Shown piece by piece: positions 1 through 40,212 of a DNA stretch of 40,212 nt. The notes below the pieces were generated by a model. The model had not been told where the DNA came from, ran no database searches, and saw only the letters and a program-made list of their open reading frames with translations. The position numbers and the translations under genes are program-made. This DNA is from an uncultured bacterium (GTDB taxonomy: Bacteria > Latescibacterota > Latescibacteria > Latescibacterales > Latescibacteraceae), in assembly GCA_964400815.1 (NCBI GenBank), contig CAYNWJ010000004.1, positions 1-40,212 of the forward strand. Reading direction: 5' to 3'. How positions within the stretch are numbered: position 1 is the first letter of the stretch; each line of letters starts with the position of its first letter.

Positions 1-567
1 CTCGTTCATCTTCACGAGATGCATGAGAATTTCCAGGTCCACCTCGATAACGCGCCGTATGCCGGGACGTTGCACCTTGACCGCCACTTCGGTGCCGTCC
101 ATGAGCATGCCCCGGTGCACCTGCCCTATGGACGCCGCCGCCACCGGTTCCTTTTCGAACCTGAGAAACACATCCTCGGGATGGGAGCCGGTGTCGGTCT
201 TGAAAATCTTCCGCACCTCGTCATAGGAGAACGGCGGCACGGTGTCCTGGAGTTTGGAAAGTTCCGCAATGACACCGGCGGGGATCATGTCGGAGCGGGT
301 GGACAGGATCTGGCCGAGTTTGATGAAGGTGGGACCGAGTTCCTCCATGGCCTTGCGCAGGCTCTCGGCCGGAGAGAGCTTCTTGTAGTCACGTTTCTGC
401 TTTTTGAAAACCATCGAGAAGCCCGCGCTGAACACCTGCTCGAACCGCCGGATATCCAGCACATTGGCCAGACCGTACTTGATCACGACGCCGATGATCT
501 GGCGGTACCGCTTGATGTGGCGGTAACGGCGGCCGAACAGGCCGAAGGGCCTCTTGTCGAGCATCAT
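1..567 (-). CDS. ABC1/UbiB-family atypical kinase, N-terminal 189 codons (gene runs off the left edge)
   Basis: Not in the ORF track because it has no stop in the window. The reverse frame 567->1 is fully open. My translation is MMLDKRPFGLFGRRYRHIKRYRQIIGVVIKYGL...MEELGPTFIKLGQILSTRSDMIPAGV...PVAAASIGQVHRGML.DGTEVAVKVQRPGI, which carries the hallmark ABC1/UbiB N-terminal motifs. The ATG at 567 overlaps the TGA (566-564) of the upstream phasin-like gene (AATGATG). Confidence 0.85.
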   Translation of the reverse strand, partial: MMLDKRPFGLFGRRYRHIKRYRQIIGVVIKYGLANVLDIRRFEQVFSAGFSMVFKKQKRDYKKLSPAESLRKAMEELGPTFIKLGQILSTRSDMIPAGVIAELSKLQDTVPPFSYDEVRKIFKTDTGSHPEDVFLRFEKEPVAAASIGQVHRGMLMDGTEVAVKVQRPGIRRVIEVDLEILMHLVKMNE

Positions 568-893
568 TCACCCGCGGTTTCGTTGGATTCCTTCTCCAGC
601 GCTCTGACCTTCTTCTTGAGTTCATCGAGCTGGTTCTCGATCTTCTCCAGGTCCTCGCGGGTCACAACGTCCATGTTCCTGAGAACGTCTTTGACCGTGG
701 AATCCACCTGGCTGCGGACCTCACGGCCGGCCTCCTCGGATTTCTTCGTCATCTCGTCGAACAGTTCCTTGCCTTCCTTTTCGGAGAGCTTGCCGGCCTT
801 GACCATTTCCCTTGACAGGTCCTCGATCCTGGACTTCGTCATGAAGGCGAGTCCGAGCCCGGTATACATGGTTTTCTTGATAATATCCAACAT
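564..893 (-). CDS. phasin-like / PHA-granule-regulator-like coiled-coil protein (109 aa)
   Basis: Lies inside track ORF 564..1079(-). The internal ATG at 893 is preceded by AAAGGAG about 10 nt upstream. MLDIIKKTMYTGLGLAFMTKSRIEDLSREMVKAGKLSEKEGKELFDEM... resembles COG3937-type phasin proteins. The 62 track residues upstream are Arg/Pro-rich and non-protein-like. Confidence 0.7.
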   Translation of the reverse strand: MLDIIKKTMYTGLGLAFMTKSRIEDLSREMVKAGKLSEKEGKELFDEMTKKSEEAGREVRSQVDSTVKDVLRNMDVVTREDLEKIENQLDELKKKVRALEKESNETAGE

Positions 894-1032
894 GTCTTGT
901 ATGCTCCTTTCGTACGTTCCGGTATTGTTCCGCACCATCCCCATCCGAAATGCATGTGATGTGGGTGGGCGCCTGTCTCTCATCGCGATATCCGTCCGCA
1001 GGCAGGTTCGGCCGCGGCGGGGAGGCCTCAGG

Positions 1033-2934
1033 TCATGAACCGCCCCCCTCCGACCCCAAAGCCCGCTCCATGATGTCATACACGCGGTCCACCATGGTCC
1101 GGGGATTATCCAAAAGCCCCGCCTCCGCGAGCGCGTTGTCGTGTATCTGCCGGGCGCAGAGCTGGAGAAATCCCTTGTCGGCCGAACCGTCGCGGAGCTT
1201 CTTGAGGGTCACGATCAAGGGGTGGGAGGTGTTGATCTCCAGGATCTTCTCACCGGGGCCGCCGAAATCCTGTCCCGCAGCCTTCATCACCCGCTTCATG
1301 GTGGTGGTCACCGTGGAATCGGGATTGACGATCATGGCGGGACGGTCGGTGAGGCGTTTCGATTCGCGGACCTCCTTCACCGTATCGCCGATCGTCTCCT
1401 TCATCCAGGTGGTGAAGGAGGCGAGTTCAGCCCCGGAAATGTGTTCCTTCCTGTCGTCCTTCGCCTCGTCTTCCGGCGCATCCGGCAGCTCGATGTCAGC
1501 CGCGTCGGCGCTCACCAGCTTCCTGCCGTCGTATTCGCCCAGGTTCATCATCACAAAATCGTCGATCGGCTCGTGGAGATAGAGCACCTCGATGTTCCGC
1601 GCCTTGAAAGCGCCCACATAGGGCCCCTGTTCGATGGATTCGCGCGTGGGGCCGTTGAGATAATAGATGTCGCTCTGACCCTCCCGCATGCGGGCAGCAT
1701 AGTCGTCGAGGGACACCGGCGTGTCACCGTCCTCCGCGCTGGAGTGGAAGCGGAGAAGCTTCGCCAGGTCCGCACGGTTCTCGAAATCGGAGGAAATGCC
1801 CTCCTTGACGAACATTCCGAAACGGTCCCATACGGTGGCGTAGGTGTCGGGATCGTTTTTCGCCAGGTCCTCCAGGTGACGGATCACCCGCCGCGTGAGA
1901 TATTTGCCCATCTTGCGGAAGACCATGTTGTCCTGGAGCGTCTCGCGGGAGATGTTCAGGGGCAGGTCGGCCGAATCGACCACCCCGGTCACGAAGCGCA
2001 TGTATTCGGGCAGCAGCTTCTCCGAATGCTCCTGGATGAGCACCTTGCGGGAATAGAGGTTCACACCGGGCTTCATCTTCATGAAGCCGAAGGACTCCAC
2101 GTTCGTGGAGGGGACATAGAGCAGCGCGGAGAGCTGGATGGGAGCGTCCGCCGTGAGGTGCAGCCTCGAAAGCGGTTCGTCAACGGCGTTGGCGATGAAC
2201 TTGTAGAACTCGTCATACTCCTCGTCCTTCACGTCCGAAGGGGATTTCAGCCAGATGGCCTGGACGGTGTTCACCGTCTCCCCATCGACTTTGATGGGGA
2301 AGGGAACGAAATTCGAATATTTCCTGATGACCGATTCCACCGTGGCCTTCTTCTCGTATTCCCTGGCGTCCTCCTTGAGCTCCACGATCACGGAGGTCCC
2401 CCGGGGCAGGCCGTCCACTTTCTCGATTGTGTATTCGCCCATGCCGTCGCTGGACCATTCATAGCCGGACGCCTGGGGCCGGAAGGAGCGTGTGCGCACC
2501 CGTACGCGATCGCCCGCCATGAAGGCGGAATAGAACCCCACGCCGAACTTTCCTATCATGTCGGCGTCGAGATTTTCGCGGTTCTTGAGATTCTCGAGGA
2601 ACTCCCGTGTTCCCGAGCGGGCGATGGTCCCCAGGTTCTCTTCGAGTTCCTCGCGGGTCATGCCCACGCCGGTGTCGGTGATGGTGATGGTATGGGCGTC
2701 CTCGTCGGTGTCGATGCGTATTTCGAGCGGGGCGTCCTTGTCGGCATGGGAGTCCGACACCAGGGATTCGTGCCGCATTTTTTCGAGGGCATCCGAAGCG
2801 TTGGATACCAGTTCACGTATGAAAATCTCGCGGTGGGTGTAGAGCGAGTGAATGACAATATCCAGGACCTGCCGTACTTCCGCCCTGAACTTTTTCGTCT
2901 CGGGGGCGGCTGTGTTCTTGTTCTTTTCGGCCAT
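1033..2934 (-). CDS. htpG: molecular chaperone HtpG (Hsp90)
   Basis: 633 aa. The N-terminal GHKL ATPase signature is FRAEVRQVLDIVIHSLYTHREIFIRELVSNASDALEK, followed by GQFGVGFYS-like GKFGVGFYSAF. ATG at 2934 with GGAGG 8 nt upstream. Confidence 0.97.
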   Translation of the reverse strand: MAEKNKNTAAPETKKFRAEVRQVLDIVIHSLYTHREIFIRELVSNASDALEKMRHESLVSDSHADKDAPLEIRIDTDEDAHTITITDTGVGMTREELEENLGTIARSGTREFLENLKNRENLDADMIGKFGVGFYSAFMAGDRVRVRTRSFRPQASGYEWSSDGMGEYTIEKVDGLPRGTSVIVELKEDAREYEKKATVESVIRKYSNFVPFPIKVDGETVNTVQAIWLKSPSDVKDEEYDEFYKFIANAVDEPLSRLHLTADAPIQLSALLYVPSTNVESFGFMKMKPGVNLYSRKVLIQEHSEKLLPEYMRFVTGVVDSADLPLNISRETLQDNMVFRKMGKYLTRRVIRHLEDLAKNDPDTYATVWDRFGMFVKEGISSDFENRADLAKLLRFHSSAEDGDTPVSLDDYAARMREGQSDIYYLNGPTRESIEQGPYVGAFKARNIEVLYLHEPIDDFVMMNLGEYDGRKLVSADAADIELPDAPEDEAKDDRKEHISGAELASFTTWMKETIGDTVKEVRESKRLTDRPAMIVNPDSTVTTTMKRVMKAAGQDFGGPGEKILEINTSHPLIVTLKKLRDGSADKGFLQLCARQIHDNALAEAGLLDNPRTMVDRVYDIMERALGSEGGGS

Positions 2935-3007
2935 GAATCAAACCTCCGTTGCATGTATGTGGAAATTGTGACTGATTGACGGATAGTGTTGCCGTGACAT
3001 GATCGTC

Positions 3008-3029
3008 GCCGGTCGGGGAAATCCCCGGC
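3008..3029 (-). terminator. GC-rich intercistronic hairpin between dnaJ and htpG (no U-tract)
   Basis: GCCGGTCGGGGAAATCCCCGGC is an imperfect palindrome (core CGGGGAAATCCCCG at 3014-3027) about 17 nt after the dnaJ stop. It could be an attenuator or a processing site. Confidence 0.3.
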
Positions 3030-3043
3030 ATGAAGGGATCCCG

Positions 3044-4216
3044 TCATTTCCCGGCGCGGGAGTACAGATACGACCGTCCGCCGGCCGGGGGCGTGAAATT
3101 CGGTGACGAGCCCAGTTCCTCGAGCAAGCTCCGCTCATGGTCCGTGAGCCGTTTGGGGGCGGCGATCCAGATGCGGACGATCATGTCGCCCGAGCCGGTT
3201 CCGTTGAGATGCCCGATGCCCTTGCCGCGTAGCCTGAGCCTGCCGCCCGACTGGGTCCCCGCCGGAATCGTGAGACGCGCCTTTTTGCCGTTGAGAAGAG
3301 GGACGTCCACGGTGTCGCCGAGCGCAGCCTGGGATATGGATACGGGGAGATCGTGGATGACATCGTCGCTCTGACGTTCGAAGAGATCGTGCCGCTGCTC
3401 CTCGATGATCACGATGATGTCGCCGGGAGGGGCGTTCCGGACGCCGGCGTCACCCTGTCCGCGCAGGGTCAGATAGTTGCCGTCGGCGACACCCGCGGGG
3501 ACAGTGACGGACAGTGTTTCCTTCTTTCGAACGCGCCCGGTGCTCTCGCACTGTCCGCAGGGATCGCCTATGATGCGCCCTTCTCCGTTGCATACAGTAC
3601 AGGGTTCCACCGACATGAAGGTGCCGAAACGGCTCTGGCTCTGCTTCTGCACTTCCCCGCGGCCATTGCAGCTCGGGCAGACACGGTATCCCGCGCCGCC
3701 GGACGATCCCGTCCCCCCGCAGGAGGCACAACGGACGAAGTGTGAAATCCTGATCTTCTTTTTCGTTCCTTCGGCGATCTCCTCCAGGGTGAGCCTGAGG
3801 GTGATGCGAAGATCGGCGCCCTTTTTCTCCACGGGGCGCGCCCTCTGTGACGGCCGCCGTGCACGGCCTGACCGTCCACCAAAGAAATCACCGAAAATCG
3901 AGCCGCTGAACAGGTCGCTGAAAATATCGTCGAAATCCCCGGCGTGTGAGAAGTCCTGCCAAGTGAATCCTCCCTGCTCCCCGGAAAATGAGCCCTTGAG
4001 TCCCTCTTCACCGAAACGGTCGTATTTCTTGCGCTTTTCCGGGTCCGAAAGGACCTCGTAGGCCTCGGCCGCCTCCTTGAATTTCTCCTCGGCCGCCTTG
4101 TCGCCCTTGTTGCGGTCGGGATGATACTTCATGGCCAGCTTGCGGTAGGCCTTCTTCACCTCGTCCGGGGAGGCGCTTTTGTCTATGTTCAGAATGTCAT
4201 AATAATTTTTTCCCAT
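3044..4216 (-). CDS. dnaJ: molecular chaperone DnaJ (type I Hsp40)
   Basis: 390 aa. J-domain with KYHPDRN, a G/F-rich linker and four CxxCxGxG motifs ([32 protein letters not shown]). ATG at 4216 with GAAGAGG upstream. Confidence 0.97.
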
Positions 4217-4340
4217 ACCTCTTCTTCCAGCGTTTGTTTTCTTCTGTGAACAGGCTTTTGAGCCTTCAACGGGAAAACGGGAGAATCATGGCGTCTCCAC
4301 GGGACCATCGTCCGGGAGATATTTCCAGAGTCCGTTTCCG

Positions 4341-4496
4341 TCATCTCACATAGCCCGTTCCCTTGCAGAAAAGACATTTTTTCGTGGAAATGATCTTGTT
4401 CTTTCCTTTATTGAAATACCGGTATTCCGACACATATCCCCGTCCCTTGCAGGCCTGACACACGACCTGCGCCGTTCTCGACTGATAGTCAGCCAT
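4341..4496 (-). CDS. 51-aa mini zinc-finger protein with two DnaJ-type CxxCxGxG motifs
   Basis: Below the ORF-track size cut-off. My translation is MADYQSRTAQVVCQACKGRGYVSEYRYFNKGKNKIISTKKCLFCKGTGYVR*. ATG at 4496 is preceded by AGGAG with a 9-nt spacer, and the stop is TGA at 4343-4341. It lies 124 nt upstream of dnaJ on the same strand. Confidence 0.6.
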   Translation of the reverse strand: MADYQSRTAQVVCQACKGRGYVSEYRYFNKGKNKIISTKKCLFCKGTGYVR

Positions 4497-4662
4497 GGGC
4501 GTTTTCTCCTGATAAACGATAACCCCTGTGAATGTTCCATGTCATATATACCGGTAACTAATATGCAACTTTTTTATCATATATGAAAATGCAAAGTTTA
4601 TGCCAACAGAAAGAATGATGGCATCGGATTGCATATCAACGCATTACCAATCACACCACAGA

Positions 4663-4690
4663 GGGCGTCCTGTCACGCCCCTGCTTTTTT
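4663..4690 (+). terminator. orphan intrinsic-terminator-like hairpin
   Basis: GGGCGT(4663-4668)/ACGCCC(4675-4680) form a 6-bp GC stem with a 6-nt loop, followed by CTGCTTTTTT. No plus-strand gene lies upstream. Confidence 0.35.
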
Positions 4691-5162
4691 GGCGGCGCCC
4701 ATGTCGTTTCGGCAGGCCTTTGTGCGTTTTGGTGCTGCTCCGGAGCTGTGCCGTGCTGAACGCCGAAACGTTTGTCAGGGCATCGGGCATGCTCATGGTG
4801 AGTGATTGCGGTTCCGCCGTGTCACCGGTCAATCACGGCCGGTCCTGTTGAACCGTTGTTGTCCCGTGATCGGCGGCATGCTGCCAGGGGTTTCCGAAAA
4901 CAGACGTAACCCGCGCGCGGATTCAGGAAACCTCCTGCGTTGCGGAGGCGTATACTCAATACCTGCCGCAAAGGTGCGACAGCCTGTCGAATCGGGCCTG
5001 TGTTGACATCGTGTCGTTTGCTGCGCCTGCTTAGGAAGAGGGCAACACAGTGATTTGGAACGATTTTTCGATAGATATATGATTTCAATAAGAAAAGATT
5101 CTTTGAACTATTGATGAAACCGCATGTAACCGATGCTGTCGCCGATGGAAGAATGACGATTG

Positions 5163-5309
5163 ACCGACCGCCGTTTGAACCATGATTTATGGGATTCAAG
5201 GATTGACAGGATTCTAATCGCGGTTCATCCCGTAATCCTGAAAATCCCGGTTCAGAAACTGAAAAGCCTCGAAATATTAAGTTTGTGCTGGAAAATGGGG
5301 GATTGCCAG
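5163..5309 (+). repeat. promoter-upstream repeat element, copy A (upstream of purA)
   Basis: By eye it aligns at roughly 90% with the reverse complement of 17695-17804, and over its whole length with the reverse complement of 29308-29450. Core: GGATTGACAGGATTCTAATCGCGGTTCATCCCGTAATCC...GGAAAATGGGGGATTGCCAG. Confidence 0.85.
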
Positions 5310-5324
5310 GCGTATTTTTTTTAC

Positions 5325-5353
5325 TTGACGCGGACGCTCTGAAAATTTATTAT
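5325..5353 (+). promoter_or_regulatory. sigma-70-type promoter candidate for purA
   Basis: TTGACG (5325-5330), 17-nt spacer, TATTAT (5348-5353). An alternative TATAAT lies at 5353-5358. Confidence 0.4.
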
Positions 5354-5357
5354 ATAA

Positions 5358-6695
<1,338 letters not shown>

Positions 6696-6768
6696 TCGGC
6701 TCGATGACGGCGAACACTGGTTTTCTTTCAAACAGCGAATCCCGGCCGGATTCAATACAGAACAACCG

Positions 6769-6797
6769 AAATACCCTCCAGCCGGGGGGTATTTTTG
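6769..6797 (+). terminator. intrinsic terminator after purA
   Basis: AAATACCC...GGGTATTT stem (6769-6776 / 6787-6794), running into TTTTT. Confidence 0.5.
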
Positions 6798-6859
6798 TAA
6801 CCGCCGGGAAAGTTCGGTATCTTTCATATCACAAAAGACCAGACAGGACAAACAAGAGC

Positions 6860-7174
6860 ATGCCGAAAAAAATTTCCGCACTCCTCCTGGACAGCAGAGA
6901 CTCGGTTGCGACCCTTCTCTCCGACGCCGAAGCCGGGGACGGGATTGAACTCAAGGGTACCGATCGTGTGATCGACGCCTCCGAACCCATACCGTACGGT
7001 CATAAAATCGCCGTTCGGGACATCGCACCCGATGAGCCGGTGCTCAAGTACGGGCAGGTGATCGGCAGGGCGACGAAGGCGATCAGCATCGGATCGTGGG
7101 TGCATGTTCACACGATGGGAAGCACCGTGGACGAGACGTTCAAAAAAAGGATAGACTCTTGGAAAACAAAGTGA
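6860..7174 (+). CDS. SAF-domain small subunit of a split UxaA-family dehydratase/lyase (104 aa)
   Basis: Internal ATG at 6860 of track ORF 6704..7174. MPKKISALLLDSRDSVATLL...PIPYGHKIAVRDIAPDEPVLKYGQVIGRATKAISIGSWVH matches the UxaA N-terminal/SAF pattern. Its stop overlaps the next start (GTGA). Confidence 0.8.
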   Translation: MPKKISALLLDSRDSVATLLSDAEAGDGIELKGTDRVIDASEPIPYGHKIAVRDIAPDEPVLKYGQVIGRATKAISIGSWVHVHTMGSTVDETFKKRIDSWKTK

Positions 7175-8343
7175 TCGCGCGTGGATGGCTCAGACCGGAC
7201 GGTTCAAAGGGAATTCGCAATCACGTGGCGGTCGTCTACACAGTCGAATGCGCGGAACACGTGGCGCGAAAGATCGCCGAGCCTTTCGGGGACATCCAGC
7301 TGTTCGGATATGACAACTGTCATTGCAACGATTTCGTGGGACGGGTCTTCAGCTCGCTTGTCGTCAATCCGAACCTCTATGGCGTCGTGGTCGTAACCCT
7401 CGGCTGCGAAATGCTCAATGGCGCCGTGCTGGTGGATGCGGCACAAAAGGGCGGCCGTGAAGCACGGCTCGTTTCGATTCAGGCCGACGGCGGGACCACG
7501 GCAACCATCGAGAAAGGACGCGCCCATGTCCGGGAACTCCTCGAGGGACGTGAATCGGCCGAGCGATGCGATTTCTCCATCTCGGATCTCAGGATCGGCT
7601 CCAATTGCGGCGGCTCCGACGCCATGAGCGGCCTGGCCTCCAATCCGACTGTCGGCTGGCTCTATGACACGATCATCGATTTGGGAGGCGCATGCTTTTT
7701 CGACGAGATAACCGAAATGATCGGCTGCGCGGATATGGCGGCGAACCGTTCTTCACCACCCGTCGCCGACAAAATCCGTGAGGCGGTGAACCGCGCCATC
7801 GACGTGGGTGTCCGTGTGGGAGAATTCGGTATTGTGAGCGGAAACGCCGAGGGCGGCCTCTCCTCCATAGAGGAAAAATCCCTGGGGGCCTATATGAAAA
7901 GCGGGCACCGTCCGATCTCCGATGTCATCCGTGTCGGGAAACGGCCGTCGAAACCCGGGCTCTATCTCATCGATTCCATTCCCGACGACCTGACCAGGGG
8001 AGCGTCACCGATCAGCGACGCCGAGGACATGTCGAACGCGGCGGCGGCGGGCTGCCACATGCTCATTTTCACCACGGGCCGGGGAACGCCCATGGGAAGC
8101 GCACTCATGCCCGTCATCAAGCTCTGTGGATCGCCGAACACGTGCCGTGTCATGGCTGAAAACGTGGACATCGACACATCGGGTGTCATCTTCGGGGACA
8201 TCACAATCGAGGAGATGGGACATCGCCTTCTCGATGAGGTCATCGCGGTTGCGGACGGCAAATGGACGGCGGCGGAACGTCTCGGCCACATGGAGCTGCA
8301 TCTTCATTACATGCGCCAGGAACACCGGCCCTGCGATTGCTGA
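7171..8343 (+). CDS. UxaA-family dehydratase/lyase large subunit (C-terminal domain protein, 390 aa)
   Basis: GTG at 7171 overlaps the upstream TGA. (M)IARGWLRPDGSKGIRNHVAVVYTVECAEHV... is the typical start of the UxaA C-domain. The split organisation resembles SuyA/SuyB. Confidence 0.85.
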   Translation: MIARGWLRPDGSKGIRNHVAVVYTVECAEHVARKIAEPFGDIQLFGYDNCHCNDFVGRVFSSLVVNPNLYGVVVVTLGCEMLNGAVLVDAAQKGGREARLVSIQADGGTTATIEKGRAHVRELLEGRESAERCDFSISDLRIGSNCGGSDAMSGLASNPTVGWLYDTIIDLGGACFFDEITEMIGCADMAANRSSPPVADKIREAVNRAIDVGVRVGEFGIVSGNAEGGLSSIEEKSLGAYMKSGHRPISDVIRVGKRPSKPGLYLIDSIPDDLTRGASPISDAEDMSNAAAAGCHMLIFTTGRGTPMGSALMPVIKLCGSPNTCRVMAENVDIDTSGVIFGDITIEEMGHRLLDEVIAVADGKWTAAERLGHMELHLHYMRQEHRPCDC

Positions 8344-8348
8344 TTCCG

Positions 8349-8370
8349 CGCACACTGAAAAAAGTGTGCG
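8349..8370 (+). terminator. hairpin directly after the dehydratase operon (no U-tract)
   Basis: CGCACACT-GAAAAA-AGTGTGCG forms a perfect 8-bp stem starting 6 nt after the stop codon. Confidence 0.35.
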
Positions 8371-8495
8371 GTTATAACCGGCCCAAGCCCTATATTGAAC
8401 ATCGGGAAAAGCCGGGATTTCCCACATGGATCACCACTTGATCCACACAACCGGCCGACAACAGCGCCATCATTGAACCGAGGGGCGGCTCACGC

Positions 8496-10952
8496 ATGAC
8501 CACTGCCGGGAAACAACACCGCGAAACGGGTGACACACAGCGCTCCCGTCTGCTTCTGACCCATGCGCTCAAGCTCATCAACGCTCCCCTTGTGGTGGAA
8601 GAACGCCTCCAGCTTCTCGCAAAAATCATCGCCGATTATCTCAAGGTGGACGATGTCGTCATTTTCCTCAAGGAGGAGAAAGAGGATGTCCTCGTCATGC
8701 GCACCTCCGTGGGCCTTGGAGCCATGGCGGTGGGAAATGTCAAGATTCCGATCGGGAAGGGTGTGACGGGTCTTGTGGCGAAGAACAAGGAATATATCGC
8801 CACCCGGAACATCAACAAGGACCCGCGCAATTTCTATTCCCTCCTTTCAGAAGATGAAAAATATCCGTCGATTCTCTCCTTTCCCATTCTTCACGGCGAT
8901 GACCTCCTGGGTGTGGTCAACATCAGGAGCAAGGAGGAGCGCGATTTCACCCCCCAGGAAGCACAGGAGCTCAACAATTTCACCGCAGGCATCGCCGGGT
9001 CCATCATAAACGCCCAGACCCACGAGCGTCTCGAATACAAATCTCGGCTTCTCGAGCTCTCCATCACCATCGCCCAGGCGGTCACCTCGACCCTCGACAT
9101 CGACGAAATACTCGAGGACGTGGCATGGGAGATCGGCAACGGTTTCAGCCTGAACGGCGTCATCATCCACCTCATGGACGAAACAGGGGAAATCAAGAAA
9201 TCGGGTTCCTACGGCCTCAAAAAGAGCTTCGTGAACAACTATCCCCTCGATGTGGCAAAAAGCTGCGTCATAACGGGCGAGCCGAAGATACGCCGGCTCG
9301 ACACGGATGAAGGAAGTCTTCAGCCGCACGCCCCCGACACCTGGAACATCTGCCTTCCCCTGATCAGCCGCAACCGCAACCTGGGTGTCATCAGCCTGTT
9401 CGGCATCGATGAAACGAGCGATGACCGCGGCGGCCTGTTCCGCTCCATCGGCGTGGACGTGCTCCTGCACATCGCGGGTCTTGCCGCCCTCGCCATTGAA
9501 AACGCCACCATACATTCCGAACTCAAGCGGCTCGCCGACGAGGAAAAGAAGAAGCTCGACGTCATCGGGCTCATGTATTCCCGTGTATCGGCCGTCTTCG
9601 ATTCCATCTCCGACGGCATCATCGGTGTGGACGAGCATGGTGTCATCCATGATTTCAACGAAGTCGCCGGTACGATGCTGGGGCTTGCGCGGGACACCAA
9701 CTGGTCGAAAAAGATCGACGACATCACCTCATACAAGCCGTCCCTCTCATCGATCATCGCCGAAGGCAAGGAATTGACCAACAGGGTGATCACCTTCCTG
9801 ACCCCGAAGGACAAATTCGCCGCTCTTGTAACCATGCGATCCTATAAGGACTCTTCGGGGGAGCGCCGTGGCAGCGTGGTTTCCTTCCGCCCCATGGAGG
9901 AAACTGTGAAGATGCTCTCACGTTTCTCGTCACAGCGGCCGAAATACACGTTCGAGGACATCATCGGCCATGACACGTCGCTTGCCGAAACAGTCAAGCT
10001 TGCGAAGATCGCCGCGCAAAGCAAGTCAAACATACTCATCGTCGGAGACAGCGGAACGGGTAAAGAACTCTTCAGCCAGTCGATTCACAACGCATCCGAC
10101 GTGGTCGACGGTCCCTTCATTCCCGTAAACTGCGCGGCGATACCCAACGACCTGATCGAGAGCGAACTGTTCGGCTACGACGAAGGGGCGTTCACCGGTG
10201 CGCGCAAGGGCGGCTATATCGGAAAATTCGAACAGGCCACCGGCGGAACCATCTTCCTCGACGAAATCGGTGACATGCCGCTGGACCTCCAGGTGAAGCT
10301 CCTCAGGGTGCTTCAGGAAAAGGTCATCCAGCGCGTCGGGTCCGAACACATCATCCCCATATCGACTCGGGTGATTGCAGCGACGAACCGTGATCTGAAA
10401 AAAGCCATCGCCGAAGGCTCGTTCCGCGAGGAACTGTATTGGCGGCTGAACGTGATCACAATCGAGATTCCACCGCTGCGTGAACGTCGTGTCGATCTGC
10501 CCGCATTCCTGGACCATTTCATCGACCGTTTCGCCCGGGCCAACGACAAGGATGTCAGGGGGATCGATCAGGAAAGTATCAGACGGCTCATCGACTATAC
10601 ATGGAGCGGCAACATCCGCGAGTTGGAAAACGCCGTGGAACACGCGGTTCTCGTCACACAATCCGAAACCATCACGTGGAACGACCTTCCCTCGAACCTG
10701 CGCGAACGGTATGAAGAGGAGCATTCCACGCGCTCGACCGGAAACGTCATCGACAATGCGAAACGAGAACGGGCCGAGTCATCCGCAAAACTCTACCGTG
10801 AAGCACTGTACCAGTGCGGTGGCGATGTTGATGCCGCGGCACACAAGCTCGGAATCAGCCGTGCGACGATGTACCGCCGCATGAAAAAGTACGGTATCAC
10901 GGCTGAAATATCAAAAATCAGGCATGATTTCAAAAATGATACAATCGGCTGA
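8496..10952 (+). CDS. sigma-54-dependent transcriptional activator (GAF-GAF-PAS-AAA+-Fis HTH)
   Basis: 818 aa. Walker A is GDSGTGKE and the sigma-54 contact loop is ESELFGYDEGAFTGA (GAFTGA). Other motifs are RELENAV and the C-terminal HTH LGISRATMYRRMKKYGI. About 500 aa of N-terminal sensor region carries GAF- and PAS-like segments. Confidence 0.92.
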   Translation: MTTAGKQHRETGDTQRSRLLLTHALKLINAPLVVEERLQLLAKIIADYLKVDDVVIFLKEEKEDVLVMRTSVGLGAMAVGNVKIPIGKGVTGLVAKNKEYIATRNINKDPRNFYSLLSEDEKYPSILSFPILHGDDLLGVVNIRSKEERDFTPQEAQELNNFTAGIAGSIINAQTHERLEYKSRLLELSITIAQAVTSTLDIDEILEDVAWEIGNGFSLNGVIIHLMDETGEIKKSGSYGLKKSFVNNYPLDVAKSCVITGEPKIRRLDTDEGSLQPHAPDTWNICLPLISRNRNLGVISLFGIDETSDDRGGLFRSIGVDVLLHIAGLAALAIENATIHSELKRLADEEKKKLDVIGLMYSRVSAVFDSISDGIIGVDEHGVIHDFNEVAGTMLGLARDTNWSKKIDDITSYKPSLSSIIAEGKELTNRVITFLTPKDKFAALVTMRSYKDSSGERRGSVVSFRPMEETVKMLSRFSSQRPKYTFEDIIGHDTSLAETVKLAKIAAQSKSNILIVGDSGTGKELFSQSIHNASDVVDGPFIPVNCAAIPNDLIESELFGYDEGAFTGARKGGYIGKFEQATGGTIFLDEIGDMPLDLQVKLLRVLQEKVIQRVGSEHIIPISTRVIAATNRDLKKAIAEGSFREELYWRLNVITIEIPPLRERRVDLPAFLDHFIDRFARANDKDVRGIDQESIRRLIDYTWSGNIRELENAVEHAVLVTQSETITWNDLPSNLRERYEEEHSTRSTGNVIDNAKRERAESSAKLYREALYQCGGDVDAAAHKLGISRATMYRRMKKYGITAEISKIRHDFKNDTIG

Positions 10953-10979
10953 ACTCCTGCAATTCAATGCTTTCCTTCA

Positions 10980-11006
10980 AGACGGACATTCCGTCTCCTT
11001 TTTTCT
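10980..11006 (+). terminator. intrinsic terminator of the sigma-54 activator gene
   Basis: AGACGG(10980-85)/CCGTCT(10991-96) stem with loop ACATT, followed by CCTTTTTTCTTTCT. Confidence 0.6.
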
Positions 11007-11131
11007 TTCTCAATATTGAGACATATACTCTTTGCATGATCGGCGCCTGGACACGGAAACGTCATAATAATTTTCTGTATATGCTTGTATTTTATTTGTT
11101 TATGGTGTTTTATCCGTGCACATATCATTTT

Positions 11132-11147
11132 TGGCATTCTTATTGCT
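11132..11147 (+). promoter_or_regulatory. sigma-54 (-24/-12) promoter
   Basis: TGGCAT-TCTTA-TTGCT. GG (11133-34) and GC (11145-46) are separated by exactly 10 nt, matching the consensus TGGCAC-N5-TTGCW. Confidence 0.6.
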
Positions 11148-11157
11148 TAATCATATA

Positions 11158-11304
11158 AATGAATTTGACAGTGCCCTCGTGGAGTGCGGGGATAACCCAA
11201 AAAAAATGATCCCATCGACTTGCGCAGGGCACTAAAGAATTTTATTGTACCCCTTTCAAATAGATGAAAACCCCGAAAAACAAATTTTTTCGGGGTTTTT
11301 TTTT
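11158..11304 (+). ncRNA. candidate sigma-54-dependent small RNA (~145 nt)
   Basis: Delimited by the -24/-12 promoter and a strong terminator. Closing helix AGTGCCCT(11170-77)/AGGGCACT(11226-33). No SD-preceded ORF. The next gene is convergent. Confidence 0.45.
11267..11304 (+). terminator. strong intrinsic terminator
   Basis: AAAACCCCGAAAAA-CAAA-TTTTTTCGGGG followed by T9 (11296-11304). The A-tract on the 5' side makes it potentially bidirectional. Confidence 0.75.
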
Positions 11305-11332
11305 ATCCGGGTATCAAGTTAAGTCAGCATTT

Positions 11333-11359
11333 ATTCATTCTCATTCGCGCCATTGAAAA
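11333..11359 (+). repeat. 27-bp direct repeat, copy 1 (inside the MITE-like element)
   Basis: ATTCATTCTCATTCGCGCCATTGAAAA, with 26/27 identical to 11529-11555. Confidence 0.9.
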
Positions 11360-11528
11360 TACCATGTATTGTATAACCCCTCCGTCACTGGCGTGACACC
11401 TCCCCTGACAGGGGAGGCCATGTTCACCAAGCGCAGGAAGCACATGGTCCCCCCTATTTCAGGGGGGATACGGCCGACAGGCCGAGGGGGGTTAAAAAAT
11501 ACTCCGTGCATCACGGCATTCAGCACCA

Positions 11529-11555
11529 ATTCATACTCATTCGCGCCATTGAAAA
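11529..11555 (+). repeat. 27-bp direct repeat, copy 2
   Basis: ATTCATACTCATTCGCGCCATTGAAAA, offset 196 nt from copy 1. Confidence 0.9.
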
Positions 11556-11654
11556 GCTAATAAAGCATGTTTTCCAGTCATTGCTTACGTAACTTGATAC
11601 CCGGATTTTTTATCCCACTTGGAACCATCCTGTTCCGCGTCAATTCGTCAGAAA

Positions 11655-12824
11655 TCACTCCTCTGCATCACGCGGCGGCCTGTTCTTCCAATATGAGGCG
11701 AGAATCGCACCGGTCATGTTGTGCCACGAAGAATAGATCACGCCGGGAGCGGCCGCCAGTTCGCTTTTGAGGACATCGAGGGCCAGCCCCGCGGCCATGC
11801 CGCTGTTCTGGAGTCCCACCTCGATTGAAATGGTCCTGCACTCCCGCTCTCCCAGCCGAAAGAGCCGTGCGCCCCAATAGCCGAGCATGAGCCCGATGAA
11901 ATTGTGGGCTATCACCGAGAGAATGACGCTCGTGGCAATCGATGAGACGAGAAGCTGGTCCCGTGCGTTCGCGGTGAGAAGGGCGCACGCGAAGGCGACC
12001 GCAAACATCGCCACGCCGGGAAGCAGACGCATGATCCATTCCGAGATGCTCTTGAAGACATGGTGAATCCCGCTCATATACGACAGGAACCAGTTGAAGG
12101 CGAGTCCTCCCCCCACCGGAATGATGACCATTTTGAAGATCGAGATCATCATGTTCATGAAATCGATCTCGATATAGGCTCCGGCGAGCCATTTCGTCAT
12201 GGCCGGCGTCATCAGTGGAGCGAGAAGAGTCGAGCATGCGGTCATGGTGACCGACAACGCCAGATTTCCATTGGCGAGGAATGCGATGACATTCGATGCC
12301 ACTCCCCCGGGGCTCGATCCGGTCAGAACGATACCGGCCGCGATCTCAGAATTGTCGGTGAAGGTCATGGCAACCGCCTTGCCGACAAAGGGCATGACAG
12401 TGAACTGGAGCATGATGCCGATGAGAACCGCATGAGGCATGGTGGCGACACGCTTGAAATCCTTGAGGCTCAAGGTGGTGCCCATACCGAACATGACAAA
12501 GCGAATGAGGGGGATGATGAGGACGCTGAGCTTGAAACCATTCCAGGTCCGGAAATAATCCGGATAGAACATGGGCGCCGTAACGAACGCGATCATCCAG
12601 AGGGTGAAACCGGTAACCCTGAGAAGGGTGTGTCTTCGTACGAAAATCGCGAGAAAGACCGGTATGGCGATGGCGAAGGGCCCGACGAGCGAATACCGGC
12701 CCGCGGCCAGAAACACCACCATCATGAACAGGGCGAACCCCGCAAGCGGCAGGAAAATGTCGGTGGGATGCTTTTTCAAAGAATGGATGAGCGGTGATTC
12801 CGGGGGACGGTTCCCTTGTTTCAT
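11655..12824 (-). CDS. bile acid:sodium symporter (BASS) family transporter
   Basis: The ATG at 12824 is preceded by GGGAGA with a 7-nt spacer, whereas the track start at 12839 is TTG. Polytopic membrane protein with a BASS-like GLQNSGMAAGLA segment. Confidence 0.88.
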   Translation of the reverse strand: MKQGNRPPESPLIHSLKKHPTDIFLPLAGFALFMMVVFLAAGRYSLVGPFAIAIPVFLAIFVRRHTLLRVTGFTLWMIAFVTAPMFYPDYFRTWNGFKLSVLIIPLIRFVMFGMGTTLSLKDFKRVATMPHAVLIGIMLQFTVMPFVGKAVAMTFTDNSEIAAGIVLTGSSPGGVASNVIAFLANGNLALSVTMTACSTLLAPLMTPAMTKWLAGAYIEIDFMNMMISIFKMVIIPVGGGLAFNWFLSYMSGIHHVFKSISEWIMRLLPGVAMFAVAFACALLTANARDQLLVSSIATSVILSVIAHNFIGLMLGYWGARLFRLGERECRTISIEVGLQNSGMAAGLALDVLKSELAAAPGVIYSSWHNMTGAILASYWKNRPPRDAEE

Positions 12825-12875
12825 GAAGCATTCTCCCAAGCGTGTTTCGGCGAAGATATCCGCCGTTCGATGTGA

Positions 12876-15077
12876 TTACCGGGAATGGAGCAGCCCGGCG
12901 AGCTCACGAACAAGAGTTGTCTCCGGTGCATTCCGGAGCGTTCGCAGTCCCGATCCGGGACGGTCTGAAAGAGCGGCGTGAAGCTCCGTGATATTTTTCA
13001 CCGCCCCGGCGCCGGCGGGGCTTCCGTCACCGACGACCGGGTCCGCCAAGAGAATTGTTTTCGCCCGTGTCAAAGCCAGAAGGTCGGGCAGATCGTACAC
13101 GAGAAGCGCCGAGGGCACGACTGTCGATCCGATCGAGGCGGCGTACTGCGGTTCCTTCACCATGGATTCCCATGAAAGCGGGCTTTCCACAAGGCCGAGG
13201 CCGGTGATGGTCGGGTCGGCGGCCGCCGCATGAAGAACAGCGGGTCCGGTGATGCCGCGGGCGGCGACGGCGATATTGTCCGCGTCGATGCCGTTCAGCC
13301 CTTTCAGGAAATGAACGGCGGAAAGGACGGCGCCCGCCTGTATGCCGGTTACGCTTCTTCCGATGAGCTGTGCGCCGAAAATGAGGTTGTAACTCACCCC
13401 GTTGATGACGGAATCGTCGCCGCTGGTGTTCGGGCCCAGTTCTCCAATGCCGGGAGGATCGATTGCGAGCACGGCGACACCTTCACCGGCGATGCGCTCG
13501 ATAAGGCCGCCGGGGAGTGCGTCCGCCTTTTTCCCCGCATCGGAAACATACACCAACCCCGGCGCGTTTTCGGCGCCGTCGGGAATGAACAGGAGGGCGG
13601 GAAGGGGGATACCATCGTCGCACTGCAAAACGTACTTCCCGACCGAGCAGCCTTCACGCTGGTATCTTCCGGTGAAAACGGCATCGGGTTTCATGGCCGT
13701 CATTCGCATTCCGGCGATACCGGGAAAATCAGATCCGACCTTCTCGAGATGGGTTTTACCGCGATTCCGCGCGGATTGGAGAGCAGCGAGGACCGGGCGG
13801 GCGTCATCCATGATGATGTCGTGAATGGACCGCGATCCCGACGTGAGCACCTGCCCCGTTTCGGTCACCTGGAGCAGGGCGGGATCGATGGGCGGAATAT
13901 CCTCGTCATCCGTGGGACCCGTGAGGCCGAACGCATCCATGAAAAACCCGTAGACCCGTTCACGGTTCAGTTCCGTTGACTGGTGGGGAGCGTCATCCTC
14001 GATGAGCCGGATATTCCCCCGTGAAAGACGCTGATCGTCGCCGTAACGCATGGCTGTGAACGCTGGTGTCACCGAGCGCACCGTTTCACGCACGCCCTGG
14101 ATGCTGAAAAAATCCCGTGTCGTCGCGGCAACGAGCGTGGGCCGGGGGGCGCGCGCCACGAGAAAATCACCGTGGTCCAGCCCCAGGGCGATCTGTCCGA
14201 GCAGGTTCTGCTCTGCGTCCTGCGGGCCGATCGACTCGAAGAGACGGCGGAAACTGGTGATATAGCATTCGGGAGCGGCGGCGGCGATACGGTCGTCCAT
14301 GGCGCCGAGCTGGGCCGACATGGTGCCTCCTCCCGAACGGCCGTGAACGCCGACCCTGTTCATGTCCACATCGTCACGGGTTTCCAGGTAATCGAGCGCA
14401 CGGATGCAGTCCCAGAGGCGCACCATGGCCATTGTCCTGCCGAGCGGGAGATACTGGACCCCGGCATAGGAATGTTCGCTCGTGGGGCCTCCGATCGAGG
14501 ACTCCCCCGTCCCGGGATCGAAATACAGCCAGCGTTCGCCCTGGCCCACGGGGTCGACCGCGAGAACGGCGATTCCCTTGCGCGCCATATTGAGGATGAC
14601 ATGCTGATAGGTCGGGGACTTGTATCCATCGGAGGTGTGGCCGCAGACATACACGACAACAGGCAGTCTGCCGGTCGAGTCCGCCGGCTTGAAAAAGGAC
14701 GTGGTCACCAGAAATCCCGGCCGCGACTCGAAGAGGATGTTCTCGACGCTGATTCCCTCGTGCTCGAAGGAACCGGTGACACGGGCGTCGAGTGGTGTTC
14801 TTTCGGGAAGGGGACCGAACGCGGTGCGGAGCTTTTCACGCACCACTGCGCGGTATCCGGTCCATTCCTCACCGGTCCTGAAGGATGCCAGCCGCCGGTC
14901 ACGGGCGTCGAGATAGGTCAACGCTTCGTCGGCGATGGCATGATAGAGCGCGTTTTCCGCATTCGCGTATTTCCGCCATTGCACGAAAACATCGAGATTT
15001 TCCTCTTCCTGGGCCGCAGCCGTCAAAGAGAACAGAAGCACCAGGCAGAGACAGGCAAAGAATGTCGCGCGCTTCAT
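12876..15077 (-). CDS. secreted tandem alpha/beta-hydrolase (acetyl-xylan-esterase / dienelactone-hydrolase-like), 733 aa
   Basis: Start moved to the ATG at 15077, which gives the signal peptide MKRATFFACLCLVLLFSLTAAAQ. The track extension overlaps the leuS 3' end and is Gly/Arg-rich. The first domain has the nucleophile elbow HGRSGGG (GxSxG). The second alpha/beta-like domain has ARGITGP instead. Confidence 0.8.
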   Translation of the reverse strand: MKRATFFACLCLVLLFSLTAAAQEEENLDVFVQWRKYANAENALYHAIADEALTYLDARDRRLASFRTGEEWTGYRAVVREKLRTAFGPLPERTPLDARVTGSFEHEGISVENILFESRPGFLVTTSFFKPADSTGRLPVVVYVCGHTSDGYKSPTYQHVILNMARKGIAVLAVDPVGQGERWLYFDPGTGESSIGGPTSEHSYAGVQYLPLGRTMAMVRLWDCIRALDYLETRDDVDMNRVGVHGRSGGGTMSAQLGAMDDRIAAAAPECYITSFRRLFESIGPQDAEQNLLGQIALGLDHGDFLVARAPRPTLVAATTRDFFSIQGVRETVRSVTPAFTAMRYGDDQRLSRGNIRLIEDDAPHQSTELNRERVYGFFMDAFGLTGPTDDEDIPPIDPALLQVTETGQVLTSGSRSIHDIIMDDARPVLAALQSARNRGKTHLEKVGSDFPGIAGMRMTAMKPDAVFTGRYQREGCSVGKYVLQCDDGIPLPALLFIPDGAENAPGLVYVSDAGKKADALPGGLIERIAGEGVAVLAIDPPGIGELGPNTSGDDSVINGVSYNLIFGAQLIGRSVTGIQAGAVLSAVHFLKGLNGIDADNIAVAARGITGPAVLHAAAADPTITGLGLVESPLSWESMVKEPQYAASIGSTVVPSALLVYDLPDLLALTRAKTILLADPVVGDGSPAGAGAVKNITELHAALSDRPGSGLRTLRNAPETTLVRELAGLLHSR

Positions 15078-15139
15078 GGCACACCCCGCTTTTTCTGAAA
15101 TGGCGGCGAACGGGACCATCGGCCGTGGGAAACGCCGAA

Positions 15140-17575
15140 TCAGTTCGCCACGATGTTCACCAGTTTTTTCGGAACGTAGATCGTCTTGCGAATGGTCTTT
15201 CCCTCGGTGAACCGCTTGACATTGTCGTGTGAAAGCGCCATTTCCACCGCCTGTTCCTCGCTGACGCCGGTGGGCGCCTCCATGGTGGCCCGCACCTTGC
15301 CGTTGACCTGCGCCACCAGCTCGAAGGAATCGAACACGATCTTCTCCTCGTCCCACTCCGGCCAGCCGGCCTCGAAAACCCCGGTGTCATGCCCCAGCAT
15401 TTCCCAGAGCTCCTCGGCCAGATGGGGCGCGAACGGCGCGATGAGCCTGACCAGGACCTCGAGCGTGCCCCGATGAACGGTATCCGAACGGCTGATCTCG
15501 TTCAGGAATTCCATCATGAATGCGATGGCCGTGTTGTATTCGAGCTTTTCGAGATGATCGGTGACATCGCGCACCAGCTTGTGCTGCAGCGGCGTGATCG
15601 CGTCGCCGTCACCGGGCATGCCGGGCGCGAGGTTTCCGGGAGTGGCCACGAGGCGATAGATCCTGTCGAAAAAGCGTCGCACGCCCATGATGCCCTTGTC
15701 CTGGAAATCGCCGCCCTGCGTATAGGGGCCGAGAAACATGAGATAGGTACGGAAACAATCGGCGCCGTATTCGTCGATGAATGTATCGGGATTGACCACG
15801 TTTCCCCTGCTCTTCGACATCTTGGCGCCGTCCTTGATGATGAGGCCGTGGGCGCGGAAACGCTTGAACGGCTCCTCGAAGTCGATATGCCCCATGTCGT
15901 GAAGGGCCATGGTGATGAATCGGGTGTAGAGAAGATGCAGAACCGCGTGCTCGTTGCCGCCGATATACATGTCCACCGGCAGCCATTTTTTCGTTCGTTC
16001 CGCGTCGAAGGGCCGGTCGTCGAACTCCGTGGACGGGTAGCGGAAAAAATACCATGCGGAATCGAGGAAATTGTCCATCACATCAGTTTCGCGGCGGGCC
16101 GCTCCTCCGCATTCGGGGCATGTGGTATTCACGAATTCGGCGTTACGGGCGAGCGGCGACGCCCCCGAACCGTCGGGCACGAAATCCTCCATGGCGGGCA
16201 GCTCGACGGGAAGGTCACCGTCGGGCACCGCGACCGGGCCGCATGCGTCGCAGTGGATGACCGGTATGGGCGGCCCCCAGTAACGCTGACGTGAAATGCA
16301 CCAGTCCCTCAGACGGTAATTGACGGCTTTTGTCCCCTTGCCGGTCGAGGCGAACCAGTCTGTCACCGTTTCCACCGCCTCTGTCGAGGGCACGCCGTCG
16401 AACCTGCCGGAATTGATCAGTACGCCCTCGCCGGTATACGCCTCACTCAGTTCGTGCTGTTCACCGTCGGGCGAAATGACCTCGATGATCGGGAGACCGA
16501 AGGCGGTGGCGAACTCGAAATCCCTCGTGTCATGGGCCGGAACCGCCATGATTGCCCCGGTGCCGTAGCCGATGAGCACATAATCCGCGACCCATACCGG
16601 AATGCGTTCGCCATTGGCCGGATTCACGGCACAGGCCCCCGTGAAGACGCCCGTCTTCTTCCCCGCCTCGTCGATGCGCTCCATCTCGCTTTTCGATTCT
16701 GCCTCGGCGACGTATGCCGCCACCGCCTCGCGATGGTCCCCGGTGGTTATTGTTTCCACCAGGGGGTGTTCGGGGGCCAGGACCATATAGGTCGCCCCGA
16801 AAACCGTATCCGGCCGCGTGGTGAAGACACGAATGGCGTCACCGGTTCCCGCGACGGGAAAATCGATCTCCGCGCCGATGCTCCTGCCTATCCAGTTGAG
16901 CTGTGCGGATTTCGTGATGTCCGACCAGTCGATGCCGGCGATATTGTCATGGAGCCGACCAGCATAACGGGTGATGCGGAAAAACCACTGGAGCATCTTC
17001 TTCTGCTCCACGACGGCGCTGCATCGCTCGCATTCACCGCTGATAACCTGTTCCGAGGCAAGCACCGTCTTGCAGGACGGGCACCAGTTGACCGATGCTT
17101 CCTCACGGTATGCGAGGCCTTTTTTGCAAAGCTGTGTGAAAATCCACTGGGTCCATTTGTAATACCGTTTGTCCGTCGTATCGACCTGTCGCGTCCAGTC
17201 ATACATGTTGCCGATGAGCGTGAGCTGATTGTCCCTGAAATTCTCGATGTTCCTGGGCACCAGGTCAGCCGGATGAACACCCTTTTTCAGGGCGAAATTC
17301 TCCGAATGCATCCCGAAAGCATCGAAACCGATCGGCTCGAAGACATCGAAGCCGCGCAATTTCATGAAACGCCCGTAGATATCCGATCCGGTGAAGGCAT
17401 ACACGTTTCCCACATGCAGCCCTTCGGCGGAAGGATAGGGAAACATCATCAGGTTGTAGAACGGCTTTTCTGCGCTGTCGAGATCGACCCGGTGGGACCC
17501 GCGCTCCTCCCATAGATTTCTCCATTTCCGTTCGATCGCACGATGATCGTATCTGATATCTGAATCCCTGCTCAT
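15140..17575 (-). CDS. leuS: leucine--tRNA ligase
   Basis: 811 aa. HIGH-type motif PYPSAEGLHVGNVY, KMSKS motif GAKMSKSRGN and the CP1 editing domain. ATG at 17575 with GAGG 5 nt upstream. Confidence 0.97.
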   Translation of the reverse strand: MSRDSDIRYDHRAIERKWRNLWEERGSHRVDLDSAEKPFYNLMMFPYPSAEGLHVGNVYAFTGSDIYGRFMKLRGFDVFEPIGFDAFGMHSENFALKKGVHPADLVPRNIENFRDNQLTLIGNMYDWTRQVDTTDKRYYKWTQWIFTQLCKKGLAYREEASVNWCPSCKTVLASEQVISGECERCSAVVEQKKMLQWFFRITRYAGRLHDNIAGIDWSDITKSAQLNWIGRSIGAEIDFPVAGTGDAIRVFTTRPDTVFGATYMVLAPEHPLVETITTGDHREAVAAYVAEAESKSEMERIDEAGKKTGVFTGACAVNPANGERIPVWVADYVLIGYGTGAIMAVPAHDTRDFEFATAFGLPIIEVISPDGEQHELSEAYTGEGVLINSGRFDGVPSTEAVETVTDWFASTGKGTKAVNYRLRDWCISRQRYWGPPIPVIHCDACGPVAVPDGDLPVELPAMEDFVPDGSGASPLARNAEFVNTTCPECGGAARRETDVMDNFLDSAWYFFRYPSTEFDDRPFDAERTKKWLPVDMYIGGNEHAVLHLLYTRFITMALHDMGHIDFEEPFKRFRAHGLIIKDGAKMSKSRGNVVNPDTFIDEYGADCFRTYLMFLGPYTQGGDFQDKGIMGVRRFFDRIYRLVATPGNLAPGMPGDGDAITPLQHKLVRDVTDHLEKLEYNTAIAFMMEFLNEISRSDTVHRGTLEVLVRLIAPFAPHLAEELWEMLGHDTGVFEAGWPEWDEEKIVFDSFELVAQVNGKVRATMEAPTGVSEEQAVEMALSHDNVKRFTEGKTIRKTIYVPKKLVNIVAN

Positions 17576-17650
17576 GACACCTCACCCGCGTGTATTCTGA
17601 TTTGATGTGAATGCGAAACAAAGAAAACGTCTGTATAGACAAGCGTTTGT

Positions 17651-17678
17651 AATATAATGAATTAATTTTTGAAAGCAA
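17651..17678 (-). promoter_or_regulatory. sigma-70-type promoter candidate for leuS
   Basis: On the minus strand: TTGCTT (17678-17673), 16-nt spacer, TATATT (17656-17651). Confidence 0.4.
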
Positions 17679-17694
17679 GGAGGGGAAACGATAA

Positions 17695-17804
17695 CTGGCA
17701 ATCCCCCATTTTCCGGCACAAACTAATATTTCGAGGTTTTTCAGTTTTGAACCTGGATTTTCGGGAGTACGGGATGAACCACGATTACAATCCTGTCAAT
17801 CCTT
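17695..17804 (-). repeat. promoter-upstream repeat element, copy B (upstream of leuS)
   Basis: CTGGCAATCCCCCATTTTCCGGCAC...GGGATGAACCACGATTACAATCCTGTCAATCCTT. A larger unit, 17695-17855, is bracketed by the perfect 13-bp direct repeat GGGGAAACGATAA (17682-17694 and 17856-17868). Confidence 0.85.
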
Positions 17805-17948
17805 ACTTTATAATAGCTTATGTGAATTATCCGATGGGTTTTTGGGGGGTGCGTCGGGGAAACGATAAATCGAACTGGTTGTTTCAGGGGATTGCGGACT
17901 GGGGAATCCCGGAAAGAGGGACGGTGGAGAAAAGGCGGTTGATCCGGG

Positions 17949-18500
17949 CTACTTGTACTGTTCCTCGATCTTGCGCTTGATGGTCTCCTGGCGTTCGATG
18001 TCCTTGGGCATGTAGAACTCGCGCATTTTGAATTTCGCCAGGAACGCGGGAAGATACATGATGATGAATGAAACGATGATGACTATGACCGCCGCAAACA
18101 CCACAAGATCGAACCTGGAGGACGTCTTGAAAGGTTTTCCCTTCTTCTTTCGCGATTTTTGGCTGTGACGCCGGATCACGCGGAGGGTCACCCTGATATT
18201 GTGTATTTTGGCTATTTCCTTGACAAGATCGCGGGATTGCTTGTCCCTGACGACAACGATGAGCTCGACATTGTTGGTATCAACGACAGAACGCCATTTG
18301 TCGGCAATACCCGGATCGCGCAGTGTTTCATAATCGGCGACCATGACGGCCGAAATCTCGTCACCCCTCACGATAACCATGTCGGGATGCGATCCCTTCC
18401 ATGACGGGGGTATCCCGGGCTTTCCGTCTGCATAGTCCGTATAGACCGTCCAGCCGTCGCGCTCGTAACCCTCTGCCAGCATTGACGTGAGTTTCGACAT
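17949..18500 (-). CDS. hypothetical tail-anchored membrane protein (183 aa)
   Basis: ATG at 18500. A soluble N-terminal domain of about 110 aa, then a basic linker (RRHSQKSRKKKGK), one TM helix (LVVFAAVIVIIVSFIIMYLPAFLA) and a charged tail. I recognise no family. Confidence 0.65.
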   Translation of the reverse strand: MSKLTSMLAEGYERDGWTVYTDYADGKPGIPPSWKGSHPDMVIVRGDEISAVMVADYETLRDPGIADKWRSVVDTNNVELIVVVRDKQSRDLVKEIAKIHNIRVTLRVIRRHSQKSRKKKGKPFKTSSRFDLVVFAAVIVIIVSFIIMYLPAFLAKFKMREFYMPKDIERQETIKRKIEEQYK

Positions 18501-18556
18501 GGCGCTCTATGCTCCATCATTCAAACATGGTACAAGAGGATCATGGACATATACAA

Positions 18557-18585
18557 AATATAGCTTTACACCGGCTGATTGACAA
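18557..18585 (-). promoter_or_regulatory. sigma-70-type promoter candidate for the 183-aa gene
   Basis: On the minus strand: TTGTCA, 17-nt spacer, TATATT. Confidence 0.3.
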
Positions 18586-18667
18586 GCACAATTGTACCAC
18601 TGGGCGCACCGGGACTGGCAGTTTGAGGGCATGGACCTGTGATGGGGAATTCATAATACGGAAGACA

Positions 18668-19636
18668 TCAGGTCACCGGATCGTCGATAATCACATCGTC
18701 ATCGGCGGCGTCATGAAGCTCCAGCCGGTCGCCCAATGTGAAGAAGGAAAAGGCGCCGATCAGCATGATGAAAGCGACATAGACGATTCTGTCAATGCCG
18801 GCGGCGAGAACACCGACACCGGGATCTGTGCCGAAAAAGGCCGCTGTCCATCCGCTCGCCACTTCCGCGACACCAATCCCCCCCGGAACGATGGCCGCTA
18901 TTCGCAGAAAATTCCCGACCGTCAGAACCACGACTGCGCCGAGCAGTGAGACATCGGTGGAAAACATCGAAGCCGCCACGATGAACCGGACGGAGCACAG
19001 GGAAAAGTATGCGATTTCCACGGCGCCGAGGGTCATCAGCAATCGATAGTCCGAATAAATCTCGTTCCAGCAGCCGATAACCTTTCGGACGATTGCGGGA
19101 AGAAAATGCGGCACATAGGAAAACCTTGCGATGAGAATAAAACCCGCGCATCCGGTTATTATCACGAGGAAGAAGAGCGGTATCAGCACTTCCGCATTCT
19201 GGCCGGTCAGGAGAAACACGACGGAAACGAACAGGCCGGTCAGCGCCGCAAACAGGGTCATCACGACCACATAGGGCACGACGAACGCCACGAAGGAATG
19301 AAAGGGGAACCGATATTTTTTCGAAAGGTAATACCCGACGCTGAACGTGCCGGCTTTCAGAAGGATATGGTTCAGCGCCTGGGTGATGCTGAGATACCGC
19401 ACGCCGGCCAGGGGGGATATCGGCCGGGCGAGCTTGCGGACCATGAGCGTGAGACGGAATCCTTCAACCCATATCGTCGCCAGATTGAGAAGGACAAGCA
19501 GCGCGACATTCCAGACGGTGAAACGGGCCTGTGAGGCGAAACGCTCGTAGTTCGTCCACACATACCAGACACCGAAGAGCAGAATGGCGGCCAGTATCAC
19601 ATACCTGAGGACTGCGATGACGGTCTTTTTCCTCAT
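18668..19636 (-). CDS. UPF0104 / lysyl-phosphatidylglycerol-synthase-TM-region-like integral membrane protein
   Basis: Multi-pass membrane protein. The start is likely the ATG at 19636 (MRKKTVIAVLRYV..., GGAG about 11 nt upstream) rather than the track start at 19669. Confidence 0.72.
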   Translation of the reverse strand: MRKKTVIAVLRYVILAAILLFGVWYVWTNYERFASQARFTVWNVALLVLLNLATIWVEGFRLTLMVRKLARPISPLAGVRYLSITQALNHILLKAGTFSVGYYLSKKYRFPFHSFVAFVVPYVVVMTLFAALTGLFVSVVFLLTGQNAEVLIPLFFLVIITGCAGFILIARFSYVPHFLPAIVRKVIGCWNEIYSDYRLLMTLGAVEIAYFSLCSVRFIVAASMFSTDVSLLGAVVVLTVGNFLRIAAIVPGGIGVAEVASGWTAAFFGTDPGVGVLAAGIDRIVYVAFIMLIGAFSFFTLGDRLELHDAADDDVIIDDPVT

Positions 19637-19678
19637 GGAACCGATTTCTCCGGTTGCGGGTATGTACAATCGTCGGAC

Positions 19679-20680
19679 TTATATTTCGCAGGGGACTCCG
19701 CCGTTTTTCAGCGATCGCTGGGCGGCATCGAGCACACGGGTCACCATGAGCCCGTTCATGCCGTCGCTGAGGGGGGCGGATTGCTGTTCGATGGACTCGA
19801 TGAAATGTTCGCATTCCCTTCTGAGCGGTTCATACATCTTTATGTACGGTATCATGATGTTGCCGTCGCGCAACGAGAGAAATTCGCCATAGGAACCGTA
19901 ATCATCACGCTTCGTGACACCCTTGTCATAAATCCGGATCTTTTCACGGGGCTCCATGTCGTCGAACACCATCATCTTCTTCGATCCGACGACAGTGGTC
20001 CGCCTGACCTTGTGGGGATCGAGCCAGCTGACATGAATATGAGCGATTCCGCCGCCGGGGAAACGCAGATTGATGAAAGAGACATCCTCGATACCCTGCT
20101 GCAGATAGCCATGTCCCCATGCGCTGACAGCTTCGGGCATTTCATCGATCAGATAGAGGGCGATGGATATGTCGTGGGGAGCGAAAGACTGGAGCGAATT
20201 CTCGTCGGAACGGACCTTGCCCAGGTTGAGACGCTGGCAGTACAGATAATACACATCTCCCAGTTCTCCGCTCACGATTTCCTGCTTCATGTGTGTCATG
20301 CAGGGATGATAGAGCATGAGATGGCCCACCATGAGGACACGACCATTTTTTCCGGCGAGCTCCACCAGTTCCTCGGCATGGGCGACATCGAGGGTCATGG
20401 GTTTTTCGACCATGACATGCCTGCCGGATTCGAGGGACTTTTTCGCAAGTTCATAGTGACTGGCCGGTGGTGTGGAGATCACAACGGCATCGACCGAATC
20501 GTCCTTGAGAATATCATTGAAATCCGTGGTGCGGTTCACTCCCTCGCAGTGCGCGAAACCATCGAGCGTATCCGCATTCGAATCGGCGATATGTGCCAGC
20601 CTCGCCGAGGGCGTGGAATAGAACGTACGCACGAGGTTTTTTCCCCAATATCCCGTCCCGACAACACCCACAGTTACCAT
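19679..20680 (-). CDS. Gfo/Idh/MocA-family NAD(P)-dependent oxidoreductase
   Basis: N-terminal Rossmann motif VGVVGTGYWGKN. 333 aa with the EKP motif (VMVEKPM). Strong SD GGGAGGAAG before the ATG at 20680. Confidence 0.9.
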   Translation of the reverse strand: MVTVGVVGTGYWGKNLVRTFYSTPSARLAHIADSNADTLDGFAHCEGVNRTTDFNDILKDDSVDAVVISTPPASHYELAKKSLESGRHVMVEKPMTLDVAHAEELVELAGKNGRVLMVGHLMLYHPCMTHMKQEIVSGELGDVYYLYCQRLNLGKVRSDENSLQSFAPHDISIALYLIDEMPEAVSAWGHGYLQQGIEDVSFINLRFPGGGIAHIHVSWLDPHKVRRTTVVGSKKMMVFDDMEPREKIRIYDKGVTKRDDYGSYGEFLSLRDGNIMIPYIKMYEPLRRECEHFIESIEQQSAPLSDGMNGLMVTRVLDAAQRSLKNGGVPCEI

Positions 20681-20820
20681 GTACTTCCTCCCTCACTCCT
20701 GTCATTGGTGAAATGAACAGCACCGCGTGCCATGCAGCAGAATGATTCCATATCCCGTTCACGGCCGGGCGCCGTCAGCGTCCGGCGGAGAAACGGTCAA
20801 CCCGCACGGGAACGGCGCGG

Positions 20821-22104
20821 TCATTCTCCGCCATTATCGTCACGGATGTTGATGAGCGGTTCCTCGAGTTTGACAAGAACCTTCGAAATACGGTTTCCCT
20901 GAATCTGTTTGATGGTGAATGACAGATTCTCCCAGCGGAACTCCTCTCCCCCCGAGGGGATCACTCCCAACTGATGATAGATGAAACCTGCTATGGTATC
21001 GAAATCCTCGGTGGGTATATCCGCATGAATGATCTCGTTCACATCGTCGATATCGAGACCCGCATCCATGAGCACCGTGGTCTCGTTTACCCAGAGGTAA
21101 TCCCGCGCCTCCTGATCGTATTCGTCCTGTATCTCCCCCACGATCTCCTCGAGCAGATCCTCGAGCGCCACGATACCCGCGGTCCCCCCGTACTCGTCGA
21201 CAACGATGGCGATGTGTACCTTCGCCTGCTTGAATTCCCTGAGCAGCACCGAAATCTTCTTCGACTCGTGGACGAAATAGGGTTTTCGCATGATGCCCTC
21301 TATCGAAACTCCTGCAACCCCCTTCTCCGCAACGACCGGAAGGATGTCCTTTGCATAGACGACGCCGAGGATATTGTCGATCCGCTCGTCATACACGGGG
21401 ATGCGTGAATGTCCCTCCTTCCTGAACAGATCGATCAGTTCCGCCACCGCGATATCGTTTCCCACCGCGATCATGTCTATGCGCGGCACCATGACCTCGC
21501 GCACGGTCGTGTCGAAAAAATCGAGCACACCCTCGATCATGTCCCGTTCATCCTGTTCGAGCACACCCGATTCACTTTCCGACTTGACAAGCTCGATGAG
21601 GGCTTCCTCCTTTGCGGCGAGTTCCTGCTTCTTCTCGATGAACAGGGAAAGCATGCTGTCTATCAGAACAGTGACGGGATAGAGAAGGATGTGGAACACC
21701 ATCAGAAAAGAGGCGAAGCGGGGTACTGTGTCCTCGTTCTCGCCCAGGGATGCGATGCGCGCCAGCAGCCCTTCCGCCGTCACGAAGGCGATCACCGAAC
21801 CGGCTGCAACGATTACCGCGGCGGCCGCCATCGAATCGGAAAAGAAACCCATCATCCCCGCAAAACCGGCGAGGGAAAGCGTACCCAGAACGACTGCGAG
21901 GATACGGCCCGAAAGGAGCATCAGTTGAAAACGGCGGCGGTTCAAGCTGATACGGTGGATAAGCGACGCTCCGCCGATCTTGTTCTCCATCAGTTTTTCT
22001 ATCGACTCCCTGGAAACCGAGCCGATGGCTATCTGCGCACCCGCGAAAAGGACGGAGACGGCGCATGACACGATGAAACATGAAAACAGAAGATACGGCA
22101 TCAT
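20821..22104 (-). CDS. corC: CNNM/CorC-family transporter-associated protein (DUF21 TM + CBS pair + CorC_HlyC)
   Basis: Start set to the ATG at 22104, which overlaps the ybeY TGA (ATGA). The architecture is TM region, then a CBS pair, then the C-terminal CorC/HlyC domain. Confidence 0.9.
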   Translation of the reverse strand: MMPYLLFSCFIVSCAVSVLFAGAQIAIGSVSRESIEKLMENKIGGASLIHRISLNRRRFQLMLLSGRILAVVLGTLSLAGFAGMMGFFSDSMAAAAVIVAAGSVIAFVTAEGLLARIASLGENEDTVPRFASFLMVFHILLYPVTVLIDSMLSLFIEKKQELAAKEEALIELVKSESESGVLEQDERDMIEGVLDFFDTTVREVMVPRIDMIAVGNDIAVAELIDLFRKEGHSRIPVYDERIDNILGVVYAKDILPVVAEKGVAGVSIEGIMRKPYFVHESKKISVLLREFKQAKVHIAIVVDEYGGTAGIVALEDLLEEIVGEIQDEYDQEARDYLWVNETTVLMDAGLDIDDVNEIIHADIPTEDFDTIAGFIYHQLGVIPSGGEEFRWENLSFTIKQIQGNRISKVLVKLEEPLINIRDDNGGE

Positions 22105-22547
22105 CGGGCGGCATCCCCCCCGGAAAAGAAGGAAGAAAGCCACCGTCCGGTCAGCCCGTTCATGGATTCGCGCTCTTCATCGGTTCCATGTACGTGACCC
22201 ATGAGATGCAGAAGGCCGTGCACCGTGAGCCGCACGATTTCCTCGGCCTCCGTCACACCGTATTCCACTGCCTGCCGCCTGGCCTTTTCAAGGGATATAT
22301 ACACTTCGCCCTCGAGCGGTTCGCCCTCTTCCGAGAGAAGAAAGCTGAGCACATCGGTGGTCCCCTCACGTCCCTTGAACCGCCTGTTCATCCGCTCCAT
22401 GGCGGCATCATCGACGAACACGATATTGACCATGCCACCAACATCCTCACCGAGCACCTCCGCGGCAAACCGTTCGAGCCGGTCAGTCTCAAAGGGCAGG
22501 GGAATATCGAGTTCCTCCGACACGATCACATCCACAACCGGATTCAT
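22101..22547 (-). CDS. ybeY: rRNA maturation endoribonuclease YbeY
   Basis: 148 aa. Zinc motif HGLLHLMGHVH. The ATG overlaps the stop of the upstream gene (ATGA). Confidence 0.93.
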   Translation of the reverse strand: MNPVVDVIVSEELDIPLPFETDRLERFAAEVLGEDVGGMVNIVFVDDAAMERMNRRFKGREGTTDVLSFLLSEEGEPLEGEVYISLEKARRQAVEYGVTEAEEIVRLTVHGLLHLMGHVHGTDEERESMNGLTGRWLSSFFSGGDAAR

Positions 22548-24877
22548 TTATTCCTCTCCATTTCGAGGGACTGCTCGGTTTTGTGTTTTTCCGCATCCGC
22601 GGCGGCGTTCTCCAGGATCTTCTTTTCCTCTTTCTGCCAGGGATATTCGATACGCCCGTGATGGGAGCCGACGAGAACCGGCAGGAAACTTTCCTCGATA
22701 TTATGCAGGTCCCGCAAGGTGAGATCGCATTCGTCCAGCTCGCCGTCCATGAACCGCTTCTGGATGATGGTATTGATGAGTGTCTTCAGGCGTCCGGGAG
22801 ATTTCTCGTGCATGGTCCTGCTCGCCGCCTCGACCAGGTCTGCAAGCATGACGATGCCGGCTTCGCGTGTCTGCGGCCTGGGACCGGGATATCTGAACGC
22901 TTCTTCGTCGACATCCTCTCCCCCGGCCTTTTCGACCGCCTTGTGGTATATGAGCGCCATCAGGCTGGTCCCGTGGTGCTGTTTGATGATGTCGAGAATC
23001 GCCTGCGGAAGACCGTATTTCAACCCGAGTTCGTATCCCTCCTTCACATGCGAGGCGATGACGAGGGCGCTCATGTGAGGGGACAGGCGGTCGTGGGGAT
23101 TTTCCCCGGCATACTGGTTCTCGATGAAATAATCCGGGATGACCATCTTGCCGATGTCGTGATAATAGGAGCCGACACGGGCGAGCAGCGAGTTCGCGCC
23201 GATACGGTCCGCGGCCGCCTCGGCCAGGGAGCCCACCATGAGCACCGAAGAGAAGGTGCCCGGGGCCTTGACCGCAAGCTCACGAAGAAGGGGATTGTTC
23301 AGGTCGGAAAGTTCGAGCAGCGTGATGTCGGTTGCGATCTTGAAAACGCTTTCCAGCAGGGGCAGAAGCCCGATGGCGATGATGGGACAGAAGAAACCGT
23401 TGAGCGCCGCCAGAAACATCTCCCGCCCGATGCTGGAAAAGGACGGATTGGCGATCCAGTTGTTGGTGGCGAGAACGGCCAGGGCCATGGTCAGTGGAAC
23501 GAAAAACATGGAGCGGTAGAACTCCTTGCGATGACGGACCCGGCCCACGGTGAGCACGCCCACGCTTCCCGCGATGAAGTATATCACGCCGAGACGGTAG
23601 CCGTCGCCGGGAATCATCGTGGCCACGGTGAGTGAAACGCCGACGGTCATGAGGAAACCGATATGGGCGTCGAACAGAATCGTCGACAATATCGTGGCGA
23701 CCGCGACCGGCACGAGCAGTTCGGAAACAAGACCGCTCCACGCGGCGTAATAGGCGACCGACAGAGGAAGCGCCGCTATGAGCGTAAGGAGCAGAAGATA
23801 CGGAAAAGACGCGAAAACCCGCCTCCTGTAGAGGTAGAGATACACCACAAGCAGGGTGATGATGCTCAGCGCGATCAGCGATTTGCCGAGTGCGACGGCA
23901 TAATGCTTGCGGCGGTTGTCCTCGAAGGTCTGTTTTTCGAGGGCCTCACGGTAGGCATCAAGCGCGGTAATCTGGGACGCGGTGACCGGCACGTTCGCCT
24001 CGATGATCCGCTCGTTCTTCTTGTACGAGGCGGCATATTCCGAAACCTGTTCCATGGCCTGGAGCCTGAGCTCGGCGGTCCGCTGGGAGTTGTAGTGAAG
24101 ATTGGGCCGGATGAAGCGCCTCGCGAATTCCTGTACCGCGCGCAGGCTGCGGGGACGGAGGTCCGAGCCCAGTTCATCGGCGACAAGCCCGTCGATCGAC
24201 TCACCGGCCTCCTCGACATCCATAATCTCGTCGATCGGCACCGTACTCTGCCCCTCACCCTCCTGCACCATGACAAGATCGGTGGAAAGATGCCTGAACT
24301 CGTCACGGCGGGACACGATGAGTTCATTGTAGAGCTGGGCGAAGGAGCGTTTCAGGGACGTGTGAACCCGCCGTGAGATATCGTCGCGCCCCGAGGTGAG
24401 CTGCCTTCCGAACTCACGGATATCGTCCAGGCTGATCTCGCTCGACAACAGATCGCCGACATGCTGACGAACGGAATCGGCCGGACCGGATGAGGGCAGC
24501 CAGGCAATGATCGAGAACAGGGAATCGATCTCAGCCTGAATGACCGGAATGGCGTCGGTATCGAGCGTGTATACGGGAATGACCTCGGAGGCGGCGCGGC
24601 GGCGCTCCTCTTCGAGCTGTTCGGGCGGCTTCGGCACCTGGAAATCCACCAGGGCGATTTCACGCCGGGGTGAAATGTCTCCGACCTGGAAGTCGGGGAG
24701 GGAATATTCGAAAATCCCCGCCTGCCGGACGGTCGAGGAGAAGAAGGTATAGGAAAGGGCGGAGACCACGGCCAGACAGAGGAGAATCCGGGGAAGCAGT
24801 CCCCCCACGGAAGCACCGTTCAGCCGCGGGATGCGATTGAAGCGTTTCGGTGACTTGAAGCGGGTAAAAACGCTCAC
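22544..24877 (-). CDS. 7TM-receptor-linked HD/HDIG phosphohydrolase (PgpH/YqfF-like)
   Basis: 777 aa: extracellular N-terminal domain, 7 TM helices and a C-terminal HD domain (HDIGK...HH). The GTG start at 24877 overlaps the phoH TGA (GTGA). Confidence 0.9.
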   Translation of the reverse strand: MSVFTRFKSPKRFNRIPRLNGASVGGLLPRILLCLAVVSALSYTFFSSTVRQAGIFEYSLPDFQVGDISPRREIALVDFQVPKPPEQLEEERRRAASEVIPVYTLDTDAIPVIQAEIDSLFSIIAWLPSSGPADSVRQHVGDLLSSEISLDDIREFGRQLTSGRDDISRRVHTSLKRSFAQLYNELIVSRRDEFRHLSTDLVMVQEGEGQSTVPIDEIMDVEEAGESIDGLVADELGSDLRPRSLRAVQEFARRFIRPNLHYNSQRTAELRLQAMEQVSEYAASYKKNERIIEANVPVTASQITALDAYREALEKQTFEDNRRKHYAVALGKSLIALSIITLLVVYLYLYRRRVFASFPYLLLLTLIAALPLSVAYYAAWSGLVSELLVPVAVATILSTILFDAHIGFLMTVGVSLTVATMIPGDGYRLGVIYFIAGSVGVLTVGRVRHRKEFYRSMFFVPLTMALAVLATNNWIANPSFSSIGREMFLAALNGFFCPIIAIGLLPLLESVFKIATDITLLELSDLNNPLLRELAVKAPGTFSSVLMVGSLAEAAADRIGANSLLARVGSYYHDIGKMVIPDYFIENQYAGENPHDRLSPHMSALVIASHVKEGYELGLKYGLPQAILDIIKQHHGTSLMALIYHKAVEKAGGEDVDEEAFRYPGPRPQTREAGIVMLADLVEAASRTMHEKSPGRLKTLINTIIQKRFMDGELDECDLTLRDLHNIEESFLPVLVGSHHGRIEYPWQKEEKKILENAAADAEKHKTEQSLEMERNK

Positions 24878-25869
24878 GAACCGTTCTCCGTTTCATTTTC
24901 GCCGTTACGCGGCCCGCCGTCATTCTCATGGACGGAATAGGCATTGATGATGTCCTGCACCAGCTTGTGACGCACCACGTCACGGCTTGTCAGGCGAATG
25001 AAGGCCACTCCCTCGACGGGAGAGAGAATGGGCTCGATCTCGTTGAGGCCGGGCTTCTCGTGCGAGGGCAGATCGACCTGTGTAACATCACCGGTAATCA
25101 CCATCCGGGAACCGTACCCCAGTCTCGTGAGGATCATTTTCATCTGGCGCGACGTGGTGTTCTGTGCCTCGTCGAGGATGATGAAGGCGTTGGACAGCGT
25201 CCTGCCCCGCATGTATGCCAGCGGCGCCACCTCCACGATCCCCCGCTGCTGATATTTTTCGAGCTTCTCCGCGCCGAGGGTGTCGAAGAGGGCGTCGTAG
25301 AGGGGCCGGAAATAGGGTTCGACCTTGTCCTTCAGATCGCCGGGCAGAAAACCCAGGCTCTCCCCCGCCTCGACCGCGGGACGGCAGAGAATGATCTTCT
25401 GCACCGATTTCGCCCTGAGAGCGGAGACCGCAAGCGCAACCGCCAGAAAGGTCTTCCCCGTTCCAGCAGGCCCGATGCCGAACACCACTTCGTTCGAAAG
25501 CATCGCCGACAGATAGAGGCACTGGCCAAGAGACCTCGGTTTGATCTGGCGGCCGTTGGCGTTGAGGATGATCGTTTCGAACCCCACGTCCGACTCCGAA
25601 CCGCCGCTTTCAAGATAGTCGAGCGCTCCGGCGAGCGAATGTTCGTCGATATGGGTGCCCGATGCGATGAGTTCATCCATTTCGCCGATGATCCGTGCGG
25701 CCTTCCTGGCGGACGATTTTTCCCCCATGATCTTCAATCCTCCTTCGCGGCAGACGATATTGACACCGTATCGATCTTCGATGGCCTTGATGTTGCAGTC
25801 GCCGGAGCCGAAAAGGTCCTGATAATTGGCGTGGGTCGGATACACAAGTTCGAAAGCTTCGCTATTCAC
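24874..25869 (-). CDS. phoH: PhoH-family ATPase
   Basis: Walker A is GPAGTGKT and Walker B is FIILDEAQN, with an N-terminal KH-like region. Both the track start (25917) and my preferred start (25869) are GTG. The one at 25869 has GGGAGGG about 12 nt upstream and gives (M)NSEAFELVY... Confidence 0.88.
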   Translation of the reverse strand: MNSEAFELVYPTHANYQDLFGSGDCNIKAIEDRYGVNIVCREGGLKIMGEKSSARKAARIIGEMDELIASGTHIDEHSLAGALDYLESGGSESDVGFETIILNANGRQIKPRSLGQCLYLSAMLSNEVVFGIGPAGTGKTFLAVALAVSALRAKSVQKIILCRPAVEAGESLGFLPGDLKDKVEPYFRPLYDALFDTLGAEKLEKYQQRGIVEVAPLAYMRGRTLSNAFIILDEAQNTTSRQMKMILTRLGYGSRMVITGDVTQVDLPSHEKPGLNEIEPILSPVEGVAFIRLTSRDVVRHKLVQDIINAYSVHENDGGPRNGENETENGS

Positions 25870-26017
25870 CGGGGAAACATGCCCTCCCGAAAAAAAATAC
25901 TCCCGGCAATGGCGCACAGATATCGCCGGGAGTTATAAGAAGGTTTATACCGAATATGCCATGTAAAGGCCGGATACCATCGAAAGACAGCAGAACCTCG
26001 TCTGAAGTATTTTTATA

Positions 26018-26046
26018 TTGATACTCCATAATCTGCGGAATGTCAA
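26018..26046 (-). promoter_or_regulatory. sigma-70-type promoter candidate for the phoH operon
   Basis: On the minus strand: TTGACA (26046-26041), 17-nt spacer, TATCAA (26023-26018). Confidence 0.4.
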
Positions 26047-26106
26047 GTGAAAACTCCACCGACAGACATACCCTTCAAGCCGGCTCAACCAGAAGGCACG
26101 GACATG

Positions 26107-27888
26107 TCAGGTGCTGTTTCCGTCGCTCTCCCGTACAGTCAGACCCAGTTCGGCGAGCTGACGCCGCGAGACCCGAGAGGGGGTGCCGTCCATGAGAGAC
26201 ACGCCCTGGTTCGTTTTCGGGAACGCGATCACCTCGCGAATGGAACTCGCACCGCTCAGAAGCATGATGAAGCGGTCGAAACCGAAGGCCGCGCCGGCAT
26301 GCGGGGGTGCGCCGTATTTGAACGCCTCGAGCAGGAAACCGAACTTGTCACGGGCCTCCTCCTCCGAAATACCCAGCGCCCTGAAAACCCGCATCTGCAC
26401 GTCGCGGTCATGGATCCTGACCGAGCCGGAGACGATCTCGTGACCGTTGAGGACCCAGTCATAGGCGCGTGACCGCACCCGCAGCGGGTCGCTCTCCAGA
26501 TGGTCCAGGTCCTCCTCGAAGGGACTGGTGAAGGGATGGTGCATGGAGGCGATTTCCTTCGTCTCCTCGTCGCTCTCGAACATGGGAAACTCGGTGACGA
26601 AGAGCCCCTCGAACCGGTTTTCATCGATCAGACCCAGATCCTCGCCCAGTTTGAGCCGGACAGCGCCGAGGGTGCGGTTGACGATTGCGGGTTTGTCCGC
26701 CACGAAGATGAGGAGGTCGCCCGGTTCCGCCTGCATGCGTTCCACGAGGGCGTTCTGTATGGATTCGTCGAAGAATTTCACAATATTGGACTCGAGACCG
26801 TTTTCGGTCATCTTCATCCATGCCATGCCGCCCGCGCCCTGTTTCTGGGAAAAGGCGATGAGCGCATCGATCTTTCCCCGGGACATGGACGCGCCGTCCT
26901 TGACATTGATGGACTTGATGAGCCCGCCGCTCTCGACGATGCTCCGGAAGACCTTGAAACCGCAGTCCGCCATGATGTCGTTCACGATGACATGCTCGAG
27001 GCCGAAACGGGTGTCCGGCTTGTCGACGCCGTACCGGTCGATGGCTTCCCTGTAGGTGAGCCGCGGGAATTTCGGCCCGATGTCCATGCCCATCGCATCC
27101 CTGAATATGGCGCACACGAGCCCCTCGATGACACGGAACACGTCCTCCTCGTCCACGAAGCTCATCTCCAGGTCGATCTGGGTGAACTCGGGCTGACGAT
27201 CGCGCCGGAGGTCCTCGTCACGGAAGCACTTGGTGATCTGGAAATACTTGTCGAATCCCGCAACCATGAGCAGCTGTTTGTATATCTGCGGCGACTGGGG
27301 AAGCGCGTAGAACTCGCCGAAGGTCCTGCGGGAGGGTACGAGGAAATCCCGGGCCCCCTCGGGCGTGCTCTTCATGAGAAAGGGCGTCTCGATCTCCACG
27401 AAATTCTCGCCGAGAAGGTGGTTTCGGGTCACATTCGCCGCCTTCGAGCGCAGGATGAGATTGGACTGGATGTCCTCCCGCCTGAGATCGAGATACCGGT
27501 ATTTCAGCCTGAGCTCCTCGTTCACTTCGCGATACTCGTCGAGAGGGAACGGCGGCGTTTCCGCCTCGCTCAAAACGTCGAGCGTGTCACAGTCCACCTC
27601 GATCTCGCCGGTTGCGAGCTTCGGGTTCGCCATGCCCTCGGCGCGGGCGTTCACCGTACCGTGGACGGATATCACCCATTCCGGGCGGATGCGTTCCGCC
27701 ATGGTATGAGCCTCGGGATCGCGCTCGGGATCGAAAACCACCTGCGTGAGCCCCCAGCGGTCACGGAGATCCACGAAGATCAGGCCGCCGTGATCGCGCC
27801 GTCTGTGCACCCACCCCGAGAGGATCACGTCCTTCCCCACGTCGCTGATTCTCAATTCACCGTTGTTGTTCGTTCTTTTCAGTCGCAC
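26107..27888 (-). CDS. aspS: aspartate--tRNA ligase (bacterial type)
   Basis: Class II aaRS with an N-terminal OB fold and the GAD insertion. The track start at 27927 is TTG and overlaps hisS. The GTG at 27888 has GAGGTGG about 3 nt upstream (GAGG core 6 nt) and gives (M)RLKRTNNNGELR, the usual AspRS N-terminus. Confidence 0.93.
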   Translation of the reverse strand: MRLKRTNNNGELRISDVGKDVILSGWVHRRRDHGGLIFVDLRDRWGLTQVVFDPERDPEAHTMAERIRPEWVISVHGTVNARAEGMANPKLATGEIEVDCDTLDVLSEAETPPFPLDEYREVNEELRLKYRYLDLRREDIQSNLILRSKAANVTRNHLLGENFVEIETPFLMKSTPEGARDFLVPSRRTFGEFYALPQSPQIYKQLLMVAGFDKYFQITKCFRDEDLRRDRQPEFTQIDLEMSFVDEEDVFRVIEGLVCAIFRDAMGMDIGPKFPRLTYREAIDRYGVDKPDTRFGLEHVIVNDIMADCGFKVFRSIVESGGLIKSINVKDGASMSRGKIDALIAFSQKQGAGGMAWMKMTENGLESNIVKFFDESIQNALVERMQAEPGDLLIFVADKPAIVNRTLGAVRLKLGEDLGLIDENRFEGLFVTEFPMFESDEETKEIASMHHPFTSPFEEDLDHLESDPLRVRSRAYDWVLNGHEIVSGSVRIHDRDVQMRVFRALGISEEEARDKFGFLLEAFKYGAPPHAGAAFGFDRFIMLLSGASSIREVIAFPKTNQGVSLMDGTPSRVSRRQLAELGLTVRESDGNST

Positions 27889-27913
27889 CTGCCACCTCGT
27901 CGTGCTGTATGGT

Positions 27914-29194
27914 TCATTCGCTGTCAAGCATGTTCAGAAATGTATCGAAATCCGCCGTTGTCTGTTCGGAGGTCTCCATGTTCTTGTAGCTGACGTTGCC
28001 GTGATACTCGTTCGATTCGGGAATGAGTACATAGTCAGCGCCGCTCCGGTTCGCCGCCTTCATCTGCGATTTCATGCTGCGGCCGAGCGTGTCGGTCTCG
28101 GCAATGTGGCCGTTGTCGCGGATGAAACGGCACTGCCAATACGCAATCCCGAGAAGATCGGGCGAGGGAACGACGACGAATACCCGCTTACTGTCCCTGA
28201 GAATATCGAGGATACGATCTTTCATATCCTTTTTTTCCGACAGGGCCAGCACGAGCCTTTCCATGCCGCAGGCGAACCCTACGGCGGGCAGATCGGGCCC
28301 GCCCAGTTCGGAGACCAGACGGTCGTAGCGCCCGCCGCCCATGACGGCCGACTGTGCGCCGAGCACGTCCAGGTTCATCTCGTAGACGGTGCCGGTGTAG
28401 TAGTCCAGCCCCCTCACCAGGAACGGATCGAGCACATGGTCCACGCCGGCGTCATCGAGCGCCCGGCGGACCGTCTCGAAGTGCTCACGGTCCTCATCGG
28501 TCAGATACTCAACCGTTTTCGGCAGATCGTCAGAACCGCGGACGGCCTCACGGCAGCCCGGGACCTTGCAGTCGAGCACACGGAGGGGATTATTCGTGCG
28601 GCGCCGCGCGCAGTCATCGCATAGGCTGTCTGATACGGTTTCGAGGAAACCGTTCAGCGCCCGGCGATAAGCCTCGCGGCTTTCTTGCCCTCCCAGAGAG
28701 TTCAGTGATACCGTCCGCTGTGTGAGATCGAGTTCACGGACGATACGGTCGAACAGAACGATGGTTTCGGCGTCGATGTATGGCGACGGCGACCCGAAGG
28801 CCTCCACGCCGAACTGGTGGAACTGACGCTGGCGGCCCTTCTGCGGACGTTCCTGCCTGAACATGGGCCCCATGTACCAGAGTTTCTGCGGCAGACCGCG
28901 CTGGTCGAGCCGATGCTCGATGAACGCCCTGACCACTGACGCGGTCCCCTCGGGACGAAGGGTCAGGCTCCGGTCGCCCTTGTCGGTGAAGGTGTACATC
29001 TCCTTGCCGACGATGTCGGTGTCCTCGCCGATGGAACGGGCGAAGAGTCCCGTCTCCTCGAAGACCGGCGTGCGGATTTCATCGAAGCCGTACAGCACCA
29101 TGACACGGCGCACAACGGACTCGATACGCTGCCAGATTTCAATTTCCCCGGGAAGAATATCGACTGTCCCCCGGACCGCACGAATCTTTTCCAT
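27914..29194 (-). CDS. hisS: histidine--tRNA ligase
   Basis: 426 aa. MEKIRAVRGTVDILPGE..., class II motifs (FRQERPQKGRQRQFHQ) and a C-terminal anticodon-binding domain. Confidence 0.97.
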   Translation of the reverse strand: MEKIRAVRGTVDILPGEIEIWQRIESVVRRVMVLYGFDEIRTPVFEETGLFARSIGEDTDIVGKEMYTFTDKGDRSLTLRPEGTASVVRAFIEHRLDQRGLPQKLWYMGPMFRQERPQKGRQRQFHQFGVEAFGSPSPYIDAETIVLFDRIVRELDLTQRTVSLNSLGGQESREAYRRALNGFLETVSDSLCDDCARRRTNNPLRVLDCKVPGCREAVRGSDDLPKTVEYLTDEDREHFETVRRALDDAGVDHVLDPFLVRGLDYYTGTVYEMNLDVLGAQSAVMGGGRYDRLVSELGGPDLPAVGFACGMERLVLALSEKKDMKDRILDILRDSKRVFVVVPSPDLLGIAYWQCRFIRDNGHIAETDTLGRSMKSQMKAANRSGADYVLIPESNEYHGNVSYKNMETSEQTTADFDTFLNMLDSE

Positions 29195-29265
29195 GAAGTT
29201 TCACCTGAATATGGCGCCGGTCCAGCCGGCTGCGCCGTGTATATCAATTCCCGGATAAGTTAAAT

Positions 29266-29294
29266 AATATACTATTTCTTATTATCCCAGTCAA
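29266..29294 (-). promoter_or_regulatory. sigma-70-type promoter candidate for hisS-aspS
   Basis: On the minus strand: TTGACT (29294-29289), 17-nt spacer, TATATT (29271-29266). Confidence 0.4.
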
Positions 29295-29307
29295 GAATCA
29301 TTGCATG

Positions 29308-29450
29308 CTGACAATCCATCATTTTCCGGCAAACACATGTATTTCAATGGCTTTCAATTGCCGAACCGGGATTGGGGATTACGGGATGAACCGTGATTGC
29401 AATCCTGTCAATCCTTCAATCCCAACAATCATGGTTCAAGCGGTGTTCGG
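29308..29450 (-). repeat. promoter-upstream repeat element, copy C (upstream of hisS)
   Basis: CTGACAATCCATCATTTTCCGGC...GGGATGAACCGTGATTGCAATCCTGTCAATCCTTCAATCCCAACAATCATGGTTCAAGCGGTGTTCGG. A larger unit, 29308-29539, is bracketed by TCATTGC(A/G)TG (29298-29307 and 29540-29549). Confidence 0.85.
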
Positions 29451-29764
29451 ATGCATCCTGCATGAATTTTGGATATAACACCATAATTCATAGTATCATA
29501 ACTTTGAATTATACGGTGGATTGCCGGGGGGATAGCCGGTCATTGCGTGTAAACAAAATAATTGAACCTCGATCGGGAAATTCGCTTCCAATACGGCAAC
29601 AGCGGTTGTGATGACCGGTGCGCCGTTCGTATATTTGCCATGATGTATCGGAGGGCGCCTCCCGTTTCCAGTGAATATTCCAGCTTTCCTGTCGGTAATA
29701 TGTGTATGTTTGAGAAACAGAATGTGAAATACGCGCCCTCAGATGAATCGAAGGGAAGGTGTTG

Positions 29765-30706
29765 ATGATGGCAGATTACGCGATTCGGACCCATGGACTG
29801 ACGAAACGGTTCGCCAGGGTTACGGCGGTGGACGATCTGACGCTCGAAATACCGCGGGGGATCGTGTTCGCGTTTCTCGGGCCCAACGGCGCTGGGAAGA
29901 CCACCACGATCCATCTCCTGCTCGGCCTCCATGAAATTACTGCGGGCGGCGCCGAGGTGCTCGGATACGACCTGGAACGTGAGCCGGAAAAGGTGCGGGA
30001 CAATATCGGCGCCCTCCTCGAACACAACGGGCTCTACGAGCGCATGAGCGCGGAAGACAACCTGGAGCTGTACGGCCGTATCAACCGCCTGGACGTTCGA
30101 ACCAGAAAAGAGCGCATCCGCGACCTGCTCACGACATTCGGCCTCCGGGAACGCCGTAAAGACCGAGTCGGCACATGGAGCCGGGGCATGAAGCAGAAAC
30201 TCGCCGTGGCGCGCACGCTTCTCCACCGTCCGCCGCTCATATTCCTCGACGAGCCCACAGCCGGCCTCGACCCCGTGGCGGCGGCGGCCCTGCGCGATGA
30301 CCTGGCGAAGCTCGTCGCCGACGAGGGGCTCACGGTGTTCCTCACGACCCACAACCTGAGCGAGGCCGAAAAGCTCGCAAACCTGGTCGGTGTCATCAAC
30401 AAGGGCCGGCTGGTCACCGTCGGCTCTCCCGACGAACTCGGAAGCAGGAGGAACGGCGGCGAAGTGACCGTGCGGGGCACGGGCTTCACAGACGCGCTGC
30501 TCGATTCCCTCCGGACACGCGGCGGCGTGCGCTCGATCCGCCGCCGTGACGACGGCATCGGCATCGTTCTCGAGGAAGACGCATCAATGGCCCCGGTTGT
30601 CAGACACCTCGTCGAGAACGGCGCCGGCATCGAGGAAGTGAGACGGGAGAGGGAAAGCCTGGAGGAGGCCTTCCTGGCCATCATGGAGGAGAAAAATGAC
30701 GCATGA
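29765..30706 (+). CDS. ABC transporter ATP-binding protein (ABC-2/DrrA-like)
   Basis: Walker A is GPNGAGKTT and Walker B is IFLDEPTAGLD, with a signature-like WSRGMKQK. The track start is GTG at 29759. ATG at 29765 or 29768 follows AAGGGAAGG at a better spacing. Confidence 0.9.
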   Translation: MMADYAIRTHGLTKRFARVTAVDDLTLEIPRGIVFAFLGPNGAGKTTTIHLLLGLHEITAGGAEVLGYDLEREPEKVRDNIGALLEHNGLYERMSAEDNLELYGRINRLDVRTRKERIRDLLTTFGLRERRKDRVGTWSRGMKQKLAVARTLLHRPPLIFLDEPTAGLDPVAAAALRDDLAKLVADEGLTVFLTTHNLSEAEKLANLVGVINKGRLVTVGSPDELGSRRNGGEVTVRGTGFTDALLDSLRTRGGVRSIRRRDDGIGIVLEEDASMAPVVRHLVENGAGIEEVRRERESLEEAFLAIMEEKNDA

Positions 30707-31433
30707 CATACTGACAATCATCTGGAAGGAATACAACGAGTTCCTGCATCAGCGGGACAGCGCGCGAACCACGCTGCTCATGCTGCTCGTGCCCGCGGTC
30801 CTCATCGGCGTGCTGTTTCCTCTCCAGACGGGCGCCTCATGGGTGGAAACACCGGTGTCCATCATCTCGATGGCCTGGCTGCCCCTCATCCTGGTGATGA
30901 ACATGATCTCGGACGCCTTCGCGGGGGAGCGCGAGCGCCACACCATCGAGACCCTTCTCGCCACCCGCCTTCCCGACCGGGCCATACTTTTCGGCAAGAT
31001 GATCGCCGCCATGGGATATGCCCTTTCCATGACGGTGGTTGTCTTCCTGTTGGGAACGGCAACGGTTAATATCGTCCACGGTGACGGGACATTTCTCTTC
31101 TTTCCGCTGCGTTATATCGTGGTGAGCGCGGTCGTGTGCTTCCTCATGGCATGGTTCATGGCGGGCGCGGGCATGCTCGTGGCGGTGCGGGCGAAGACGG
31201 TGAAACAGGCCCACCAGATCTTGAGCTTCGGATTCATCGCCCTGTGGTTCATACCCATGATCCTCATCCAGATTTTTCCGAAGGAGACCGTACGGGCAGC
31301 CCTCGAACCACTCAAGGCGATCGGTCCGCGGAACGTCCTCATAGCCGCCGTTTCGTTCTTTTTCGTGCTGGACTGCGTGCTGACCCTGCTGGCGGTCAAA
31401 CGTTTCAAGAGGGAAAAGATGATCGGGGAATGA
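30696..31433 (+). CDS. ABC-2-type transporter permease
   Basis: 245 aa with about 6 TM helices. The start overlaps the ATPase 3' end by 11 nt and is preceded by GGAGGAG. Confidence 0.8.
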   Translation: MTHDILTIIWKEYNEFLHQRDSARTTLLMLLVPAVLIGVLFPLQTGASWVETPVSIISMAWLPLILVMNMISDAFAGERERHTIETLLATRLPDRAILFGKMIAAMGYALSMTVVVFLLGTATVNIVHGDGTFLFFPLRYIVVSAVVCFLMAWFMAGAGMLVAVRAKTVKQAHQILSFGFIALWFIPMILIQIFPKETVRAALEPLKAIGPRNVLIAAVSFFFVLDCVLTLLAVKRFKREKMIGE

Positions 31434-31474
31434 TGGTGTTCCCGATACGGGACACATACTCCTCACACGCATAC

Positions 31475-32437
31475 TCAGGAGTCATTCAGATCGTCCCTGT
31501 CAACATAGATGAACCGGTTCAGATTGCGGACATATTCGCTCCATGATTCTTCGCCGGAGGATTCCTCAACGATGCGTGAAAGGGCGTTGAGCTTGGAATC
31601 CAGCTCGTCGGCATAATACAGGGCGAAGCCCTCTGGGATCATGGGCTCCACCGGCGTGCTGAACTCACGGCGCCCCTGGTGACAGAGCATCAGGTGACTG
31701 AGCAGCATCCTGAGCTTCGGCGGGAACCCCTCGATACGGTCGCACATGTTGCGCACGAACCTCTCGCCGAGAATGATGTGCCCTTCGAGCCTGCCCTCGT
31801 CGGTATACTCGATCATGGTGGTCGCGGAATATTCCCGTATCTTTCCCACATCGTGCAGAAGCGCGCCCATGACCAGCAGGTCCCTGTTGAGCTCCGGGTG
31901 ACGCACGGCGATGTCCGCGCACAGCTCCGTCACCCCGACAGTATGCTCAAGAAGGCCTCCCAGATACGGGTGGTGCCATTTCTTGCCGCCGGGTGTCCGG
32001 GTGAATTCCGCCATGAACTGTTGATTGCCGAAGATTTCATCCCCCAGCCGTGAGAGATGTGAATCGCCGATCGACGCCACGATTTCCCTGAGCCGTTTCG
32101 TCAGGTCGTCAATATCCCGTGGTGTGGAGGGTATGAAGGATTCCGCATCGAACTCACCGCTTTTCGCCTCCCTGATCTGAATAACACGGACCTGGGGCTT
32201 GTCGCGATAGCTTCCGAGCCGGCCCTTGACCTTCACGACCGCTCCCCTGGCAAGCGTTTCCGCCGCCTCCCGGGGATCGTCCCAGATCACCCCAGGCAGT
32301 GCTCCGGTGCTGTCGGCGATCTCGATATCGAGCCTGATACCGCCGTCGAATTCCTTCAGTTCGCAGCGGCGGAGGGCATAGAAGCCGACGAATTCTTCGC
32401 CGGCGGCGAGTGAGTCGATCGTGGGATGGTCAGCCAT
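31475..32437 (-). CDS. YhaM-like 3'-5' exoribonuclease (OB-fold + HD domain)
   Basis: 320 aa. N-terminal OB fold (GALPGVIWDD...VVKVKGRLGSYRDKPQV), then HD motifs HHPYLGGLLEHT and LLHDVGK. Confidence 0.85.
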   Translation of the reverse strand: MADHPTIDSLAAGEEFVGFYALRRCELKEFDGGIRLDIEIADSTGALPGVIWDDPREAAETLARGAVVKVKGRLGSYRDKPQVRVIQIREAKSGEFDAESFIPSTPRDIDDLTKRLREIVASIGDSHLSRLGDEIFGNQQFMAEFTRTPGGKKWHHPYLGGLLEHTVGVTELCADIAVRHPELNRDLLVMGALLHDVGKIREYSATTMIEYTDEGRLEGHIILGERFVRNMCDRIEGFPPKLRMLLSHLMLCHQGRREFSTPVEPMIPEGFALYYADELDSKLNALSRIVEESSGEESWSEYVRNLNRFIYVDRDDLNDS

Positions 32438-33014
32438 GTCCAGTCCTGATGGTTTCGGTTTCCGTTACAATGATGTCGAGTTTCCTGTCATGTGGCGCGA
32501 TGGGGACCGCGGGAACCTCCTGAAAGGAATATGCCAGGCCGACCGCCCTGCACCGGCAATCCCCGAGCAGCGTGTCGTAGTATCCACCCCCGAAACCGAG
32601 ACGGCCGCCATTCCTGTCGAAGGCCAGAAGAGGCGCGAGCACGATGTCGAAACGGGCGGCGGGAACTTCGCGCACAGGATCGCCGTCCGGCTCCATGAGG
32701 CCGAAACGCCCCGGCAACAGCTCATCGAGAGATTCGATCCTCTGGTTGGTGAGCCGGCATGTGCCCGGAACGCATTTCGGCACCACCACGACAACATCCC
32801 GGTCGAGAAGGTGGTATATCACTCCCAGCGTGTCCACCTCGTTGTTGACCGAGGAGACATAGGTGTGAACGACCCGTGCATTCCTGAATTCCGGCAGGTC
32901 GAAAAGCCGTTCGGCGATACCGGAACACCAGCGTCGATAGTCCCGGAAGTCGACGGCGTCACGCTCTGCGCGCATGCGTGCGCGAAGGATTTTTTTCTGT
33001 TCCCTGCAATCCAT
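32430..33014 (-). CDS. 5-formyltetrahydrofolate cyclo-ligase
   Basis: 194 aa. KKILRARMRAERDAV at the N-terminus and GFGGGYYD near the C-terminus. The stop overlaps the downstream start by 8 nt. Confidence 0.85.
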   Translation of the reverse strand: MDCREQKKILRARMRAERDAVDFRDYRRWCSGIAERLFDLPEFRNARVVHTYVSSVNNEVDTLGVIYHLLDRDVVVVVPKCVPGTCRLTNQRIESLDELLPGRFGLMEPDGDPVREVPAARFDIVLAPLLAFDRNGGRLGFGGGYYDTLLGDCRCRAVGLAYSFQEVPAVPIAPHDRKLDIIVTETETIRTGHG

Positions 33015-33161
33015 GCACGTTCCCCGTGTGTAATGAACGGCCGGTCCGGTCCGAAAAACGATCGGTCCAATGAATCAACACATACAATATATAGCCGGGA
33101 TCATCCGCTTCACAAAGTGGAATATATTTGGTGAAATGTACGCTCCACAAGCAATTATCTG

Positions 33162-33190
33162 TTGCCTTTTCAGCGCCTGTTTTTTATATT
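33162..33190 (+). promoter_or_regulatory. sigma-70-type promoter candidate for the tRNA pair
   Basis: TTGCCT (33162-67), 17-nt spacer, TATATT (33185-90). The tRNA 5' end is 14 nt downstream. Confidence 0.4.
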
Positions 33191-33203
33191 GTCATGTCTG
33201 AGG

Positions 33204-33279
33204 GGGCCCTTAGCTCAGTGGTTAGAGCCACCGGCTCATAACCGGTTGGTCCAAGGTTCAAGTCCTTGAGGGCCCACCA
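33204..33279 (+). tRNA. tRNA with CAT anticodon, most likely tRNA-Ile2 (lysidine-dependent)
   Basis: I folded the cloverleaf by hand. Acceptor GGGCCCT/AGGGCCC, anticodon loop CTCATAA (CAT at 33237-39), T-loop TTCAAGT and an encoded CCA. It is very close to E. coli ileX (GGCCCCTTAGCTCAGTGGTTAGAGC...TTGGTC...GGTTCAAGTCC), including the C4:G69 and C5:G68 pairs. Confidence 0.9.
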
Positions 33280-33354
33280 GTTATGAAAAGACTCAATGGT
33301 TTCAGAAATGACACGGGGAACTCCCCGCGACACACATGCATTCGTTTCAGCAGT

Positions 33355-33431
33355 GGGCGATTAGCTCAGCTGGTTAGAGTGCGGCGCTCACATCGCCGAG
33401 GTCACTGGTTCGACTCCAGTATCGCCCACCA
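33355..33431 (+). tRNA. tRNA-Val (CAC)
   Basis: Acceptor GGGCGAT/ATCGCCC, anticodon stem CGGCG/CGCCG, loop CTCACAT (CAC at 33389-91), T-loop TTCGACT and an encoded CCA. Confidence 0.93.
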
Positions 33432-33546
33432 TACTCCCCTGATCGAGGAGCTGCATGACAGAAGCGACACGAATTCGAGGGCATCTGATCATCTGTTATT
33501 CCGCGACGCAAGCGGCGGATAGATTAAAAATCTGCGAAATCACCGG

Positions 33547-33579
33547 GGTGCACGGCAAATACTGCTGATGCACCTTTTT
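33547..33579 (+). terminator. intrinsic terminator after the tRNA pair
   Basis: GGTGCA(33547-52)/TGCACC(33569-74) followed by TTTTT. It overlaps the track's over-extended Nif3 start, which supports the ATG at 33601. Confidence 0.45.
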
Positions 33580-33600
33580 CATTGCCGCCCGGGAAAGACT

Positions 33601-34713
33601 ATGACACGTATCCGCGACATCGTGAAAATCATGGAAGACTGGGCGCCGCAGGTTCTCGCCGAAGACTGGGACAATGTCGGGCTGATCACGGGCGATCCCG
33701 AATCACCGGTCGAACGGGTGGTCGTGACCCTCGAGGCAACGCCGCAAACGCTGGCGTCGGCGCTGGAAAACGGCGCCCGGATGCTGATAACCCACCATCC
33801 CCCCGTCTTCAAACCGCTCAGGAAATTCACGGGAACATCTGTCGCCGCCGCACTTCTCCGCGAAGCCATCAAAAACGACCTGGCCATCTTTACCGCGCAC
33901 ACCAATCTGGACCGTGCGCCCGACGGTGTGTGCGGCGCGCTTGCGAAACTGATCGATCTCGAAAACACGTCGATCCTCGTTCCCTCCGGTTCGGATACGC
34001 TCAAGTTCGTGACCTACTGCCCTCCGGAGTATACCGATGCAATCCGTGACGCCGCCGGCGCTGCGGGAGCGGGCGCAATCGGCGAATACAGCGCATGCTC
34101 ATTCACATCGACAGGCACGGGAACCTTCATACCCTCGAACCGTGCGCGGCCCCACAGCGGTTCGCGGGGGAAGCTCTCCCGGAAACCCGAAGAGCGGCTG
34201 GAGATGATCATTCCATCCGCGCTCGCTCCTTCGGTGATCGCCGCCGCGCGGCTGGCGCATCCCTACGATGAAATGGCATATGATCTCGTCCGGCTCGACA
34301 ATCCCGACAGCACGTTCGGTTATGGCGCAGTCGGAGACCTCCGCGAACCGATGGACGCCGACGCTTTCATAGCGTACGCCGGAGACACTCTCGGCGTGTC
34401 ATCACTCAGCCATTCGCCGGTCGTGTCCGGGACGATTTCCCGGGTCGCGGTTCTGGGCGGCAAAGGCGCTTTCGGAACAGGTCAAGCCATTCGCTCCGGG
34501 GCCGACGTTTTTATCACGGGTGAGATCGGACATCACGATTTTCTCGATCACGGAGGAGATATTCTGCTGATCGATGCTGGCCACCGCGAAACCGAGCTTC
34601 CCGTTCTCGAATCCATACGTTCCCGCCTGATGAAGGGCCTCCCCCGCGGAGACGTGGACATAGTCATCGACAGGGGCGGCCCGACGCGCATGTTCAGATC
34701 ATTCAAAAGTTAA
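33601..34713 (+). CDS. Nif3-family dinuclear-metal-centre protein (YqfO/YbgI-like, with inserted PII-like domain)
   Basis: MTRIRDIVKIMEDWAP...AEDWDNVGL..., LITHHPPVFKPL and a C-terminal ITGEIGHHD. Confidence 0.9.
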   Translation: MTRIRDIVKIMEDWAPQVLAEDWDNVGLITGDPESPVERVVVTLEATPQTLASALENGARMLITHHPPVFKPLRKFTGTSVAAALLREAIKNDLAIFTAHTNLDRAPDGVCGALAKLIDLENTSILVPSGSDTLKFVTYCPPEYTDAIRDAAGAAGAGAIGEYSACSFTSTGTGTFIPSNRARPHSGSRGKLSRKPEERLEMIIPSALAPSVIAAARLAHPYDEMAYDLVRLDNPDSTFGYGAVGDLREPMDADAFIAYAGDTLGVSSLSHSPVVSGTISRVAVLGGKGAFGTGQAIRSGADVFITGEIGHHDFLDHGGDILLIDAGHRETELPVLESIRSRLMKGLPRGDVDIVIDRGGPTRMFRSFKS

Positions 34714-34750
34714 TTTCACGCATCAAGATACACTTCCATGGAGGATGTTT

Positions 34751-35473
34751 ATGAAAGAGACGATGATGAAGCTTCTCCGGGCCCAGGAAATCGACCTGGA
34801 GATCGATTCGCTCGAAAAATCCAGGAAGGATTACCCCAAACAGATCGAGACGCTGAAAAACGAACTCGGCGAAATCGAAGCACGCCTTGGTGAAATCGAA
34901 GACACGATCCTCGATAACAAGAAGAAACGCATGATGATCGAGGAGGAGATCGCCGCCGAGCAGGAGACACTGAAGAAAAAGGAAAAGCGGCTCCTCGAAA
35001 CCAAGACCAACAAGGAATATACCGCCGTTCAACACGAAATCGAGGCCGCCAGGGAAAAAATCGACAACCTCGAAACCGAAGACCTGGAATTCATGACCGA
35101 GATCGACGAGCTCGAACCGAAAAAGGAAGAGCTCGAGAAGGAACTGGCGGAAAAGAGGGAACACAATACCGCGGAGATCGAAGAAATCACCGAAAAGTTC
35201 AATTCGATAGAATCAGACATTGCCACACTCGACCGTCAGCGCAAGGAGCAGATGAAAGACGTTACGGGCCGTCCGTTGAGCGTCTATGACCGGCTGAGAA
35301 AAGGCAAGAGCGGCATAGCCATATCGACCGTGGACCACCGTAAGCATTCATGCCGGGGCTGTTTCAAACAGCTGCCGCCCCAGAAGGTCCTCGAGGTACG
35401 GCGCGGCGAAAAGCTCATTTTCTGTGAGTCGTGCGGCAGACTGCTCGTGTGGGATGATCGCGAGCAGGATTGA
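34751..35473 (+). CDS. DUF164/COG1579 coiled-coil protein with C-terminal C4 zinc ribbon
   Basis: The ATG at 34751 lies 6 nt after GGAGG; the track ATG at 34745 abuts the SD. Long coiled coil, then CRGC...CESC. This is the conserved partner downstream of Nif3. Confidence 0.85.
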   Translation: MKETMMKLLRAQEIDLEIDSLEKSRKDYPKQIETLKNELGEIEARLGEIEDTILDNKKKRMMIEEEIAAEQETLKKKEKRLLETKTNKEYTAVQHEIEAAREKIDNLETEDLEFMTEIDELEPKKEELEKELAEKREHNTAEIEEITEKFNSIESDIATLDRQRKEQMKDVTGRPLSVYDRLRKGKSGIAISTVDHRKHSCRGCFKQLPPQKVLEVRRGEKLIFCESCGRLLVWDDREQD

Positions 35474-35545
35474 TGCAGGTCTTTCCCGTCCATTATCGGG
35501 AGAATGCGGGAGCGCCGGCAATCCCTGCCGGGTCCGGGAGCCGTC

Positions 35546-36808
35546 TCAGCTTCCCGCGTCACCGCCTCCCCTGGTCAGCCAGCTCAATGGGTCCTCGGGA
35601 TTCTTTCCGTTGATGATCTCCAGAAGCAGGCTCGGAGAACTGTCATCGATGAGGCCCGTGCTCCCCGCAAGTCCGATGATATCCCCTTCTCTCACCTCCG
35701 TCTGCACATTGACGAGAATATCGGACAGGTGCGCATAGATCGTCACGTGCTCTGGGGGATGGAACACCATCACGAAATTACCGTACCCGCGGATGGACTG
35801 TGTCACAATCACCACACCCGAGCCCACGGCGCAGACGGGCTCACCCTGTTTCGTGGCGATCTCGATGCCCCGGTTTCTCGTTTTGGTTTTTGTCTTGGGG
35901 TCGGTGACGACGCCGAATCCGCTGGTCACCCTGCCTTTCACAGGCCAGGGAAGCCGTCCTTTCCTCGAAGCGAAGTCATAATTCTTGATATCGTCGGAGA
36001 TGTCCTCGAGAAACCGGCTTCCGCTCACCTCTCTCGTGCGCTCACGGAGCAGTTTTTCTATCAGGGCCTGCGCTTCTTCCATTTCCTTCTGACGTTCGAG
36101 GATCAGGCGTTTTTCAAGTTCCTCGTCACGCTTGATTTCCTCGAGCAGGGCCTGACGCTGTGTGCGGGTTTTCTGAAGGGACAATTCCTCGCGCTGCTTT
36201 CGTTTCGCAAGACTGCGCTGCGCGGAGACGGCGTCATTGAGTTTTTTCAGGGAAGCATCGAGATTATCGAGGTGCGTGTCGATTTCGTTCATTACGGCGA
36301 CATCCTCTCGCGCCAGTGTACCGAACATCTTGATTCCACGCATCATCGCGGAGACCGATCCGGTGGTGAAAAACAGGCGAAGCGGTGACATCCGCTGGCG
36401 CTTGTACATCGACCGGAGCCGTGCCGCATACTCGTCTGAACGCGCTTCGAGATCGTTCTCCGACTGCATGTAGAGCATGCGGGAGGTGTCGATCTCGCGG
36501 TCGAGCCGCTTTTCCTGGTCCTTGATACGGATCAGGGTGCTGCGAAGCTCGTTGATGTCCTTTTCCGAGCGTTTCAGGTTGTCGAGGACCTTTTTGCGCT
36601 CCTCCTCCTTTTCCTTCAGACGCTTCCTCCGCTCCTCCAGTTCTTTCTTCGACTCCTCGTATTCCTTCCGAAGGTCCTGGATCTTCCTGTCGATTGTCCT
36701 TGAATCCGCGCCCGCCCACGCAGACCGGACGGGCAGATCCGGAAGAATATACGGGGCCGCCGGAAGAACAGCGACGGCACACAAAAAAATTCCGGCACAC
36801 AGACGCAT
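35546..36808 (-). CDS. envC: EnvC-like murein hydrolase activator (coiled coil + degenerate LytM/M23 domain)
   Basis: Signal peptide MRLCAGIFLCAVAVLPAAP and about 250 aa of coiled coil. The C-terminal M23 fold has lost its Zn ligands (NRGIEI in place of HxGxD; SPSLLLEI in place of GPHLHFE). It lies immediately downstream of ftsEX. Confidence 0.85.
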   Translation of the reverse strand: MRLCAGIFLCAVAVLPAAPYILPDLPVRSAWAGADSRTIDRKIQDLRKEYEESKKELEERRKRLKEKEEERKKVLDNLKRSEKDINELRSTLIRIKDQEKRLDREIDTSRMLYMQSENDLEARSDEYAARLRSMYKRQRMSPLRLFFTTGSVSAMMRGIKMFGTLAREDVAVMNEIDTHLDNLDASLKKLNDAVSAQRSLAKRKQREELSLQKTRTQRQALLEEIKRDEELEKRLILERQKEMEEAQALIEKLLRERTREVSGSRFLEDISDDIKNYDFASRKGRLPWPVKGRVTSGFGVVTDPKTKTKTRNRGIEIATKQGEPVCAVGSGVVIVTQSIRGYGNFVMVFHPPEHVTIYAHLSDILVNVQTEVREGDIIGLAGSTGLIDDSSPSLLLEIINGKNPEDPLSWLTRGGGDAGS

Positions 36809-36911
36809 GAATGATCCTTAAAATACCTGAAATCGTTTTTCCATTCAATGGGCACGGGCCTGTTTCAACCGAGCGTAACAGACCACATCACCAAACGGAC
36901 GATTGTACTTC

Positions 36912-37790
36912 TCACAAAGCCCGCCGAACGGCCAGCACGCTTCCCAACAGCCCTGTCAGGGCGCCAAAGGGAACGATGACTGCCATTCCAAGCGCCCCTG
37001 CCCCCTCGAGGATCGCCGGATAGGCGAGCATATGCACATACGCCGAAATGTCGGGAACGGCGTGAAGGAGCCATTTCCAGATACCGTACATCAGCAGGAA
37101 GGATACGAGTCCGGCGCTCAGGCCCTGTATGAATCCCTCGACATAGAACGGTTTTCTGATGAAACCATCCGACGCTCCAACCAGGCGCATGATCTCGATG
37201 GTCTCACTGCGGGCGAGAATGGTCATGCTGATGGTATTCGACACAACCAGCACGCATGAGCCCACGGCGAGAAGGACGAGGGCGAGTTCCCCGAAAATGA
37301 AGAACAGGAAGAACAGATCGATCCGTGACATCCATTCCCTCCCGTATTCGACCGATTCGACCCCACCGGCATCCTCTATCCTGGCGGCAACCCGCTCCAT
37401 GTCCGTCGAGGTCCTGAATCCTTCGCCCATTGTGACAATGATCGATCGCGGCAGGGGGTTTTCATCGACCGCACGCAAGAGATCACTCCCGAAGAGGCGC
37501 TCGAATTCACGGGCCGCGTCCTCCCTGCTCATGATCCGGGTCGAATCGACTTCCTTCATGGCGGATATCACCGCCTCGAGCGCAAGCATGTCCTCGTCGG
37601 AAAGTGAATCCTCGATATAGATGTTTATCTCTTCGCTCTTGCGCACCTTTTCCATGAAACCGTGCGCAAGAAGCGTCACCATGGCGAACACGCAGAGCAC
37701 GGTCAGCGTTACGGTGATCGTAACGATGGACACCGCGCTCATATAGGGCGTCCGGAGCATACCGCCGACAGCCTCTCTCAGCGCGTACAT
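36912..37790 (-). CDS. ftsX: cell division permease-like protein FtsX
   Basis: 292 aa with 4 TM helices and a periplasmic domain between TM1 and TM2. It overlaps the ftsE 3' end by 13 nt. Confidence 0.9.
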   Translation of the reverse strand: MYALREAVGGMLRTPYMSAVSIVTITVTLTVLCVFAMVTLLAHGFMEKVRKSEEINIYIEDSLSDEDMLALEAVISAMKEVDSTRIMSREDAAREFERLFGSDLLRAVDENPLPRSIIVTMGEGFRTSTDMERVAARIEDAGGVESVEYGREWMSRIDLFFLFFIFGELALVLLAVGSCVLVVSNTISMTILARSETIEIMRLVGASDGFIRKPFYVEGFIQGLSAGLVSFLLMYGIWKWLLHAVPDISAYVHMLAYPAILEGAGALGMAVIVPFGALTGLLGSVLAVRRAL

Positions 37791-38437
37791 CCGGTGATCC
37801 TCCCTTCCTCGATGGTGACCACGCCCGACGATTTCCGTGTTGCGAATTCGGCGCGGTGTGTGGCCATGAGTACGGCGGTTCCGGAATGATTTATCTTTTC
37901 GAGAAGCTCAATAATCGAACGCGCGTTGTCCTCGTCGAGATTTCCGGTCGGTTCATCCGCGAGGAGAATGAACGGCTCCTGGACGATCGCACGGGCGATG
38001 GCCACCCTCTGACACTCACCTCCCGAAAGATCGGCGGGGCGGTGGTTCATGCGATGTGTCATGCCGACGACATGGAGGGCCTGAAGGGATTTCTGCTTGA
38101 TGAGCTTGCGTTTCGTGCCGGTGACCTCCAGGGTGAAGGCCACGTTTTCGAAAGCGGTCTTGTCTTTCAGCAGTTTATAATCCTGGAATATGAAACCGAT
38201 TGACCTTCGGTGGAAGGGAATCTTCGAGCGATTGCAAGTCCGCGTCTCCACATCACGAACGCTGACGGTGCCTGCGGTGGGAAATATGTCGAAATGAATG
38301 AGCTTGAGGATCGAGCTTTTTCCCGCACCGGAAGGACCGACAAGATATACGAAATCGCCCTTCCTGACACTGAAGCTCACATCCTCGAGAATCTTTATAT
38401 TGTTCAGCACGAGGCTGACATCCTGAAAAACAATCAT
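37778..38437 (-). CDS. ftsE: cell division ATP-binding protein FtsE
   Basis: Walker A GPSGAGKSS, signature LSGGECQR and Walker B ILLADEPTGNLD. The track start at 38449 is TTG. The in-frame ATG at 38437 gives the canonical MIVFQDVSL. Confidence 0.93.
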   Translation of the reverse strand: MIVFQDVSLVLNNIKILEDVSFSVRKGDFVYLVGPSGAGKSSILKLIHFDIFPTAGTVSVRDVETRTCNRSKIPFHRRSIGFIFQDYKLLKDKTAFENVAFTLEVTGTKRKLIKQKSLQALHVVGMTHRMNHRPADLSGGECQRVAIARAIVQEPFILLADEPTGNLDEDNARSIIELLEKINHSGTAVLMATHRAEFATRKSSGVVTIEEGRITGCTR

Positions 38438-38491
38438 CGCATCACGCAATCATGACGTTCGGCCGTTTCTCCCACAGTATGTCCTCTGATA

Positions 38492-39241
38492 CTACATCCT
38501 TCGGAGCACATAATGAACCCGTTCGGAATCTTCCGAGCCCGGATGAAATGTCATGTCATTGAAAAGAGCAATCCTGTCAAAGGGAGACCCGGCGATCATT
38601 TCCTCGATCTCATCGAGACGGTAGATCCTCTGATAATGGCTTTCGTGAAATCTCCGGCCGTCCCTGATAATGGTGAAATGGTTTTCCTGAATATGCTTCA
38701 CACGATCATAGCGGCAGGTCCTTTCATAGCGAATATCGCCAAAATCCTCCGATATGGTGTTGTGGGAAAAGAAAAGTTCCGAATTCTTGACCGTGCACAC
38801 ATCGAACACGAACAGACCCCCCGGCGCAAGGGCTTCGGCTGCGCCATGGATGGCGGCGCGGAACCTGTCGGTGTCCGTCAGGTAGTTCAGGGAGTCATAG
38901 AGACAGAGAACGGCGTCGAATGTCACGCGGAGAGGAAGAGCATCCATGTCTGCGGTGAAGAGCCTGCGCGGGATATCCCGCCCGAGGAGCTTTTCACGGG
39001 CCCGGACGAGCATGGCATGGGAATGATCGGAACCGGTCACATGATAACCGAGGCGATCGAGCTCGAGCATAAAGCTGGCCGTGCCGCAGGCGAGTTCCAG
39101 AATGCGTTCCGTACTCTCGCCGAACCGTTCGAGCAGGGAATCGATATAGCATGCCCAGGCACGATAATCGACGTGGTCCATCACTCTGTCGTACAGCGCT
39201 GCGAGTTCGGTATATGGTTCGTTGAGAAGCCCGGGAGCCAT
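38492..39241 (-). CDS. class I SAM-dependent methyltransferase
   Basis: Motif I is ILELACGTASF. The track start at 39280 is GTG. The ATG at 39241 is preceded by GGAGG with a 10-nt spacer. Confidence 0.8.
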   Translation of the reverse strand: MAPGLLNEPYTELAALYDRVMDHVDYRAWACYIDSLLERFGESTERILELACGTASFMLELDRLGYHVTGSDHSHAMLVRAREKLLGRDIPRRLFTADMDALPLRVTFDAVLCLYDSLNYLTDTDRFRAAIHGAAEALAPGGLFVFDVCTVKNSELFFSHNTISEDFGDIRYERTCRYDRVKHIQENHFTIIRDGRRFHESHYQRIYRLDEIEEMIAGSPFDRIALFNDMTFHPGSEDSERVHYVLRRM

Positions 39242-39326
39242 ACCGGCCGAACCTCCTGAAGCACCGTTTTCATTTTTCACGCGCCGACGACTCCGTGACA
39301 GTATATGGCATTTCCGCGGATCCGTT

Positions 39327-40212
39327 TCAATTGATACGGATGTCGATATAAGTATCCCTTCGCAGGTCCTGAATGATCCGTTCGTACTCTTCGATGAACT
39401 TCTGCTGTTTGATCAACGGCTCGAGCAATTGACGGTCGTCGCGGATATTCACCTGATGGGACGGCTGATAATCGTCGAGACGCAGGATATGATACCCGAA
39501 CCTGCTCTTGAAGGGTTGTGTAATCTCACCGATCTTCATGTTACGCGCCTGTTCGATGAACGACGGAAGACCGGAATCCTGCATCCCCTGTTCACCGCTG
39601 AGCCAGTCGAGCCTGCCGCCGAGCTCACGCGAATTCTCATCCTCGGAATACTGCCGCGCCATTTCCTCGAACGTGACCTCCCCCGCAATGATCTTCCCGC
39701 GCATTTCGGCAAGACGGGACTTGATCGCCTCCACATCCTGCTCGTCGGGCATGAGATGGATGAGTATATGCCTGACCTCGATGCTCTGGCCGAGAATGTC
39801 CTCTACCTTGATCAGATGGAACCCGAGCATGGTTTCCACGATATCGGAAACTTCTCCTTCTTCCAGGCCGAAAGCCGCATTGACGAAATCCTCGTCGTAG
39901 CCTTCACCCCTCCTGATATAACCGATATATCCGCCATTGTCGGCCGAGCCGGGATCATGCGAATATTCAGCCGCGAGTTTCGCGAAATCCCCGCCGGCCT
40001 CGATGCGCTGCTTGAGCATTCTGAGAGTGTCCCGCGCGGCCGCCTTCCGCTCTTCCCGAACCCTGGGGTAGAGAAGAATGTGGCTGAGTTTGTAACGGTC
40101 GGGGATTTCCGGCAGGGAGTCCCTGTTCGCCTCGATCCAGGATTCCAGCTCCTGGGGCGTAACCGAGACCATACGGGTAATGTCATAGCGTATCCGCTGG
40201 AGCAGAAAGTCC
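39327..40212 (-). CDS. SurA-like periplasmic chaperone/PPIase with two parvulin domains (N-terminus beyond the right edge)
   Basis: Two PpiC-type domains (..SHILL...GGYIGYIRRGE...GFHLIKVED and ..RHILI...GGRLDWLS...GYHILRLDD). The reading frame stays open upstream of the track ATG (40172) to the window edge (..DFLLQRIRYDITRMVSV..). Confidence 0.85.
   Translation of the reverse strand, partial: DFLLQRIRYDITRMVSVTPQELESWIEANRDSLPEIPDRYKLSHILLYPRVREERKAAARDTLRMLKQRIEAGGDFAKLAAEYSHDPGSADNGGYIGYIRRGEGYDEDFVNAAFGLEEGEVSDIVETMLGFHLIKVEDILGQSIEVRHILIHLMPDEQDVEAIKSRLAEMRGKIIAGEVTFEEMARQYSEDENSRELGGRLDWLSGEQGMQDSGLPSFIEQARNMKIGEITQPFKSRFGYHILRLDDYQPSHQVNIRDDRQLLEPLIKQQKFIEEYERIIQDLRRDTYIDIRIN

Follow-up and report, generated by a model that had tools for sequence, protein, structure and literature searches.

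Organization of the locus

The window, by which we mean the whole 40,212-nucleotide stretch of Latescibacterota DNA that was analyzed, contains three copies of a short repeat, called here A, B and C. All of them are intergenic and are positioned upstream of genes identified by Pfam as purA (adenylosuccinate synthetase), leuS (leucyl-tRNA synthetase) and hisS (histidyl-tRNA synthetase), respectively. The closest proteins to the three gene products are 87%, 83% and 77% identical to them and are annotated as Candidatus Latescibacterota (WS3). Each copy has the same orientation toward its gene, with a ...GGATTGYCAG end that stops a short distance before the -35 box of a sigma-70-type promoter (Table 1). 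The distance from the CAG end to the start codon is 108 nt for purA, 119 nt for leuS and 113 nt for hisS. Only four 10/12 sigma-70 matches were found in the window by the promoter scan, and they include the purA and hisS promoters; the leuS promoter, which is below the scanner threshold, was read by eye. An earlier note on this DNA had given the same gene assignments, promoter sequences, distances and start-codon spacings, all of which proved to be accurate.

A 51-residue open reading frame at 4341 - 4496 (-), containing two CxxCxGxG motifs that resemble the DnaJ zinc finger, is located directly upstream of dnaJ (3044 - 4216) and htpG (1033 - 2934). A sigma-54-type promoter match, TGGCAT-N5-TTGCA, at 4590 - 4605 (-) points to this reading frame. 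The region between the dnaJ-side promoter and copy A (4606 - 5162) is non-coding and unexplained over its ~550 nt. The stretch 11133 - 11300 (+) contains a perfect sigma-54 promoter, TGGCAT-N5-TTGCT, just downstream of the gene for a sigma-54 activator with a GAF-PAS-AAA-HTH_8 architecture (8496 - 10952). The promoter is followed by ~130 nt and a very strong bidirectional terminator (11266 - 11300), and three relatives (L001 ~15745, L002 ~15649 and L003 ~8280 (-)) have kept both the promoter and some of the sequence after it. The region has no Rfam match and is a candidate for a sigma-54-dependent small RNA encoded beside its activator. The T-run of its terminator carries a second MITE-like element of ~302 nt (11305 - 11606), which has 25-nt terminal inverted repeats (92% complementary) and two internal 36-nt direct repeats at 11324 - 11359 and 11520 - 11555.

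Table 1. Positions of the repeat copies, their subfeatures and the adjoining promoters (window coordinates unless a locus of the second genome is named)
Feature	Position	Strand	Evidence or remark
Copy A (purA)	5163..5309	+	nhmmer E = 1.4e-48; alignments
Imperfect palindrome within copy A	5176..5254	+	sequence reading, antisense nhmmer self-match, fold
Promoter-proximal terminal motif GGAAAATGGGGGATTGCCAG, copy A	5290..5309	+	position-weight scan
purA sigma-70-type promoter TTGACG-17-TATTAT	5325..5353	+	promoter scan; 15 nt past element
leuS promoter TTGCTT-16-TATATT	17651..17678	-	by eye; 16 nt past element
13-bp target-site duplication TTATCGTTTCCCC, right copy	17682..17694	-	abuts ...GCCAG end of copy B
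Copy B (leuS), 161-nt insert	17695..17855	-	left module 17855-17805 + core 17804-17695
13-bp target-site duplication TTATCGTTTCCCC, left copy (copy B)	17856..17868	-	exact repeat
hisS promoter TTGACT-17-TATATT	29266..29294	-	promoter scan; 13 nt past element
Copy C (hisS), longest version, ~232 nt	29308..29539	-	nhmmer, alignments
Repeat of ~97 nt in the second genome, purA	L054 22312-22220	-	
Repeat of ~97 nt in the second genome, hisS	L005 2078-2174	+	

Extent and variation of the three copies

The earlier note had regarded the three stretches as copies of one element and had proposed a profile search as a check. An nhmmer profile of the three copies, run on the 40-kb window, bears this out, giving exactly three strong matches (E = 1e-48 to 3e-44) at 5163 - 5309 (+), 17695 - 17839 (-) and 29308 - 29451 (-). 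Beyond these, nothing in the window fell below E = 1e-4 except weak antisense self-matches, which arise because the element contains an internal imperfect palindrome. The identity across the common ~110 nt is 92% between A and B, previously put at about 90% by eye, 80.5% between A and C, and 78% between B and C. The copies are 147 nt (A), 161 nt (B) and ~232 nt (C) long, and their GC content is 43 - 45%, compared to 57% for the window. The extent originally assigned to copy A coincides with the nhmmer match, but those of B and C had been underestimated, as B occupies 17855 - 17695 and C extends to ~29539 (-).

Copy C is the most complete version. Its left end, CCGGCTATCCCCCCGGCAATCC, consists of two overlapping inverted copies of the end motif, and its right end is GGAAAATGATGGATTGTCAG. 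The 51-nt left module of copy B (17855 - 17805) is homologous to the far-left part of C, with a local alignment score of 38 compared to 16.7 +/- 3.0 for shuffled sequences (0/2000 shuffles scored as well). The counterpart of the module in C lies ~75 nt to the left of the boundary that the earlier note had drawn, and copy C is therefore ~232 nt long (29539 - 29308). The core of copy B (17804 - 17695) carries the high identity with A, whereas ~65 nt of C, as well as the outer arms of the palindrome, are absent from B. Judged from these alignments, copy B is an internal-deletion derivative. The homology of copy A to copy C begins at 5164, and A is left-truncated, lacking the left-end module of B and C; neither a left end nor a duplication belonging to copy A was found in 4217 - 5162.

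The palindrome of copy A has the form TGAACC..GGGATT..AGGATT / AATCCT..AATCCC GGTTCA and includes three forward GGATT and two reverse AATCC pentamers, the positions of which had been reported correctly (GGATT at 5192, 5200 and 5209; AATCC at 5234 and 5243). There are six GGATT/AATCC units per copy. In every copy the homology stops abruptly at ...CAG, and the promoters beyond this point are unrelated to each other. The three copies are deletion and truncation variants of a single element.

Target duplication and termini

Copy B is bounded by a perfect 13-bp direct repeat, TTATCGTTTCCCC, whose two copies adjoin the 161-nt insert on either side without a gap. Such repeats are infrequent in the window, where a 13-mer recurs within 250 nt at only 20 of 79,798 positions. 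The leuS copy, at least, was inserted with a 13-bp duplication of its target. When the insert and one of the repeats are removed, the leuS spacer becomes 200 nt long, which is similar to the 237-nt spacer of the relative L003, and the reconstructed spacer aligns clearly with that of L003 only from the promoter onward. The flanks of copy C, ACGCAATGA (29548 - 29540) and ATGCAATGA (29306 - 29298), match in 8 of 9 positions with a 1-nt offset and an ambiguous register. The duplication is thus 13/13 at B, the youngest copy, compared to ~8/9 at the older copy C, and its imperfection at C fits the greater age of that copy.

The element has weak terminal inverted repeats. In copy C the left end, GGCTATCCCCC, matches the right end of A and B, GGCAATCCCCC, in inverted orientation at 10 of 11 positions (shuffle p ~0.03 - 0.05), and the left end of copy B gave no significant match. 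The left ends begin with GAC in B and CCG in C, whereas the right end, ...CAG, reads 5'-CTG inward. Read inward, the promoter-facing end is 5'-CTGGCAATCCCCCATTTT, also written 5'-CTG(G/A)CAATCCCCCATTTT.

Empty sites in relatives

Relatives were compared using the syntenic contigs L001, L002, L003, L005/L054, L095/96, L097 and L098. The purA site is empty in L001, L002, L095/96 and L098, where both the promoter and the leader hairpin are conserved; the purA promoter is also conserved in L054. The leuS site is empty in L003, in which the -10 box and the next 26 nt are 96% identical to the window, and in L054, where no promoter was seen in the spacer. The hisS site is empty in L097, which has the TTGACT-17-TATATT promoter, and the same promoter is present in L005. 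Since the promoters are conserved in relatives that are free of the element, they existed before its arrival and were not supplied by it. The possibility that the element provides the -35 box was likewise rejected, because the duplication at copy B separates the element from the -35 box and the element-free relatives keep their promoters.

The purA leader hairpin, TTCGAGCA....GCTCGAA followed by a run of eight Ts (5363 - 5392, +), is terminator-like and is positioned almost at the start of the leader. Its stem is conserved and its loop is variable in six Latescibacterota genomes (L001, L002, L054, L095/96, L098), making it a candidate transcription attenuator. The gene order upstream of purA differs between the window, where the dnaJ side is found, and all the relatives examined, which have the pyrF side (a gene for a small membrane protein, and pyrF). 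It is at this break in gene order that copy A is truncated on the left.

A shared terminus in a second genome

JGI contig Ga0366834_1007077, to which the loci L005 and L054 belong, shares synteny with the window, and its purA, leuS and hisS are 86%, 80% and 69% identical to those of the window. The contig contains no copy of the window element. The conserved end of the element, however, is present there at two of the three genes and is the only part of the window element common to the second genome. This end is ~22 nt long, GGAAAA..TGGGGGATTGYCRG, and finishes with 5'-...CAG. The purA gene of the second genome has GGGAAAAAAATGGGGGATTGTCAG (L054 22243 - 22221) 14 nt upstream of the -35 box, and hisS has GGGGAAAAGTGGGGGATTGCCGG (L005 2153 - 2173) 13 nt upstream of the -35 box. 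In both places the motif terminates a different repeat of ~97 nt. The ~70 nt upstream of the motif are clearly related between L005 and L054 (score 48; shuffles 16.4 +/- 3.1, 0/1000) and have no homology to the window element.

The hisS element in L005 has a perfect 10-bp inverted repeat, CCGGCAATCC/GGATTGCCGG, with the inverted CCGGCAATCC 411 nt upstream, although such 10-mers are not rare in GC-rich DNA. The 13-nt flanks of this element show seven consecutive matches in register (7/13). A terminator-like hairpin with a T-run is located just before the shared end motif in the ~97-nt repeat. The stem is CGGGG...CCCCG in one copy and CAGGG...CCCTG in the other, which amounts to one compensatory change.

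The repeats at purA and hisS are 70 - 80% alike within each genome but are unrelated between the genomes outside the last ~22 nt. Different repeats thus end alike at the same position relative to the promoter, and the ~22-nt end is therefore the conserved unit. This pattern also led to the rejection of purely vertical inheritance of ancient insertions at purA and hisS. It calls either for sub-families with a common terminus that repeatedly colonized the same places beside the promoters or for gene conversion among the copies. The preservation of ~22 nt at the same place in another genome argues for some function of the end, which might bind a transposase as the terminus of the element, serve as a co-opted upstream promoter site, or do both.

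The end motif is missing or decayed at purA of L001, L002, L095 and L098, at hisS of L097, and at leuS of L003 and L054. At the place where the motif would be expected at purA, L001 (~9905 - 9925) and L095 (~1525 - 1545) have GAAAAACATGG(G/A)AAGTATAA, which may be a decayed remnant or a coincidence.

Placement relative to the promoters

When both genomes and all three genes are considered, the end of the repeat is found 13 - 16 bp from the -35 box, facing the same way, in 5/5 cases. The individual spacings are 13, 13, 14, 15 and 16 bp, corresponding to ~100° of helical rotation. If insertion were uniform over the ~100 - 200 nt upstream, three copies would fall into a 4-bp window at the -35 box with P ~1e-5, an estimate derived from spacer lengths. 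The promoter-adjacent placement is clearly non-random, as the earlier note had maintained from the single orientation and the narrow range of end positions, although it is based on three to five sites only. Two causes of the placement remain: either the transposition machinery prefers DNA just upstream of the -35 box, or insertions are maintained at no other place, e.g. if an end motif beside the -35 box is neutral or beneficial. The retention of the 22-nt end at purA and hisS of the second genome is compatible with targeting and with selective persistence alike.

Searches for further copies and for a transposase

The core of the element, GGATTGACAGGATTNNAATCNNGGTTCA, has no exact match in 185,579 GTDB species genomes and none in JGI metagenome contigs, collections that do not include the genome of the window itself. 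An exact search for the end motif in the same GTDB genomes gave 48 matches, which is about the number expected by chance; they belong to unrelated taxa and none is from Latescibacterota. The end motif followed by a spacer and TTG matched 40 times in the JGI metagenomes, and all of these are coincidences within coding sequence (e.g. glycosyltransferase and HD-domain genes). IMG/VR yielded only coding coincidences in prophages and one low-GC hairpin, and a BLAST search of plasmids gave no meaningful match. Across GTDB, JGI and IMG/VR, the exact end motif was no commoner than expected by chance and never turned up in Latescibacterota. The 40-kb window contains no transposase gene.

Two coding readings and one promoter reading were also discarded. 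The element has only short open reading frames, which are not conserved between the copies, so that it is not expected to encode a small peptide. The 161-residue 'gene' called upstream of hisS in L005 looks spurious, being of low complexity and having no homologs. A sigma-54 promoter does not fit the end motif, because the spacing, judged by eye, disagrees with TGGCAC-N5-TTGC on either strand. Genuine sigma-54 promoters are present at other places in the window.

Comparison with known elements

Prokaryotic MITEs have been defined and their general features described with examples such as Chunjie of Geobacter, QMITE1/2 of Coxiella and MITEAba12 (PMC10969869). Like them, the window element is shorter than 500 bp, non-coding, AT-rich and intergenic (PMC10969869). 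It also resembles them in having size variants, which include 5'-truncated and internally deleted copies, and in the direct repeat that flanks the youngest copy. The conservation of termini alone between sub-families is similar to the type II MITE pattern. Unlike those MITEs, the window element has weak or ambiguous inverted repeats and no known parent insertion sequence. We know of no description of these MITE families in which the elements all face one way and end 13 - 16 bp before a -35 box.

The Correia elements (CREE) of Neisseria are small repeats that are mostly found immediately upstream of genes and can influence neighboring promoters (PMC10969869). The window element is likewise a small repeat upstream of genes. 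Correia elements have clear terminal inverted repeats, insert at TA, and possess their own promoters and an IHF site. In contrast, the window element has no sequence similarity to them, no detected outward promoter, a ~13-bp duplication without TA and weak inverted repeats, and the host promoter predates it.

The end of the window element resembles the outside end of IS10, CTGATGAATCCCCTAATGATTTT (CTGA.GAATCCCC...TTTT), but the comparison is short and post hoc, and ~0.5 - 1.2% of shuffled sequences score as well. The IS10 end itself was confirmed beside the IS4-like transposase on plasmid R100. IS10 makes 9-bp duplications. In the IS4 family the duplications measure about one helical turn, 10 - 13 bp in the IS4 subgroup, and ends of the IS10/IS50 type start with 5'-CT (PMC2266710, Table 1). 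The right end of the window element, which reads 5'-CTG inward, and its 13-bp duplication are similar to those of the family; on the other hand, a transposase gene is missing from the window and a CT start is not clear at the left ends. An IS4-type origin is possibly indicated by the end sequence, as a lead rather than as proof of membership.

The ERIC/IRU and REP/REPIN sequences of Proteobacteria are, similarly to the window element, dispersed intergenic repeats of ~100 - 130 nt with an imperfect palindrome. ERIC/IRU and REP/REPIN are mostly located in transcribed regions or downstream of genes, and REPs are short, GC-rich and tied to RAYT transposases. The window element differs from ERIC and REP in its AT-richness, its location upstream of promoters and its flanking duplication, and it has no sequence similarity to these repeats. 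As a functional analogy only, the arrays of Fis sites in the upstream activating sequences of rrn and tRNA genes are comparable, in that a multi-site array is present at about -50 to -200 of strong housekeeping promoters. Unlike the Fis arrays, the array in the window does not have a fixed spacing to the -35 box and is a recently duplicated, inserted sequence.

Origin of the element

The three copies are probably members of a family of small (~110 - 230 bp), AT-rich, non-coding, non-autonomous MITE-like transposable elements, and we estimate the probability of this reading at about 60%. A promoter-targeting MITE was one of the alternatives put forward in the earlier note. The MITE part of the proposal has the best support of these alternatives, coming from the 13-bp duplication at leuS, the empty sites with intact promoters, the size variants, the AT-richness and the non-coding character of the element, whereas the targeting part is deduced from three sites in the window and two in the second genome. 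An element of this kind would be mobilized in trans and would duplicate ~13 bp of its target. Its conserved end would be the recognition site of the transposase supplied in trans, possibly one of the IS4 type. Insertion would be directed to the ~13 bp that directly precede the -35 box of active sigma-70 promoters, or would be retained only there, and the conserved end may have a further role as an upstream promoter element. The weak inverted repeats, the lack of a transposase in the window, the absence of a recognizable left end or duplication at copy A, the imperfect duplication at copy C and the failure of the searches in GTDB, JGI, IMG/VR and plasmids to yield further copies speak against the MITE reading. 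So does the occupation of purA and hisS in two lineages by repeats that resemble each other more within than between genomes. Furthermore, the uniform orientation and the 4-bp window at the -35 box are not predicted by plain transposition.

The repeat might instead be a cis-regulatory module of the host, in which the GGATT(G) repeats and the 22-nt motif bind a putative activator or architectural protein that co-regulates purA, hisS and leuS. The long similarity between the copies would then result from duplication or gene conversion of the module. We consider this explanation unlikely but possible, and it is compatible with a mobile origin. The motif is kept at purA and hisS of the second genome, even though the surrounding non-coding DNA has diverged beyond recognition; the orientation is the same at all five sites; each copy has its six pentamer units; and the genes are functionally related through translation and purine supply. 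Nevertheless, the motif is absent or decayed in most relatives despite their conserved promoters, and its exact form occurs at chance level among the GTDB genomes and not at all in those of Latescibacterota. The variation of the spacing to the -35 box between 13 and 16 bp, with the large rotation that it implies, argues against a strictly phased activator site. Finally, selection for binding sites fails to explain 80 - 92% identity over more than 100 nt together with a 13-bp duplication.

The regular placement may also be taken at face value, as the product of a transposon that homes to promoters. A contact with promoter-bound RNA polymerase or sigma factor, or a local DNA distortion, could for example steer its transposase to the DNA that adjoins the -35 box of active sigma-70 promoters on the upstream side, and purA and hisS would have been colonized independently in two lineages by sub-families sharing a terminus, which possibly acquired a role as an upstream promoter element. 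Among bacteria, such a transposon would parallel Ty3, which integrates at Pol III promoters. As a specific extension of the MITE reading, it is tentative and rather unlikely.

A spread without transposition, with gene conversion or illegitimate recombination carrying the segment upstream of one promoter to the others, appears improbable. It would agree with the closer similarity of the purA and hisS copies within than between genomes, which is seen in both genomes, with the weak terminal inverted repeats and with the fact that only three copies are seen. However, it is at odds with the clean edges of the insert and the perfect target duplication at leuS, and with homology that ends abruptly at ...CAG next to unrelated promoters; conversion would moreover require prior homology at leuS, which is lacking in the relatives.

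The least probable of the explanations, and one that we regard as very improbable, is a multi-copy gene for a small RNA or a cis-acting RNA on either strand: the internal palindrome could form a hairpin, multi-copy small RNAs also show homogeneity within a genome, and the repeat of the second genome has its terminator-like hairpin with a compensatory change, but at E <= 5 Rfam gives no match for region A and nothing beyond noise for B and C, the single-sequence folds of either strand are no better than shuffles (z-scores of -0.2 to -1.7), RNAalifold consensus folds of both strands show compensatory changes in 0/29 predicted pairs, copy B has lost the outer arms of the palindrome, and the window copies contain no conserved promoter or terminator. 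The divergent small RNA gene suggested earlier thus finds no support. At the gathering score, Rfam 15 recognizes only two tRNAs in the whole window and nothing in the element.

Significance

To our knowledge, Latescibacterota is a phylum known only from metagenomes and without genetics; a MITE-like family in the window would be the first family of interspersed repeats to be described from it and would help to trace rearrangements in its genomes. As a kind of element the repeat is ordinary; it is the fixed promoter-adjacent position that is unusual, and this would be notable if it holds genome-wide. If the position results from targeting and not from survivorship, it would reveal how promoter architecture is read by a bacterial transposon and how mobile DNA remodels the sequences in front of core housekeeping genes. 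Should it result from selection, the 22-nt end is a candidate for a new upstream promoter element.

Follow-up and report, generated by a model that had tools for sequence, protein, structure and literature searches.

A predicted sigma-54-dependent small RNA gene conserved beside a GAF-GAF-PAS activator gene in Latescibacterota

What lies in the intergenic DNA between a sigma-54 activator gene and the convergent transporter gene behind it? The window, that is, the whole stretch of 40,212 nucleotides that was analysed, comes from a genome of Latescibacterota (WS3), has a GC content of ~57% and carries the two genes at 8496–10952 (+) and 11655–12824 (−). The first-pass annotation had read part of the DNA between them as a candidate small RNA gene under the control of sigma-54. 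The comparison of related loci supports this reading at the level of sequence. The stretch probably contains a stand-alone gene for a non-coding RNA of ~147 nt, transcribed by sigma-54 RNA polymerase and forming a conserved two-part module with the upstream gene for the GAF-GAF-PAS activator.

The activator gene encodes a sigma-54 enhancer-binding protein of 818 aa. Pfam domains detected in the open reading frame are GAF, PAS, Sigma54_activat, AAA_lid and HTH_8, in the order GAF-GAF-PAS, AAA+ and HTH_8. The Walker A motif (residue 517), the GAFTGA motif (564) and the Walker B motif (586) are present, and GAFTGA is found in 38 of 38 activator orthologs. The presence of sigma-54 in the organism is suggested by this GAFTGA activator; an rpoN gene was not among the window ORFs scanned, which for ORFs of at least 150 aa covered the DNA up to ~36.4 kb. 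The domain order has no receiver, which sets the protein apart from response regulators. It looks like a one-component sensor that would perceive its signal via the GAF and PAS domains. Against NCBIfam, the protein scored below every equivalog cut-off, including those of LuxO, GlrR and NtrC. An exact-sequence look-up of the protein gave no record. Its close relatives (61–81% identity, with the same length and domain order) are labelled Latescibacterota or Latescibacteria by their sources. The gene is followed by its own intrinsic terminator (10980–11006, +), which the first-pass annotation had also noticed: a 7-bp stem at 10980–10996 and then the T run CCTTTTTTCT.

Ortholog look-up gave related loci on eleven distinct contigs, all of them from other metagenomes and MAGs (L081 with its identical copy L082, and L083–L092). 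When an alignment (A4) of the lineage-specific N-terminal half of the activator was run against metagenome contigs, only one new complete locus, L093, was gained. Sources of the loci include the IMG samples 3300033141, 3300033148 and 3300033149, the ENA records ERZ21831104 and ERZ21831202, and the NCBI assembly GCA_037975375.1. Reference genomes scanned with the full activator contained only paralogous sigma-54 activators with at most 47% identity, found via the AAA+ domain, and their loci were reused as negative controls for the covariance model described below. A DNA pattern of promoter plus hairpin had no match in the metagenome contigs. The same pattern matches five known loci, hence the scanned collection evidently holds few such genomes.

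Behind the activator stop codon, 10 of the 12 distinct orthologous loci and the window share an ordered series of elements: a palindrome, an AT-rich spacer, TGGCAY-N5-T[TA]GC, a hairpin, a linker with a C/U-rich tract and AUAGA, and a terminator. The RNA-bearing loci are the window, L081, L083–L087, L089–L091 and L093; the activators of the ten other loci are 56–81% identical to that of the window. L093 likewise has the palindrome, the promoter, the linker motifs and the terminator. L088 and L092, with activators of 63–64% identity, lack both this type of promoter and the RNA within the 10–12 kb of each locus; an ABC ATPase gene is located 100–130 nt past the activator. Among the outcomes that would speak against its proposal, the first-pass annotation had named a lack of conservation next to the activator. 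Conservation was found, and it includes loci without the symporter gene or without the dehydratase gene.

The promoter TGGCAT-TCTTA-TTGCT is present at 11132–11147 (+), as had been proposed. This −24/−12 element of the sigma-54 type begins 179 nt past the activator stop, and its GG and GC are separated by a gap of 10 nt. Both dinucleotides stand in the context of the consensus TGGCAC-N5-TTGCW. TGGCA and T[TA]GC are invariant in all 11 loci, with identical spacing. Exact matches to TGGCAY-N5-TTGCW occur twice in the 40-kb window, each time in intergenic DNA, compared with ~0.02 expected by base counting. With one mismatch allowed, four sites were found and 1.7 were expected in the window. Pattern scans placed no −24/−12 site ahead of the dehydratase, symporter and hydrolase genes, which agrees with the first reading of the sequence. 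Across the related loci, a TGGCAY-type promoter was not found ahead of any other gene within 10–12 kb per locus. A second sigma-54-like site of the window is located at 4590–4605 (−). A palindrome similar to GTCTCA-N4-TGAGAC is missing upstream of it, so this site is probably served by a different activator.

Directly behind the activator's terminator lies the palindrome TTCTCAATATTGAGAC (11007–11022), with the consensus GTCTCA-N4-6-TGAGAC in the related loci. The first-pass annotation did not mention this conserved palindrome ~105–130 nt upstream of the promoter. Exact TCTCA-N4-TGAGA occurs once in the window, at 11008. When the 180 nt preceding the RNA were aligned for 11 loci, conserved blocks appeared at the palindrome and the −24/−12 element only. 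The spacer between them (11023–11131, 34% GC) measures ~110 nt across the loci and has zero conserved columns. Between the palindrome centre and the GG of the −24 element lie 105.5 to 129 nt in the 11 loci; the values fall into three groups, near 108, 119 and 129, with about one helical turn between them. Such steps are as a face-of-helix constraint on an enhancer would give and are, for 11 loci, suggestive. The palindrome is a candidate enhancer for the activator, at the position expected of a sigma-54 enhancer, roughly 80–150 bp from the promoter.

The closest relative of the window among the loci, L081, has an activator with 81% identical amino acids. Between the two, DNA identity is 0.76 for the palindrome, 0.75 for the promoter and 0.73 for the 5′ stem-loop of the RNA. 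The spacer and both flanks show 0.46–0.51 identity, which is the level of shuffled sequences (0.50 for the spacer). Outside these elements, the intergenic DNA has thus diverged to saturation.

The predicted RNA extends from 11158 to 11304 (+). The start was deduced from the promoter geometry, with initiation expected about 12 nt past the GC (11157–11159), and the end lies in the T run 11296–11304. This region folds with −48.2 kcal/mol (z = −4.65 versus dinucleotide shuffles), and both strands fold about equally well. Predicted folds of 11 of 11 sequences consist of a long 5′ hairpin, an unpaired linker and the terminator. The hairpin comprises 60–75 nt across the loci and starts ~25 nt past the promoter, and the linker has 30–50 nt. 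The 5′ stem-loop SL1 of the window (11170–11233, +) is closed by the 8-bp helix that had been seen in the first reading, AGTGCCCT (11170–11177) with AGGGCACT (11226–11233), and the hairpin has 64 nt. SL1 consists of a covarying outer stem, an inner helix in which CGGGGAU (11187–11193) pairs with AUCCCAUCG (11209–11217), and an apical loop that is A-rich in all typical members.

Covariation on homologous intergenic regions, a check suggested by the first-pass annotation, provided support for the RNA structure. By RNAalifold, the outer SL1 stem was recovered, and 8–9 of its positions show compensatory changes. A model-based alignment of ten SL1 sequences has 9 of 16 pairs with changes on both sides. 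Standard pairs occupy 86.8% of its cells, compared with 43–50% when the partners were slid by one to three columns, and the covariation score was reached by none of 500 shuffles. Compensatory pairs make up 8 of 10 in the outer stem and 1 of 6 in the inner helix; the inner helix, CGGGGAU … AUCCC(AU)CG, is conserved chiefly in sequence. As the 10–11 aligned sequences represent a single clade, a few ancestral changes may account for part of the covariation. Wobble pairs in SL1 (seven G·U versus four A·C) are not decisive, and the strand was assigned by the promoter and the T tract.

The covariance model R1 was built from nine SL1 sequences. It scored the window with 66.4 bits and L089 weakly with 32 bits. 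L093 had been held out of the model and was found with 46.3 bits (E ~1e-10), 200 nt past its activator stop. Elsewhere in the window, R1 had no further match, and nothing exceeded 18 bits in the control loci with paralogous sigma-54 activators, ~0.8 Mb in total. R1 did not match L085 either. This locus has kept the promoter, linker motifs and terminator, and its 5′ hairpin is unrelated to SL1. Together with the weak SL1 of L089, this indicates that the SL1 sequence is not essential to every member. Rfam 15 at the gathering threshold identified two tRNAs only in the window and had no match in ten homologous loci. Matches below threshold over 10900–11700 (trpB motif, rli38, His leader and VrrA) were dismissed, as all rest on the terminator hairpin. 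The RNA is, judged by these searches, a new family within a known kind of sigma-54 module.

The linker of the window RNA has ~32 nt and is predicted to be unpaired. It contains the C/U-rich tract CCCCUUUC (11250–11257, +), a candidate seed that is unpaired in both the MFE and the centroid structure. Ten of the 11 loci have a C/U-rich linker tract; that of L087 reads CCCCCCUCUUUC. The motif AUAGAU (11260–11265, +) is located directly before the terminator, and all 11 RNAs have AUAGA in their 3′ part. The strong terminator with nine T had been correctly recognised. It spans 11266–11304 (+), with a 15-pair stem (11266–11300), a 5-nt loop and a T9 run to 11304, and it has the features of a terminator on either strand. 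All 11 loci have a terminator at the corresponding position. With a structured 5′ domain, an unpaired conserved candidate seed and a U-tailed Rho-independent terminator, the predicted RNA has the architecture of Hfq-type sRNAs.

The gene order common to the loci is purA, SAF, the gene of a GD_AH dehydratase of the UxaA family, the activator gene, the RNA, SBF, the AXE1 hydrolase gene and leuS. In L087 and L091, a gene for an unrelated protein of 415–425 aa takes the place of the dehydratase gene; in L089, two other genes are inserted between dehydratase and activator. An SBF gene is missing downstream in L089 and L091. Although the flanking genes vary, activator and RNA unit remain together, hence the conserved pair is activator plus RNA. 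The BASS symporter gene had been called convergent, and this is confirmed by the Pfam assignment of an SBF/BASS transporter to 11655–12824 (−). The SBF gene is convergent and close to the RNA in 9 of 11 loci. In L086, the SBF stop codon directly adjoins the shared terminator; in L084 and L085, the gene lies 20–40 nt away. The window has an insertion of 302 nt between terminator and SBF gene, which leaves the RNA undisturbed. A stand-alone unit linked to the activator, as in the class of activator-linked sigma-54 sRNAs, is present in 11 of 13 distinct loci. A cis-regulatory leader or riboswitch was considered and rejected, because in each of the 11 loci the RNA ends in a terminator and is followed by a gene of opposite orientation.

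Conservation and spacing of the elements, the covariation, the non-coding nature of the RNA and its linkage to the activator were established by computation. Transcription, its dependence on the activator, the base-pairing mode and the targets we infer from this arrangement. A signal, probably a small molecule, would be sensed by the GAF and PAS domains of the activator. The activator would bind to GTCTCA-N4-6-TGAGAC, ~105–130 bp upstream of the promoter. Looping of the AT-rich spacer would allow it to remodel the sigma-54 holoenzyme bound at TGGCAT-N5-TTGC, and the closed complex at 11132–11147 would be opened in an ATP-dependent reaction. Transcription would then start near 11158 and end at the terminator 11266–11304. 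The product would consist of the 5′ hairpin, the unpaired linker with CCCCUUUC and AUAGAU, and the terminator hairpin with a U tail. Such an RNA may act in trans, with its C/U-rich linker pairing to purine-rich ribosome-binding regions of mRNAs encoded elsewhere.

Base pairing in trans via the C/U-rich tract is the best-supported guess for the action of the RNA. The guess is based on the tract being the most widely kept feature of the RNA, which survives in L085 where SL1 has been replaced, on its complementarity to purine-rich ribosome-binding sequences, and on an overall layout like that of classical base-pairing sRNAs. Ahead of called starts in the loci, the most frequent 4-mers are AGGA, AAGG, GGAG and GAGG. 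Duplex energies were calculated for the linker of each RNA with the translation-start regions of purA, SAF, GD_AH, the activator, SBF, AXE1, leuS and pyrF. No gene was consistently favoured among these syntenic starts, which cover 10–12 kb per genome and were compared without a background distribution.

The RNA may be real and dependent on sigma-54 and nevertheless exert its function by binding or sequestering a protein, as CrcZ does with Hfq/Crc and RsmZ with CsrA. Contact would then be made at the inner helix (CGGGGAUAA … GAUCCCAUCG) and at the A-rich apical loop of SL1. The contrast between the sequence-conserved inner part and the compensated outer stem would fit, and so would the A-rich loop shared by all typical members; Hfq and Crc recognise A-rich single-stranded motifs on CrcZ. 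Sequestering RNAs usually have several repeats, whereas only one such site is present per RNA, and no gene for an RNA-binding protein is linked to the locus. L085 has lost the SL1 hairpin yet keeps the linker motifs, which makes the linker the more universal feature. Protein binding is regarded as unlikely, and base pairing by the linker is preferred. A role at the DNA level, with the conserved blocks as, for example, autoregulatory operators of the activator or a silent sigma-54 site, the hairpin as a protein-bound inverted repeat, and no stable RNA, is very unlikely. It would accommodate the equal folding of both strands and the wobble pairs, which do not discriminate. It also has a precedent in E. 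coli, where, according to PMC4591121, many conserved sigma-54 binding sites have no detectable transcript. A bound repeat would keep its sequence, however, and not swap G-C and A-U at 8 of 10 outer-stem positions. The succession of promoter, hairpin, unpaired linker and U-tailed terminator is moreover the layout of a transcription unit, conserved in 11 loci.

The proximity of the convergent SBF gene raises the question of a local effect, in which transcription from the promoter would collide with that of SBF or read through into antisense RNA and the RNA product would be secondary. The abutting stop codon in L086 and the terminator features on both strands would suit this idea, as would the close convergent arrangement in most loci. 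Promoter, RNA and terminator are kept, though, in L089 and L091, which lack SBF. A strong terminator precedes the 3′ end of SBF in every locus, and in the window the 302-nt insertion parts the two, with the RNA undisturbed. Interference alone would also leave the selection on SL1 pairing unexplained, and little probability is assigned to such a local role. Least probable, to a degree that we regard as negligible, is a transcript coding for a very small protein. Two ORFs of the window could be considered for it, one of 16 codons with an ATG start (11159–11209, MNLTVPSWSAGITQKK) and one of 18 codons with a GTG start. Neither is conserved, and peptides encoded in other loci are mutually unrelated. 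No conserved ORF exists in the RNA across the 11 loci, five of which have no ORF of at least 12 codons on either strand. A Shine-Dalgarno-like sequence is missing before the window ORF, in line with the earlier description of a ~145-nt stretch without an ORF preceded by such a site. The small-protein reading was rejected on this lack of ORF conservation. The preferred reading remains a non-coding RNA from a sigma-54 transcription unit.

Known systems provide models for such a unit. In Myxococcus xanthus, nla19, a gene for a sigma-54 activator, is followed immediately by the gene of the Pxr sRNA, for which a separate sigma-54 promoter and an enhancer site have been predicted; across genera, Pxr holds this place although its other neighbours are exchanged (PMC5568312). 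The Latescibacterota locus is similar in the intergenic position of the RNA downstream of the activator gene, the separate predicted promoter with a candidate enhancer site, the conserved position, and the size of a multi-stem-loop RNA of about 100–150 nt. It differs in the number of stem-loops, with three in Pxr versus two and a long unpaired linker here. The Latescibacterota activator has GAF-GAF-PAS domains and no receiver, in contrast to Nla19, for which a response regulator has been described. The organisms belong to different phyla, Myxococcota and Latescibacterota, and the Latescibacterota RNA has no Rfam match in sequence or structure.

In Pseudomonas, crcZ adjoins cbrB. CrcZ has ~400 nt and sequesters Hfq/Crc through repeated A-rich motifs, which distinguishes it from the RNA described here, and CbrB is part of a two-component system. 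The likeness consists in the activation, proposed for the Latescibacterota RNA, of an sRNA by a sigma-54 enhancer-binding protein from upstream sites: CrcZ and CrcY are directly activated by CbrB binding upstream of the promoter (PMC6296734). CbrB uses three non-palindromic subsites (PMC6296734), in contrast to the one palindrome of the Latescibacterota locus.

Qrr sRNAs with LuxO in Vibrio and GlmY with GlrR in enterobacteria are likewise sigma-54- and activator-dependent. Qrr1 and glmY adjoin the genes of their regulators, and the sRNAs are the main output of LuxO and GlrR. These two activators are phosphorylated response regulators, unlike the Latescibacterota protein, and the Rfam scan of the Latescibacterota RNA matched no sRNA family. 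Qrr is divergent from luxO, whereas the Latescibacterota RNA follows its activator gene in the same direction. PMC4878744 and PMC11407668 provide context on LuxO and sRNAs.

For the mode of action, RsaE/RoxS of Firmicutes may serve as a lead only. These are C-rich base-pairing sRNAs with anti-Shine-Dalgarno-like sequences. They resemble the RNA described here in having an unpaired C-rich tract between hairpins that is complementary to purine-rich ribosome-binding sites. They share no homology with it and have several C-rich loops instead of one C/U-rich tract, and pairing by the Latescibacterota RNA is a prediction.

To our knowledge, the known sigma-54-dependent sRNAs all sit under two-component systems, and no cultured, genetically tractable representative of Latescibacterota exists. 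A literature search found no paper naming both Latescibacter* and sigma-54. A more far-reaching interpretation combines a one-component, ligand-sensing sigma-54 activator, conserved in the clade with a dedicated sRNA as its only nearby promoter target, with an RNA in which the inner helix and A-rich loop form a protein- or ligand-binding module beside an anti-Shine-Dalgarno-like seed. This combination is speculative, and we hold it to be rather doubtful. If true, it would lead directly from the sensing of a small molecule to post-transcriptional control, in a way that is undescribed for known sigma-54-dependent sRNAs.

To specialists in sigma-54 or small RNAs the arrangement is unsurprising; for an unstudied phylum it is a clean and testable candidate. 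Activator, palindrome, promoter and RNA are a compact set that could be rebuilt in a heterologous host to learn the ligand of the GAF/PAS domains. The conserved RNA family, together with its promoter class, candidate enhancer and activator, could enter RNA family databases and would help the annotation of Latescibacterota genomes. The module of an activator with an adjacent sRNA, known in Proteobacteria and Myxococcota, would reach a distant phylum and a one-component activator.

The predicted RNA 3' of the sigma-54 activator gene shares its terminator with a neighbour in three compact loci. In the orthologous activator loci L084, L085 and L086 from other metagenomes, the RNA terminator (L086 7771–7806) doubles as the terminator of SBF, the convergent transporter gene downstream. 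The SBF stop codon directly adjoins the terminator hairpin in L086, and in L084 and L085 the two are 20–40 nt apart. The spacer between activator and SBF measures 343–392 nt in these loci versus 703 nt in the window, where it is longer because an element of ~302 nt is present (11305–11606). This element is located in the T tract directly 3' of the RNA's terminator, and T-rich sequence flanks both ends. Its terminal inverted repeats of 25 nt each (11305–11329 and 11582–11606) are 92% complementary, and it contains a 36-nt direct repeat (copies at 11324–11359 and 11520–11555) and several GC-rich hairpins. The element, present in one copy within the window, looks like a MITE-type insertion.

The RNA gene itself varies among the loci. 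L085 (7619–7804) retains the sigma-54 promoter, the AUAGAU motifs, a C/U-rich tract (CCCUCUCC) and the terminator. Its 5' hairpin gave no match to R1, the covariance model of the RNA's 5' hairpin SL1, and is unrelated in sequence to the hairpin of the other members. The 5' domain of L085 thus seems to have been replaced inside an otherwise conserved RNA gene. In L088 and L092, no promoter, hairpin or terminator was found downstream of the activator (7443–7540 and 7443–7570, respectively), and an ABC ATPase gene is located 100–130 nt 3' of it. The activators of both loci are orthologous, with 63–64% identity, and the upstream dehydratase is present as in the window. Either this sub-lineage has lost the RNA, or the RNA is encoded elsewhere in the genome.

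Pattern matching revealed a second exact sigma-54-type site in the window, TGGCATAAACTTTGCA, on the minus strand (4590–4605). An ORF of ~58 codons with CxxC pairs starts ~90 nt downstream; dnaJ (3044–4216) and htpG (1033–2934) come next, also on the minus strand. These genes (1033–4500, minus strand) may form a chaperone operon under sigma-54 control. The GTCTCA…TGAGAC palindrome, the candidate enhancer site of the RNA promoter, was not found upstream of this second site. The arrangement of site, CxxC ORF, dnaJ and htpG was not found in the other loci, where purA is flanked by different genes. Another protein encoded in the window (34745–35473, plus strand) combines a C4 zinc ribbon with a CT398-like coiled-coil hairpin (Pfam Zn_ribbon_9 and CT398_CC). 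Members of this family, Chlamydia CT398 and Helicobacter HP0958, bind sigma-54. Rfam matches in the window comprised only two tRNA genes on the plus strand (33204–33276 and 33355–33428).

Upstream of the activator there is usually a UxaA/GarD-family dehydratase. In the window, it is split into two parts, with overlapping plus-strand genes for a SAF-domain protein of 104 amino acids (6860–7174) and a GD_AH protein of 394 amino acids (7159–8343). Both proteins score far under the galactarate dehydratase cut-off. The dehydratase adjoining the activator may hint at the signal which the activator senses.
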